A stretch of DNA of 63,941 nt, the filler included, from Basidiobolus ranarum (taxonomy: Eukaryota): assembly GCA_040143965.1 (NCBI GenBank). It is 3 parts of 3 records of this genome, joined end to end, with 100 filler letters (N's around TTAATTAATTAA, not from the genome) between each part and the next. Parts side by side here need not be neighbours in the genome. Positions count along the whole stretch, not along the records: positions 45,176 to 63,941 come from JASJQH010000267.1; 2 more parts are not named here. One strand, written 5' to 3'. The translations under genes were made by a program, and so were the position numbers. Positions 1 through 63,941 of this stretch are shown piece by piece (the stretch's first letter is position 1; each line of letters begins with the position of its first letter). The notes beneath the pieces were generated by a model. The model was not told the DNA's origin, ran no database searches, and saw nothing but the letters and a program-made list of their open reading frames with translations.

Positions 1-548
1 TCTGTATCGTTCCAATTTTTTCAAGTGTCAGAGGTTCCGAAGAACTTGACAATTGTAGTTGTCTATTATTTAATATATAGAAGCTCATAATCGCTCCTTG
101 TATAACTTATGGGTTTAAGAAAAATTTACATGGTGAAGAAATTTTAGGATCATTCACGTTAATCAAAAAACATAGACATTGTACGAAAAAAAAAAGAATT
201 CTAAAAGTTTACTGCATACTTTGCTAGATAGTATTTATTACTAAAAAGGTTGAATGTAGAGATAGAATCACTCAAACTTCGGCCATAACATTCTGGTCAC
301 AAAATAAAATCACCTAAATGGTGAGCCATTTTAGCCATTGGAAGCAAGTGATACCACTCTAAAAAAGCACAGACAGATGTATATAGGGTGAATTATCAAC
401 TGCCAATCAATAAGCAATGACCGATTACATCCGCGACATTTATGCTATTGGATCAAAACTTTAAATCAAGTAATCATGGGTAAATAATCAAGCTCCTATA
501 AATTAAGACTTGAAAGTAAGATTTCCAAAAACGAATTTGAGGACGACT

Positions 549-797
549 ATGTTTTCTCACCAAACCGTAAAGATGTGCTGCTGTGGTGATAACTGTCAAT
601 GCGAACAATGCGAATGCAAAGTAGTCGAAGTGAGGCAATTCTGCTTCTGCGAGGGTTGTGCTTGTGATAGCTGTGAATGCATCAAGACCTATGAAACTCC
701 TCCTTGCTGGTGCAAGGACACCTGCCAATGCATTAGCTGTCACGGAAAGAGGCAGGATAATTGTTGTAGTGGAGATAAGCCTCGAAACAGAGCATAG
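549..797 (+). CDS. Metallothionein-like small Cys-rich protein (82 aa, 20 Cys)
   Basis: ATG at 549 (the ORF track starts at an upstream TTG). Three similar Cys modules (CCCGDNCQCEQCEC, CFCEGCACDSCEC, CWCKDTCQCISC) plus a terminal CC. TATAAA at ~498. Confidence 0.7.
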   Translation: MFSHQTVKMCCCGDNCQCEQCECKVVEVRQFCFCEGCACDSCECIKTYETPPCWCKDTCQCISCHGKRQDNCCSGDKPRNRA

Positions 798-1473
798 CAG
801 AGAAGATAGTACCAAAACCTATAAACCGAATGATGAAAAAGCACAACGATGATAGAAAATCCCTCGACTGAATTCATGATAAACGAAAAACGACACAAAT
901 TATGTTCTAGTGTTTAGTATGGTGTAATATAATGAAAAGCAAAAAGATATTGTGGAAAGTTTCGAAAAGAAAATAAATTCCCTCTTAAAAAAGATTCAAA
1001 GATATCGATGAAGTCAAAATGTTTGATCACTGACGTAGAATATGACCTGAAACTATGTGGTAAAATAAGACGCTGAGAAAATGTCAAGGTGGGGTGTTTT
1101 ATGATTTGGAATGAGACATATGTGAATGGCTGTAGTACAGGTGAATAATATGAGCTTTTATGGACAAGGCTCACATTCAGGCATTCGTTAGTAATGTGTA
1201 TAGTTTATCAGAATTCATGATATGTGATTGAATGAGCTCCATATACTTACTTTTTCCACATATTAAACATATCAGCCAAGTGGAATCAAGCATCTCTTGT
1301 TTAGCCGTCAATATTTACGCATATGGTAGTACTAGTATATAGACCTTGGAAGAAATTCAGTAGCTTAAGTATACCTTTATTTCGGATAAATATTTGGAAC
1401 AAATCCGATTTCCAAATTAAAAGATCTTAGAAGACATATACCTCGAAACATGATTATATCCAACAAGTTGAGG

Positions 1474-1695
1474 TTAGCATACTACAGTTGATGATTTTAC
1501 TTCATCATACTCAGGAGGGAGATTAATAGAGTAGTTCTTCCGATCTTCGCCTTGATAATTGGGTGGAGGAACATCGGTACTGTTAGAGTCTTCCTTCTTT
1601 TGTGGCTTAATTTTGTTAATTACCCATGATACTGCTAGATATGGTGCAATCAGGCCAAGGACCCAGGAGAATTCTAGATCGTCTTTAAGTGGCAT
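1474..1695 (-). CDS. Small single-pass membrane protein with PY motifs
   Basis: 73 aa. Hydrophobic segment FSWVLGLIAPYLAVSWVI, then a basic patch, PPNY and LPPEY. TATAAA on the minus strand at ~1777-1782. Confidence 0.55.
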   Translation of the reverse strand: MPLKDDLEFSWVLGLIAPYLAVSWVINKIKPQKKEDSNSTDVPPPNYQGEDRKNYSINLPPEYDEVKSSTVVC

Positions 1696-2225
1696 TTATA
1701 GTGTTGTTGAGTAAAGGTTAGATAGGTAGAGTGGGTTATCGCAATATGAATTTTGGAAATGGTTTATCGTAACTCTATTTATAATAAGACTGCTACTATC
1801 CTTCTTAGATACAGGTTTTGAGTCATGGTTTGGTATTTTTAGATGTGTATATTCTTGTGAAATGAAATGGCGTCGAGTACTAGGTCATATGACATTCTGA
1901 GTACGCTCTCATCATGTAAATTCAGTTTAAGAATACATTGATAATACTCTTAGGTAATGCTAGGTAGTGATTAAATAGATAAATAAATAAACACTGCTCG
2001 AGTTCGGATCTTGTATAAGGCGTTTTGGTCAACATTTAGTGCTACCAGGGTTCTTAAAATTCCTAGCCCTCGGAACGCCTGTACTTCATTGAGTAAAACC
2101 CAATGTAGGGTCAGGGTTAAATTTGTTAAAGCTAGGGTAATTTTACTTGGTAAGAAAAACTTTGGGTATTTAAATAGATTAGTGAGAACAACATGTCTAG
2201 TGGAATGTTTACTGAATATTTGCAC

Positions 2226-4260
2226 TCAAGGATATGGTTTCAATGTTGCTGGTAACTCATCAGGAATCTCAGTTCCAGACCTGGCTAAGTTACACAAATG
2301 CATGGCGACAATAAATTGATCCGAGTCGAGATAACCATCACCATCCCAGTCAGCCAATCTCCAGACTTTGGCTAGCATATCATTACCAAGTCTAGTGTTC
2401 ATCATGGCAGGCTTTGCCTCCACTCCAGAGACTTTACCTTGCACAGGGCGACATGATCGGAACTGGATTAGATAAGGCTCTTTTTCAATTGTCTGGAAAT
2501 GCCACTGCGAGGCTGAATCGACTTCAAATGGATTAACAGGAGTATGGGCAGGACCAGAATCCTCAGTAGTGGTTCCTAGGTAAATAGTGAATATAAGCAC
2601 TCAGCGTAAAAAGAAATGCAAAATGAAGAGTAAAATACCGTGTGGAAGTTGGTGCATTAGTTTGGGGAAATCCTTGGATAAAGCCTACATCGAATTTTGT
2701 TAGCATCATAGGTTCAAAATCACAATGTTCAAAATCACTTGCCTCATCCACATTGTCCAAGATACGCTGATTAAGTTTGTTGAAATCGGCAAATTTGTAT
2801 CTTTTTAAGCCTTCCTTGAAAATCTCCACATTGGGGAAATCTCCTGGAGAAAGATTATATTTCTGTTGAATCTTGACAAACTCTTTGTCTAGATTTCCAA
2901 TCAACTCCGCCTGCTTGCTATCTTTACCAAACATCGCAGGCATTTCTTTTTTCAAATGACTGATAATGTACGCATGGACCTATAATAGATTGAGTTATAA
3001 TGATAAGAAATACTAGAGGTATAGCGCCTTCTTACCTTTGCAATTCTAGCTCTTTTTACGATTTCATTTACTTTGCGCACAGTGGCGTTTTTAGGTAGAT
3101 CGTCTAAATCCTGTAAAAGATCCGACTGCTCAGCCAACAAGAGCTCTCTGCTATCCTCGAACACGTTGGATGGCTTCTCCAACCAAAATGATCCCAAGTA
3201 AACCCGCATTACTTCTGGGGATTGGATAACCTTACCAAGAGACCACATTAACGCTCCGTAGCTGTTGCATGTATAGATAACATTAGAACTCCGGTAACTA
3301 TATGGTAGAAGTATATATCTACTTACACACGCATCAATTGCTGATTCGATACTTGATCGCATTTATTCAATACAACTCTAATTTTTTCTTCCTGTCCGCG
3401 CAACACTTGAATCGCAGTTTTAAATTCATCTGAAATATCTAGTTTGTGACCATCAAACAACAGCAAGATGATATCAGCTCGTTCAGCAAACCACCTGATA
3501 ATCGCACTGAAATCATAACCGCGGTCCAATCGTTGTTTCTCACCAGACAAAATACCTGGTGTATCAATGATAGTCATATCTTCAAGCATAGGTGACTTCG
3601 ATTGTGATACCTAGATTTCGTTGTATTTATTTAATTTTGGGTCGATTATGAAACTTCTAAACATGCAATAAACATACCTGAAAACGCGAAAGAAAGGCTG
3701 TACCGAACTTTTGCAGACCACCAAATGGCAGATCTCCCGATACAGCAGCAGCATTCCCTGGGATTACCTTGATAGAAAACTATTGAGTATCCTCATTTCG
3801 AAATTAACTTCAAAGCCTTCAAATTTCTTAACTCACCTTATCATCTGTACCATTCATAACAGCCACGAATCTATCCGTAGTCTAAGTACATTATTTCGTT
3901 GGTTAGTTTGGGACTCTTTCAAGAGATTTGCCAAATTTCAAAGTCAAAGGCATAAATGATTATACAGATGAGTACCGGTTCAACACCAATATGTGCTCCT
4001 GGGTAATTTTTTTGCAATAGATATTTGATAAAACTTGTTTTTCCAGTTGAATACTGTCCGATGAGAAGCACTATAGGTTTAGCATCGATATCTCTATCAG
4101 TCAAAGGAGCTGAATGGAAGCCCTCAAAGTTGTAAGTAGTCTCTAAAGGCTTGACCTTTTGTTGGTAAACTTTTTTTAAGGAATCTATAATGGGTTGGTA
4201 GTCGAAACTCCCAGTTGAACTTTTGGTTTCTGATTTAGAAGCTTTCTTTAATTTACTCAT
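2226..4260 (-). CDS. EHD1: EH-domain-containing dynamin-like ATPase (EHD/RME-1/PAST1 family), multi-exon
   Basis: P-loop [65 protein letters not shown]-terminal EH domain with [13 protein letters not shown]. Exons join through short introns. Confidence 0.95.
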
Positions 4261-4859
4261 GACTCAATAGTGGGTTTGAAAAATATCAAGTGTAGGAGTA
4301 GATAGTGTGAAGGTAATATTATTGAGCTACTTGACTGTATTTGTAATTATCAACATTGATGTATCTATCTATATCTATATATCAATCGACGAATTCATTG
4401 AAGGGGTTAGGGTTAGGGTAGTCCTAATACCATTCCAACCAAAAGATTTCTATGCACTTAATTCATGCTTTAACTATGCATTTTATGCACCGTATCACGT
4501 GCAGATCACACAGGGGTAAATTCATACTCAGAATAATTTATTAATTGTCCCATTTCCTCAGATACAAAATATAAGGAAAGAGCCATGGACATGGGAAAAG
4601 TATCTTTTAACATAATAACCTAGTAGTAAGGTGCTCATTGTTTCCTGTCCAATTTCTCTATGGCAGTAACTCATGAAACTTTACTTAGATCAATGGTCGT
4701 TACTCTTAGACTGTCAAGATTTGAATTCTCAACGACTTGATGGTCACCTGGTAACGATACATACTCTTACATATTATCACAATACAAATTCAATATATTC
4801 ACCATATATTCATGCTAAATATATGACAAGTGTCATAAATGAATGTTAAATTACCTTTG

Positions 4860-5170
4860 TTACGTCGCAAGAGAAATGCCTACGTCATAGTGTTTAGAAC
4901 GTAGTTTTCTATGATGTAGGCAATTTCACTTTCCCAAATTTGTCATTCTTTACGTCAGTTCCAAAACAGTACATGCGACCAATGGCTAGCTATCAATCGG
5001 CAAAAAAGAGATACAAGCGTGGTTAAAGAAAGCCTTAAATAAATGAATTTTTGCATTGATTGGCTCACAGTCAAATCCAGATTGCTAGAGTACTCGTCAG
5101 AGCTACGCCATCGGTAACGTATTTCCGAGGATGGATGTGAAGAATTTTAAGTCAGTTAACGAGTATATAA
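4860..5170 (+). promoter_or_regulatory. Promoter with clustered CRE (ATF/CREB-like) sites, CCAAT boxes and TATA
   Basis: TTACGTCG 4860, TACGTCA 4881, TTACGTCA 4950; CCAAT ~4979 and ATTGG ~5059; TATATAA ~5164, upstream of the ATG at 5257. Confidence 0.4.
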
Positions 5171-5256
5171 CTAGCACCTTGCACCTGCACATCCCCTCAT
5201 CTTGATCAGCACAACTTGTGATTTTGTCTTAGTCCCACCATAACATTAAGAACACC

Positions 5257-5514
5257 ATGTATTCCGCATTCGATAGATCATTTATACACTCTCCAGAGAT
5301 TCTACTATCCGACACTGAATATGAATACTTTGTAATCGACAATACTCGTCCAGCACAAATCAGTTCTACCTCTAGTAACTCAAGTATTTCATCACAGTAC
5401 TCAACAAATGATTCTCAATACTCCTTGCGTGGACGCCCACTGACCCACCAAGAGGCCAAATATCATCGTGATTTGGCCCTTCGATACAAAGTGATACTGA
5501 CATACACTTCATAA
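5257..5514 (+). CDS. Hypothetical 85-aa Ser-rich protein
   Basis: ATG in a good context (ACACCATG), TATA ~90 nt upstream, AT-rich 3' flank. No family recognised. Confidence 0.5.
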   Translation: MYSAFDRSFIHSPEILLSDTEYEYFVIDNTRPAQISSTSSNSSISSQYSTNDSQYSLRGRPLTHQEAKYHRDLALRYKVILTYTS

Positions 5515-7448
5515 CTCTTCATGTACAAAAATTTTCTAGTCTCGTCGTAAATAGTTATTGTTTAAAAATTCAATTCCACGTGGTAAAATTTGTACATAAC
5601 GAAATCCTATCTGTATATTACCTTCACAAACAAATCATCCGTTTTAGTACAAAGGTAAATGGTTTTGGGAAGTAGTGAATTGTATTAATAAAATATGATC
5701 AGCTACCCTATTAGTATACTGCGTTCTAGTCTTCTCACAGCACTTCGATTGTTAAAGTTAAAAATCTCGTGGTTTATCACTACATGCAAGTAGATAGAAT
5801 GATTAATATAGCCTCCCATTCCATGTGTACCTTGGACGGATGTTATTGTGCTGGAAAGTATCCATAAACCATCAGAAAATGCTGGTTACTCTATCAAACA
5901 AGGTATAAAGGAGCAACGTTGAGACTAAGTTTAAGTTGGCGCTGTTTTCTGAAAGCAGTTACCAGAGTTAAATCTAGGAGTGGTACTTCTTACGGCTATG
6001 TGCGACTCTGTACATAGTCCATCGTCTCAGGCATTGAGCTTAACCTTATCGAAATAACACACTTGTCCACTATTTAGGATTTATTAAACTGTGGTTCTCC
6101 TCCACCACTACTAAAAATGATACCGACTCTACGCTTAGAAGTAAGGAAAGCTTCTGAATATATCCCTTGCAAGTATAGTCTTGGAGATTGATTGAAACAG
6201 GCTTAAATTGCATGGAATTAATTGTTCATTTGCGTAGATTGAGTCATTTTCAAGATGTGATAAGTAATCATCTAAAGTGGAAATAACTGCTATAAACAGC
6301 AAACAGCCCTCATAATTGGATGGTATCAAGTGTATGTGCTCTTTTGGAGGCTTGTTAGTTGGCTTTGGAAGTGAACGAGATGTTAAGCACAAATAAATCG
6401 AATGTGGCTAAAACCTGTTCTACTAAAGACATATCAAGCCCATTGGTCACGGTTTAATAAATGTTTCATTGAATTGACACAAGAGGTGAATAAGACTGGT
6501 TTTAGGGCTAGGTGTGAGTCACTCAACGTTCCCTAGAATCTCATTATTAAATTGGTCTCTTATCTAACAAGAATATTGTCGATGCTCGTGATTAGAGGAC
6601 AGAGTCACCTCAACCCAAAAGTTGCCTCCACAGAATATTGGCTGTTCAAGCCCTCTCCGCAATTGACTACCAGACAGGGGCATAAACTGAGCTGGATATT
6701 GATAAATAAGGATTGTGTTGAAGATGTGGACAGATATCGATTGTGTTGGTGCTCAGCTGGAGGTGGATTGTATAGTTATTATGGATTGTATTGGAGCCAC
6801 CCTCGTCTGAAATGAATGTTAGGGGATATTAAAATAAAATCTCTCCACAGCATAAATAGAGGGAATGCATACAAGGTTTCTTAAATCATTATATGCATTT
6901 CTATCCTGAAGGTTTCTGATTGCTGGGATTCACTCACCCTTAGAGTTAACCCTTACCTTAATTCTCATATATCTGTGGAAGAATATTTCGTTACCTTGAC
7001 TATCTTAAACTCACATATAAAGACGCACCTTACTTCCTTTTTTGAAAGATTACAAGTCTCAAACTGTTGCTACTATTTTCACTTGTTTACCATTGCCTTA
7101 TTTATACAGTTCATCCGGTGAATCCCTTTCCCCGCGTTCCTAATTTGTTCTCCTCCAAATTCTTCCCTATTTGAAATATTCTCCTTTTAGTCTTCGTTTG
7201 ACTACTTAGCTCTTCGCGTCCTAGCTATACAATCAATTTAGAGCTAGTCGAATATCCTCTAGTAGCTAAATACTTTTATCCAATATTACTGCTCATCTTT
7301 TCGTTGACCGAAATAAGCATAATAATATATCAACTAGAGCTTTTTCAACTCCATAGGGGATTCTCCAAGCTCCTTAAGAAAACAACTACTTGTTTGGAAC
7401 ATATCTCCATCCGCTCTAAATTATTCCTTCATAATTCACTATTCAGCG

Positions 7449-8567
7449 ATGAACCGGAACAGCTCTCCTAGTTTATCCCAAGGGTTTGCTTCGAAAGAGG
7501 AAACCCGCGGGACAAAGCGTGATTTCGAAGAGGATGACGAGGTTGACTCCGACGATAGCATTCCTAAGAATGAAAAACGATCCGGTCGTCGTAAGATCAA
7601 AATTGAGTATATTGATGACAAAAACCGTAGACATATTACTTTTAGTAAGCGTAAAGCCGGTATCATGAAAAAGGTGCATATTTCGATCGAATGATATATT
7701 TGTTATTTAATTAACCTCATTTTTCTGTTATAGGCTTACGAGCTTAGCACTCTAACCGGAACTCAAGTGCTTTTGCTGGTGGTTTCAGAGACAGGACTGG
7801 TGTACACATTTACCACTCCAAAATTACAGCCTTTAGTTACTCAATCTGAGGGTAAGAACTTAATCCAGTCTTGCCTTAATGCTCCAGACACAATTTCAGA
7901 GAAGGAAAGCAACACATCGATTGTAAGAAAATTGATACTTCAATAATACATCAATCGACAGTCATTTACGATTCTTTTTTACTTTTAAAACAGTCCCAAT
8001 CAAGTCAACAAACAGCTGTGGCTTCACAGCCTGTCCAACCTCAAGGTCCCACCTCAAAACAACTTCCCTCTCCACCGCAAACACAGCGTCAACTATTATC
8101 CTCGCAAATACAGAGTCAACAAACACCGGCTGGTTATGGAGGGGATACCACTACTGGAGTTGATCCCAACTCAGATAACCCATATGGAAATGATAGACAA
8201 GTAATAATCAAACTCTTGAGTATCGTAAGAATTATTACTAATTAATGCTACCTAGAACGTACGCAACTTGCAACAGCAGTCACAACCACCAACCCAAGGC
8301 TACAATCCATCGGTAGCAAGTATGAATTATGGACATCAGTATGGTGGTCTCCCTAACCAAATACCTGGTCCTATTCCTATGGGAAATGTTGGTAATTACA
8401 TCAATACGCAACAGTATCCTCAATACAGTCAGTCACATATGGGGTCCTATGTTCCACCTAATGGTCAATATATGGCGCCATCCAATTACTGGCCCAACGG
8501 CGCTGAGAACACCGGTGGTGTTGCCAAATCTCCACAATATCCTTCGCACTCTGGAACGTCGAAATAA
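7449..8567 (+). CDS. MCM1: SRF-type MADS-box transcription factor (Mcm1/SRF)
   Basis: Exons 7449-7673, 7734-7922, 7994-8200, 8256-8567. GRRKIKIEYIDDKNRRHITFSKRKAGIMKKAYELSTLTGTQVLLLVVSETGLVYTFTTPKLQPL; Q/P/Y-rich C-terminus. Confidence 0.96.
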
Positions 8568-9175
8568 ATCTCTAGTGTAGTCACTTCATTGTTTATCCAT
8601 TAGATTATGAGGATTCTTGAATTTTTCAATTTCATGTTTTGCTTGCAATATTATCCCAACATCTTTTAATTGTCACATGCTAGCTTACTATATTATTTTT
8701 CGTCTTTCACCGTATTATAATTGTCAATTTTTCCCGTTTTCTGTTTCATTACTACATTGAGTATCATTGCCAAGCTATTGAAGCAAACAAATTCCCCTCC
8801 TCCCCTTCACTGGTGTTGAGTCTATCAAAAATACTAGGAAATCTTCCAGCTATTATAAAAAAAGGCATTGTTAATGATACAAAAGCATCCCATCAGTCTA
8901 GTATATGTTTTGTCGATGTGTACTTTAACCGACACCTGATACCTAAATTGAATGCATACTATCATTTCCGAATGAATTCTTAGGAACAAGATAAAGATTT
9001 GATTAGAGCACCCAAAAAAATCAAAATCTTAAAGAAATCAATGGAAAATACGATGTTTACTAATCATACCAACCAAAAGGAATTTTCAATTTTTTTTAAA
9101 CTTAAAATTCCCGTCTTTTCTCCTCCAGGTCATATCTTCTACAATTGTATTACTAATTTTACGAAAAGTTTACAC

Positions 9176-12100
9176 ATGCAACGTATACGCCCAAAATGTT
9201 CGGACGAGAACGAGGATGATTTGTTACAATTACAAGAAGACTTCTTATTCGGTGTTCACCCTCCTGCTGCCACTGTTAAACGAGTAAACAAACCACCTAG
9301 TGTTGAGCTTGACAAAGTCCAACCTGTCCCTCTAAAGAAGGAAGAGCAAGTCGGAGAAGAGGAGGATTTAAGTGATTCAGATTTACCACCTCCTTTGATC
9401 GAAAAAGTTAATAAACCCACCAGTACAAATGATACGTTAACCAACGCAAGAAGTGAAAATACTTCAAAACCACCCAATATTCAACCAGATCGGATAGCTT
9501 TAGATATCGACGAAATGCCACCACTTGTAAAAAATCCTACCGAAACCACTAAAAAGAAATCCATCTTCGCTGCTCGTTTAAATAAACAACTCGCTCCACC
9601 CTCTACTTCGATGGAGGCGCCATCAACAAAGACCAATTTTAGTTTTGGTATAGGTTTGTTAGGGGAAGTGAAAGAGAAATCGAGTACTACTTTTGAGCAA
9701 GTAAATTCTACCCCAAATTTCCCTACTGGATTCCCAAAGCCAGTTCATCGAAGCTTATTCAAGAGAAATATGAAGAAAACCGTACAGGTTGATAGTGAAC
9801 CTGTAGAGCCCAAAATTGAAAATGTAATGTACCGTCAAATCGATGAAGAGAACACCGAGACTCTTTCCAATATGACTGAAGAGGAAATCTTAGAAGCACA
9901 AGCGGAATTGATGAGACAATTAGACCCGGCGTTAATAGAGAAACTTAGAAATAGACAACCTCTTTCACAAAGAAGCCTAAAACCAAACGAAGAGATCAAA
10001 GAAGTCGAGAGTACTATTCCTATTGAAGCACAAGGTACCAAAAAAGAGGAAGGTAATCAGTTTCCTGATGAAATGAATATCGTAGAGATGAAGGAAAAAT
10101 ACTTTCCAAACGTTCAAGCAGAGCCTGAAAAGTTAAAGTGGATGCTAGATGAAGACACCATTAATTCATTGGACGAAAACGTTACCGCATCAGACGCCTC
10201 CAATACTCCTAAAGCTGACCATCCAGTTCTAAAGGTTAGATTTGACTTTCATGGTAATCAGTTGAAAGAAAATGAAGACGTACCAACCCATATGGGCCTC
10301 CATCACCATGGAGATGATCCTGATCGCCCTGGCTATACTTTAGCGGAGCTGCTCCATTTAATGAGAAGCGCAGTGTCATCGCAAAGAATCATTAGTCTAA
10401 ACATAATTGGGAAAATCATCAGAAATCTTAAAAGCGGTCAACACGGCGTAGACATACAGAAGTTAATTCTCGATTATTTGATGAAAGAAAAGGCAGCCGT
10501 TTACATCAGAGCAGCTGTTGATGATGTTAACGAATCAGCGATGGCTGCTGCTTTAAATACTTTGTCAGTATGGATAAGTGATGATGCTGAAGAAACCATT
10601 TGGGACGATATCCTTCTTTTGTCAAAAGGAAGCATCTTTGTACCCAGAGTCGACGCGCCCTCCATTGCTACCACACGCAACAATAGATTAGGTTTCGATG
10701 TAAGCGAAGAGAACGATGATGGTGATGAAGTTGAGAATGAAAACACAATCCAAGGGCATGCCAAACTTGCATCCAAGGACATCATCAAAGGGCTATTGGC
10801 CATGAACCTTCTTCCCAGACTTCGCTATCTGCTTGACTATTCCCGTCTTCCAGATTTCTCCATTAGCCAAATCTTTAAAATCCTCGTGCAGATCGCCCAG
10901 CACTCGGTAGAATCGTCTCGAGCAGTATTTGACTGTCCCGACATGATCAACACTATCAGAGGATATATCTCTCGGCAATGGCCTCCATATTCCGATGAAC
11001 GCGTCAATCAATTTCCCAATGTTTTGGCAGTAAAGCTCATGCGTATTTGGGCCCAATCAAATCGCTCTATCGCCAAAGAATTGATTGATAAAGAACTGGT
11101 GAACTCCCTCTTACGCTTTATGGTAGTTGATCCAGATATCTTAAAAAAGGAAGATCAAGCTCGGGGATATCAACTCCAGCTTGAGACCCTTAAACTCTGG
11201 AATATATTGACCACTTACGGATTTTACTGTCATATTCTCGGAGATTTTCATCAAGAATTTGTGAAATATGTGTCTGCCTTAAGTCAGCTACAGCCTTGGA
11301 CGCAAACTGATCTCATAAGTAGGCTGCGCACAAAGAAGGTCGTTCTTTTCTTCCGACTATTGGAAAACTTAACCTATGCTGCGGTGGACACACATAGTAC
11401 AGAGCCAGAGCACGCTGTTTGTTGGCCTCATGTAACCCTCTTTTCTTCGTACGCCATCCTCCTCTTCAACCAGATCAGTCAAACACTTGAGGAGCAGGAG
11501 AGCTTTAAAGGGGACATGACATTATGTGAGCTGGCTATGGCCAGTATGGGGCAGTATTTATCGGGATGGTTAAGATATGTCGATAGTAATGACACAACTG
11601 ATCTTCCACAAGTCCTTGAACTTCGGAAGCAATTAAACCTTGATAGCTGGACCACTTCGAAGATGTTTGAACACTCTGCCTTGCGCATCACCTCGCTAAT
11701 CAACGATATCTCTAAAGCAGAGAAGACAAAAGAGTCACATTTCATCCCCGGACTTTATCTCTCGAATCGACTGAGAACTGCCGAATATATGTATGAACTC
11801 TCGGCGATTTGCAATTATGTATCGACTTATTTGGATTTGGTTACGAAAATGAAAAAATTCATTTCTGACTTTTATGGGTTGGGCCAGACTTTGTTGACCT
11901 CCACAAATTTACTGAGCTTATTGGACTGTTTAAGTCAAAATTTCCAACCGGAAACTGAGTGGATGTCGCAGATTGTTCGTGGACAGTATCTAGCTATATA
12001 TTCTTGGGTCAATTTGTTCAACAAAATTTGTGACACTCTAAAGCCAAAAGAGGAAATCCCCGAGGGTTTATTCTCCGCATTTACATCCTACTACACTGCA

Positions 12101-13300
12101 ACCATCGTTCTAGCTACTCGCCCCTTGGCTGGTGACGAAGCCATTGCTGAGTCTATGATTTTCTATGCTCTGCGACCCCGTAACATTCAAAAACTCGTTC
12201 AGGATGTCGATGATTCCACTCTTCAGGTCCCCGACAACTTGAGAGAGATTTTGGAACCGTTCTTGAACTCGCATTTAGGCAAAGAAGAGAACATCGTTCA
12301 GTCTAGAGTTGTCTCTTATCGCCTTTTGAAACAAACGCAGAGCTTATTCTTCCAGAGAGCACCACAACTGAACCGAAACTGGTTTGCACAGTGGACATTA
12401 TCTCCTATCGATGATGTAGTCAAAATCACCAAGGAAACTGAGGAAGTTGAGGAAATCTGTGGGTTCTCAGTGTTTGATATCATCACCAACACCCTCAAAT
12501 ACACAAAGCTAGTAAACCATATTGCTTCGGATAGTGGCTTTGATAGTCACATCAACTGTCTAACTGGAGTGAGAAAGATCATGAAAATATTCTCCATCAA
12601 CTACCGAGTAAATGGGGAAGATTTATTCTTGATGGACGAAGTAGAACATCTACTGGACACGCTGTACAACAAATATATCGCTGAATTCATCAAACTAGGA
12701 GACCAAACACCATTCGACCTCGAAGAAGCGAGTGACTCTGGTATACCATTTTATCAGTTCTATCAGGATTTTCTTAACCTGTACGTGTCCGTGTCCTTTG
12801 GAAATCAAGTGTTCGCACGTATGGTCTTACCTCCATTAGCGATGAATTACCCATCTGAGTATAGGCTGGCATTATGGAGTGAGTACTTTGAAATGCTATC
12901 TACTTTCCGCATTCCCCTTAACGATGCCCCTGCCCCCAATGGACTCAAGGGATACTTCTATCCAGTTGAGAGAAACTTCACTCTGCTACAACTTTACATA
13001 AGAGCGCTACTAACACGTAAAGTTACCAAGCAACATACACCATTCCTCTATTGGATCGCCGTACACCATTTAAGTGAAAATGTGCAACAGCGACTAAGCA
13101 AATACAAATCCAGTGAAGTGGGGAGCTCGGAGCCACTCTTAATGATGATGCGAGATTTCATTACCAAATCCCAATCAGATAAGGAATTATGCTCAGATCT
13201 GGCAAACTACCATAACTCTGAAAGCACCTTCCTCTCACCTGATTGCTGCGAAGCTTCAACAGACAATCAATCTATTCGTAATTGGATTTTTAAAGAATAG
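9176..13300 (+). CDS. RBA50: RNA polymerase II-associated protein RPAP1/Rba50
   Basis: RPAP1_N-like [30 protein letters not shown]; RPAP1_C-like RFDFHG...[25 protein letters not shown]..QR. Likely ATG at 9176 (ORF open from 8999). Intronless. Confidence 0.92.
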   Translation: [1374 protein letters not shown]

Positions 13301-13715
13301 CTCCAAGAATAAAATACTCGATTTGCTTACTGCTATTATATGTTATTATTAGCCATTCACTTCTAATTAGTAACTAAATCCATGTCATCACCTGTGACTG
13401 ATATTTTAAGCATCCAATTAGAAAGGATATTCCATACGCAGAGGTCAAAGCATCACTCTGCACCCTCGTTTAGGAAGGAAACAACGACAAAGGCTAAAAA
13501 ACCTTAGGGTATTCCCAAAAAAAATAGGGGATCTACAGGTAAATCGGTGGAGGAAGTTGTCTCAACCATTGCAAGGACATGTCGTACGCGATAATACGGG
13601 TGTGAATAGGAATACGCCAATGATTTAAATAGAAAAATTGTGTACATATTCATTGTTATCATAAATTCATCATGTGCATAGTCTAGAACTGGCCTTTTTT
13701 TCTTGGCTACTAATT

Positions 13716-13830
13716 ACTAGTATTTATTACTATTCATGGCTACCCGACTAGTACTCATTACTATTCATGGCGACCCGTTACTAGTACTCATTTCTATTCA
13801 TGGCGACCCGTTACTACCCTTCATTACTAG
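13716..13830. repeat. Minisatellite, ~31-33-bp unit, ~3.5 copies
   Basis: ACTAGTACTCATTACTATTCATGGCGACCCG(TT) repeated head-to-tail with substitutions. Confidence 0.85.
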
Positions 13831-14641
13831 TATAGTCCCGAAGTTGATATTCGAACGTTCGAATGGACAGAGGAATAAGGAAACGGCGTAATTGGCAACC
13901 AAGTGGCACTCATGAGCACGAATCCTTCTTCTGTAGTAATCCAGAAATGATACCTTGCTGGTGATTAACTTTTACTAACTCCACCCATTAATTATAGACA
14001 GGTATGGCATTCACATATGGCATTCACTCATGGTATTCATCTACCCAATTGTCTTCTTGATTTCCCCACACCAAGCAGATAGACTTGATACCTTGATTGG
14101 TGAATCTCCATATGTTGATTGAATGTTTGTAATGATATCAATTTATCACAAGATTCACCCAAGATTGTGCTACCGTGGTGAGCTCTGAATTCAAGCATGG
14201 CCAAGTCTCGAATATGCACAGTGACAGCTGTGCCACTCTCCCAATCCACGATATCTCCCGTGTGACAGTTCTCCATAGTCAGGAAATTAGAGTATCGGGA
14301 AGCGAAGGATTCGTACCGAGAAGCAACTACCTGATTTTGATTTGAATTGAAAGATTTTTCTAATGAATGATCCATGTCAATTGATTTGATACATTTATGT
14401 GGAGCCAATCTCACCAATCAAGATTCAAATACTCTCGCAGCCATACTCGAAACTATCATAAACCCCTAAAATTCGGACCATTCGGGTTGCCTCTTTCCTT
14501 TCTCTTTTTGATTGCCACTCTGTTCTGAACAAATAATTGTTCCGCTAGTTTCAAAGTATTAGAGCTTCTTACCTACTTTGCTCTTTCTAAGACTCAAGTT
14601 GTCTGATTAAATACACTTCATAAGTCACTTTTTTACTCAGC

Positions 14642-16784
14642 ATGTCAAGCGCTCCTGGTGTTCCCGACTTCGTGAAGAAGTTGTATAGGTATTGCCTTCT
14701 TTATTTGCTTGCTGCCACTTAATATCAACCTGTTCACACGTCATACCAACCTAGAATGCTCGAAGATACTGCTTACAGTCATGTAGTATCGTGGGGGATG
14801 AGTGGAGATACCTTTGTAGTGAAAGAACCTAACGAGTTCGCCAAATCCATCCTCCCCAAACATTTCAAACACAGTAATTTCGCGAGTTTTGTTCGACAAT
14901 TAAACAAGTATGATTTTCACAAGATCAAAAATACTGACGATTCTAATAAGCCATATGGAGAACATGTACGCGTTTTTTTCTTCCAAGTTCACACCAACTT
15001 TCTCTTTTGCTTAACTTATATTGTTACTTTAACAGGCTTGGGAATTTCAACACCCCAGTTTTCAATACAACAAATGCGATTTGTTGGAGTCAATCAAGGT
15101 ATTTTCAATGGCATAACGCTGTGTATAATATAATTCGTATAACCTCCTAACAACCTATTTTTAAAATAGAGAAAAATTCCCAACAAAAACAAGCCCGGCT
15201 TCGGTGGAATGGGATCCAGTTTACTACCTGAAGAAATTAGAGTAGTTGCTGACGATCTTCAAGGACAAGTTCACTCAGTTTCAAAGTTACAAAGTGATAT
15301 GGGGAATTACCTCCAATCATTAAGTAAAAATTATCAAGTCATGGTAGAAGAGATTCTTAGCTTTCGAAAAAATATGGTCGCTCAAGATCAGATGCTACAG
15401 AGTATTGTTCAATATATTCTAAATCAGGATTCCAGTAGGTATATCTAATTCGAAATTTTACTTGTTCATTTAATTGACTCAACTTCGCTTTTAGATCGTA
15501 ATCGAGACCAAAAAAATCTCTCGGAAAACTCTGGTTATGTCCCACCATTTTCTAGTTCAAACTCTTCTTCGGATACAATGAAGCTCTTGAACTCTTATAA
15601 TGAATTATCCAAAGCGTCACTTAGTCAAGTTGAAGATTTTTCAAAGAGAGCACAGTCCCTTCAAGAGTTTACCAATACTACCTTATCTCAATTCTCGGTA
15701 CCAATGATGGGTCAGACTGGGGAGATGTTTAATAGCAATCCAAACACAATGGGCGGTGTCAATCTCGGTGGTTATGGTGGCAGTGAAAATACATACAATC
15801 AACCTAATCTAGAAAGCTTAGAAATATCCCTAAATCAACTAGAAAGTCGGGATAATATGAATGATAAGTCATTCAACTTCTCCATTCCTTCAATGGACAG
15901 TAACAGTGGTATTGGTAGCAACAATAACAGTCAAACTAAAAACAACACCGGGAACACACAGCTTCGTAAAAATTCTTTCATAACAAATTGGGCCACTCCC
16001 CCCAAGGTTTTGTTGGTCGAGGATGATGCCGTGTGTAGAAGACTTAGTACCAAACTTCTGGAGATTTTTGGGTGCTCATTTGACATTGCTACAGATGGCG
16101 TTGCTGCCGTGAATAGGATGAATCTGGAAAAATACGATATCGTGCTTATGGTAAGTGATGAGTTTTAATTGAATTCAATGTAGCTAGTAACTAATGAGAT
16201 ATCGTGTCTAGGACATTGTAATGCCCAACTTGGACGGAGTATCAGCAACCACTAGAATTCGACAGTTCGATGCGATTACGCCCATTATATCTATGACTTC
16301 AAATACAACTGAGAATGATTGTATGACTTACCTTGCCAACGGTATGAATGATATCCTTGCCAAACCATTTTCAAAAGCAGGTCTATATGGCATGCTTGAG
16401 AAATATTGCATGCATCTTCATTCCATCCGCGATATGGGCAACATCGGTCGCAATCCCAATCCTTTCCCGGCCCTTGCTAGCACCTTGCTTGCCGGTAATT
16501 TTTTACATGGAAATAACGAAGAAGCTAGCTCATCCACTGCTGCTACATCGATGTCTATGTCATCTTATTCTGCTATCCCAGTCATGAATATGGGCCAGAA
16601 CAATGGCTATAATCTGTCTATGATGGCGGGAATTGCCATCCCAAATGACGGTTCAATGCAACAAGGTGCAGCCATAATTCCATCGATTATGTTCGCCACG
16701 AATTCCAATGGTCGTCCTGCCCCAGATTATTCGTATGATGATGATGATCGTCGTAAAAGACCCAAGCTTGAAGTGATTGAGTAA
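14642..16784 (+). CDS. SKN7: Skn7/Prr1-type response regulator (HSF DNA-binding domain + coiled coil + receiver)
   Basis: MSSAPGVPDFVKKLYRMLED...FKHSNFASFVRQLNKYDFHK (HSF domain); receiver VLLVEDD...YDIVLM|DIVMPNLDG...SMTSN...ILAKPF. Multiple short introns. Confidence 0.96.
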
Positions 16785-17404
16785 TGTTGATGCGGGTTTA
16801 TGAAGTAATTTTTACTATACAATATATATATACATATTAGTTTTCGCATCTTGGGTGTAAAGTCAGAGGAAACCCGCTCTGGCCCTTAGTCGCTTTCCAC
16901 CCTTGTAGGATTGAGACTAGAAGTCCAACTTCACGTTTTGTCTTTGATTATCAGTCTGGAGTTATTTATGAATCTCTAGCAAGTTGCATTTTCTTCTGTA
17001 CAACTAGCCCTTTCCTCCAACATGTTCGGCATATACATTCTTTTCGATTTGTCAAGTATTTTTCGACACTTACCTTTTAATACGTAGATGTATTCTTTGT
17101 GTCATATTGATTTTGAACATTCCAACCATTAAACTAATTGAAAATGAATTACTACTATTATACTCCAATATCACTATATGTATTGTTAATTGACACTACT
17201 ATCGACCTAATATGACTTTATAGGGAATGAATATATATACTCCGTGAAAGATGATTTAGCTTAATTTACTTTATGCTATAACAGAGAGGAACGAAATGTT
17301 GTGTATGTGAATAAGGAAAGTGTTTTGGATAGTTGAGTCGAGATTAGTTATAAAAAAACTCTCTAAACAGGAAGGATGCGGTATCCATTTTCATTTCTAA
17401 TAAC

Positions 17405-17781
17405 TTATTTAGGGGAAGTTTTCAACTGAATACCATGCATTTGTTTTATATCTTCAGCCAAAAATTCAGTTACCAAACGGTGTTGTTTAACCAAAGAAAG
17501 ACCTTCGAAATTTTTGGAAACAATCTCAATAGCGTACATAGAACCACAACCACCTTGAACGTAAGAAGTTATTTTAGAAGAGGTTTCACGAGAAACTTTT
17601 ATTTCGAAATGGACTTACCAGAAATATCGTGAACGTGTAAACTAGCGGGAGTAAATTGAGTTTTAAGCTTTTCAAAAAGTAACTTCTCTCCAGCGTTCAT
17701 GGACTCTGTAGAGTAAAAAACTCTTTGTGCTTGAGAACGTAGAGTATTATTTTTAGTGACTTGACGTAAGTGAGAGAACAT
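17405..17781 (-). CDS. BOL3: Mitochondrial BolA3-type Fe-S cluster protein
   Basis: Two exons. Presequence-like N-terminus; VHDISG|GCGSMYAIEIVSKNFEGLSLVKQHRLVTEFLAEDIKQMHGIQLKT. Confidence 0.92.
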
Positions 17782-18212
17782 GTTAACTTTTAAAGATATG
17801 TCAAAGTACAAGTGGATTTGGTTATCTTTTATGAAAGTGTTATATCCTCTATTCGATAAAATTTTACTTTCGAAATTTTAATCTACCGTGGAAATTGGAA
17901 GATTGGGGGATCAATTTTTATTGACATAAAATATGTTTCAATTGATGAATGTTTGACTAACTATTACAATAGAACTTGTGTAGTAATCATATGAACCCAG
18001 ACGTCAGTCAACTAATATGAGATGCTCTTTACATCGAATAATATATACGAGATAAGTTGAGATATTTATATAAATGCAGAGTCGATACAAAAATGCCGCT
18101 CAAAATGGTTTACTTTCTGAAAAAGAAATGTCTAGTTGACACCTAAAGGCCCAAGAAAGGATACTCTCTTTCCGAGAAGCTGCCTAGTATCAATACCATA
18201 AAGAAGTGGAAA

Positions 18213-18581
18213 TCATTGTTTTAAAGAACTTATATAAAGTACTAGTATGAATAACACATTAGCAAAAATGGTCAAGGAAAGCTTCTCAAAAAAGTAAAAG
18301 AAGTACCATTATTTCCTCTGACAAAGGCATCTCCGTATTTATTCTTTAATTCTCCATTAACATACTCCTCAGTTTGTTCGAGAGCAATATTCATGTATCC
18401 ATCTAAACAAGCGAGAATTCCTGTATTGTGTATAACCTAATCAGTTGAATTCCATTTTGAACGACAGCAAGAACTCATGGTTACCTCTATAATCAACACC
18501 AGAGTTTAACTTCACGAGAACAGGACGTCCAATAATGTGATTGAGGAAATCCGAAGGGGACTTTTCATGAGAGGGTTCCAT
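18213..18581 (-). CDS. LSM6: Sm-like protein Lsm6 (not in ORF track)
   Basis: Three exons: MEPSHEKSPSDFLNHIIGRPVLVKLNSGVDYR|GILACLDGYMNIALEQTEEYVNGELKNKYGDAFVRGNN|VLYISSLKQ*. Confidence 0.93.
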
Positions 18582-18921
18582 ATCTTTAACTGTGATGTAC
18601 TCGATGTTAAGCTTCAATGAAACCGTGAACTTCCTAAGTGCATATTGTAGATAGGGGTCCAGAAATAGGTACCTTTTTCTACTCTAACCTTCTCCGATCA
18701 TTTCGAGATAAAGATTTGCATGATCATCGATTGTGGATTCCTATCTCTAATATTGTAGGGAAGCGAATGATTTATTTTGGAAGATGTTTAAGCATAATCC
18801 ATAGATCAGGTCTAATAAATAACCAATTTTACATAATAAAAGGTTGAAATTTACAGCATCAAGAAAATATATTGATTGACCTATATTATATGTATAAAAG
18901 AAATAAAATGCTTAGCTATAC

Positions 18922-21012
18922 CTAATTGCTCTCGTCCATGTCATCTGAAGAAGAGTCAATCGCACCAGCTCTAGTTAATAGAAATCTTAAAAATGATCCG
19001 GTAATTGGCGCCCCCCAGATCCCTTCTTGCCGCCTATTTTCATTGGATTCTACGATTTTCTGTTCTTTTGCTAGCAAGGATTTGCTACTCCATGAATGAT
19101 TCGTGGTCGTGACGGGAGCGCCGTTTACTAGAGGTTCGAATACCTCATGTGGTCCCTCTACTTGCGGTCTGAAGATTTTGATGGTAGAGTCGATACCAGA
19201 CACAGCAATGGCTGGCTCAAATGGATGTCCCTAAAGGCCCAAGGGGTTAATGCCTGTAAAATAGAGGATTGAAGGGGGATCATGCAAGATTACCTGGATA
19301 CAATTCACCACATCTTCGTCACCTTTGAGTATTTGGACAATCTTTCGTGACTTCTTTTCCCAGATAAAAATATTCCCATCATCACTGCCCGAAATCACAT
19401 ACTCATCGTTAGGCCCATAGAAATTGACGTCTTTGACGGTCTGAACGTTACAATGTCCTTTGTAGGTAGCTGACTCTCTTACTTCTTCTATAACAGAGTT
19501 GAAAATGGACTGGATATTCTTATACTCCGATGTGAAGTCTTCGTCACTGGATTCCTCCCCAGATTCTCCGTCGAAAAAGCTTTCAATGGCTTCCATAACA
19601 TCAGAACTATCAATATCACTATCCTCGGCAATTATTCGATTTGAAATCAAGTTCAGTTCTTGCTCCTCACGCTCTTCCTGCTCTTCGTCTAAAGCATCCT
19701 CACTTTGGTCGCTCCCAGACTCGGAGGGGATGCTTCGAGTTTCCCAACCATTTTGGATGGACTCGGTGAGTTGGTTAAAATCAATGTCTTCATCTGAGCT
19801 GGTGAGCTCATCTACTTCTATGTGATCTGCACTAGGACCGGAAGCAAACATATCTAAATCATCGCTTCCCAAGTCATCAACGTATTTAGATTTCTTTCTT
19901 TTGTTATCAAGATTCGAATTTGAGTTTCTTCTAACTTTTGAAGGGGGATTTCCATTCTCTTGGATGATATCCTTTTCTTTACTTCCATGGATGTCAAAAA
20001 GATGTACAAAGTCATTCGACCAGCTACCAAGTAATTCACGTCCATTACTTTCACTAAATTTCACTGCTGTTACGTGGTCCGATTTACTTTTGTTGGGTTT
20101 GAACTTTTTGACACAGTATTCCATTTGATGTCTTGGATCCAATGCTGTCTTGGGACTGACCATTCTTCTATCCCATAGATAAACATACGGGTCTCCTCCC
20201 CCGACGGCAATGTATTGAGGGTGAATTGGATTTAGAGCAATTGAGTTCAGCTCAATCAAGTATGGCCGAAAGTTGACCACCAAATTGGAACGACAAACAC
20301 TATGACATTCGTGGGGTTCTCTCAAGTCAAAATTTCTGACCGTACCTACGACAAGATAAGGATTAGAAACTATTACCGAAGATAATCAAGAATTCCCATA
20401 TTTACCATCTTCACTACAACTCAGAAATACATAAGGATTCCCAGGTTCGGTGACGATACGTTTGGTACTAGCCAAATTACACTTGTACGTATGTCTACAT
20501 GCACCTTCTTCTTTCCATATATCCCATACTTTAATTAAATTGTCTCCAGCGCATGAAATCACCACTTTACTGTTGGTAGCAGGCATGAATTTAGTACAAA
20601 ATATGTTGGCCTCATGACCAGTCTCGATACTACTAAGTAAATTGCCTTCGGGGTAATTCCAAATACAAAGTTTTGTATCGTCTGAACCAGAGACCAATAA
20701 ATCTCCTGTCTCGTTCCAATTAACTGTATTAACACAACCAGTATGCTCCGATAAAACATTGGTTAAGGTGAGTCGGTTGATCAAATATGTTGGGTTCGAG
20801 TATAACCGACGTTCTATACAAAAAGTAAAGGTTTAGTTCGTTCCATTGTGGAAAGTTTATAGTCAACCAGGGCGTGGAGAAGAGAGTGTGAAAAAAACTT
20901 TCTAAAAATAATGTATCTTTAACTAACCTGCTAAAAGTGCGCTTTCTCGTCCAAATAATTCCCCATTCTCACGTTCTCTTAAATTTTTCAATAGATTTGA
21001 CTTGTACTTCAT
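18922..21012 (-). CDS. WD40 DDB1-CUL4-associated factor (DCAF8/DCAF6-like)
   Basis: HTGCVNTVNWN, GSDDTKL, GHEANIFCTKFMP, WDRR, YKGHCNVQTVKDVNFYGPNDEYVISGSDDG, SGIDSTIKIF; long acidic insert. Multi-exon, ATG at 21012. Confidence 0.9.
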
Positions 21013-21437
21013 TTTTAGTTATCTAAATGAAGAGTATAAGGGTGTATATATATAAATAGAGTTGTACTCTAGATGAACAATACTTTACAAAAAAAGGCAA
21101 AGAGAAAGTAAACTCGTTAAGTTCTAGTGCTTTGATGAGTTAATAATATTACTATTCAAATCAACCTATTTCAACTAGCCTTTTTTTGAATAAATCAGGT
21201 GGAAGTGAGAGAAAAAATCAGGGGGAAATTTCATGGAAATGTTAAAGATAATATCGTGATTTGTGACAGTGAATATGGATAAAATCATATCCACTCGTGT
21301 AGACGGGGACGAGAACGGGAATGGGAGCCGGAACAAAATGCATAGGTATTCACATGAATTGGAGATTATTTGGACAACTTGGACCAAAGTGATTTTATTA
21401 TAAAGGTTAAAAGAATACAAACGTGACGAAGAGACAC

Positions 21438-22501
21438 TTAATGAGCGTGTTGGTTCTTCAAATCGCCCATTTTTGTAGTCTCAATTGGGGAGCCAATGAA
21501 TACCAATTGTTGGATCTTAGTGGTTTCCTCATCACCAAGGTTGTCTTCAATGAATAACTGAACAGAAGTGCGTAAAATAAGGTTAGTCAGAGATCGAAGC
21601 CAAGGATCACATGAACGTCAGCCACTTACAATAACACTGGTGACATTCTGGAATTTGACAAAACGCAAGGGGATCACCGCATTCTCCTCATAATCCTCTT
21701 CAGTCAACTCCAAGGTCTGGGTTTCTAGGATGTCTTCCGCCTCATCGAAACCGAGAGTCAAACGGTTACAAAAGAGTTTGATGGTTTTGGGGGCAAACGC
21801 TACTCAATTCAAATCCAGTTATTATTGATCTTGTTGGTGATCTCCAATGAATCTTCCTTTACCTTTAGGTGCAACCAACTTGATCGAGTGAATCTTTACA
21901 GCTTGGTTGAAAGGGACCGAAATGATCAATTGCTCATCCACGTCGCTTTCCAAGTATGTGGCATCTTTCTTGAATATACTGTGTACGGTGTGGTTAGATT
22001 GCTGGTTTAAGCATTCCAATTGGTTAACTGTGACGAATTCGGTGATATCAGACTACATAGATTGCTTTTAGTAAGATCAGTATTTGTAACACTTGACAGA
22101 CTAGAACCTACATGACCAGGAATATTGAAGCTGTTGGAATCCTCTTCGGGCTCTCCTTGATGCTGGACGATAAGGGCCTCAAGTTGTTGAGGGTTAGCTC
22201 CCTTTAGTTCAGCAACCTTCACTTTATTCTTGAAAAGCTAATTCAGGATAAAAGAGAGTTGAGTACAAGAGTAAATCTTCATTATATATATACTAATAAA
22301 TACCTGGAAAGTGGGCCTAAAAATATCCAGAAGAGCAAAAATACATGGATTTAGTCTAAAGCTTTCCGAAAATTACACAGTATATGGAGCATACATAGAG
22401 CTAACACCTGCAGCTTGAGCAACTTCCTATAAAAATCAACAAAAGATGGTCAAGAATTCCTCACACCATCAGATATCAAAGCCCAAAGTTCTTACCTGAA
22501 C
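21438..22501 (-). CDS. TXNL1: Thioredoxin-like protein 1 (Trx + PITH domain), 5' end lost at contig break
   Basis: EVAQAAGVSSMPTFQLFKNKVKVAELKGANP (Trx C-terminal part); PITH motifs LESDVDEQLIISVPFNQAVKIHSI, APKTIKLF, LRFVKFQNV, IEDNLGDEETTKI. Confidence 0.92.
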
Positions 22502-22601
22502 NNNNNNNNNNNNNNNNNNNNNNNNNNNNNNNNNNNNNNNNNNNNTTAATTAATTAANNNNNNNNNNNNNNNNNNNNNNNNNNNNNNNNNNNNNNNNNNN
22601 N
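22502..22601. other. Artificial contig-joining spacer
   Basis: 44 N + TTAATTAATTAA (stops in all six frames) + 44 N; TXNL1 is cut here. Confidence 0.95.
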
Positions 22602-24185
22602 CTTGACAAAACTATAAATGTCAACTTTCTATTCAATAAGTCAATAAGTGAAAACCACCAATTCCTCTATTTCTCCAAACCACTTCCAACAGGCTCCCAA
22701 ATACTTTAACAGTATATTCTCTATTCAGTATATTATATTTCACCCTGCAATATCTATATAAGCTCCATGTATTCCTTGATCAGACTGAGGTCTGATCAAT
22801 GCCAGTTATCAATAAAGATTCTTGCCAAAGTATCATCCCTGTCCAGTCTTGTCTTGTCTTGTCTTGTGGTCTACACCCAGTTAGTCTCCTGCCTTCTAGC
22901 CTCTTGTTGTTGTTTCTAGTCTTTGTCCAGTTCCATATTGTGACACATATAGATATTAAGCATCACTTCATTAAAGAGACTATAGAGAATAAGTTTATTG
23001 ACTTAACTTATTATGCTGAGTTTGAATTTACTTGGAATATCATTACCAACTTAAAAGTTGTCAAATATATTGATTTTTCAAACTTGTTCTAGAAGCACTA
23101 AATTTTGACATATATTCCTGAGAGCTTTTTTAGCACATGTTACCTATTAGTTCTTTATATCTCAACAAAACTATAAATGTCAACTTTCAACTCAACAAAT
23201 CATTAAGTGTAAAGTACTCTTATCTCTATTTCTTTAAATCACTTGCAATAGGTTCCCAAAGTATTTTATTGGATTATTGGTTCATCCAATTTTCCAGAAG
23301 AAGGAGAAGTTCCAGAGACTTGAGGAGTAGACATTGTAGATAGTGGAAGCTTGGGGCTCATAATTTGTTAATTTATTTTGGGAGCCTGTTGAAATGATTT
23401 AGAGAACTACAAAAATTGGTGTTTTTCACTTATTGATTCATTGAGTTGTAAGTTAACATTTCTAGTTGTGTCAAGATACAAGCCAACTAACATGTAGAGT
23501 ATGTTATGAAAGGTCCCAGTGTTAAAGTATTTGGGAGCCTGTTGGAAGTGGTGTGGAGAATTAGAGGAATTGGTGCCTTACACTTATTGATAAATTGAGT
23601 AGAAAGTTGACAGTTATAGTTTTGTCAAGATGTAAACAAACTAACACATAAAATATGTTAGTAAAAGTCTCTAAAATATATGTGCAAGTTATGGGGCTTC
23701 TATCACAAGCTTGAAAATCTATATATCTGAGAACTTCCAAGTTGGTGTCAATATTCTAGGTAAGTTCCTTATGAGAATAATGGATAATATCTTAGTGAAT
23801 TATAAGATAACTAAGTACTAAACTATATATGCCTATATATGTGCTTAGGCAATGCCAACTTCAACACCCAGGAACAGGTGTGTAATTCTTGGAGCTTTTA
23901 GTGCAAGTTTAAAAAATATATATATCTGAGAACATCTAATTTGGAGTGAATATTCCAAGTAAATTACAATTGAGAATAATGGGTGATATCTTGTTGGAAT
24001 ATTGGATCACAAAATACTAAGCTATAAATGACTATATAGGTTCTTGGACAATGCTGACTTTAACAACTTCTTGGTTGATAAAAATATCCCAAGTATGTTT
24101 CAATTGGGAGTCATGGGGGATATCTTAGTTCAATATAGAATAATTAAATACTAAGCTACATATGACTATATAGATGCTTAAACTT
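22602..24185. mobile_element. Degenerate Ty1/copia-like retrotransposon cluster: several ~345-bp LTR copies plus an RNase H remnant
   Basis: Related copies at 22602-22711, ~23020-23270, 23366-24065 (interrupted), 23520-23866, ~24080-24185. Peptide THIDIKHHFIKETIENKFIDLTY (~22941-23010) matches the copia RNase H KHIDxxxHFIRE motif. Confidence 0.8.
23520..23866. mobile_element. Solo LTR with 5-bp TSD nested in another LTR
   Basis: Termini TGTTAAAG...CTTCAACA; CCCAG on both sides (23515-23519 and 23867-23871). Confidence 0.85.
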
Positions 24186-25229
24186 AAGCTATGCTTATTT
24201 TAAAAGAATTACTGATGAGTTAAGAACTCATAATATTAGTTAGTTTCAATTTATTTGGTTTGAAAATAACTAAGACTTTTAAGAAGAATTGGTTTGGCAA
24301 TTTTTTTTCACCCGTTTATCACAAATATTGGCTACTACAGTGTAGCATAAATCAAGATTCCTATATGATAGCAAAATCCTTTTTGAATTACTTTTACGTT
24401 ATATCATATATTACAAAATAGGTAGTATGTAGAGTTCAATGTAGTGAAAAATTAACAACACCCTAGAAATGGTTAAGAAATTAAGCACTTTAAAACCATT
24501 TGTTTATGTAACTGAATTAGAATTCAAATGATAAAATAGTCGTTGCATGCAGTGTGCCAGAATAAAAGTGACATCATGGGATTAATTTATATTCTTATCT
24601 ATGTATCACGATTTTCTATACAAAAATAGGATGGATTTTATGTGCATTACGGTAAGGATAATAACACCAATAAATCCTCCACATTACTTCTTATATAGCC
24701 TTTGTGTATTCCCAACACTTGACCAATCAACTTGGTGTCATGGGAGTAAATGTTCTAAAAGACGCAAACATTGGAGAACTATCAAAGCAATAAAAACCAC
24801 TATTCTTTCGGTTTTGGTTACGTTCATGACTAACACACTTTTATAGCGCTGTTTGAAATGTCAACCAGATATTTTTCATTCGATTTGAGTGCTTCATCAT
24901 TCTATTTTTGCATTTTGGAGTTGGGTGAATTTCTCTGATTGAAAATGATCAGTCTAGCTTTTTACTTCATAGTAATTTTAATTAGCGATAACTGACTGAT
25001 ATAGATATTGACGATAGCGAAAGGGTATAGCCATGGATGGATAACAATAAACACCGGCTCCATTTTGACAGGACAGGAAAAAAGGGGAATTAATTACAGC
25101 TTGAAGCTTCAGCTTTGATAATAGAAATTGTGCTGTAAGTATACCTAGTGTATATATCTTCTGATCCAGCTTCACATTGACAAGGTCTAGTCCAATACAC
25201 TTTGGAACATATTCATTCGGAGTAACTTT

Positions 25230-25325
25230 CAACTCATACGTAGAAGTGTTAGAGTCAGAATCAACTCATATGTAGAAGTGTTAGAGTCAGAATCAACTCA
25301 TACGTAGAAGTGTTAGAGTCAGAAA
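25230..25325. repeat. Tandem repeat, 32 bp x3
   Basis: CAACTCATA(C/T)GTAGAAGTGTTAGAGTCAGAAT head-to-tail with no spacers. Confidence 0.92.
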
Positions 25326-26455
25326 AAACCAAAGACTTATAGAATCCATACCAACGATGAATATTCATGATTTCTAGCAAAAGTGGCATATTTTAGTCCA
25401 AGTGAATATTAGTAAAATATATACAACACTAAATGATTTACAGTAATGAGTCTGTTGAAAGTGTACCCACAGAAATATTTTTTTTGCCCAGATATCACCA
25501 TTTGGTCTGGCCAAAATACGAAGAATTAGGAATAAAATAGTAAAGTACTGGAGTAGTATGGGATTTACTCGTTATCATGATATAATAATGATTTGGTACA
25601 CCGAATGGACGAAATGGAGCCATCTGAACCAGAAAATAAGTACCTACCTAGTAAGGCAAGTTCTATTTCTATCTCCATAGATGCCAACGATGAAATGGGA
25701 ACAGGTAGCGAGAACTCCAGGTAAGCTTCCTAATCTGGTATAATTCTCAAATCGGGTGAATGCGAGGGCTACTTTTTTGGATGGAGTTCTAGATGGATCC
25801 GGATTCCAAAACCGGTGGAAATTATTCGATTCTTGATAATGCGTGGAAAATAAGGATTCCCCTGATACTGGATAGCAATACTTCGTACCGATACCTATAC
25901 TGATACTCGGCGGACTTCAACGTCAATTCCCCACGATAACTTATTTACTTGTCTCAGGTTAAACAACTCCAACCAGCAGCTGTCAACTAATATCCCGATT
26001 TCTAACTTCCAGATGACTATTTGCTTGTAACAAAGTATTGTAAGTTGAGCTGAGGATCTATGTTGACTCTAAGATTCATCAATACTCCCGGTAGTATCTT
26101 GTTTTGGTAGAAAAGCCCCACACTCATTGATGTTGAGATTATTACATACAATTTCGGATAAATTGCTAATATTATAACTTACGTCCTAACCCCCTAAGAT
26201 ACTGTACCATACCCATTATATCTGGTTGGACTTGGCTCAACAATATGAACTAGATTTATCGATTAGTTACCATATATGTATATATTTATATTGAAAATCA
26301 ACAGCAATCAACTGCATGTTATCGAAGTGATCTACACAACAAATGTACACCATCGCAAAAGCAAAATAGATTTGAGCAAAGATTGGAGTTCAGGGTTTAT
26401 TAAGGTTCTATAATATGCTACAAGTATATATAATATTTACAATCTCTATGCGACG

Positions 26456-27064
26456 TTAATTATTAAGGATAAATGACAGTTGGTGCGCGTTTGGTTGAGC
26501 CCTGATGGAGGGAGTATCATCATCGCATTCCGAATCAGATGAAACTGCGGGGCTGGATTCAAGCGAACTAGAGGCTGAGCTCCATCTAGAGCCATTGGGG
26601 CTGTTAACGGGTCTCCACTTTGTAGGGAGAACACGGTAAGGCTCATAACGATGTAAGCTATCCATAAAGTCAGGTCGAGATTGAATACAAGGGGAAGTCT
26701 CTGGCTCCGGGGTGGACTTGGCAGAAGAGAGTGTTTGAGAAGGAAAGCTGGAGAATAGGCAAACGTTTCCATTATTGTTCAAACATGGGTAAGAATAGAC
26801 GAGGCTGAATTTTTGAATCTCTCGCTTTTGATGAGTACGGATGTGTCTGGCTAATTCGTCAGATCTGGAGAATCGTTTACTACAACTAGCGTATGAACAT
26901 GAATAGGGCTTTTCGCCAGTGTGAGTGCGAACATGTCGGATCAAGTGCTCGTTACGACGAAATGATTTCTTACAAAGTGAACAATCGTAAGGACGAGCAG
27001 TTTTACTTGGTGTCTTGGTATCCGATTCAAGGATAAATGATAAACGAGGTGATTGTGTAGTCAT
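26456..27064 (-). CDS. C2H2 zinc-finger transcription factor, CreA/Mig1/EGR-like fingers
   Basis: [55 protein letters not shown]; Ser/Pro-rich tail; TATAAAA upstream on the minus strand (~27112-27118). Confidence 0.92.
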
Positions 27065-27660
27065 TTTACTAATGTACTGTATTTACTGTAAATCCTTGGT
27101 GGAAGTAGCGCTTTTATAACATTTGTTCACCCACCCGAGCTCTTATCAAACACCTGGATCTAAATCGGATTTCTCTCAAATTGTGTAATGACATTGAGTA
27201 ATTTGCCATCAATCTCAGTCCATATATGGATTGGTCATTCTGATGGGTATTCTAATGTAGATACTGAGAGATACGAGTTCATGGAACTTGTGAAAACGAG
27301 GATTGGTTCCGAAATTGGCTCCCATATTAGCTCCCATATTGGCTCAGATTGATGTGATCTTCCTACTTGCTCCACATTTATGGCACACTATCTATGCGTG
27401 CTCCTATCTATACACATGGTTGATCTATACACGTCCATATCACACCTACACCCTCAACTTAAGATAACCTTTCTATCCACGCAGGTCTAGATTTGATGGA
27501 AGATTAGGTGGATGATGTTTCATAGACTCAGGGTCAAATCTATGTTTATTACTAAAGGGTTCTAGTGCTGATTACTAGTGATAAGCGAGAGGGGACTTAG
27601 GGTTAGGGTGTCTAATTAAATTCGATTACTAAACGATTACCGAGGAAACCTTATACGAAA

Positions 27661-27716
27661 TACAACAACTAAATGGTGAAGCTTAGGTTAGGGTACAACA
27701 ACTAAATGGTGAAGCT
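27661..27716. repeat. 23-bp direct repeat separated by a telomere-like unit
   Basis: TACAACAACTAAATGGTGAAGCT twice, with TAGGTTAGGG between. Confidence 0.75.
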
Positions 27717-27949
27717 GAATAACAGGTTAATTGTCGGCTCTGGTGGTTCACTACAGGTTTTCCGTCAATTTAACCATAGTATCTCCGCTGTGAACATCCT
27801 TACCCTTAGTGGTAGTGTTAATTAGCCTTGCTAACAAATAAATGTATCACGTTGATCTTGCAACATCCCTTCCTGTTTTTCCTATTAATTTAACCAAAAC
27901 AAAAGGCAGTAGTCTCTAGCCTTCAACCTCGTCAGCAATCCAAACCAAC

Positions 27950-28033
27950 GCTATCAAGAAATCGCACCAGCTACCCAGGCAATGATATCAAGAAATCGCA
28001 CTAGCCACCCAGGCAACGATATCGAGAAATCAC
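27950..28033. repeat. Tandem repeat, ~34 bp x2.5
   Basis: GATATCAAGAAATCGCACYAGCYACCCAGGCAAY units. Confidence 0.8.
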
Positions 28034-28250
28034 TTATCTTCTCGTCACTAGGCATAATGACATAATTGAGCTACATAGGCGCTTATCAAATGTTCTTTTT
28101 TGATGCACGTTGAGCAGTTCAGTAAGAGCATCCTAACTTGCACTATCAGTCATTAGGTCAGTTTCCAAACTCCAATCCATGATGTAAGTTCTAATCACCC
28201 AATAATGTTGCCTAATAATGGCACCCAATTTACTACATTCATTCTCGGAG

Positions 28251-28350
28251 ATAGCATGTGGATATATATAGCATGTGGATATATATAGCAGTCTATTTCT
28301 TATAAGACCTATAGCATGTGGATATTTATAGTAATCTAATTCTTATAAGG
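28251..28350. repeat. Compound short duplications
   Basis: ATAGCATGTGGATAT x3 and TCTAWTTCTTATAAG x2. Confidence 0.7.
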
Positions 28351-29975
28351 CCTTGGCTACCCCATTGATTTTGGTTATTTCCGGCCTTCAATGATTGTGT
28401 TCATATACTGACATGTGTTACAGGGTTTGGACGTTTTTTTCCAAAGCACACTCCTGGTCCAGTCCATATTTCGCAGTCAATCTGCACCAGGGTGTTATCG
28501 ATATGAGGCTAAGTTAGAATCGGCATCTAGATACTGCTCAAATAGTCTCGCATGCTCCTCATTTACGGGTCACGATTCGCTGCTAGCCGCGGGTAAACTT
28601 CGTTCTGATAAGGGTTGATTGTAGAGAAATGTAACCAAAGAACTTGGGGAGTCAGTTCGTCAACACACATGTGCCTATCCTCATAGCACTGCTTGTCATA
28701 CTTGGAATCTAAATGGATGCATTTTATGACTGAATTCCGATACTCATTGCACCAGCCACCATGTACTCACAACTGGCTCAGGGATAGGCTGATTCTTCTC
28801 CATTCTTGCACTATTTGACTATTCTCTAGTTGGAGATCCGGGCGTGTACGATGTAATGTTACCGCTAAAGCTCGGTGTTTGTAAGTTCGTCCCAGTTCTT
28901 TGGCTGAATATAGATCCGACCTTCCTCTACCGATAATGGTCAATTCCTGTTCGTTCGAGGTTCATTCATACCGCAATTTTATCGGATTTCCATTCCATTA
29001 TCTTGGATCTGTATCAACCATAACTAATCCCACGTTTAGTGTCAGGTTAAGTCGACGATCGTAACTACGAAATCCACCCAATTATGCATCGAAATATACC
29101 TCAGAATACTACTCCTTTATTGTATTATATATCTATGGATTGTATTCTTGCGCATGGTGAGTGTACCTCTACGTTGTCTCTCTTTATCAAATTCTTGGGA
29201 GTTAATGCTGTTAGCCTTATGAAAGCATCTAACCCAACGATTTTGTTCATCATTGTTATCTAACTGTTTGAGTCCATTTATCTTCCTATTTGGAATGGAA
29301 ATGCTTAAAGGAGTATATGAAAGTTGGACTATTTGTTGTCAAGAAAATTGTTATTTCTACTTTGGGTGAATTTGAACAAAATTAACTCTGTGGATGCATC
29401 CTAAATCAAGCCTAGAATCTTGGAGACGCATTGTGCGTGTTGGAAGGTTTCTAAAGACTGTGTAAGGTCATGCGTATATCAAGATTGTCTAGTCAATGCC
29501 TCTTGTAGTATAGGATTAATTGAGTGGTCATATGCTGGAAGCTGATGGTGATACTATCTCAAGCAGATAGTGAGATTTCTACAGTTGTATCACTCTGAAA
29601 GACCTATCCACAACTAAATGATTACATGAGTAATTCAGAAACATGAACTAATGTTGAATACGGGAAGAAGATCTTAGCTTCATACTAGAAGTGTAATAAG
29701 TAACCTTTTGACACTTGTTCTTTTTCTTTACTCCTTACCAATATGAAATCATTATCAGAGAATCAGAAATGGCAGTTCTGGTTCGATTGGAACGAACATA
29801 GACATGGACTAATTAGCGGTGTATTACCTATATAAGATGGCTAGTAAATTTGTCTAGTAAATGTTTGTTTATTTGCAAAATCCCAGTGTCTAGATGCTCA
29901 TGATGTATGACGATAAATCGTTACACAGAGACAAATGAAATCCAAGATGATTATTTACTCATCATTACGTGACAT

Positions 29976-30913
29976 CTATGATGGTTCAGCATGAACATCC
30001 CACCATAGCTTGTACAAATCATCAAAGGGTCCCGACTCTTTAAGATTTGATAAATCTATGTCCCAAGGTTTTTCCAGAATGTAATGAATATTCTTTATAT
30101 CTTCGAGTGACCAGATATTCGAATGACAGTATTTCATGGGTTTCAACGCATTGTAGATGTACGGTAACGGAATCCAGTTGTTACGAAAGATTTCGTTGAG
30201 AAAGTCTTGGTCTGGAAATGTATACCGGTTCAGATTTTGTGTCTTCTCTAACTCCCTTACCATACGCTGGAATAAATTTTGCGAGGGTGTAAGGACTAGC
30301 AAGCCGGAGTTAAAGTAGTCATGAACCGTTTGAGTAGAATTTCTATCAGTTATAGCGGTTTCGTTTAAAGTAGTGTGAGCGCAATTTTCAGGTATCCTTC
30401 AAAAAAGTGAGACAGATAACAGTTAGTTGGATTTAAACTCGACATATCGCAAAAATAGAAAGTAATATACCAGTGCTTTGGATAGTGTGTTTGCTTTAAA
30501 GGGTTACATCTGCAAGCATTTACGGCAGCTAATTTTAGAGGAGAATGATCGAATACATCAAATATTTCGTCCATATTCTTTAATACCAACATATCAGCGT
30601 CTAGAAAGGTCACGCGTTCGAATTCTACCAAAGACCAAACTTGAAGCTTCGTCCAAGTGTCTGCATAGCGCTCCCATAGATAATTCACCTTCCGTTCGGG
30701 TTGTGGATTAATAAATTTTACTTGACGTAATATACACCCCTCTGCAGATAAATTATCCAAACATTCTCTTGAAACAGTAGAGGTGTAAATGACAACTAGG
30801 GGGTATATGGAATTAGACTTTTTCAAAGACTTCGCTAACACTCGAACTCCCTCAAAAAATTGGTCACGAGTAAGGAGTGTTGCCCAAGAATAATGTGGGG
30901 TTGAGCCAAGCAT
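29976..30913 (-). CDS. Glycosyltransferase family 8 (glycogenin/galactinol-synthase-like)
   Basis: WATLLT, YPLVV, DTWTKLQVWSLVEFERVTFLDADML (DxD), CRCNP..HYPKHW|IPENCA, FNSGLLV, FPDQDFLN, YNALK, IHYILEKPW. One intron. Confidence 0.93.
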
Positions 30914-31488
30914 GATAAACTTTGAATAACTCGTAACTCGAATATTTAATGGTGAATGGTGGACGATGTTCTCTTTTTAAACATGCTTGGTGATATCCAT
31001 ATGCACTTAGTCAATTCAATTAATTTGAATTTAGTGACTGTTCTCAATTATGGGCAGTCTGAATCGGGCCGAGGACGTAACTTGATGCTCAATAGATATC
31101 AATAATCCCGTTGGAGGCTCCGGCCAATTATTAGGGTTATGCTGAATCTTCAGAGCGTATGAAAGTGAAGTTATACTAAGGGAATATATACTTACGACAC
31201 GATAATTAAAAATCAATAAACTTGTTTAAACTAAGTCAAATATGTGCTGAGTCACCAATAGAAACATAGCCAATGTGACTTTGATTCAGGCACAATAGAA
31301 AGTGAATAATCCAAAAATCGAAAGAAACCACGAGTGTGTGATATGATAAGAATTGAGGTTCCGGTAGATCCCGGAATTGATTATCCATCTGAGGCTAGTG
31401 AAAGAGGGCTAGTATATATAAATAAGATTTATTTTAGTTTCAGCTGTTACTGTTACTATACATGAAGTAAAATATTAACATGGAAGAA

Positions 31489-32522
31489 TTAAATGGCATG
31501 AAGCTGACTATTGCCACCATATTGTACTGGCAAGTTCTCATTGCTAATGTAATTCAATAGAGTCTTTTGAGTGTTGGCTTGACCAACCATAACGAATTTA
31601 CTCTTAGTACGAGCGCTAACAAATACCGACATGATATTAAATAACATCTCCATTAATCCAGGCACATTGACAAACAACTTGCAATCCAAGAATTCTGGAT
31701 AATGATCTTGAAATAATTGGATAATTTGTGATGAGGCTGCTTTCATGCGACGATCCATGCGGAATATGCTAGCACCATGATAGTCATGTACCTGAGAAAG
31801 TAAACAATGAATACTTGAGTGGGAAGGTGAATAATATAAGGGGTGGTTCATACCTGAGTCATTGACTCAATACCATTCTCAAAATCTAGTAAAGTAATGG
31901 CTTTTTCCATCAGTTGAACTCTCCACCGTACAAAACGCGTAGGAGTACCGTCAGCATCAAATACTTTATCAGCTTTCAAATTCCCATAGACATTGTAAGT
32001 CACTGGCCCACCGGTCTTATTCGTTTTGTGAATGAATCCAAGTTCCTCGATTTCTTCAGGAAAAGTTTCGGTCATTAAAGATTGCATGTTGAACTCTTTA
32101 CGCCACTACGAAATTACGTGAGAAACGGGAAGTTGTAAGGAGAAAGTGGATCATATAAAATATTTACCTTGAGTGTTTCGAGTAGCATTGTTAAGGCTAG
32201 ATCCACTTTGAACTCTCGAGCTCTTAGGAATTTAAGAAGTATAACCTTCTGAGCCTTACTAAGTTCCTCTAAATTCGCAAGTGAAACTCCCCAAAGAGTA
32301 AGCTAGGTAAAGGTTCAAAATCAGTGAAGTCTTATTCGATTATGCCCGTAAATAAGGCTTTCTTGGTCTACTCAAAGTGATAAATAATAACTATATGAAG
32401 ATACTCACCTCATCGCCAGAAATGTCAGTTTTGGGCAGCTCTGCGATCGTGAGTAACCTCAGAGATTCCAAAGCTTGAATCTGTTCTTCAGTTAAGTTAT
32501 CCACGTATCCTGTTTCTGTCAT
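31489..32522 (-). CDS. CRAL-TRIO (Sec14-family) lipid-transfer protein, Sfh5/patellin-like
   Basis: LTLWGVSL, LLKFLRAREFKVD, WRKEF, GPVTYNVYG, FVRWRVQLMEKAI, QVHDY, FQDHYPEFL..K.FVNVP, RTKSKFV, LPVQYGG. Four exons. Confidence 0.9.
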
Positions 32523-32927
32523 TATTCTAGTTGAAAGGAAAGATTGAAGTTGTTCGACTGAACTCTAAAAAGTGATCGAAAAAATCCATTTTAAAATAGA
32601 GTTGAAACTCAATGATCAAGATCTGATAACAGTAAGAATCAACTAGACTTAACCAAACAGAGGATTGATTAGAAATCGATATGATACATAATACTTCGAA
32701 TTTAATTAATCTCTCCAAAGCTTCCACTAGAACTTCTTGTCAAACATTAGTTCCTCATATACAGGTTTTTATAAACTCAAAATATTATCTGATCTGTATG
32801 TAGTGTATACCATTCACTACTCATTCCACAGTGTTTTTCCATAGTTGATTTCTCATATTTTACGATTTACAATTTATTGTGTAACCAGAGATCAATTATA
32901 CATAATATATATTGCTTTCCCTTCTAA

Positions 32928-35804
32928 TTAAGGAAAAGAACCAGGGATTCGTTGAGTATTGGTATTATCACCAGGAATAATGCTTGATGGATGAGTAGCA
33001 CTGGAAACAGTAGTATGCTCACCCACGGAGCCTGGTAGATTATTATGAGAACTAGGCAAACCAGATTGCTGAGGGAAATTTGATGCTTTTAAAGGTGAAT
33101 TATCGTTATAATGAGGCTCCCCTAAAGTATGGGTACCTTCACCTAGAACAGCACCAGCGGTACCGGCAATTTCACGGCCATAGAGATTATCATGGTTACC
33201 GAGACTATTGGTTTCGCCAGTCAAGTGATGACCTAAAGGATTGCCAGTGTTGAGAGTACCATTGTTATTGCCAAGAACTCCACTCTCATTATTACTGAAA
33301 CTGTTAAAGGCCGGAGTTACTTCAACATGGTTACCACTGTGTCTACCAAGATGTTCAGGATTAGATACCTCGTTAAAGCCAGTAGAATTGAGGGTATTAT
33401 CGTTGTTGTGATTGCGAAGACTATCAGTGCCGACATGTTGATGGGGGTGACCTGAATTTAATGGGGAAATATCATGGTGGTGGTGATCTCTTAAAGCATG
33501 AGTGCCTTCACCAAGGACAGCACCAGTGGCAGCGGCACCGGCAAGTTCACGGCCATTATGATTGTCATGGTTACCGAAACTGTTTGTTTCACCAGTCAGG
33601 TGGTGGCTTAATGGATTACCAGCGTTGAGAGTGTCATTATGATGACTGAATGGATTACCAGAGTTCAGAATGTCATTCTTATCGTTCCCGAGAACATTGT
33701 TTCCATTATTGTGATGGAGGCTACCAAAGGTAGGTGCGGCTTCTACATGGTTACCAACGTGTCCAGGGTTAGGCACATCATTAAAACCACGGTTGTGGAC
33801 ATCATGTCCTTGTAATAAGTTGTTGGAGCCATTGCCCAAATTACTGAGGCCATTATCAGTACCGATATGTGGGAGAGCATTACCAGAGACTAATGATGAG
33901 TTTTCATGATGATTTCTCAGAGAATGAGTACCTTCACCAAGAGCAGCACCAGTGGCAGCAGCGCCGGCAAGTTCGCGGCCATGATGATTGTCATGATGAC
34001 CAAGGTTGCTTGTTACATCAACTGGGTGGCTCAAAGATCCAGTAGAGTTGAGGGTGTTGTTGTTATTGTTAAGCATACTAGTTTCCTTGAAATTGTGAGA
34101 GTTATCAGTGCTGACATGTTGATGGGGGTGACCTGAATTCAATGGGGAAATATCACGGTGGTGGTGATCTCTTAAAGCATGAGTACCCTCACCAAGGACA
34201 GCACCAGTGGCAGTGGCACCGGCAAGTTCGCGGCCATGATGATTGTTATGGTTACCGAAACTATTTGTTTCACCAGTCAAGTGATGGCCTAAAGGATTGC
34301 CAGTGTTGAGAGTACCATTGTCATTGCCAAGAACTCTATTTTCATTATTACTGAAACTGTCAAAGGCCGGAGTTGCTTCAACATGGTTACCACTGTGTCT
34401 ACCAAGATGTTCAGGGTTAGATACCTCGTTAAGGCTACGGTTGTGGATATCATGCTCCGGTAGCAAATTATTGGGGCCATTGCTCAAATTGCCAAGTCCA
34501 CTACCAGAATTAAGCTGTTGGGGAAAGTTGCTAGAGTTTAATGGAGTGTTATCTGAATGATTTCTCAGAGAACGGGCGCCTGCTCCAAGAGCTGCATCAG
34601 TAACATTTGCACCAGAAACTTTACGATCGTTGTGATTTTGTCCAATATGCTCACCACTAGATAGTGGCTCCCTCAAATTTGAGTTCTGTTCCGTGGGCAA
34701 CATCGTGCTATTGGCCCCAGGGGCATCATCATCCAAGTGTTGATGGAGATCACGTAGAAGTTTCTGACTCAGGGTTGAGCTGTCAGAACGAGCTGATAAA
34801 GTACGCTCCATAGGTCCACGATGCTCTTCAGGATGAGTGGTTAACATTTCACCATCTCTAGATGGATGAGAGGCCGGCACTGTCGAAGGTAAATGCTCGG
34901 TTGGTGCATGATGGTTAGCAGGGTCAATTGAATCATGACTTGCGTTGAGGACGTTTGGAGTGGCAGTAGTGGTATTGGGCAAAACGGTTTCATTGGGATT
35001 TGCTAAGCCATTTTTATAAGGTGTCACATCAGATTGTTGTAACTTATCATTATGATGATCATGTGAGTGAGCACCGGCACCTAGAGCTAATCCTGTGGCA
35101 GTTGCACCAGCGATATCCCGCCCAGTGTGTGTCTTACGATCAGATTGGTCAAGCAGAGCATGATCGTGATGATTTTCACGGTTGACTAATGAAGGGTCGT
35201 GTGGTGCATTGTTTGTTTGATCGTGATGGGGGATATTTTCAATTGAGGTGCCAGCAGCATCAGAACCAGATTGGGGATAACTTGATTGATGGGCGAATTG
35301 AGTATCCCTGGGATTTTGTACTCTTGGCTCCTGATCATGCCTTTCTCTTAGAGCCTCCTTTCCAAGAGTGGCACCAGCAATACCGCCTCCGATAGCACCA
35401 TGGCCAAGACGTTCATTGTCACGATTGACTTGGGAAGATGCTCCGGTGAGGTCAGAGTTGTGGCCATTGGTGTTATTGAGCTGGTTAATACCATTGTGCA
35501 AATCATCCGAACCTCCTCTAACAGCTGTAGTTGACACATTAGATCTTGGCTGATCACTCAAGAGGGAGCCGGAGTGATGCTTGGATACAGGATTGGTTAT
35601 ATTCCCAAGGGTACTGCTCTCTTCGTGAGTGTTATCTTTGTTTGATCTCAGGTCTTCACTTTTGCCTTCATATACTTTTTTAATATCATTCTTGTTAGGG
35701 ATTGAAGAAGCAAGACCCTTGATCGTTTCCTTCAAAGCAGTTATGTGTGGGTGACTGTATTCTTCGCTGCTGATAGAAGTAACTTTGCTTTGGTGGTTGG
35801 ACAT
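32928..35804 (-). CDS. 958-aa intrinsically disordered His/Asn/Gly-rich repeat protein (hydrophilin/stress-protein-like)
   Basis: Long intronless ORF; recurring H-rich GRE(L/I)AGAxATGA(V/A)LGEGTH modules; ends IPGSFP; TATA on the minus strand at ~35876-35883. Confidence 0.85.
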   Translation of the reverse strand: MSNHQSKVTSISSEEYSHPHITALKETIKGLASSIPNKNDIKKVYEGKSEDLRSNKDNTHEESSTLGNITNPVSKHHSGSLLSDQPRSNVSTTAVRGGSDDLHNGINQLNNTNGHNSDLTGASSQVNRDNERLGHGAIGGGIAGATLGKEALRERHDQEPRVQNPRDTQFAHQSSYPQSGSDAAGTSIENIPHHDQTNNAPHDPSLVNRENHHDHALLDQSDRKTHTGRDIAGATATGLALGAGAHSHDHHNDKLQQSDVTPYKNGLANPNETVLPNTTTATPNVLNASHDSIDPANHHAPTEHLPSTVPASHPSRDGEMLTTHPEEHRGPMERTLSARSDSSTLSQKLLRDLHQHLDDDAPGANSTMLPTEQNSNLREPLSSGEHIGQNHNDRKVSGANVTDAALGAGARSLRNHSDNTPLNSSNFPQQLNSGSGLGNLSNGPNNLLPEHDIHNRSLNEVSNPEHLGRHSGNHVEATPAFDSFSNNENRVLGNDNGTLNTGNPLGHHLTGETNSFGNHNNHHGRELAGATATGAVLGEGTHALRDHHHRDISPLNSGHPHQHVSTDNSHNFKETSMLNNNNNTLNSTGSLSHPVDVTSNLGHHDNHHGRELAGAAATGAALGEGTHSLRNHHENSSLVSGNALPHIGTDNGLSNLGNGSNNLLQGHDVHNRGFNDVPNPGHVGNHVEAAPTFGSLHHNNGNNVLGNDKNDILNSGNPFSHHNDTLNAGNPLSHHLTGETNSFGNHDNHNGRELAGAAATGAVLGEGTHALRDHHHHDISPLNSGHPHQHVGTDSLRNHNNDNTLNSTGFNEVSNPEHLGRHSGNHVEVTPAFNSFSNNESGVLGNNNGTLNTGNPLGHHLTGETNSLGNHDNLYGREIAGTAGAVLGEGTHTLGEPHYNDNSPLKASNFPQQSGLPSSHNNLPGSVGEHTTVSSATHPSSIIPGDNTNTQRIPGSFP

Positions 35805-37038
35805 TTTGGAGTGTAGTGTAGGATGAGCTAAATGTACAAAATGAAATATGAATTTGACTGGAGTTTAACTTGAGTTTATATAAGATTATTGGTTAATCTA
35901 ATTTTACGTCACGAATGATGGCAGTGACTTCTGTATATAGTAAATAGTAATTTAATATGTAGTCATCGCAAGGAACCAAATTTAGATTGACCAGTTAGGA
36001 AATTTGCTCAGCTGTAGAAATATATCGACAACGTGTATCTTATACGGCTCACCCACAGATTGACAAGTCATCCAGACCCGAAAACACGCTCCTTCGTTCT
36101 CATGGTGACGTATCAAAGCTACAATGACATATTGAAGTCCAAGAAAAGGGTTGGCATAGATGCGTTATTCAAACTGTCTGAGTTCTTTCTAACAAACATT
36201 TTACCTATTACGCTACTCATTTTAGAATCATGACCTCATTTCGTAAAATTGGGTAATTCGATAGTTAAATACGCTGTAAACTACGATTGACAGTTACGTT
36301 ATAAACCACTAACATTCGTATCCTGTCAGAGTTATGTTTCAATGTGTTGCGAATATTGGCATATTCTGACTTGATCACTATTCGAGTAATAAGGAGAGTT
36401 GAGGATATCCATAAATACTCTAAGTATGCGTATAAAAATAACGTTTAGCATTTCTCTCCTTTCTGAATGCTCTTAGCATATCTGCTATAAGTTATTGATT
36501 TCAATAGTACAACTGTTACTTACGATAATTTTCAAAATTTAACCTTTTGGAACTATTGCTCAGTTATTTCTTTTATCTAATATATTTTAAAATTACATGG
36601 TTTATACTAGTTAATGGCTAACATGTACTTACAATTGTCAAAAAGTTCCAAAATAATTTCGTAAGCATTATAAGAGATGACTCCTGTTTCTTACTTATAC
36701 CTTTGCTTTTATAAACTAGCTATCGAGTTTAGCATGCTAAAAGAAGTGGTATGCTTTATTATGTATTATCAACTGCACGAACAGATCAAGTTACGGTGAT
36801 GAAAATCATTCCAAGAAATGATCCTTGTGATGCCAAAGGATTTTACCTGAAACCGATGTTGATAGGGTTAGGGTTAGGCATGCATACTCATTTACTTTTT
36901 GACTATTGCTAAAATTATATGTGAGGATTTCTGAAACCACGGAAAAAGAACCTAACATAGTGTTTAAATAGAACCACACATTTTCTCTTCAAAGGCCTGT
37001 CTATATGAATGTATAAATACTTAAAATACCTTTATAAT

Positions 37039-37381
37039 TGTTGAAGTTAGCATTGCTTAAACACATAGTCATATATAGCTTAGTATTTAGTTATCTTATA
37101 TTGAACTAAGATATTACCCATTATTCCCATAAGGAATTTACTTAGAATATTGACACCAACTTAGAAGTTCTCGGATATATAGATTTTTTTAAACTTGTGC
37201 TAGAAGCCCCAAACTGTACACACAAGTTCCTGGGACCTTTCTTAACACATTCTACACGTTTGTTTGTTTACATTTTGACAAAACTATAAATGTCAGCTTT
37301 CTACTGAATAAATCAATAAGTGAAATCCACCAATTCTTGTAGTTCAAACCACTTTCAACAAACTCCCAAAATACTTTAACA
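37039..37381. mobile_element. Solo LTR of the same family as the 22.6-24.2 kb cluster
   Basis: TGTTGAAG...CTTTAACA termini; collinear with the reverse complement of 23520-23866. TSD imperfect (ATAAT/GAAAT). Confidence 0.8.
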
Positions 37382-38112
37382 GAAATATCTTTCTATATAA
37401 CTTTGCAACTTGAAATAGTTTTATACTTGTATATCTCCTGAATCAAAAAAATAAACATACCATTGGAACATTTAGATACTCAGCAATGTTAGTAAACCAG
37501 CTCTATTCCTCTAATAGCTCATCTTAAAAATTACTACGATACATTGGGAAAACTACTTATTTCTGATAATTTAATACTGAAAATTCCTTTCATAGTATAA
37601 ATAGAAGATACAGCATTCGGGTGGCTATATCCAATATCTTAGCAAGTTAGAGCCATGCTCTACCTCTCTTACACTAAATCACGCACAAGAACAAAGCTCA
37701 TTTTAATACGGACTTGTATTGGCCATATGATCAATGTATTCCCGAAACATTGTTGAAAAATATGGTAATAGAGCAATGGAGTTACTGATTATGAAATCGT
37801 GTAACTAACAATTCCTATATGTAGTGCCGGCACCCGTGGTTTATTAGGATAATTCACTAGCATTGATTTACCCATCAACTAGTGTTGTGGATTTACTCAC
37901 TGATTTACTCGGGCATTTTCATTCAATGCCATGGTTTTATTCACAAATTCCGCTCTCTTATCCACGTGAAAACTAATGAATATTTAGTTTCACATGACTA
38001 AGGTTTCAGATGGGTCAGCTAATACGTCAGATGGGAGAAGTATAAAATTGGAGGCTTATTTCAGTTTTTGCCTTCACCTGGACCCTTTTAACCTCTCTTG
38101 TTATTTTGTATC

Positions 38113-39194
38113 ATGAACACAATTAGTAGAGCCACACAAGCTACAAGCAGAGCCCGCGGTATACTTCGTCATTTTTCAACTGGTAATGTAAATTCTCAAC
38201 TCGTTAAAGCCATTGGAGTGTATGGATCTGGTTTAATGGGTGCAGGAATTGCTCAAGTAGCTGCACAGAATGGTTACTCGGTTACTTTGGTAGACGTTAG
38301 TGAAGATCACTTGGCTAAGGGAAAATCCATTATCTCTTCCTCCTTGAAGAGAATTGCTCGTAAAAAGTTCACCGATGAAAATGAACAGAAAGAATTCGTT
38401 GCTAATACCATGACAAACATTCAAACTTCTACAAACTCTGAAGAGACCGCCTCTAAAGTAGACTTGATTGTGGAAGCAATTGTTGAAAATTTGGAGATCA
38501 AACGTAAACTTTTTGAAAGCTTAGATAACGTAGCTCCTAAGCATACTATTTTTGCCTCAAATACCAGCTCTTTGCCTATTGGTGATATTGCTTCCGCTAC
38601 AAAGAGACAGGATCGCTTCGGTGGCCTTCATTTCTTTAACCCTGTTCCTCAAATGAAGTTGGTTGAAGTGATTCGTACTGAGCACACTAGCGATGAGACA
38701 AATCAAGCTCTATATGAAGTTTGTAAAGGAATGAAGAAAGTTCCAGTTGCTTGCAAGGATACACCTGGGTAAGACATAATGACATGTAGTAAGTCCTAGA
38801 TTTTATACTAACTAGTTTATTGTCTCAGATTTATTGTGAATCGTTTACTTGTTCCTTATCTCATGGAATCGGTTCGTTTAGCCGAGCGTGGTGAAGCTAC
38901 CCCTGAAGATATTGATACTGCTATGAAGCTTGGTGCTGGTTATCCTATGGGTCCTTTCGAGTTGATGGATGTAAGTAGTGCATATTTCTAATTGAGAGAC
39001 ATTTTACTTACAGTTAATTATAGTATGTTGGACTCGATACAATGAAGCACATCATTGATGGCTGGTACACTGTTGGCCAGGGCCTCAAGGGTGAGAATTT
39101 GGTCAAGCCCTCACCAATGTTAGATGAGTTAGTTAAGCATAAGCGTTTTGGACGTAAATCTGGTCATGGGTTTTACTCATATGATTCCAAATGA
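38113..39194 (+). CDS. HADH: Mitochondrial short-chain 3-hydroxyacyl-CoA dehydrogenase
   Basis: Presequence; [74 protein letters not shown]. Three exons. Confidence 0.95.
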
Positions 39195-41726
39195 GAAATT
39201 TAAACTAAATTCTCACTCACTCTATATATATACCAATAAACAACTTTTACAAAATCATGTTCAAAGTAATCAGCCTCAGAGAAAGTCACCAACACAACCC
39301 CTTAAATGACAATGAACAACGTGAAGTATTATACTTGACGAATATAATATCAAGGTTCTAAATTATGCTTATGCGAGTTTAAAATCAAGATTCTTGAAAT
39401 ATCCAATAATAGAGTAGAGTTACCACATGGTTGTTATTTATCCTACAGTATATAGATCAAAAAACTATCTCAACCCCAGCCCTACCCTAACCCTAGCTGT
39501 ATATCCCTTTTAAAAATCGTAGATTCTATATTATATCCATATTCATATCCCTACTCATGTTTGGCATCAAGAAACTCAACATGTGGAAAAGGCGTACTTG
39601 TTTGCGTGTCTTGGTGCTGTATGTGTTCACATTCACGGTACCATGAGGTCATTGGAATGTGCATCTGATGTACGGGATGGAGCCACTTTCCAGGTCCAAC
39701 CTATCATGTACTATTCTATTTGGGGATAGCTAACCCTAATAGATGCAAAAAGATGTGAGTTCTATTAAGGTGGTTTTCTGATGTCAATGTCCTAGAATTT
39801 TGATGTGCTAGCTTAATGCCCATCCTGGAACCATCCTAGAATTGGGCGTTGTTCACGCAAGATATATTGGGATTGAGTGTTTGTCGCAGGTTTCAGGAGT
39901 GTACAGCTTTAGGGTTGGGGCCAAATTCAAGAAAGTCATTGATGCTCTCTGCAGGATTCAAGGGGTGTAATCACAGTCTCATATATAGTCAATGGTAGAA
40001 ATCCCTCCTCTTACATTGATAACACTATAGGTAGATTTGGGTTTTCTGGTATTTATTTGTTGCATACGCTAACACGCTATTGTCAACTGTAGTAGGAAAT
40101 AAATCAATACCAAAATGGTGGAACTACCCCTTCATTTAGAGCAAATACTTTCATTTGAGTCTCTACTGTAGGCGCTAATCCTAAAGGTGGATATAATGCT
40201 AAAACTCTACTTACTATAAATTGGGAACCACTTGATATGGACCTAGCTGCAGAAGCTAAGACTCTGGTATTATTGCTGAAGATGCTATCCCTACTGCATA
40301 CCGAGAGCTGCTTCAAATCAGAATCTGTGGTGTGAGCCTATCAAAACATTCATTTAAGCTATAGGATATTGAGATTCTGGAGCAACTCAAAAAGTCACAT
40401 TAAATAGCTGATTTGACTTGACTTCAGTTACGCTGTGTAATTATTTACAACTGATGACAGAGAGTGTATAGAACGGAATATATATATAAGGTACCATCGT
40501 TGTATTTAGAACACCCCAAGTACAAGTAAGTTTTATGGAACAGGCTAGGACGATCCCGATAAAATTTCCGAATTAGATCTAATCTCGATTGAATGACGTT
40601 CATAGTATTTGAGTAACTAAGAATCTCTTCCAAGGCTTGAATCTCGATAATTCGCCAAAGTTGGGCTATTTTCATTTAATTTCAGTGTACAACTTAATAC
40701 ATTGTCGCCTGTTACACTAAAAGTGGTTAGAATCGAGGCAGCTGAGATTACCATTATAGTAATGAGAATCTCGAACATTAAGAACACACTACATGTAACA
40801 CACACACCATATAGCATGTAAGCTAACTCTAAACTTGCAGAAGAAGAAAGGGTATAAAATAGTACGCAAGGGTGTATGTAATCCAGTACGCTATGTGCAT
40901 TCACAATGGTTTCAAAGCAAGGGTTGTTTCAGTGTCTTAGCGGATGCATCAATGTACCCTCAAAAGCTACAACATTGTAACTGAATAGTATGACGCCTAT
41001 CGCAATATACAGGAGGATTGTGATTATCATAGCCCCTAACATGGCTATTTTCCGATAGATGTTTTCTCCAGTGAAAATGCAACCAGCGAAATGCAGTCGA
41101 ATACAACCGAAGGGAATGTGCTTTTGTGTGCATTCACACTTGCACTAGGCGTGAGGATCACTCCTTACATAGCCATTTACTACCTCGGGCTATACGCGTC
41201 GTTGATCAAGGATCACGGCGATCTTTGATTTCTACCGGTGGTAATAATTCCCGATTCTAGGACAAACAGGACAATATCAACTTGCAGAAATTACAACATT
41301 TCACCAAACATCAGGTAAAACCTTGTACAGTAGCACAATACTCGAGCAAAATAGCGATCACGGTGAGGTTTCCCGAAACAGTCGCTGCGAATAGTTAAAA
41401 TAGATTACTACTCTGTTCCATTCAGTTACTTTTTCTGGTAGTGTGCTTCAATACTGTATCTCCCACCTTTTCTCACCTGCTTTTTACTCCCCCACATCTA
41501 ATCAGCCAATCATATCGAGATATTGGTGTTCAGCTTTGTCTCCCTCCTGCAGCAACTTGCGGGCCCCTCAGACTTCACGATTTGCTTTTAAATAGCTCGT
41601 CTCGCGCTCTTGAGTTCTCAGACAATTCGCCACCGATTTATATTACCAAACACATTCTCTTTTTAACATAGACTTTTGCACACGACCTGATCACCCACAC
41701 AATTTGCATATACATAGACAACTAAT

Positions 41727-43466
41727 ATGGAATTCGGCCTACCCACCTCGTCCAACCAAGCCTTTATTCCTAGCTTACCAATATTTGAGACTTTTCACCA
41801 GTCACCGCATGGGGATTTTAGAACCTCTTTTTACAACCCATTTGAGGTCAAGCATCGGAAACGGACGACCAAAAGCCAGTTCAAAGTGCTGGAAAAGGCT
41901 TTCCATGAGAATCCTAAGCCTAATAACACTGTCAGACGTACACTTGCACAGGAATTATCCATGACTCCTCGCGGAGTACAAGTTTGGTTCCAGAATCGAC
42001 GCGCCAAGGCAAAGAATCAAAAGAATCTGGGAACCTCTGCAGAAACCGATATTTTCGATGACAATTCCTGCTCAGATTCTGAAGAAAGATCCCAATCATT
42101 CGAATCCAACGAAGTCCCGATATCTGAATCTTTGACACCCGTAGCATCCTCTAGCATCTCAGGTGCCATTTCCACCGAAAGTAAGCCTGAAATTAGTAAG
42201 GCCACCAGAGGTGCAGATGAGAACTTGGTGAAAAAACAGCGCCCCAACCCCCAATCCATAAAGGTTGCTACTACACCCGAGCAATATGAGAAAATGATGA
42301 GACAACATCAATCTCAACGAGACAGCCTTGATATCCTTCCCCAACAGCGCAAGCGTTCCTTAGAGTCCCAAATCTATTATCATCAGAATGCCTATCCTTT
42401 CGAGATAACCAACACTGAAGATAAATATGTTGAATTTAGAAGTCGGGCAAACTCGCTCCCCGGCCCTAAATCTGGATGGGAAACCTTCGGAACCATGTCA
42501 GCAACTGAGAGCAATTTCCCTACAGATCTTCTGAGCCCAATGTCCAGTTACATGTCAAATACCATGTCAGCCCCTATGTCGGCGGTATCACTGCCTGATC
42601 ACTTACAAGACTATGTGACTACATACAGTCCCTCTGTCAACTCCATCACCGAGGATTTTGGCAGCCAAGGTGGACTCATTAATAGCTCTAGCACAAACCT
42701 GAACACACCTACTAGCTTCTCTGGTAACATGAGGAGAAATTCGTGTCCCCCTGAGTTCATTGCCTCCTTTGTTAGCATGGGCTTTGTACCAGCAGAAAAG
42801 CAACATTTAGCTACAATTGCGGAGGATGATCAATTTTACAATGAACACAACCATATGACCAACCATCCTCAGAATCAGACCTTCTTCCAAGGACAACCAC
42901 AATCTGCAGAACTTCCTTGCTTTATGTTAAACGACTCCTTAGAGGTGCCATTTGCGAAACCCAATTATTCACAACAAATACCGCACTCCATTCCATATGG
43001 CAATCACTCGAGCCAAATGAATGATTATGGCAAACTCAAAATACGCCGATTATCCGAGCCTCGAATTAGTAAAAGCTACAATCCTGTGTCACTTTCCAAC
43101 GAGGATATTCTATTGAACCATCAGGATATTCACCACAATCACCTTTTGCAGTTGGACACAAATTCCATTCCACAATACAGCTCGATAGGACCTGGTACAT
43201 TGATGAGAGGTCACAGTATGGATTCCACCAACTGGAGTCTCTCAGCCAAAACGTCCAACATGCACGGGAATTACGTAGGAAAACCTCAGCAATCGTCTAA
43301 TCAGGTGAATTTTTCCACAGCATATCCAATGAATCCCGGGCAAGTTACTCAAACCGGGATCCCCCTGGATGGGTCCATGTCCTCAGTCAACAGCACAACA
43401 CCAATGCCTTATATGGATGACCTCAATTACTCAATCTATGCATCCAGCAACACCTTCTCATCGTAA
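41727..43466 (+). CDS. Homeodomain transcription factor
   Basis: KHRKRTTKSQFKVLEKAF...RRTLAQELSMTPRGVQVWFQNRRAKAK; long disordered C-terminus; intronless. Confidence 0.93.
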   Translation: MEFGLPTSSNQAFIPSLPIFETFHQSPHGDFRTSFYNPFEVKHRKRTTKSQFKVLEKAFHENPKPNNTVRRTLAQELSMTPRGVQVWFQNRRAKAKNQKNLGTSAETDIFDDNSCSDSEERSQSFESNEVPISESLTPVASSSISGAISTESKPEISKATRGADENLVKKQRPNPQSIKVATTPEQYEKMMRQHQSQRDSLDILPQQRKRSLESQIYYHQNAYPFEITNTEDKYVEFRSRANSLPGPKSGWETFGTMSATESNFPTDLLSPMSSYMSNTMSAPMSAVSLPDHLQDYVTTYSPSVNSITEDFGSQGGLINSSSTNLNTPTSFSGNMRRNSCPPEFIASFVSMGFVPAEKQHLATIAEDDQFYNEHNHMTNHPQNQTFFQGQPQSAELPCFMLNDSLEVPFAKPNYSQQIPHSIPYGNHSSQMNDYGKLKIRRLSEPRISKSYNPVSLSNEDILLNHQDIHHNHLLQLDTNSIPQYSSIGPGTLMRGHSMDSTNWSLSAKTSNMHGNYVGKPQQSSNQVNFSTAYPMNPGQVTQTGIPLDGSMSSVNSTTPMPYMDDLNYSIYASSNTFSS

Positions 43467-44853
43467 TCTTCGTTTTGGTTTCCCCTTCATCTTTGTTGTG
43501 GATTCATTAGATACCCGGGTTTACTATCCTGTGTAAATAGCTTCCCGCTCACTAATGCCCAATTTTCTCCACTATTTTGCTAAGTTTTGGCTCTTGATGC
43601 GGTGATTATTCTTTATTCCATAGTATTATATAATGTACAATAATGTAGTTGAGATTCATCCAATGAATATGTTCGCCCACTTGACCTCAGTATAAACTTT
43701 ATTTTCACCGCAGTCGGTAGTAATGTGATGGCATTCGTGCAACCACACAGGAAATGCAACGGTGGTAGAGGAAGAGGCAAGAATTCCTCAGCCCATTTGA
43801 AACTGGTTCTTAGTACGAATTAGTGTATTCTATGTGGAGAAGATGACTCCATTATCTATTATATGGAGAGCATGACTCCATCACTCTCGAAGTGAATCTT
43901 GGTGTGATGATTTGATAGATATACTTCCAATCGCTCTCTCAACACCCGCTCTCTTGACTTCAAACCGGATATTGAAAGTCAAGTTTGATACATGAATGGA
44001 CTATCCACTTTTGGTAGCGGAGTGAGCGTTTATATTCTATGAACCTGATTACTTTTCATTGACCTGATCCTTGCTATATTCTCTAATCTTCTTCGGCGCC
44101 TGTACCTGGTCCCATGTCCAGATTTATGACTATTTTCCTATCTCCGCACTCATTCAAGCTGGCTTCAATACAGGTGGTTCTTGATGAGTCATGTGATGGG
44201 AGATTTGGTTGATGATTTCCCAATTCAAGTATCTACACATGATCAGCCTTCGAACTTTCTCGGACAATAAAATGAAAAGAATGGCTTTACTGTAATCACA
44301 CCGTCATGACTCTGCTTATCTATACGTGTCTCTAATAATCTATGGGATCGAGAGCTATCCTAGTAAACCAGTCTATTCTCTCATAAACCAGCCTAGGACA
44401 GCATAAAGGAATGGCCCGGAAATGGGTGGCGGTTACAATGACGCTCATTCAAATGAAAAAAGGGAATTAGTTTAGATTGAAAGCGCACTAAATGGTGAAT
44501 GCTGAGCCGAATATTGAATATCTCCATCGCCTCCTTGTCAAATCTAGGTGTCACAACAATATATCAGACCAAATCTTGGGCATCATCGTATTTTCCATTT
44601 ATATACATATGCACTCTTATTGCCATTCATAAATGAGAAGCCGGTTTCATTGAATCGATTCTTTGCGTTTCTTTACATACTTGATATTTCCACTTATGAC
44701 TAACAATTGAGATTCACTTCTCTCGATTCTGTTGGCAAAGAAGATTTTGGTTGGTGGGGTAATACAGATCAAATGTTGATACATGGCCTTGGTATAGTAA
44801 CAAAAGCTGGGGAAGATGAATAATGGCCATGGTTTGTCATGCAATCATAATTT

Positions 44854-44916
44854 CTAGTATTTATTAGTATCTGTTCATACGCCTATACTAGTATTTATTA
44901 GTATCTGTTCATACGC
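44854..44916. repeat. 29-bp direct duplication (period 34)
   Basis: CTAGTATTTATTAGTATCTGTTCATACGC twice. Confidence 0.85.
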
Positions 44917-45075
44917 TGAGAATCACCAATAACACATCATCGTCAAGGTGATACATGTCACGACAACTTTCACCTAGTTGGAATCGTCAATATCCGGTAA
45001 GAAACCTTGCTGTTGTGTGAAGTTTCTCTTAAGAAAGGGACCAATTCACCTGGTATCGAAATCAGCCATCAATCG

Positions 45076-45175
45076 NNNNNNNNNNNNNNNNNNNNNNNNN
45101 NNNNNNNNNNNNNNNNNNNTTAATTAATTAANNNNNNNNNNNNNNNNNNNNNNNNNNNNNNNNNNNNNNNNNNNN
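45076..45175. other. Artificial contig-joining spacer
   Basis: Same 100-nt N-TTAATTAATTAA-N layout; truncates the MFS gene. Confidence 0.95.
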
Positions 45176-46395
45176 GTGTTCTTCATCTACATTAAAGCGA
45201 CTCATGACTAGCTCACTAATAGAGATGTCAGCAAATTGTTGAAAATGAAACAAATACATATGCATGGTACGTGCCTATTAATATGAAGGAACGTGGTCCA
45301 TCCACAACCAATGATGAAATTCAACCAAATCATGATCCATACAAGGCCTGGGAAATACAAAAGACGGGAGAACTTGAATTCCTTCTTATTACGGAGTCTA
45401 GCAAGCTCTTCAGAGTTGGTGCTTTCGTTGGACGCTCTAACGACGATCACATATAAGATATTGATCAATAAAGAAACTATACACAACACGGCAGACAACT
45501 AAGTATAATAAGCAATTTCATTAACAACAGGTACTTTCTTGAGTCAACTGATAGATTTTACCCAAAATGCAGCTCCATAGAACCCTACAGCTTTGTTGAG
45601 TGGTACAGCAGTTACAAAGGCTAAGTATGATGCCTAATAGGAGAATGATTAGGCTTGCTCGTTCTAATATCATAATAAATGATGCATGTTACCAATCTAG
45701 ATGTAGCGATCTGAAGTCCAAGTGTAATGGCGAGACCCTTCCCATGGAACCAATGACTAATGATGGTTTCCTGGATAATCACGATGGTTCCAGATCCAAT
45801 TCTGTAATGGAAACAAAAATTAGTAAGTGACGAAGCAAAGCTAAGAAGTAGAATAGTACCCATAGAGAATGCGCCCTATAATCATCATGGGGAAAGAAGC
45901 GTATGATGCGGAGAAAGCTACGAATACGTTGCCAAGTGCAATAAGAGTAGTTGAGAGTATAGAGCCCGTATTTGTACCAAAGGCGTCAATAAATACACCA
46001 CCAAGAATTGGCAACACTGTATTAACCAAGGAAACTGAGGATTGGAGAACTCCATATTCAGAATTCGATATTCCTAGTTCCTTTAAAAAGTTTTAGTGAC
46101 AATCTTACTTAAGAGATGAAGCGCCCTTACCTCTTTGATGGTGTTTTTCAAAGCACCGAGTGTATGCGCAGCGTAATGGCTACCCACTTCAAAGCTGTAA
46201 GTAAAGTATTTATTGGTTTGGGCTATACACTCACTAACCTGAAAGAAGCAAAGCACAGAGCAATGCAATCGCCTTGTATTTCCAAGGTTTATCCTCAAAG
46301 CTAGTTACTCCATCAGCCTGTTGTCTATTTGATGAGTCGATAAGGGGCTGCGTCTCTGAAGGGCCGCTCTCACGTTGCTGTGCTGTTGAAGACAT
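45176..46395 (-). CDS. MFS transporter (MFSD1-like), 3' end lost at contig break
   Basis: ETQPLI N-terminal dileucine-like motif; VGSHYAAHTLGALK; LGISNSEYGVLQSSVSLVNTVLPILGGVFIDAFG; IGRILYGIGSG; WFHGKGLAITLGLQIATSRL. Multi-exon. Confidence 0.88.
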
Positions 46396-48026
46396 GATAA
46401 GTGAAAGCAATGCTGAAAGATTCGATTCGTTCAGTTAGAGTATCTTTTATAGTGGCTAGGTGTGGAATATGCATTAGTAAAACTGTTCGATTTAATGTAC
46501 CTATAGTGATGGTTCGATTTGCTTATTATGAGTTGATTATGACCAATTCATTAATATTTCAGTTTATCAGATTCAGTTCTCTGTAAATGCGTCAGCGATG
46601 ATTACCAGAATCGGACTATAGAACAATGGCATTCCTACCTTCTATATATTAGTATGACATACTGGATCAGCATCCGCTTATGGAAGGCACATCAACCTGT
46701 AGAATATGAATGTTTCTAGCGTTCAACACCTTGTGAATATTTGTATGCACAAGAAAATTGTGTTATCAGATTTGGTGAAGTTTGCCACATATATGGGAAC
46801 TATCTCCAAATTCTGATCCGATGTTATCAGATCTCCGGTAATAATATGCATACAGGTAGCAGAATGGAGATTTTATTCAATAATTTCTCTATTGAGATGC
46901 CATATGGAGTATTAGAACGCAGAATGTATTGAAATGGAAATCCTTACTCGTTTGATCAACAAAGCCCCTAGTTTTCAGGGGATTCTGACAGAAAAAAGTG
47001 GAATTTGGCAAGCTCATAGAAGTAATTGCTACTCTAAGTAACTAACGATGTTCAAGGTATTGAGCAACAGCATCAATGAAAGGGCACTGTAATGGGTCAA
47101 AATGTCAAATATACCATTAAATAATACTTCTAAATACGTAGATTTGTAAAGCATACGTTTATAGCAATAAGATACTGAATAACGAATGTCTTTTTAAGTC
47201 AGTAACTGATAATCCCTTTATATCAAGGCGTGTAATATAAAGAACCTTATGTTGTAGTCCACCAAAACTTTTCTAACATTAACAGTAGTTAGTAACATTA
47301 AAGCTAGGCTAAAGCAAGTAACCAGCCGCATTTACTTTTGTTGCTCAACTCATTCAGTCTTTCAAGTTGACATCGGTACCGTCTGTAAATTCAATAACTA
47401 AGATATTGACAATTAGAGTTGGTGTGATCAAGAACGTATGAATTTCAAATTGACTCGAGATCAGAAAGTGAAGAGTCAGACACTATATGTTTGTAGTTTA
47501 CACACATACAAATTCAAAGGCAAGAAACCCGAGAGAATATCTTCCAAAATCCTTCATTGCCTTTCGGTCGACATTGCGATTTTAATAATACTTCAGTGTT
47601 AAAGTCGGTTATGTAAAATCATCTCAAACATGAAGTAGCTCACCAGCTCAGGATTCTGGTGAGGATCATTTGTTTAACTTGTTCTAAATACTGCATTTAT
47701 AGTAAATGAACTAGTGTCTTTAGATACATATATATGTGCGTAGAAAAGCTCGTTTATTACTTCAGTACTATAATTTCCGTAATACACGATGAAAAGAAAG
47801 TACTGAAAGTTAACCGCGAAGATACTAATCAAATAAAAAATACTGCTCGAAACAGATCTAGCAGCAAAAGAGTCAAGTCATTCGTGAACTGCCAGTCTAA
47901 AGTAGTTTTAGAGTTTCCCAACGGTAATTAAAATCTATTCTAATAAGAGGTACATAGTCGAGTGACTAACAGCCGTTGACATAAAATATACCAAACTGAA
48001 TGTATGATATTATTAAGTATGATATA

Positions 48027-49515
48027 TTATACAGCAGCGGCAGCTAAATCAGGCTCCTCGTTACCAGTGTTAGATTTCTCATTCGCTTCCAGGTTTTTAG
48101 ATTTTTTGTAGTTATGGGTTTCACATTGACGACAAGTCTCATTCTTACGACAGCATTGCTTACAAGATTGGAATGGACATTTAATAGATGCAACGTTCTT
48201 GCAATGACTACAAAGCCCTTCTTTGACCTTTTTCGGCTTGCGGGTTTTTTTTGGAGATTCACTTTCAGAAGGCTTTCTCTTTAATGATGGATCATCACTG
48301 TTGGCTTCTGATGTAGAGTTTTCATTCGCTTTTCCAGCTTTGGGTTCAGCTAGAGGTGGTCTGAAGTATGGTTGACACAACCAGTGAGGGATATCACGAG
48401 TACCATTTTCATCAGTCGTGATTTCATGAGAAGAATTCTTGGCAGACTCTTCCAGGCGTTGTTTCAATTCTTGAACAATCTCTTCGAATTGTTCAATGCT
48501 TTTGACTTTACCCAATTGCTCACGCATATCCGTATGAATGTGGAGACAAGGACGGAGGATTTTGAACAAATGGGGTCGAATCATGTGTATCTTTGTGGGG
48601 ATTTCTTTACAGATATCAAGATACTCCTGGGCCATCTTCCACACAGGTGGAAGTTCTCCAGAAAATAAAGCTGGATTATATAAATTGCCTTCGGCAGACA
48701 TAACACCCTGAGCTCCGGTAAACTCCAAACATCTCTGAACATCTTCATGATAGAGAATATTACCATTCGCAAAGACCGGAACTGAAACGGCCTCACGAAC
48801 ACGTCTGATTTGTTCCCAATCTGCTAAACCTGTTTTGTGACCCTTTTGTTCGCGAAAACGTCCATGAACAGTAAGAAGCTGAGCACCAGCATCCACTAGC
48901 AACTTGGCATACTCAATGGTTTTATTAACGTCCGGGAAGATTCGAATTTTGCAAGTAACAGGAATCGAAAGTTTACTATGCAATAGAGAGACTAAATTGA
49001 AAAAATTAGACAAACTGGATAGAAACAATTGACAAGTTCTTTCTAAATGTACCCATGTTCTTCAGTAGGTCCCAGTCTTCCATCAAAAACGAACCATAGT
49101 GACCCCGTTTAGCGATATGTTGTGGGCAACCGATATTTAAATCTACTGCATCACATTTATCTTGAACTAAAAGGGCAGCTTTGAGTAAAGTATCTGGATC
49201 ATTGGCACAAAACTGAACAATCAATGGTCGATCTTGTGGACTAGTAGTAAACTGCTCATCACGATAATGTTGACTTTCAGAAAAAAGACGAGCATGGAAC
49301 ATAGGTGTGTAGCAAAGCTCAGCACCATACCTACGACTCAATACACGCCAAGCCTGTTAATGGAAATAACGGATAGTGTTAAAGCGACGAAGAGAAACTA
49401 ACTGAATACGAACGTATACCTCTTCGGATTGATCTACCATTGGGGCGACAACATATTTGGCACTTTTCAAAGATTTCTCCCAAAATTCGAAACCGGTTGG
49501 CTTTTCAATGGTCAT
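48027..49515 (-). CDS. DUS1: tRNA-dihydrouridine synthase 1
   Basis: [93 protein letters not shown]. Confidence 0.96.
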
Positions 49516-50514
49516 CCTGGCTAGTAATGCTTGAAAAGAATGCACAAAATAGAGAGGTAGAGCTCAGTCCAGTGCGATGTTAGCAAGAGAAGGGGCCTAC
49601 CTGAAAAAAAAAAGGATTATAGTAGTCATGCGATTTCAGAGCCATTGGTTGAATGCATCTCTTATTCCAGAATTGTCAAGTGTCCCCAAAGTACCGCCTA
49701 CTGAACCAATTACTGTGAAAGAGAGCTATTCCTGAATCGCATGACACCATTGTTCAATAGATGGATCATACTCCCGATTATCATTGACGAGATCATTTAC
49801 GGGGTGCTAGCCTGGTTAACTAATAAATGTGAACTCAATTCTGCCATGTATGACTAAAGTGTCCGTCTAATCGATATTCTTGAGGTGATCGAGTCTTGTG
49901 GTCTACACAGATACGAATATTTATGAAGTGTAAGACCATCATTTGATTTCAAATCTATCCATGGCTTAAGCAGCATAGATCGACATCCACTGTGGTTAAA
50001 TATGTGTATGACTGTCATGATATGTGTTCATTCATATTTGAAACTGTATGAATCTAGGCCTGTTATGTCATCTGCCGTTTGTATGTAGACCACAACTGTA
50101 TGCTACTCCTTGTGATGTCAGTGGTAGAACGATAGCGTCCTCACAAATAGCATCCACATCCCAGTTGCCTTTGTTTGGGATTAGTCAGACTCGCCCTTGC
50201 TTTGACGAAAACCTACTTGCTAAACAAATATGTGTAGCAGTTGTCTTTGTAGTCTCACGAAAGTTCGTTTCTGTCACAGTGCTAATTAACGCATTCAAAT
50301 ATTCACACCTATTTTGTTGTTCGATCTTCAAGGTTTTTTGATACACGTGTACGGAGAATCTTGCACACCAATGATATGGTCAGACTGCTTCTGGTTATTA
50401 AACATAGTTTAGCATCTATATAATTATTAACTTCATTTCCCATCAATTCTTGCCCTTCAGCAAAGCCTCCCAGCTCCACGATATTTTAAATAGATTTGCA
50501 GACCCACTCACCTC

Positions 50515-50535
50515 CACACACACACACACACACAC
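50515..50535. repeat. (CA)n microsatellite
   Basis: About 10 CA units upstream of the velvet gene. Confidence 0.9.
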
Positions 50536-50645
50536 CTAGAACAACTAAGATTGCAACAATATCTTCGAAGTATATCACTGCTTCTAAACGTGTAGTCTGA
50601 TAGAAGGTGACTCAAGCCTAAACTTAATTTATGGAATTCAACAAG

Positions 50646-51587
50646 ATGTTATCTAACCGAATGAACACACACACCGATCGGTAAAACCACATAACTGCAA
50701 CTTCAAACATTCTACTCTTGGGATTGTCATTTACTTTGTTCATGTTCCTATAGCCGTTTCGACCTGACTATTATTCAGCAACCTAACAACGGATGTGCCT
50801 GTGGAGATGACATAAGAGATCGCATACCCCTTGATCCCCCTTTCATTGTCAAGTTGGTAATACGTGATGGGCATGGCAATGAGCTATCCTGGTAATGTCT
50901 TAGTTTATGTTGTTAAACAATTTATATTACCTCACTATCTTGCATGATTTATCTTGTAGTTCATATGGTTTTTGCAAATTTGTCTTTTTAATTAATACTG
51001 ACGAGATGACTTGAATGTATGTTTGACATCACTTTGTAGCGGAGAAGATATACCATTTCTCGTGGCTCATGTCAGCTTATGGTCAGAAGATGGCTCTGAG
51101 ACCTGCGATTTGGTTCGGCGCACAGATGGAGCCACAAGAATGTTGCTAGGATCTTCAGCTTCGTCTGTTAATGTTTGTAATGATCCGGAGTCTGAGCAGA
51201 GGCAGGCCTCTTACTTCGTCTTTGGTGATCTTTCAGTCCGTGTTAGTGGTAAATTTCGATTGGGCGTATCGTTGGCTAATATTAAAGGGTACAAGGAAAA
51301 GTTTAAAGTTTCTAATCTATTTGGTTTGATAATTAACTCTGACCATGTTTAGAAACTTATTAATGGGACAAAGCCCAACGACAACCATAGCTTCAGTGCT
51401 TTCAGAAACGTTTGTGGTCAAAGAAAAACACGAATATTCTGGATTTGGAGGTTAGTAATATGTTAAACTCGGATTTTGGTTTACTTCCTAAAGTGAAATC
51501 TATGATTTACCTACAGAGTCGACTCCCCTGACTTTGCAGCTGGCATCACAGGGTGTGAGATCCTTGGCTGGGTTTAGGGTAGAGTAA
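50646..51587 (+). CDS. Small velvet-domain protein (~196 aa)
   Basis: Exons 50646-50680, 50754-50891, 51040-51288, 51353-51450, 51517-51587 join in frame. FDLTIIQQP..GCACG...DRIPLDPPFIVKL; LLGSSASS; FVFGDLSVRVSGKFRL; SETFVV; ESTPLTLQLASQGV. Confidence 0.88.
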
Positions 51588-52721
51588 TAGTTATCTAGCA
51601 TTTACCGCTTAACATCGCTTTAGTAGTAGATACCTTTGGTTTTTCACGTCTAAACGAAGCCATGAAGGTAAAATCGAAATAAAAACCAGAAAATGTGACG
51701 CAGATATCCACACAGTTAATAACAATGCAAACATCGTTGAAAAGTAAATACGTGAGTATACTACTCCTAGGTAGCAGCTCTGCATTGTAAGATAGATGCT
51801 ATCTTATCGTAGCATGGCTTATGGTTTCCGAGTTTTGAGATATGAGTTGTACTTACGCCTCTAGAATTCTATGTGGCAATGAATCCGCATGTGTACATTG
51901 GTGGTGCTACTTGTGATATAAAACAAGTCATTTGTAGCTTTAAAAGTAAGAATGAGGTAGTAGCCCCTTTGTGGTCAGAATTTTTGAATTTTCCTACAAA
52001 ACATGATGTTCCATTGTTAGTCTGTGGGAACGGAGATTTCATGGCTCGAAACAATAACCCTTGATCCTAGTCAACAGAGCTGGTTGGTGTTGCCCAATGG
52101 CATCTGTGGATGTGACGTATTCATCTCGAAACACTTCGATATGGCAAAGTATTGGTGGCAGTTGGAGCAATACAAATGTTATACAAAATCAAACAGATCA
52201 CAATCATGGAGCCAAACACTGTACTCTTAACACCGTACACGATTATTGAGGGGATGAGGTAACAATGGCATTTGTTGACACTTAATGTTGATATTATTAC
52301 GCCTGTTCGACTTTTCTGGCTGGTCACCCCCGATAAATCTCTAGAAATTTTGCCGGCAACGCAATCGACATACATATTATCAGAAATGAAACTATTGTGT
52401 GAAACAGAGCAAAATATTGATTGGCACAGCTCAATCGTATGATGATCGCTGAAAATATGTTGCTAATTATATAACTAATAATAAGCATTATTTGTATCGA
52501 GAGGCACACTCAACCGTCAATACTTACAATATATTTACTGGTCCTCTCCAGAATGTTAGCAGCTAGATTTCCTCTCTTCCGCGCGCATATTTCTAACAAA
52601 CTGTCTGAAATTATATTCATCTTATTTACCCTATTTACTCATCGTTCGGCTCTTTGGATGAAGCCTTAGTAACACCCAATTCCTTTTCTCCTCGAACCAT
52701 ACTTTTCCCCGCTATCTTGAT

Positions 52722-53338
52722 ATGGTTTCTATACTCCGAGGTTACCCCATTCCTATTGTTGTTATTCTTCTACAATGTGTACTCTATGGATATATTTCGT
52801 TTGTATACTACAATATGCTACCAGATCCTGTACCTAAACGTTTCGTTGACCAAGAGGTCATTAGCTTTCAGACGAAACGGAAATTTTTCACCATACATTT
52901 GGTGACCTTCTACCTCATTACCTTTATATTTTTAATTGCCGGTATAGTAGTGGCTACTCGCTTGCCTGCTAGACACCTTAAAGTCCCTGGGAAAGAAAAT
53001 TGGCTTGGAGTTCAAGAGAGAGAGAAAATGGTCAAGGTGCTTACCTCGAAATATTTCTTATGGATAACGGTCTTTACAGCACAATTTCTCTTGGAACTCA
53101 ATACTCTTTTGTATGAGGTAAGTCCATTAGTTAATTTCCTTTGACCTACAATTTGAAATTAAAAATTACTTTTTAGTTATCACTTAGAAAGAATGGCGAA
53201 CTCTTTTGGTTTCTATGGGTGTTTCTTTGTGTATATATCGTTGAGCTAGTAGTTACCACTTTCATTGGGTATTTTAAGATTCGTTCTATAGGAAGTTTGA
53301 AAGAAATTGAAGACTTCCAACCATCCTTCTTTATTTAA
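52722..53338 (+). CDS. Multi-pass membrane protein, DUF1648-like (185 aa, one intron)
   Basis: Exons 52722-53117 and 53177-53338 (phase-0 GTAAGT..TTTTAG). About four TM segments; YYNMLPDPVPKRF after TM1 and RLPARHLKVPGKENWL after TM2. Confidence 0.7.
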
Positions 53339-55486
53339 ACATTCACTCGTATATTTCACATCGTAGCAATGGTTTTTCTCAAGCATGTATGAACTTGTAA
53401 ATTTTTTCATTCCTATCGAGTTCTGAATTTCTTTTTAGTAGCTGTTAATGATACAGCCCTTTTTTCTCTTCAACATCTGTATATCCGCGAAGTAAACAAC
53501 GCACTACTCTTTTCCAGCCATTCAAAGAACCTTATTTACAGCCTCAGTAGGTCAATAAATCTTGTCTAGAAACCAAAAAGACCTTTGCTTGATATGAAAA
53601 AGTGTTACAATATTTTTTGGAACGACTAGTTGAATACTGGTGGTTAGAATATAGAACCTATTCATTTCCCACTTTCCACGAACATTTTCATTACCTAGCA
53701 GGTCATCATCTTGTCATACATATGGCTTTGTACCATTATTCTGATCGGTCCACTACCAAATATAGCAAGGTCAAATATGAGCATTGCCTATATTTGGCCT
53801 ACAAGATATTTAGAACTCTGATTTTACCAAATGAAGAGCTTGAAAATAAATTAAGGTTTACTATGTAATACCATGATGAATGTATCAATCACAAGATAGA
53901 TTCTGAGACTTGATGAGTGTATTTAATAGAAATCATTTCGATTACACCAAAGATTCATCTTGGATATTGGCCTTTCACAGGAACACCAGATGTTGATTCT
54001 CAGGTAACAATTCGTTTTTAGGAACTGGTGCATTCACCCGAGTGTTCTATTAGTTCGCTACTAGAAGACAAAATTGTATGAATCAATGCCTGGAAGGATT
54101 GGATGAAGTCGATTTTTGAGGTTTGAGGTGTTGTCTGGTGTCACAAAATACTTATTGCGGGATGTGTAAGAGCATTTGGAAAAACGATTGGCGGTTGAAA
54201 CCGAATTCAACTTCCTGTAGGAGGATGTATCAGGCATCTTGCTGTTGACATCATATTTTGATTGTAACGTTCGAAAAAAGGGGGAAATGCAGGGATGGAA
54301 ATCGTAAATCAGATTACATCTTATTGAGCATCTGTAGATGTTTATGACAACCTAGTTCAGAAATTACACATATAACCAATTTATATCTCCGTATACTTGC
54401 GTGACATTTTATATCTTTTCTTTGAATTTTTAAGACAGACAATTCCTTAACAATGGTCGACTTTGAAACACCTCTGACTTCAAGAAAAAAACGTGAAGTC
54501 CAAAGGCAGATTTAAGAGTATCTCGAAGAAGGCACTGATGTCCTAGTTTATATGAAGTATATCTTCAAGCGATTACTGGATACAGCACAGTGGATACAGT
54601 GTTGACAGATAATAAGCTGTCTACGACGTTCAACTCATTACATCTTGGGTACTCAGGACTAGATCACTCGAAATAGGAAGTAAACAGGAGTTCTCAGTAC
54701 ATTCTAGCGGTAAAACCTCACCATGTACTAGATTGTAGCTGAAACAAAGCAAAAGTTCCTTAGCCTCCAATAAAAGACATACTCATGAATCAAGGCGGAG
54801 TTTTTGTTTCATGTTTACATCGTCATCAAGTCTGATCCCTGCTGAGCAGCGATTAAAGGAGATTCTATACATGAAGCCCATCGTAACGTGATATGTGGCT
54901 GGCTTCGTTTTTACAAGTTGATCTTGTAGGTATTAAAGCGTGGAATTTATAGTAAGTGGCGTAACTGGGTAATAAATGCGCAGGATACATGCTACTCAAG
55001 TTATAGTGAATCTAGGACCACGGGCAATTACTAAATGTCAACTGATCGTCTCAGGTATTAAATCAGCAAATGTTATATTATTGTGATTTCTCCGATAAGT
55101 GCCAGCTGGTGTAGAAGCAAACTGCAGCTAGATCTGCAAGGTACACTAATCAGGTGGAATAAATCGATCCTAGTCCAGGCTGGTGATCCTATCTGACTAA
55201 AATACCAATCATGAATTAGTAGCAAGCAACTACTGTATCAGAATGAGTAAGTTGGTTTTTCTGCGATGTCATTTCTTTTCAAATATTTGTTTGCACTTTG
55301 CCTTCACTTTCGTTTATAGTTGAGTCAGGTGCTAGTTCACCTGAGCGGATCTTGCTTTTTCTTATACACCTGTACAGCTTCTTTTGAGCTATACATTTGG
55401 TTCATTTAGAAGGGCCTCAACGCTCGTAGAAGAAATCCTGAACCTCTCTTGACGTTTCACCAGTTTTCACAGTTCTCCATATAGAA

Positions 55487-56820
55487 ATGTCTGTTCTGAA
55501 CCGGTTATTTCGGAATTCGGCTTGGTCTTCTCTAACTAAATTCGATTCTGAGTACTCTGTTAAAGAGATGGTTTCGGACAGCAACAGCAGTGTCTTTGAA
55601 GAGTGTTTGAATTCGCCTATTTCGATCCCTACCAGGAGTCCTACTTTACTTAGTGATAGCAACTCGACTTGCTGCGACTCGGATATCGACTCCATAGAAT
55701 TAAACCCCGACTATCCAGTTACTCCGTTGCTTTATATCAGACAGGAACTAGAGTATCCATTCAATACTGAGATTCACCAGAAAGATCCCCCTTTGGAGCT
55801 CACAAACCACAGCTCTGATTCGAAGTTTTGGAATTGTCTGATAGAAAATTACTCAATAATGTTAGCCCAAAATCCTGTGAGAGTAACTCAAAGAATTTAT
55901 CAGGGTATCCCAAAAGAATATAGAAGTGTAATGTGGCAATGTATGTCACAGTCGAAGACTACCTATTTAGATACTCTGTATTTCCAGCTGTTGAAGGAGA
56001 GATCTCCTTTCGAAGCGGATATATTACTAGATTTACCACGAACTTTCCCGAGAGTAGATATGTTCAAGAAAAAAGGTGGGGAGGGACAAACACGTCTCTT
56101 CAACGTACTGAAAGCATACTCTGTCTACGACCCAGAAATTGGTTATGCCCAAGGTCTTGGCTATATTGTGGCAGTCCTATTGTTTCATGTAAGTCAATAC
56201 GCAAATCTTTCATCTTCACTTTGTTGTATTAATCAGTCAGTCCCAGATGTCGGAGAGTGAGGCTTTTAACGTATTCGTAAGGTAAGTACTAATCCAGTTC
56301 TAGTTTAGAACAAGCTAATATAACACTGGAATACACATATAGGCTCATGCAGTCCCATGATCTTCGAGAAATATTCCTTACAGATCTGAGAAACTTGGAG
56401 TGTCGGATTTATCAATTTCGATGTCTCTTGTCTAGCCATTTTCCTAAATTGGTGCAACATCTTGACCGACATAATATTCGTACCGCTATGTATACAACAT
56501 CCTGGTTCCTGACCCTCTTTACCAATGTTCTTCCGCTCCCTATAATTTTCCGTTTACTCGACGTAATGCTATTGGAAGGAGTAACTGTAACTGTGATGCG
56601 CATGGGACTTGCTCTGCTGAATCAAAGCTCATTGGAACTGTTAAACTTGGACGATTATGGCGAATTGATGAAAGTAGTCACAGGAACCATATTTGAGGTT
56701 CCGCCAAGCAAAGAGGAAGAACTTATACAATCTCTTGGGCTATTTACTGCTGTTACCGAGAAAGAGTTGACCACGCTGTCCAAGCGGTACAAATTATTAA
56801 GGAATATATTTGCCAAGTAA
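55487..56820 (+). CDS. TBC-domain Rab GTPase-activating protein (Gyp5/EVI5-like)
   Basis: QGIPKEYRSVMW; ILLDLPRTFP (Arg finger); LFNVLKAYSVYDPEIGYAQG (Gln finger); YTTSWFLTLF. Three exons including a 35-nt internal exon. Confidence 0.92.
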
Positions 56821-57476
56821 CGGCTGACAGAGATAGCAAGACCACTACTTCAAATAATCAGACTACATAAGCAGCACAGGAATATTATTTTTGGAAAGAT
56901 TGTTTCATATCGTATTTTTATTTCTCCACTAACCAAAGTCCAATGGTTGTTGAAGTGCTTGGAATCTGCTCTGCCATTCATGTGCTCAATTGATAAAAAT
57001 TGCACTCTCGCTCATATCATATTCTATCGAATTTAGACAGTAGAAAGTATGCACCAACCCTAGAGGAAGTTGGCTAGCATCATTCTACGCGGACAACTAG
57101 ATTAATCAGAAAGTAGTTAATTTTATCTTTTCCAAAGGCGCCTCATAATCTACCAATCCCATGGCAACCGTGAGTAGTGTAATGACTTCAATAAAGTTAA
57201 TTGTCGTTGGATGATACTTCTACAAACAAACGTTCTTTGATCCACAGGTGACTACTGATGGTATAATTGGCACTTACAAATCTAGACCAATCATAGCAAA
57301 CCAAAATGAATTAGTGCCTACTACCTTGATCCTAGTAACACACGGCCAGTGAAATCTATAGATTTGTTGCTATTCGCGAATAGATGGCTACCATTCTTTG
57401 CTCTGCTCTGGGAATGTCTCTAAATTTAGCATTGCTTATACATAGCTTCTTATATAAAGAGTTCGTCGAATGAGCC

Positions 57477-58374
57477 ATGGCCATTAGAATGAAGGCAATT
57501 GATTACTCGTTATGGTTATGGATAGCATTGATTCCCATTCTGCTCTTTAACGCAGAGAAGCAGCTCGCCTCCCCTCACGAAAACCTGCGCTCCGAAGATA
57601 TAGCCATCGTGATGGCATGGGACGAAAGAGTGCAAGATTCTTGGCTACCAAAATCCCTTGATAATAAGCGCATTTACGCCAATCGACATGGATATGAATT
57701 CCTCGTGATGAACATGACTAGTCATCACGGTAGAGCTCCGGTAAGTTTTAAAAAAGTCCCTCTCTATGCTCTCTGGATGAACATTTAACAGTTCTCTCAT
57801 TTATTAGAGTTGGTACAAAATTGAGGCCTTATATAAGGCTTTTAAAGAACATCCGGAGAAACAATGGTTCTGGTGGCTGGATGTGGATACGCTGATTATG
57901 GAATTGGACATGAGGATTGAAGATTTACTAGATGAGGAGATGAAACTTAGTCAAGTCAGACAGAAAGATATCGTGATATCGTGGGATTGCTTTGGGCTAA
58001 CCATGGGCAGTTTTATGCTACGCAACACCGATTGGAACAGAAGGCTACTCTTCAAAATGATGGAATCTGTACCTTCTGGAAGTGAAAAAATCATGTTCGG
58101 TGAACAGCGTTATCTTCAGTCTATATTCAATCTCGGCGAAGAAATGGCAGAGAAATTTCATTTTATTCCGCCAAGAAAGATCTCTGCAGCATTGCAGCAG
58201 CCTTGCGAGCAGTTTGACAAGCACTCCCAAGAGCTGTACGACTTTCAGCATGGCGATTTCTTGATTCATTTTTCTGGCTGTGGTGCCGAAGGCTGTAAAA
58301 ACGCTTTAGACTTCCACTGGAATGGAATATCCTACAATGTAAACACCAATTCCGCAATAAATAATCTATTTTAA
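57477..58374 (+). CDS. Glycosyltransferase family 34 (Mnn10/Mnn11/Gma12-like)
   Basis: N-terminal TM anchor; NKRIYANRHGYEF; SWYKI; WFWWLDVDTLIM (DxD); DCFGLTMGSFMLRN; EQ; GDFLIHFSGC. One intron. Confidence 0.9.
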
Positions 58375-58802
58375 GATCTCCCATTGTTCCATTTACAAGG
58401 TATTATGAGTTTTAATGACCTTCTTATGCGAGGTATTATGAGTGCGCGTTTGATTGTGTTGACACTCAGCCAATCATAAGATAAGCATAAATTTAATAGT
58501 ATTAACTCCAATTCATAAATACCATTTACTACTTAGCAGTTACAAGCCCCTCCACCTCAAGTAACCAAACAAGAGATCCTATGTAAAGTACGGAACTCAA
58601 CAATTCTGGAGTTTTATTTCGTAGTTGAATTGAGAATGGGGAACACGGTTCTATGAAACCAAGAAAATATTGGCATTTATGGGGAAGATTACAGCGAAAA
58701 CAGAGTTGCTGATGGCTGTAATGAGCTAAAATGTTTACATGTCACAACAGCACGTATTCATTATACGATAAATGAACACATATGGTATTACCATGACAAT
58801 TT

Positions 58803-59239
58803 TTAGCAGCATATATCGAAACAACAACAAAGGCAGGCGCCAACAGCACTGTTAAGACGAAGTGTCAGAGAAGCACTACGTAAGAATAGAAATAAAGGAA
58901 GGACACTTACCAGCCTAGACACAATCCGTCATTTTTCTTAGCTGGCTGTTGGACAACCACGGTTTGTGGCTGTTGCTGCTGTGGTGGATAATAACCTGAA
59001 AATTAACGAAGGTTTAATATGCTATTCACGGAAAGCAATGATAAAGTCATCATACCTTGTGGAGGTGGAGTGTAAGGAGTACCGCCACCCTGGTAGTGGG
59101 CAGCTTGGCCCGCATCAGGATAGTAACCTTGGGCTGGTGGCTGAGGGTAAGGATTGTATTGAGGTTGTCCATGTTGTGGTGGTCCTCCATATTGTGGTTG
59201 CGGAGGGAAGTAGCCTTTGTCTTGGTTATAATCACCCAT
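58803..59239 (-). CDS. CYSTM-family Pro/Gln/Tyr-rich tail-anchored protein
   Basis: Three exons; P/Q/Y/G-rich N-terminus; ends QQPAKKNDGLCLGCAVGACLCCCFDICC*. Confidence 0.88.
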
Positions 59240-60538
59240 GATTAGAAGATGCTAACAAGAAGAGTGCAAGGGTTATTGAAAAAGTGAGTGGAGAGGCCAA
59301 CCGAAAGATGTTGGCTTTATGGTTTATTTATATATTAGGATTTAAGGATAGAAATATCAAGATGGATAAACCAAGATATGGAGCAAAGTGTCTGACAGAT
59401 ACCCGCTATTTATACCCTAGTGGGAAAGTTCTGATGATCTTCCAATTCTGATACTGTATGGCCTAACCTTGGCAAGGATGCAGAAACCAGTTATTTCCTT
59501 GCCATGCTATAATCCGAAAATCAGATAGATGCTTCTAAATTGGACCTCCCGCTTATGGCAAAATACGCTAACTGTACCAATACCATCAACGATTGGTCCA
59601 CAGATATAGATTCATGTAATGAGAAACCTCCGACAGATTTAATGATGTGAAGCAGTATCGAGCAGAAACGTATAGACACTAGATACATTTCCTGAGCAAT
59701 TTGATTTCACGCCTTTGTTCCTACAAACATACCGGAAAATTCACCTCCGGTTTGGGCTTGTAAGGATGAATGGATCATTCTCAGCCTCTAGAATGATGCA
59801 AAACTGGGTTGGAATAGGAGGCAGCGATTTCTATTATGTTGATGCCAAGCTTTACACTCCGTTCTTGATCAGTGATAGATTGTCTCGCTAGTGCTGAAAC
59901 ATGCATATAGATAGTGTGCCTAAGTATTCCCCATTCAGCACTAGGGCATTGCTCCTTATTGGCGTCTACTACAAATGCTGACTGTTGCACAAGACCTCTC
60001 ATTCTCCCACTAATGAGTGTTACTGTACTCTGTAGCTGGATGTTCATCTCTAAGCCTGCCAATTTACTAGTATAACGGTAACAGTCCAACTGTTTCAACG
60101 CGGGGCTTTATTAAAAACCATGGTGCCCCCTGATTGGCCAACAGTGGAAATCTCAGAAACACTTCCATCAGTGTATTTGATCCTCCAAAGATTGTCTACA
60201 ACTCTGATATATGGTTTGATGTAGCGGCCATTGTCTGACAGTCAGCATACTCATTTCACGTACCTAACAGCGCATGGATGGTATGAATTTCTTAGTCTAT
60301 CTTGGGCCTCAGTCATACATTACCGATGCATCAGAAGCAGGAATCATCCACATGGTTCCAGTACGGGGCCATTACAACTCTGTTGGTTTTAATCAAGGAT
60401 TTAAGCAAATCTCGAGGATGATGAACATACCAATGGATCTAAAAATTCACTAGTGAAAAAAAAACTTTTACCCACAGTAAAACAGATGAGAAGTATCGCT
60501 TCACCAAGGTGAATGCTAGTAAAACCTGCTACTTCTCA

Positions 60539-61547
60539 ATGCCACCAAAAAAAAGGTAAAGCATCGGCACGATCCTTTTCATAATGTGAACTTAGAGATG
60601 AAAATTACTGTTAGATAGATCCAAGATTTCACTACTAATATATTTCCTGGGATTCAGAGTACAAGCAGAGCCAGAAACTCGCGTTGTATCGCGCGCTGCC
60701 TTATTTCGAGATAGTAGCAGTGATGAGGAGCCAGTTGTAGAGAGCGTCCAAGAGAATAAAGCCCTTGAAGCATTGATGGCAAAGTCGTTTTCTTTTGAGA
60801 GTAACAGCGCAATATATTATATACACACCCGAAGCTGGAAGATGCTTAAATTTCTTTTTACTATTTATAGTGCAAGAAGACTCTGATTCAGAGGAGAAAC
60901 TAGATGCTAACAGTGAAGAAGAGTCTGAGGGCATGGGTACGACCAGTTCATAATACTCGCAATCACTTAACACTTTCTGAGCTTTTCTTCATTTTTAGTT
61001 TTTAGATTGTTTAATACGCCCAAGATTGATAAAGTCAATCTTGCTCTTCCCGAACCCGAGCCCATCGTGTACCCCACAAGGCCTGAATCTGACGAAGAGT
61101 TTGAGTAATAAGATGGCTTTATTGAAAACCGTATAGTTCCAATGCTAACCTATCGCTTATAGAATAACTGATGAAATGAAAGCCCAATTCGAATCTGTTG
61201 CTATTGCTAGCAATCAAATTTTGGAGGAATCCAAACTTCCATGGGTAATAACTAAGATTAATTTCATTCGTTTGTGTGCAATTATTAACGGGCTCTGCAA
61301 TATTACCAACTAGGAACGTCAATTCTTCCTCCACAAGATTATTGAAGTTCCTTTTAAAGCACCGAAACGTAAACGTACCCGTAAGAGCAAAGCTAAGAAA
61401 GAGTGGGAAAAGAAGGTTGCACAAGGTCTTGCTAAGCCTCTACCACCCAAATTCAACCAAGACGGATATAGTCGTGGAAATCAATATGATAGATTCACTC
61501 GAAAGTCTGATCCATACAGTCCCGGATTCAATAGATTCAGACGTTAG
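60539..61547 (+). CDS. Six-exon gene, fungal DUF2011-like protein (not in ORF track)
   Basis: MPPKK|RVQAEPETRVVSRAALF..acidic..VFRLFNTPK..YPTRPE..FESVAIASNQILEESKLPW|ERQFFLHKIIEV..KRKRTRKSKAKK..RFRR*. All introns GT-AG and in frame. Confidence 0.75.
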
Positions 61548-62535
61548 TCACCGTGAAAACTGATTAATTTGAGTTTCGAATCGGGAAGGCTCTTTCTAGA
61601 TATATATTAATTCAATTGTCATCTCAACCGAAATGAGGCATTTTGTTTCAAGATATATTAACCACACTCCCCATTCCCTGTTAATATTTTTCAACCAGTT
61701 ATTAAAATGAAATACACTACACTTGCTATAGTCGAGTACAGTACTGTGGTACCTGGCACTTATCATGTCTGATTCTTTTCTATAGTGCATAATGACAAGG
61801 CAGGATGAGGTATATTGCCAACTAGATTTAATTTAGTATGGGTATTTAAATATATATTATATACTGATTGCTTCTACGAGACTTGGCAAAGATCAAGTTC
61901 ATTGTCGTGACGAACAGATTGTAATTTTCTTTGCCACGAGTTAAAATTTTTGGGCTTCTCCACTACTGGAGATACTATATACAACCTATTTTCTTTCATA
62001 TTAGTGCTAGGTACACATCAGAGTTATAGGAAGGCACTCTTTCTAATATTTCAACATAATTTACAAGTATATAATTTAGCTCTGGTAGAAGCAAGCTAAA
62101 TTAATGAATAACCGTAGTTCATTATTAAAGCTTTACTGACACCTCTTAAATTGCGAGTGATTTGAAAGTATTTTTAAACCATCACATAACATCTTTAAAT
62201 AGGGGTAGTGTCGCCCCTAGTGTATTAACCATTCGAGTGGATTCAGTAAAGTTGCTAGAGAGAATAATTAGGATGGACAAATAATCGTAAGTAAAAATTT
62301 CAAGAGCAATGTTATTTTATAACTTTACGGTTGCACCTCCGACAATTACCCAGATACCGTATACTGTAGATAGGAAGTATAGCTTTAATTTTGGTGCAAT
62401 TCTTAAATACTTATATTACGCTAAAATTCGTACACTCCTATTCAAGTAGTAAGTACAAAACTTTATCAAATGGAGAAGTCAAGAGATAACTAACACATCA
62501 CCTAGATCTAATATCGGTATGTCTTTCTAGAGTAA

Positions 62536-62995
62536 CTATTTACACTTCGTCTTTAACTCGAGGTAGCTATCGGAGCTAACCGATGACTGATAATGCGATT
62601 GATACGATAAATTCGAATGAGACAATATACTTGCGTTTTGTGGACAAGTTGATGTAGATACGAGATATTGTGATTTTTTGCTAATCCGACTATGACTCAA
62701 AACTGGAGTTATGGGTGGTGATGGGTATGTAGGCGCATGTACAAAAGTAAGTTTTAGTGGGAGGATAATATGTTTCTTGATGTCATGGACTAATTGTGGG
62801 TTACTATGTGAAATCCTGACGCTTTTAGTGTCTTCTTTTTGGCATATCTCACTACAATACAGTGAATTCTGAACAGTGCAGTAGTAACCAAGTAGTTTTA
62901 ACACGAGCGAAAGATAATGCAATGACTGAAGAAAACAGAAAACTTACATCAAGATCAACATGCTTATCGCACACAATGCACCAGTTTGTATCCAT
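62536..62995 (-). CDS. Ecl1-family zinc-binding protein (extender of chronological lifespan)
   Basis: Two exons: MDTNWCIVCDKHVDLD|NSLYCSEICQKED, then a Ser/Pro-rich tail with YPSPP. Confidence 0.85.
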
Positions 62996-63551
62996 GTTCT
63001 GAAATTAAGAAGAGGAAGAATGTAATCTTAGAAGCATTTCCCTACTTTTATAAGAGATATTTCATTTGCATTGAACGACTCATCAGCATATACTCCACAT
63101 GTGCATTTGGAGACGCCTCCAAATAAAATTGTAGATGATTAACGAGGCTTAATCTATCAAAATATCCTGACAAGAACAGAAGGCCTAGTGATTATGTAGG
63201 AAGATAGGTGTAATGTTCACTCGCTTACTTGCTCATTTATCAGCCAGTTTCTAATGATATTGAAAACTCTATATACATATATAGAGGTCTGTATGCTTGA
63301 CTGTCTGTCCAGTGATTCGACAGAGCATTCACTCACTGTAGTTTGAAGACAGATTGAAATATTGCAAGAAATATGCGCAACAAACAGCTGATGAACTTCA
63401 CACTTAATCTCCTCTAGAATCGTACTCAGAATATAGAATAGGTTAGCTCACTTAAGTAGTTTATTTCCTATTAACAGAACGGAGTGTATAAGACAAATTG
63501 TTTAAAGTTTAGTGAAGGGATGTTTTCAAGGTGTAGTTGGATACCATCTTT

Positions 63552-63941
63552 TTAAAGTAATTGGTTAACCAATAGAGATTTCACCATCCGATATGCCCAT
63601 GTTGCGCCATAATCCACTTGACTTGACACTTCATTTGGTGATTCTTGGCTCTCCTGGACATAAGGGTTAGATCCGGTAATTCTTCCATAACCGGGATTAG
63701 GCGAATTGCCAGGCTTTGCCTTAATACCGTGGATACGTATCTCTCGGTTCTTTTTAAACTGCACCGCTCCCTTACCCTTCCTCTTGTAGGTGTATGTCAT
63801 GACAAGCTGGAACTGGTCGCTAACCTCGTACTTATGCTGGATTTCTTTAGGAACAACCCATTCTGTGAGAACACTGGGTTTAGTTCTTAAAGGCTCTTTA
63901 GGTATTTCCGGGCCATATATGTCAACCAAGGGAATCTTTCC
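63552..63941 (-). CDS. 3' end of an unidentified protein-coding gene (runs off the window)
   Basis: Open frame from the window edge to TAA at 63552 with protein-like composition; no family recognised. Confidence 0.6.
   Translation of the reverse strand, partial: GKIPLVDIYGPEIPKEPLRTKPSVLTEWVVPKEIQHKYEVSDQFQLVMTYTYKRKGKGAVQFKKNREIRIHGIKAKPGNSPNPGYGRITGSNPYVQESQESPNEVSSQVDYGATWAYRMVKSLLVNQLL

Follow-up and report, generated by a model that had tools for sequence, protein, structure and literature searches.

We consider it probable that an intact, intron-bearing nuclear gene of the fungus Basidiobolus ranarum encodes a divergent DUF1648 membrane protein of a bacterial family and was most likely acquired through a single ancient transfer from bacteria. 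The gene lies in the window, as the whole stretch of 63,941 nucleotides of B. ranarum DNA analyzed here is called, and its product is the NCBI protein K7432_006208 (P0003 below). An ancient transfer appears likely because seven Basidiobolus proteins, which form one clade, are the sole named eukaryotic relatives of the bacterial family.

Gene structure and genomic setting

How is the gene built? The initial annotation proposed a 185-aa product split by a 59-nt GTAAGT..TAG intron, and its coordinates proved correct (Table 1). Between the ATG at 52722 and the TAA at 53336–53338, splicing would yield a product of 185 aa, and the joined exons are identical, letter for letter, to K7432_006208, so that the model first proposed is the annotated one. 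The annotated protein leaves out positions 53118–53176. Read without splicing, the frame of exon 1 meets a stop at 53144 and gives a product of 140 aa; exon 2, which contributes 53 aa, is in a different reading frame, so the frame switches across the intron. The intron pattern alone is weak evidence, because it matched once in the 64-kb window and was also matched in 14 of 100 shuffles. The exon junction gains weight, on the other hand, from the single frame that stays open from 53177 and from the alignment of four Basidiobolus paralogs, which cross the junction without a gap. The paralogs P0006 and P0086 match exon 2 in its own frame (tblastn, 36.6 and 34.3 bits, respectively). There is one copy of the gene in the window.

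A protein of the second species, Basidiobolus meristosporus, is of interest here. P0004 (K493DRAFT_65473) is a 142-aa model ending in ...LYEVSP..., and read-through into the intron of the B. ranarum gene would give LYEVSPLVNFL*, the asterisk standing for the stop. Failure to recognize the same intron has probably left the P0004 model truncated; if so, the intron position is common to both species. The GTAAGT sequence is also found at the frame switches of the adjoining TBC (56282) and GT34 (57741) genes, and the window has 43 instances of it where 32.8 would be expected. These frame switches and counts fit the view that GTAAGT is the usual splice donor of the genome.

The surroundings of the gene are fungal. 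Both of the neighbors reported at the outset, velvet and a TBC GAP, were found on its flanks, together with a dihydrouridine synthase (Dus) and a glycosyltransferase of family 34 (GT34). These adjoining genes are ordinary eukaryotic ones, broken by short introns. The coding sequence of the gene has a GC content of 0.367 and a GC3 of 0.366 (neighbors: GC 0.40–0.42, GC3 0.33–0.47), a base composition that is fungal and matches that of its neighbors.

Table 1. Positions, in window coordinates, of the gene, its conserved or Basidiobolus-only elements, and the flanking domains
Feature	Position	Strand	Content or basis
Dus (dihydrouridine synthase)	48027-49356	-	Domain in flanking open frames
Velvet	51002-51352	+	Domain in flanking open frame
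Exon 1	52722..53117	+	Codons 1-132: TM1, DUF1648 hairpin, TM2, conserved loop 2, TM3
DUF1648 signature YYNMLPDPVPKRF, residues 29-41, just after TM1	52806..52844	+	PF07853 match and conservation
Conserved loop 2 between TM2 and TM3, residues 81-100, LPARHLKVPGKENWLGVQER	52962..53021	+	Conservation
Codons Q121-E125, polar residues in TM3, Basidiobolus-only	53082..53096	+	Invariant in 4 A1 and 6 A6 Basidiobolus rows
Predicted intron, spliceosomal-type, 59 nt	53118..53176	+	GTAAGT...TTTTTAG, GC 0.237
Exon 2	53177..53338	+	Codons 133-185 and TAA stop: loop 3, TM4, C-terminal tail
Codon E155, glutamate inside TM4, Basidiobolus-only	53243..53245	+	Invariant in Basidiobolus rows
RabGAP-TBC	55442-56820	+	Domain in flanking open frame
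Glycosyltransferase 34 (GMA12/MNN10-type)	57474-58374, domain frame 57808-58374	+	Domain match

Relationship to bacterial DUF1648 proteins

The gene was initially described as DUF1648-like, a description that holds as regards homology but falls short of formal membership in the Pfam family. The Pfam model PF07853 (DUF1648) matches residues 19–38 of P0003 at 17.1 bits (E 0.0045) and exon 1 alone at 17.9 bits; the gathering score is 28.7, a threshold that P0003 does not reach, so that Pfam itself would not count it as a member. The alignment takes in positions 3–22 of the 49 in the model, which spans merely the first tenth of the homology found for the fungal protein. (For the paralog P0006, a precomputed PF07853 match exists.) The full extent of that homology is seen with a profile made from 11 members of bacterial or metagenomic origin, without any fungal ones (A3), which matches P0003 at 76.1 bits (E 2.2e-16, Z = 1.84e9) and aligns profile positions 7–156 of 168 with residues 11–161. 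When six fungal proteins are compared with the same profile by hhalign, the probability is 98.5% (E 3.2e-15, 160 columns). A phmmer search of 1.84 billion representative proteins, with exon 1 as the query, yielded 47 matches at E <= 1e-3, all of them co-linear and 122–239 aa in length. Of the 48 rows in alignment A1 (4 from Basidiobolus and 44 bacterial or metagenomic), 47 match PF07853 at E <= 0.01, the best at 4.5e-15, and a feature search of the ESM Atlas led to bacterial DUF1648 clusters with a score of 0.90. By these profile and alignment comparisons, the fungal protein is a real, full-length, divergent homolog of the bacterial membrane proteins that bear DUF1648. Against the bacteria-only profile, exon 1 alone scores 69.9 bits; exon 2 scores 2.7 bits by itself and adds about 3 bits. 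The last helix is poorly conserved in sequence across the bacterial family.

Both of the motifs to which the initial annotation drew attention are present. The one is the DUF1648 signature, in which 35–42 of the 44 bacterial or metagenomic rows carry the majority residue at Y29, Y30, L33, P34 and F41. The other was quoted as residues 80–101, RLPARHLKVPGKENWLGVQERE; its spacing, as first given, is one residue off with respect to the bacterial consensus. Conservation is pronounced in this second loop, where the 44 rows agree with the fungal residue in 42 cases at P82, 44 at P89, 35 at K91, 41 at position 92 (E or D), 44 at W94 and 40 at L95. At all of the 13 conserved columns checked (29, 30, 33, 34, 37, 41, 52, 82, 89, 91, 92, 94/95 and 114), the fungal protein has the bacterial majority residue or an E/D equivalent. 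The near-invariant residues of the family are Y-Y, L-P, F and K after TM1, P and P-x-K-E/D-x-W-L in loop 2, and the W with which TM3 starts.

How widespread is the family in bacteria? A scan of prokaryotes with A3, using one genome per species, yielded 415 candidate stretches, 389 of which encode a relative. The best 80 of these 389 loci were kept, each with one matching open frame; they are distributed over 25 named bacterial phyla, and 15 of the loci have no phylum name. The bacterial proteins are about 170 aa long (~155–190 aa) and have four helices, with a hairpin after TM1. Named members, annotated as "DUF1648 domain-containing protein," come from Capsulimonadales, Verrucomicrobia, Chitinophagaceae, Phycisphaerae and Alphaproteobacteria. 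Distribution within phyla is patchy: among 401 genomes sampled from the phylum of one genome (G003), P0003 matches 9 (best 36.4 bits), and the metagenome protein P0044 matches 40 of the same genomes (best 69.2 bits, 28% identity). No neighboring gene is conserved, any one neighbor family being found in at most 5 of the 80 bacterial loci, and the bacterial four-helix gene behaves as a stand-alone gene across the 25 phyla. There was nothing above the cut-offs in NCBIfam and no match in PADLOC, and a search of plasmids and phages with P0003 gave no match. When plasmids were searched with a bacterial member, P0056, the sole match was an annotated DUF1648 gene of Tsukamurella tyrosinosolvens (NZ_LR134452.1, 49841–50215; 28.5% identity). 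In the literature, the titles and opening abstract lines of papers retrieved by a full-text search for "DUF1648" concern neither its function nor fungi; in the passages at hand from one of them (PMC7329392), it figures solely as a name in a domain table.

The fungal protein thus shares with the bacterial family its length, its four helices and the hairpin after TM1, a co-linear match over ~150 residues, the signature Y-Y-x-x-L-P-x-x-V and the loop-2 motif P-x-K-E/D-x-W-L. It differs in being only ~24–25% identical and in having an intron, in the polar residues Q121, E125 and E155 that it carries inside TM3 and TM4, and at position 99, where the arginine common in bacteria is replaced by glutamate.

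Distribution in eukaryotes and phylogeny

DUF1648 had been called essentially prokaryotic. A search for eukaryotic orthologs of the fungal protein covered deposited proteins (libraries including NCBI, UniRef and EukProt) and found none from a named eukaryote outside Basidiobolus. Of the 47 phmmer matches, 30 were looked up: three are Basidiobolus proteins (P0005, P0006 and P0007), two are clusters with named bacteria, and the rest are unnamed metagenome proteins.

The Basidiobolus set consists of seven proteins in three paralog lineages. Four are from B. ranarum, namely K7432_006208 (the gene studied), K7432_016802 (82.7% identical), K7432_008325 and K7432_004157; three are from B. meristosporus (K493DRAFT_65473, K493DRAFT_79825 and K493DRAFT_319574). 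P0004 shares 83.3% identity with P0003 across 132 residues, which places the first lineage in both species. P0006 and P0007 (ORX88049.1 and ORX88048.1; K493DRAFT_79825 and K493DRAFT_319574) are probably tandem neighbors, since their accessions are consecutive and each has the same longest contig size of 60,525 bases. Their B. ranarum counterparts sit on contigs of unlike size.

A quick tree built from 156 rows groups the full-length Basidiobolus proteins, six in number, as a single clade (SH-aLRT 98) whose stem measures 1.49 changes per column. Pieces, fragments and fused forms were left out (P0001, P0002, P0004, P0014, P0021, P0027, P0032, P0054, P0072, P0077 and P0084). A more careful tree of 56 rows took in no more than two loci from each named phylum, together with 16 metagenome proteins and, as the outgroup, two proteins of SdpI type; the long branches L058 and L079 were excluded, and the bootstrap was not fully settled. 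The outgroup proteins, P0082 and P0083, are ENA metagenome proteins in which DUF1648 is paired with PF13630. Here, too, the six Basidiobolus rows group together as a single clade (100/98), made up of three pairs, each supported at 100 with SH-aLRT >= 98. In one pair, P0003+P0005, both members are from B. ranarum; the other two, P0006+P0086 and P0007+P0087, each join a B. meristosporus protein with one from B. ranarum. Because all three lineages occur in both species, the two duplications predate the species split. According to the available part of a recent preprint, B. ranarum and B. meristosporus represent the two major clades of the genus (10.1101/2025.03.31.646025).

From where, then, did the gene come? 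The sister rows of the Basidiobolus clade are P0044 (93/80), followed by P0012+P0034 (80/86), all three from metagenome contigs of ~1–1.8 kb without organism assignment. The backbone of the tree is poorly supported, and a tree that places Basidiobolus outside all other ingroup rows is 5.26 log-likelihood units worse, with an AU p of 0.381. Because that tree is not rejected, the case for transfer rests on distribution and not on nesting. A long stem leads to the fungal clade (1.34–1.49 changes per column), and the top bacterial matches of P0003 reach about 36–51 bits. Metagenome scans with P0044 (591 pattern stretches) and with the fungal alignment (11 stretches) gave no confirmed match, and no close donor was found in these scans or in the 401 genomes from the phylum of G003.

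Structure and topology

The suggestion that the protein has about four transmembrane segments agrees with an AlphaFold2 model calculated from A1 (pLDDT 88.1, pTM 0.83), which has four long helices at residues 9–32, 52–80, 97–136 and 139–172. By hydropathy, there are three strong hydrophobic cores (residues 10–28, 60–78 and 144–162). The DUF1648 signature is carried by a predicted hairpin, 37–42/45–50, that follows the first helix. In the 44 bacterial rows, the net charge is +1.0 at the N-terminus, -0.5 in loop 1, +1.6 in loop 2, +0.2 in loop 3 and +2.3 at the C-terminus; by the positive-inside rule, the N-terminus, loop 2 and the C-terminus are placed inside. This suggests that both ends and loop 2 are cytoplasmic and that the hairpin is outside. 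TM1 would then act as a signal anchor, with the N-terminus, loop 2 (P-x-K-E-x-W-L) and the C-terminus directed to the cytosol, and with the beta-hairpin bearing the DUF1648 signature, together with loop 3, facing the lumen or the outside.

Among solved structures, none was clearly related. A Foldseek search of the PDB had no match at E <= 0.001, a sequence profile search of the PDB returned nothing below E 0.25, and a search of the ESM Atlas that excluded PF07853 gave no usable match. The best VIA-align scores were Z 10.4 for a designed helix bundle, 9.0 for ORAI and 8.7 for WeiTsing, all within the range that the tool gives for unrelated helical bundles.

Putative function

What might the protein do? 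No set that looks catalytic stands out among the conserved residues, which are prolines, aromatics and a single lysine. Tentatively, the protein could be a non-enzymatic binding or tethering module at the membrane surface, a possibility to which we give some weight, if less than even. The three polar residues peculiar to the fungal proteins deserve mention as well. Q121, E125 and E155 are invariant in all six Basidiobolus proteins, whereas the 44 bacterial or metagenomic rows are mostly hydrophobic at these sites, with F, L, V, Y or A at position 155. The lineage of the gene studied here has kept the bacterial motifs best; the other two have lost the P-x-K-E-x-W-L motif of loop 2 and have nevertheless kept Q121, E125 and E155. 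The polar transmembrane residues and the loss of the loop-2 motif hint at a changed role after transfer.

Two more specific proposals have to be considered. The initial annotation suggested an SdpI/YhfL-type immunity protein, possibly protective against bacterial peptide toxins, which the fungus would meet in the gut. SdpI of Bacillus is both a toxin sensor and an immunity protein; its build is larger than four helices, and SdpI/YhfL genes are genetically linked to a toxin and a regulator (sdpC/sdpR-like partners). The DUF1648 signature does follow the first helix in the Bacillus proteins as in the fungal one, it is N-terminal in SdpI-domain proteins, and P0082 and P0083, which have both domains, are distant matches; the predicted exposed hairpin could bind a ligand, and Basidiobolus lives among gut bacteria, as stated in the portion of PMC7466969 available. 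However, PF13630 has no match at E <= 10 in P0003, P0004 or P0005 and is found at E <= 0.01 in none of the 48 rows of A1, and the fungal protein has four helices, not the larger SdpI build. The bacterial loci lack a conserved toxin or regulator neighbor, PADLOC gave no match, and the fungal neighbors are unrelated housekeeping and regulatory genes. The SdpI/YhfL identity was accordingly dropped, both for want of a PF13630 match and for want of a conserved bacterial neighbor gene. The fungal protein falls instead into a distinct family of ~170-aa proteins that have DUF1648 only, and protection from toxins is a guess from the common N-terminal signature, which we regard as quite improbable.

The other proposal is a new role, taken on after transfer, that would use the charged intramembrane residues, for example, to bind cations or protons or to pass them as an oligomer. 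Besides the invariance of Q121 and E125 in TM3 and of E155 in TM4, their persistence in the two lineages without the loop-2 motif and the long stem leading to the fungal clade are consistent with such a change. On the other hand, the similarity to ORAI and WeiTsing lies in the range expected for a common helical-bundle arrangement, and we consider this role unlikely. The same applies to a broader scenario in which the transferred protein would have been rebuilt into a fungus-specific membrane device, such as an oligomer that handles cations or protons or a sensor for the products of gut bacteria, through triplication, fixation of one glutamine and two glutamates in TM3 and TM4, and loss of the loop-2 motif in two lineages; it is likewise unlikely. 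Of the functional readings, a binding or tethering module keeps the most weight.

Origin of the gene

Could the gene have reached the assembly, or the genus, in some other way? Contamination with bacterial DNA, a chimeric assembly or a relic gone out of use would account for the bacterial affinity of the protein, but not for an intron, a fungal base composition and fungal genes on both sides within the 64-kb window, nor for open, conserved copies in two species and three lineages or for the retention in P0003 of all 13 of the conserved family residues checked. This explanation is extremely unlikely. As the initial annotation had held in view of the intron, contamination is improbable, and the composition and the flanking genes now add to this; contamination or chimera is not a serious option. 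Vertical descent would require an ancient eukaryotic or early-fungal gene that was lost everywhere except in Basidiobolus. The unrejected tree with Basidiobolus outside the other ingroup rows is compatible with it, and the closest rows (P0044, P0012 and P0034) are metagenome proteins that have no organism assigned to them. Against it are the lack of any other named eukaryote in the NCBI, UniRef and EukProt libraries, with 30 of the 47 phmmer matches looked up, and the presence of the family in 25 named bacterial phyla (80 loci); moreover, the pairing of DUF1648 with an SdpI domain, as found in the outgroup, is to our knowledge prokaryotic. Vertical descent is therefore very improbable.

Ancient transfer from bacteria is the preferred reading, in view of the full-length homology to bacterial proteins, of a family found in 25 named bacterial phyla and, among named eukaryotes in the libraries searched, in Basidiobolus alone, and of the fungal setting of the gene; nesting within bacteria is not forced by the tree (AU p 0.381). 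In a single transfer, before B. ranarum and B. meristosporus diverged, an ancestor of Basidiobolus would have received the gene from a bacterium. The gene would then have acquired the base composition of the fungus and gained an intron, and duplication would have given rise to the three paralog lineages.

Significance

Uptake of bacterial genes is already known and is usual for Basidiobolus, and the gene studied here is a further example. The accessible text of Tabima et al. 2020 (PMC7466969), a paper mainly on secondary-metabolite genes, puts candidates for transfer from bacteria at 2–5% of the genes of Basidiobolus; the composition of the candidates is host-like, and 61% of them are intronless. 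The present gene resembles those described there in its bacterial affinity, fungal neighbors, host-like composition and scarcity of introns. The term "DUF1648" is absent from the main text of that paper, whose candidate lists are in the supplements. Among the xenologs of early fungi, Ciach et al. (PMC11291939) count 16 DUF families, according to the part of the article at hand.

The general picture of transfer into fungi is unchanged by this gene. It does offer a small, clean example of bacterial gene flow into Basidiobolus, in which an intron was gained, the composition became that of the host and a family of three lineages arose. A Basidiobolus "hypothetical protein" is thereby placed in a widespread bacterial membrane family, and a tractable eukaryotic copy could help to reveal the function of that family.
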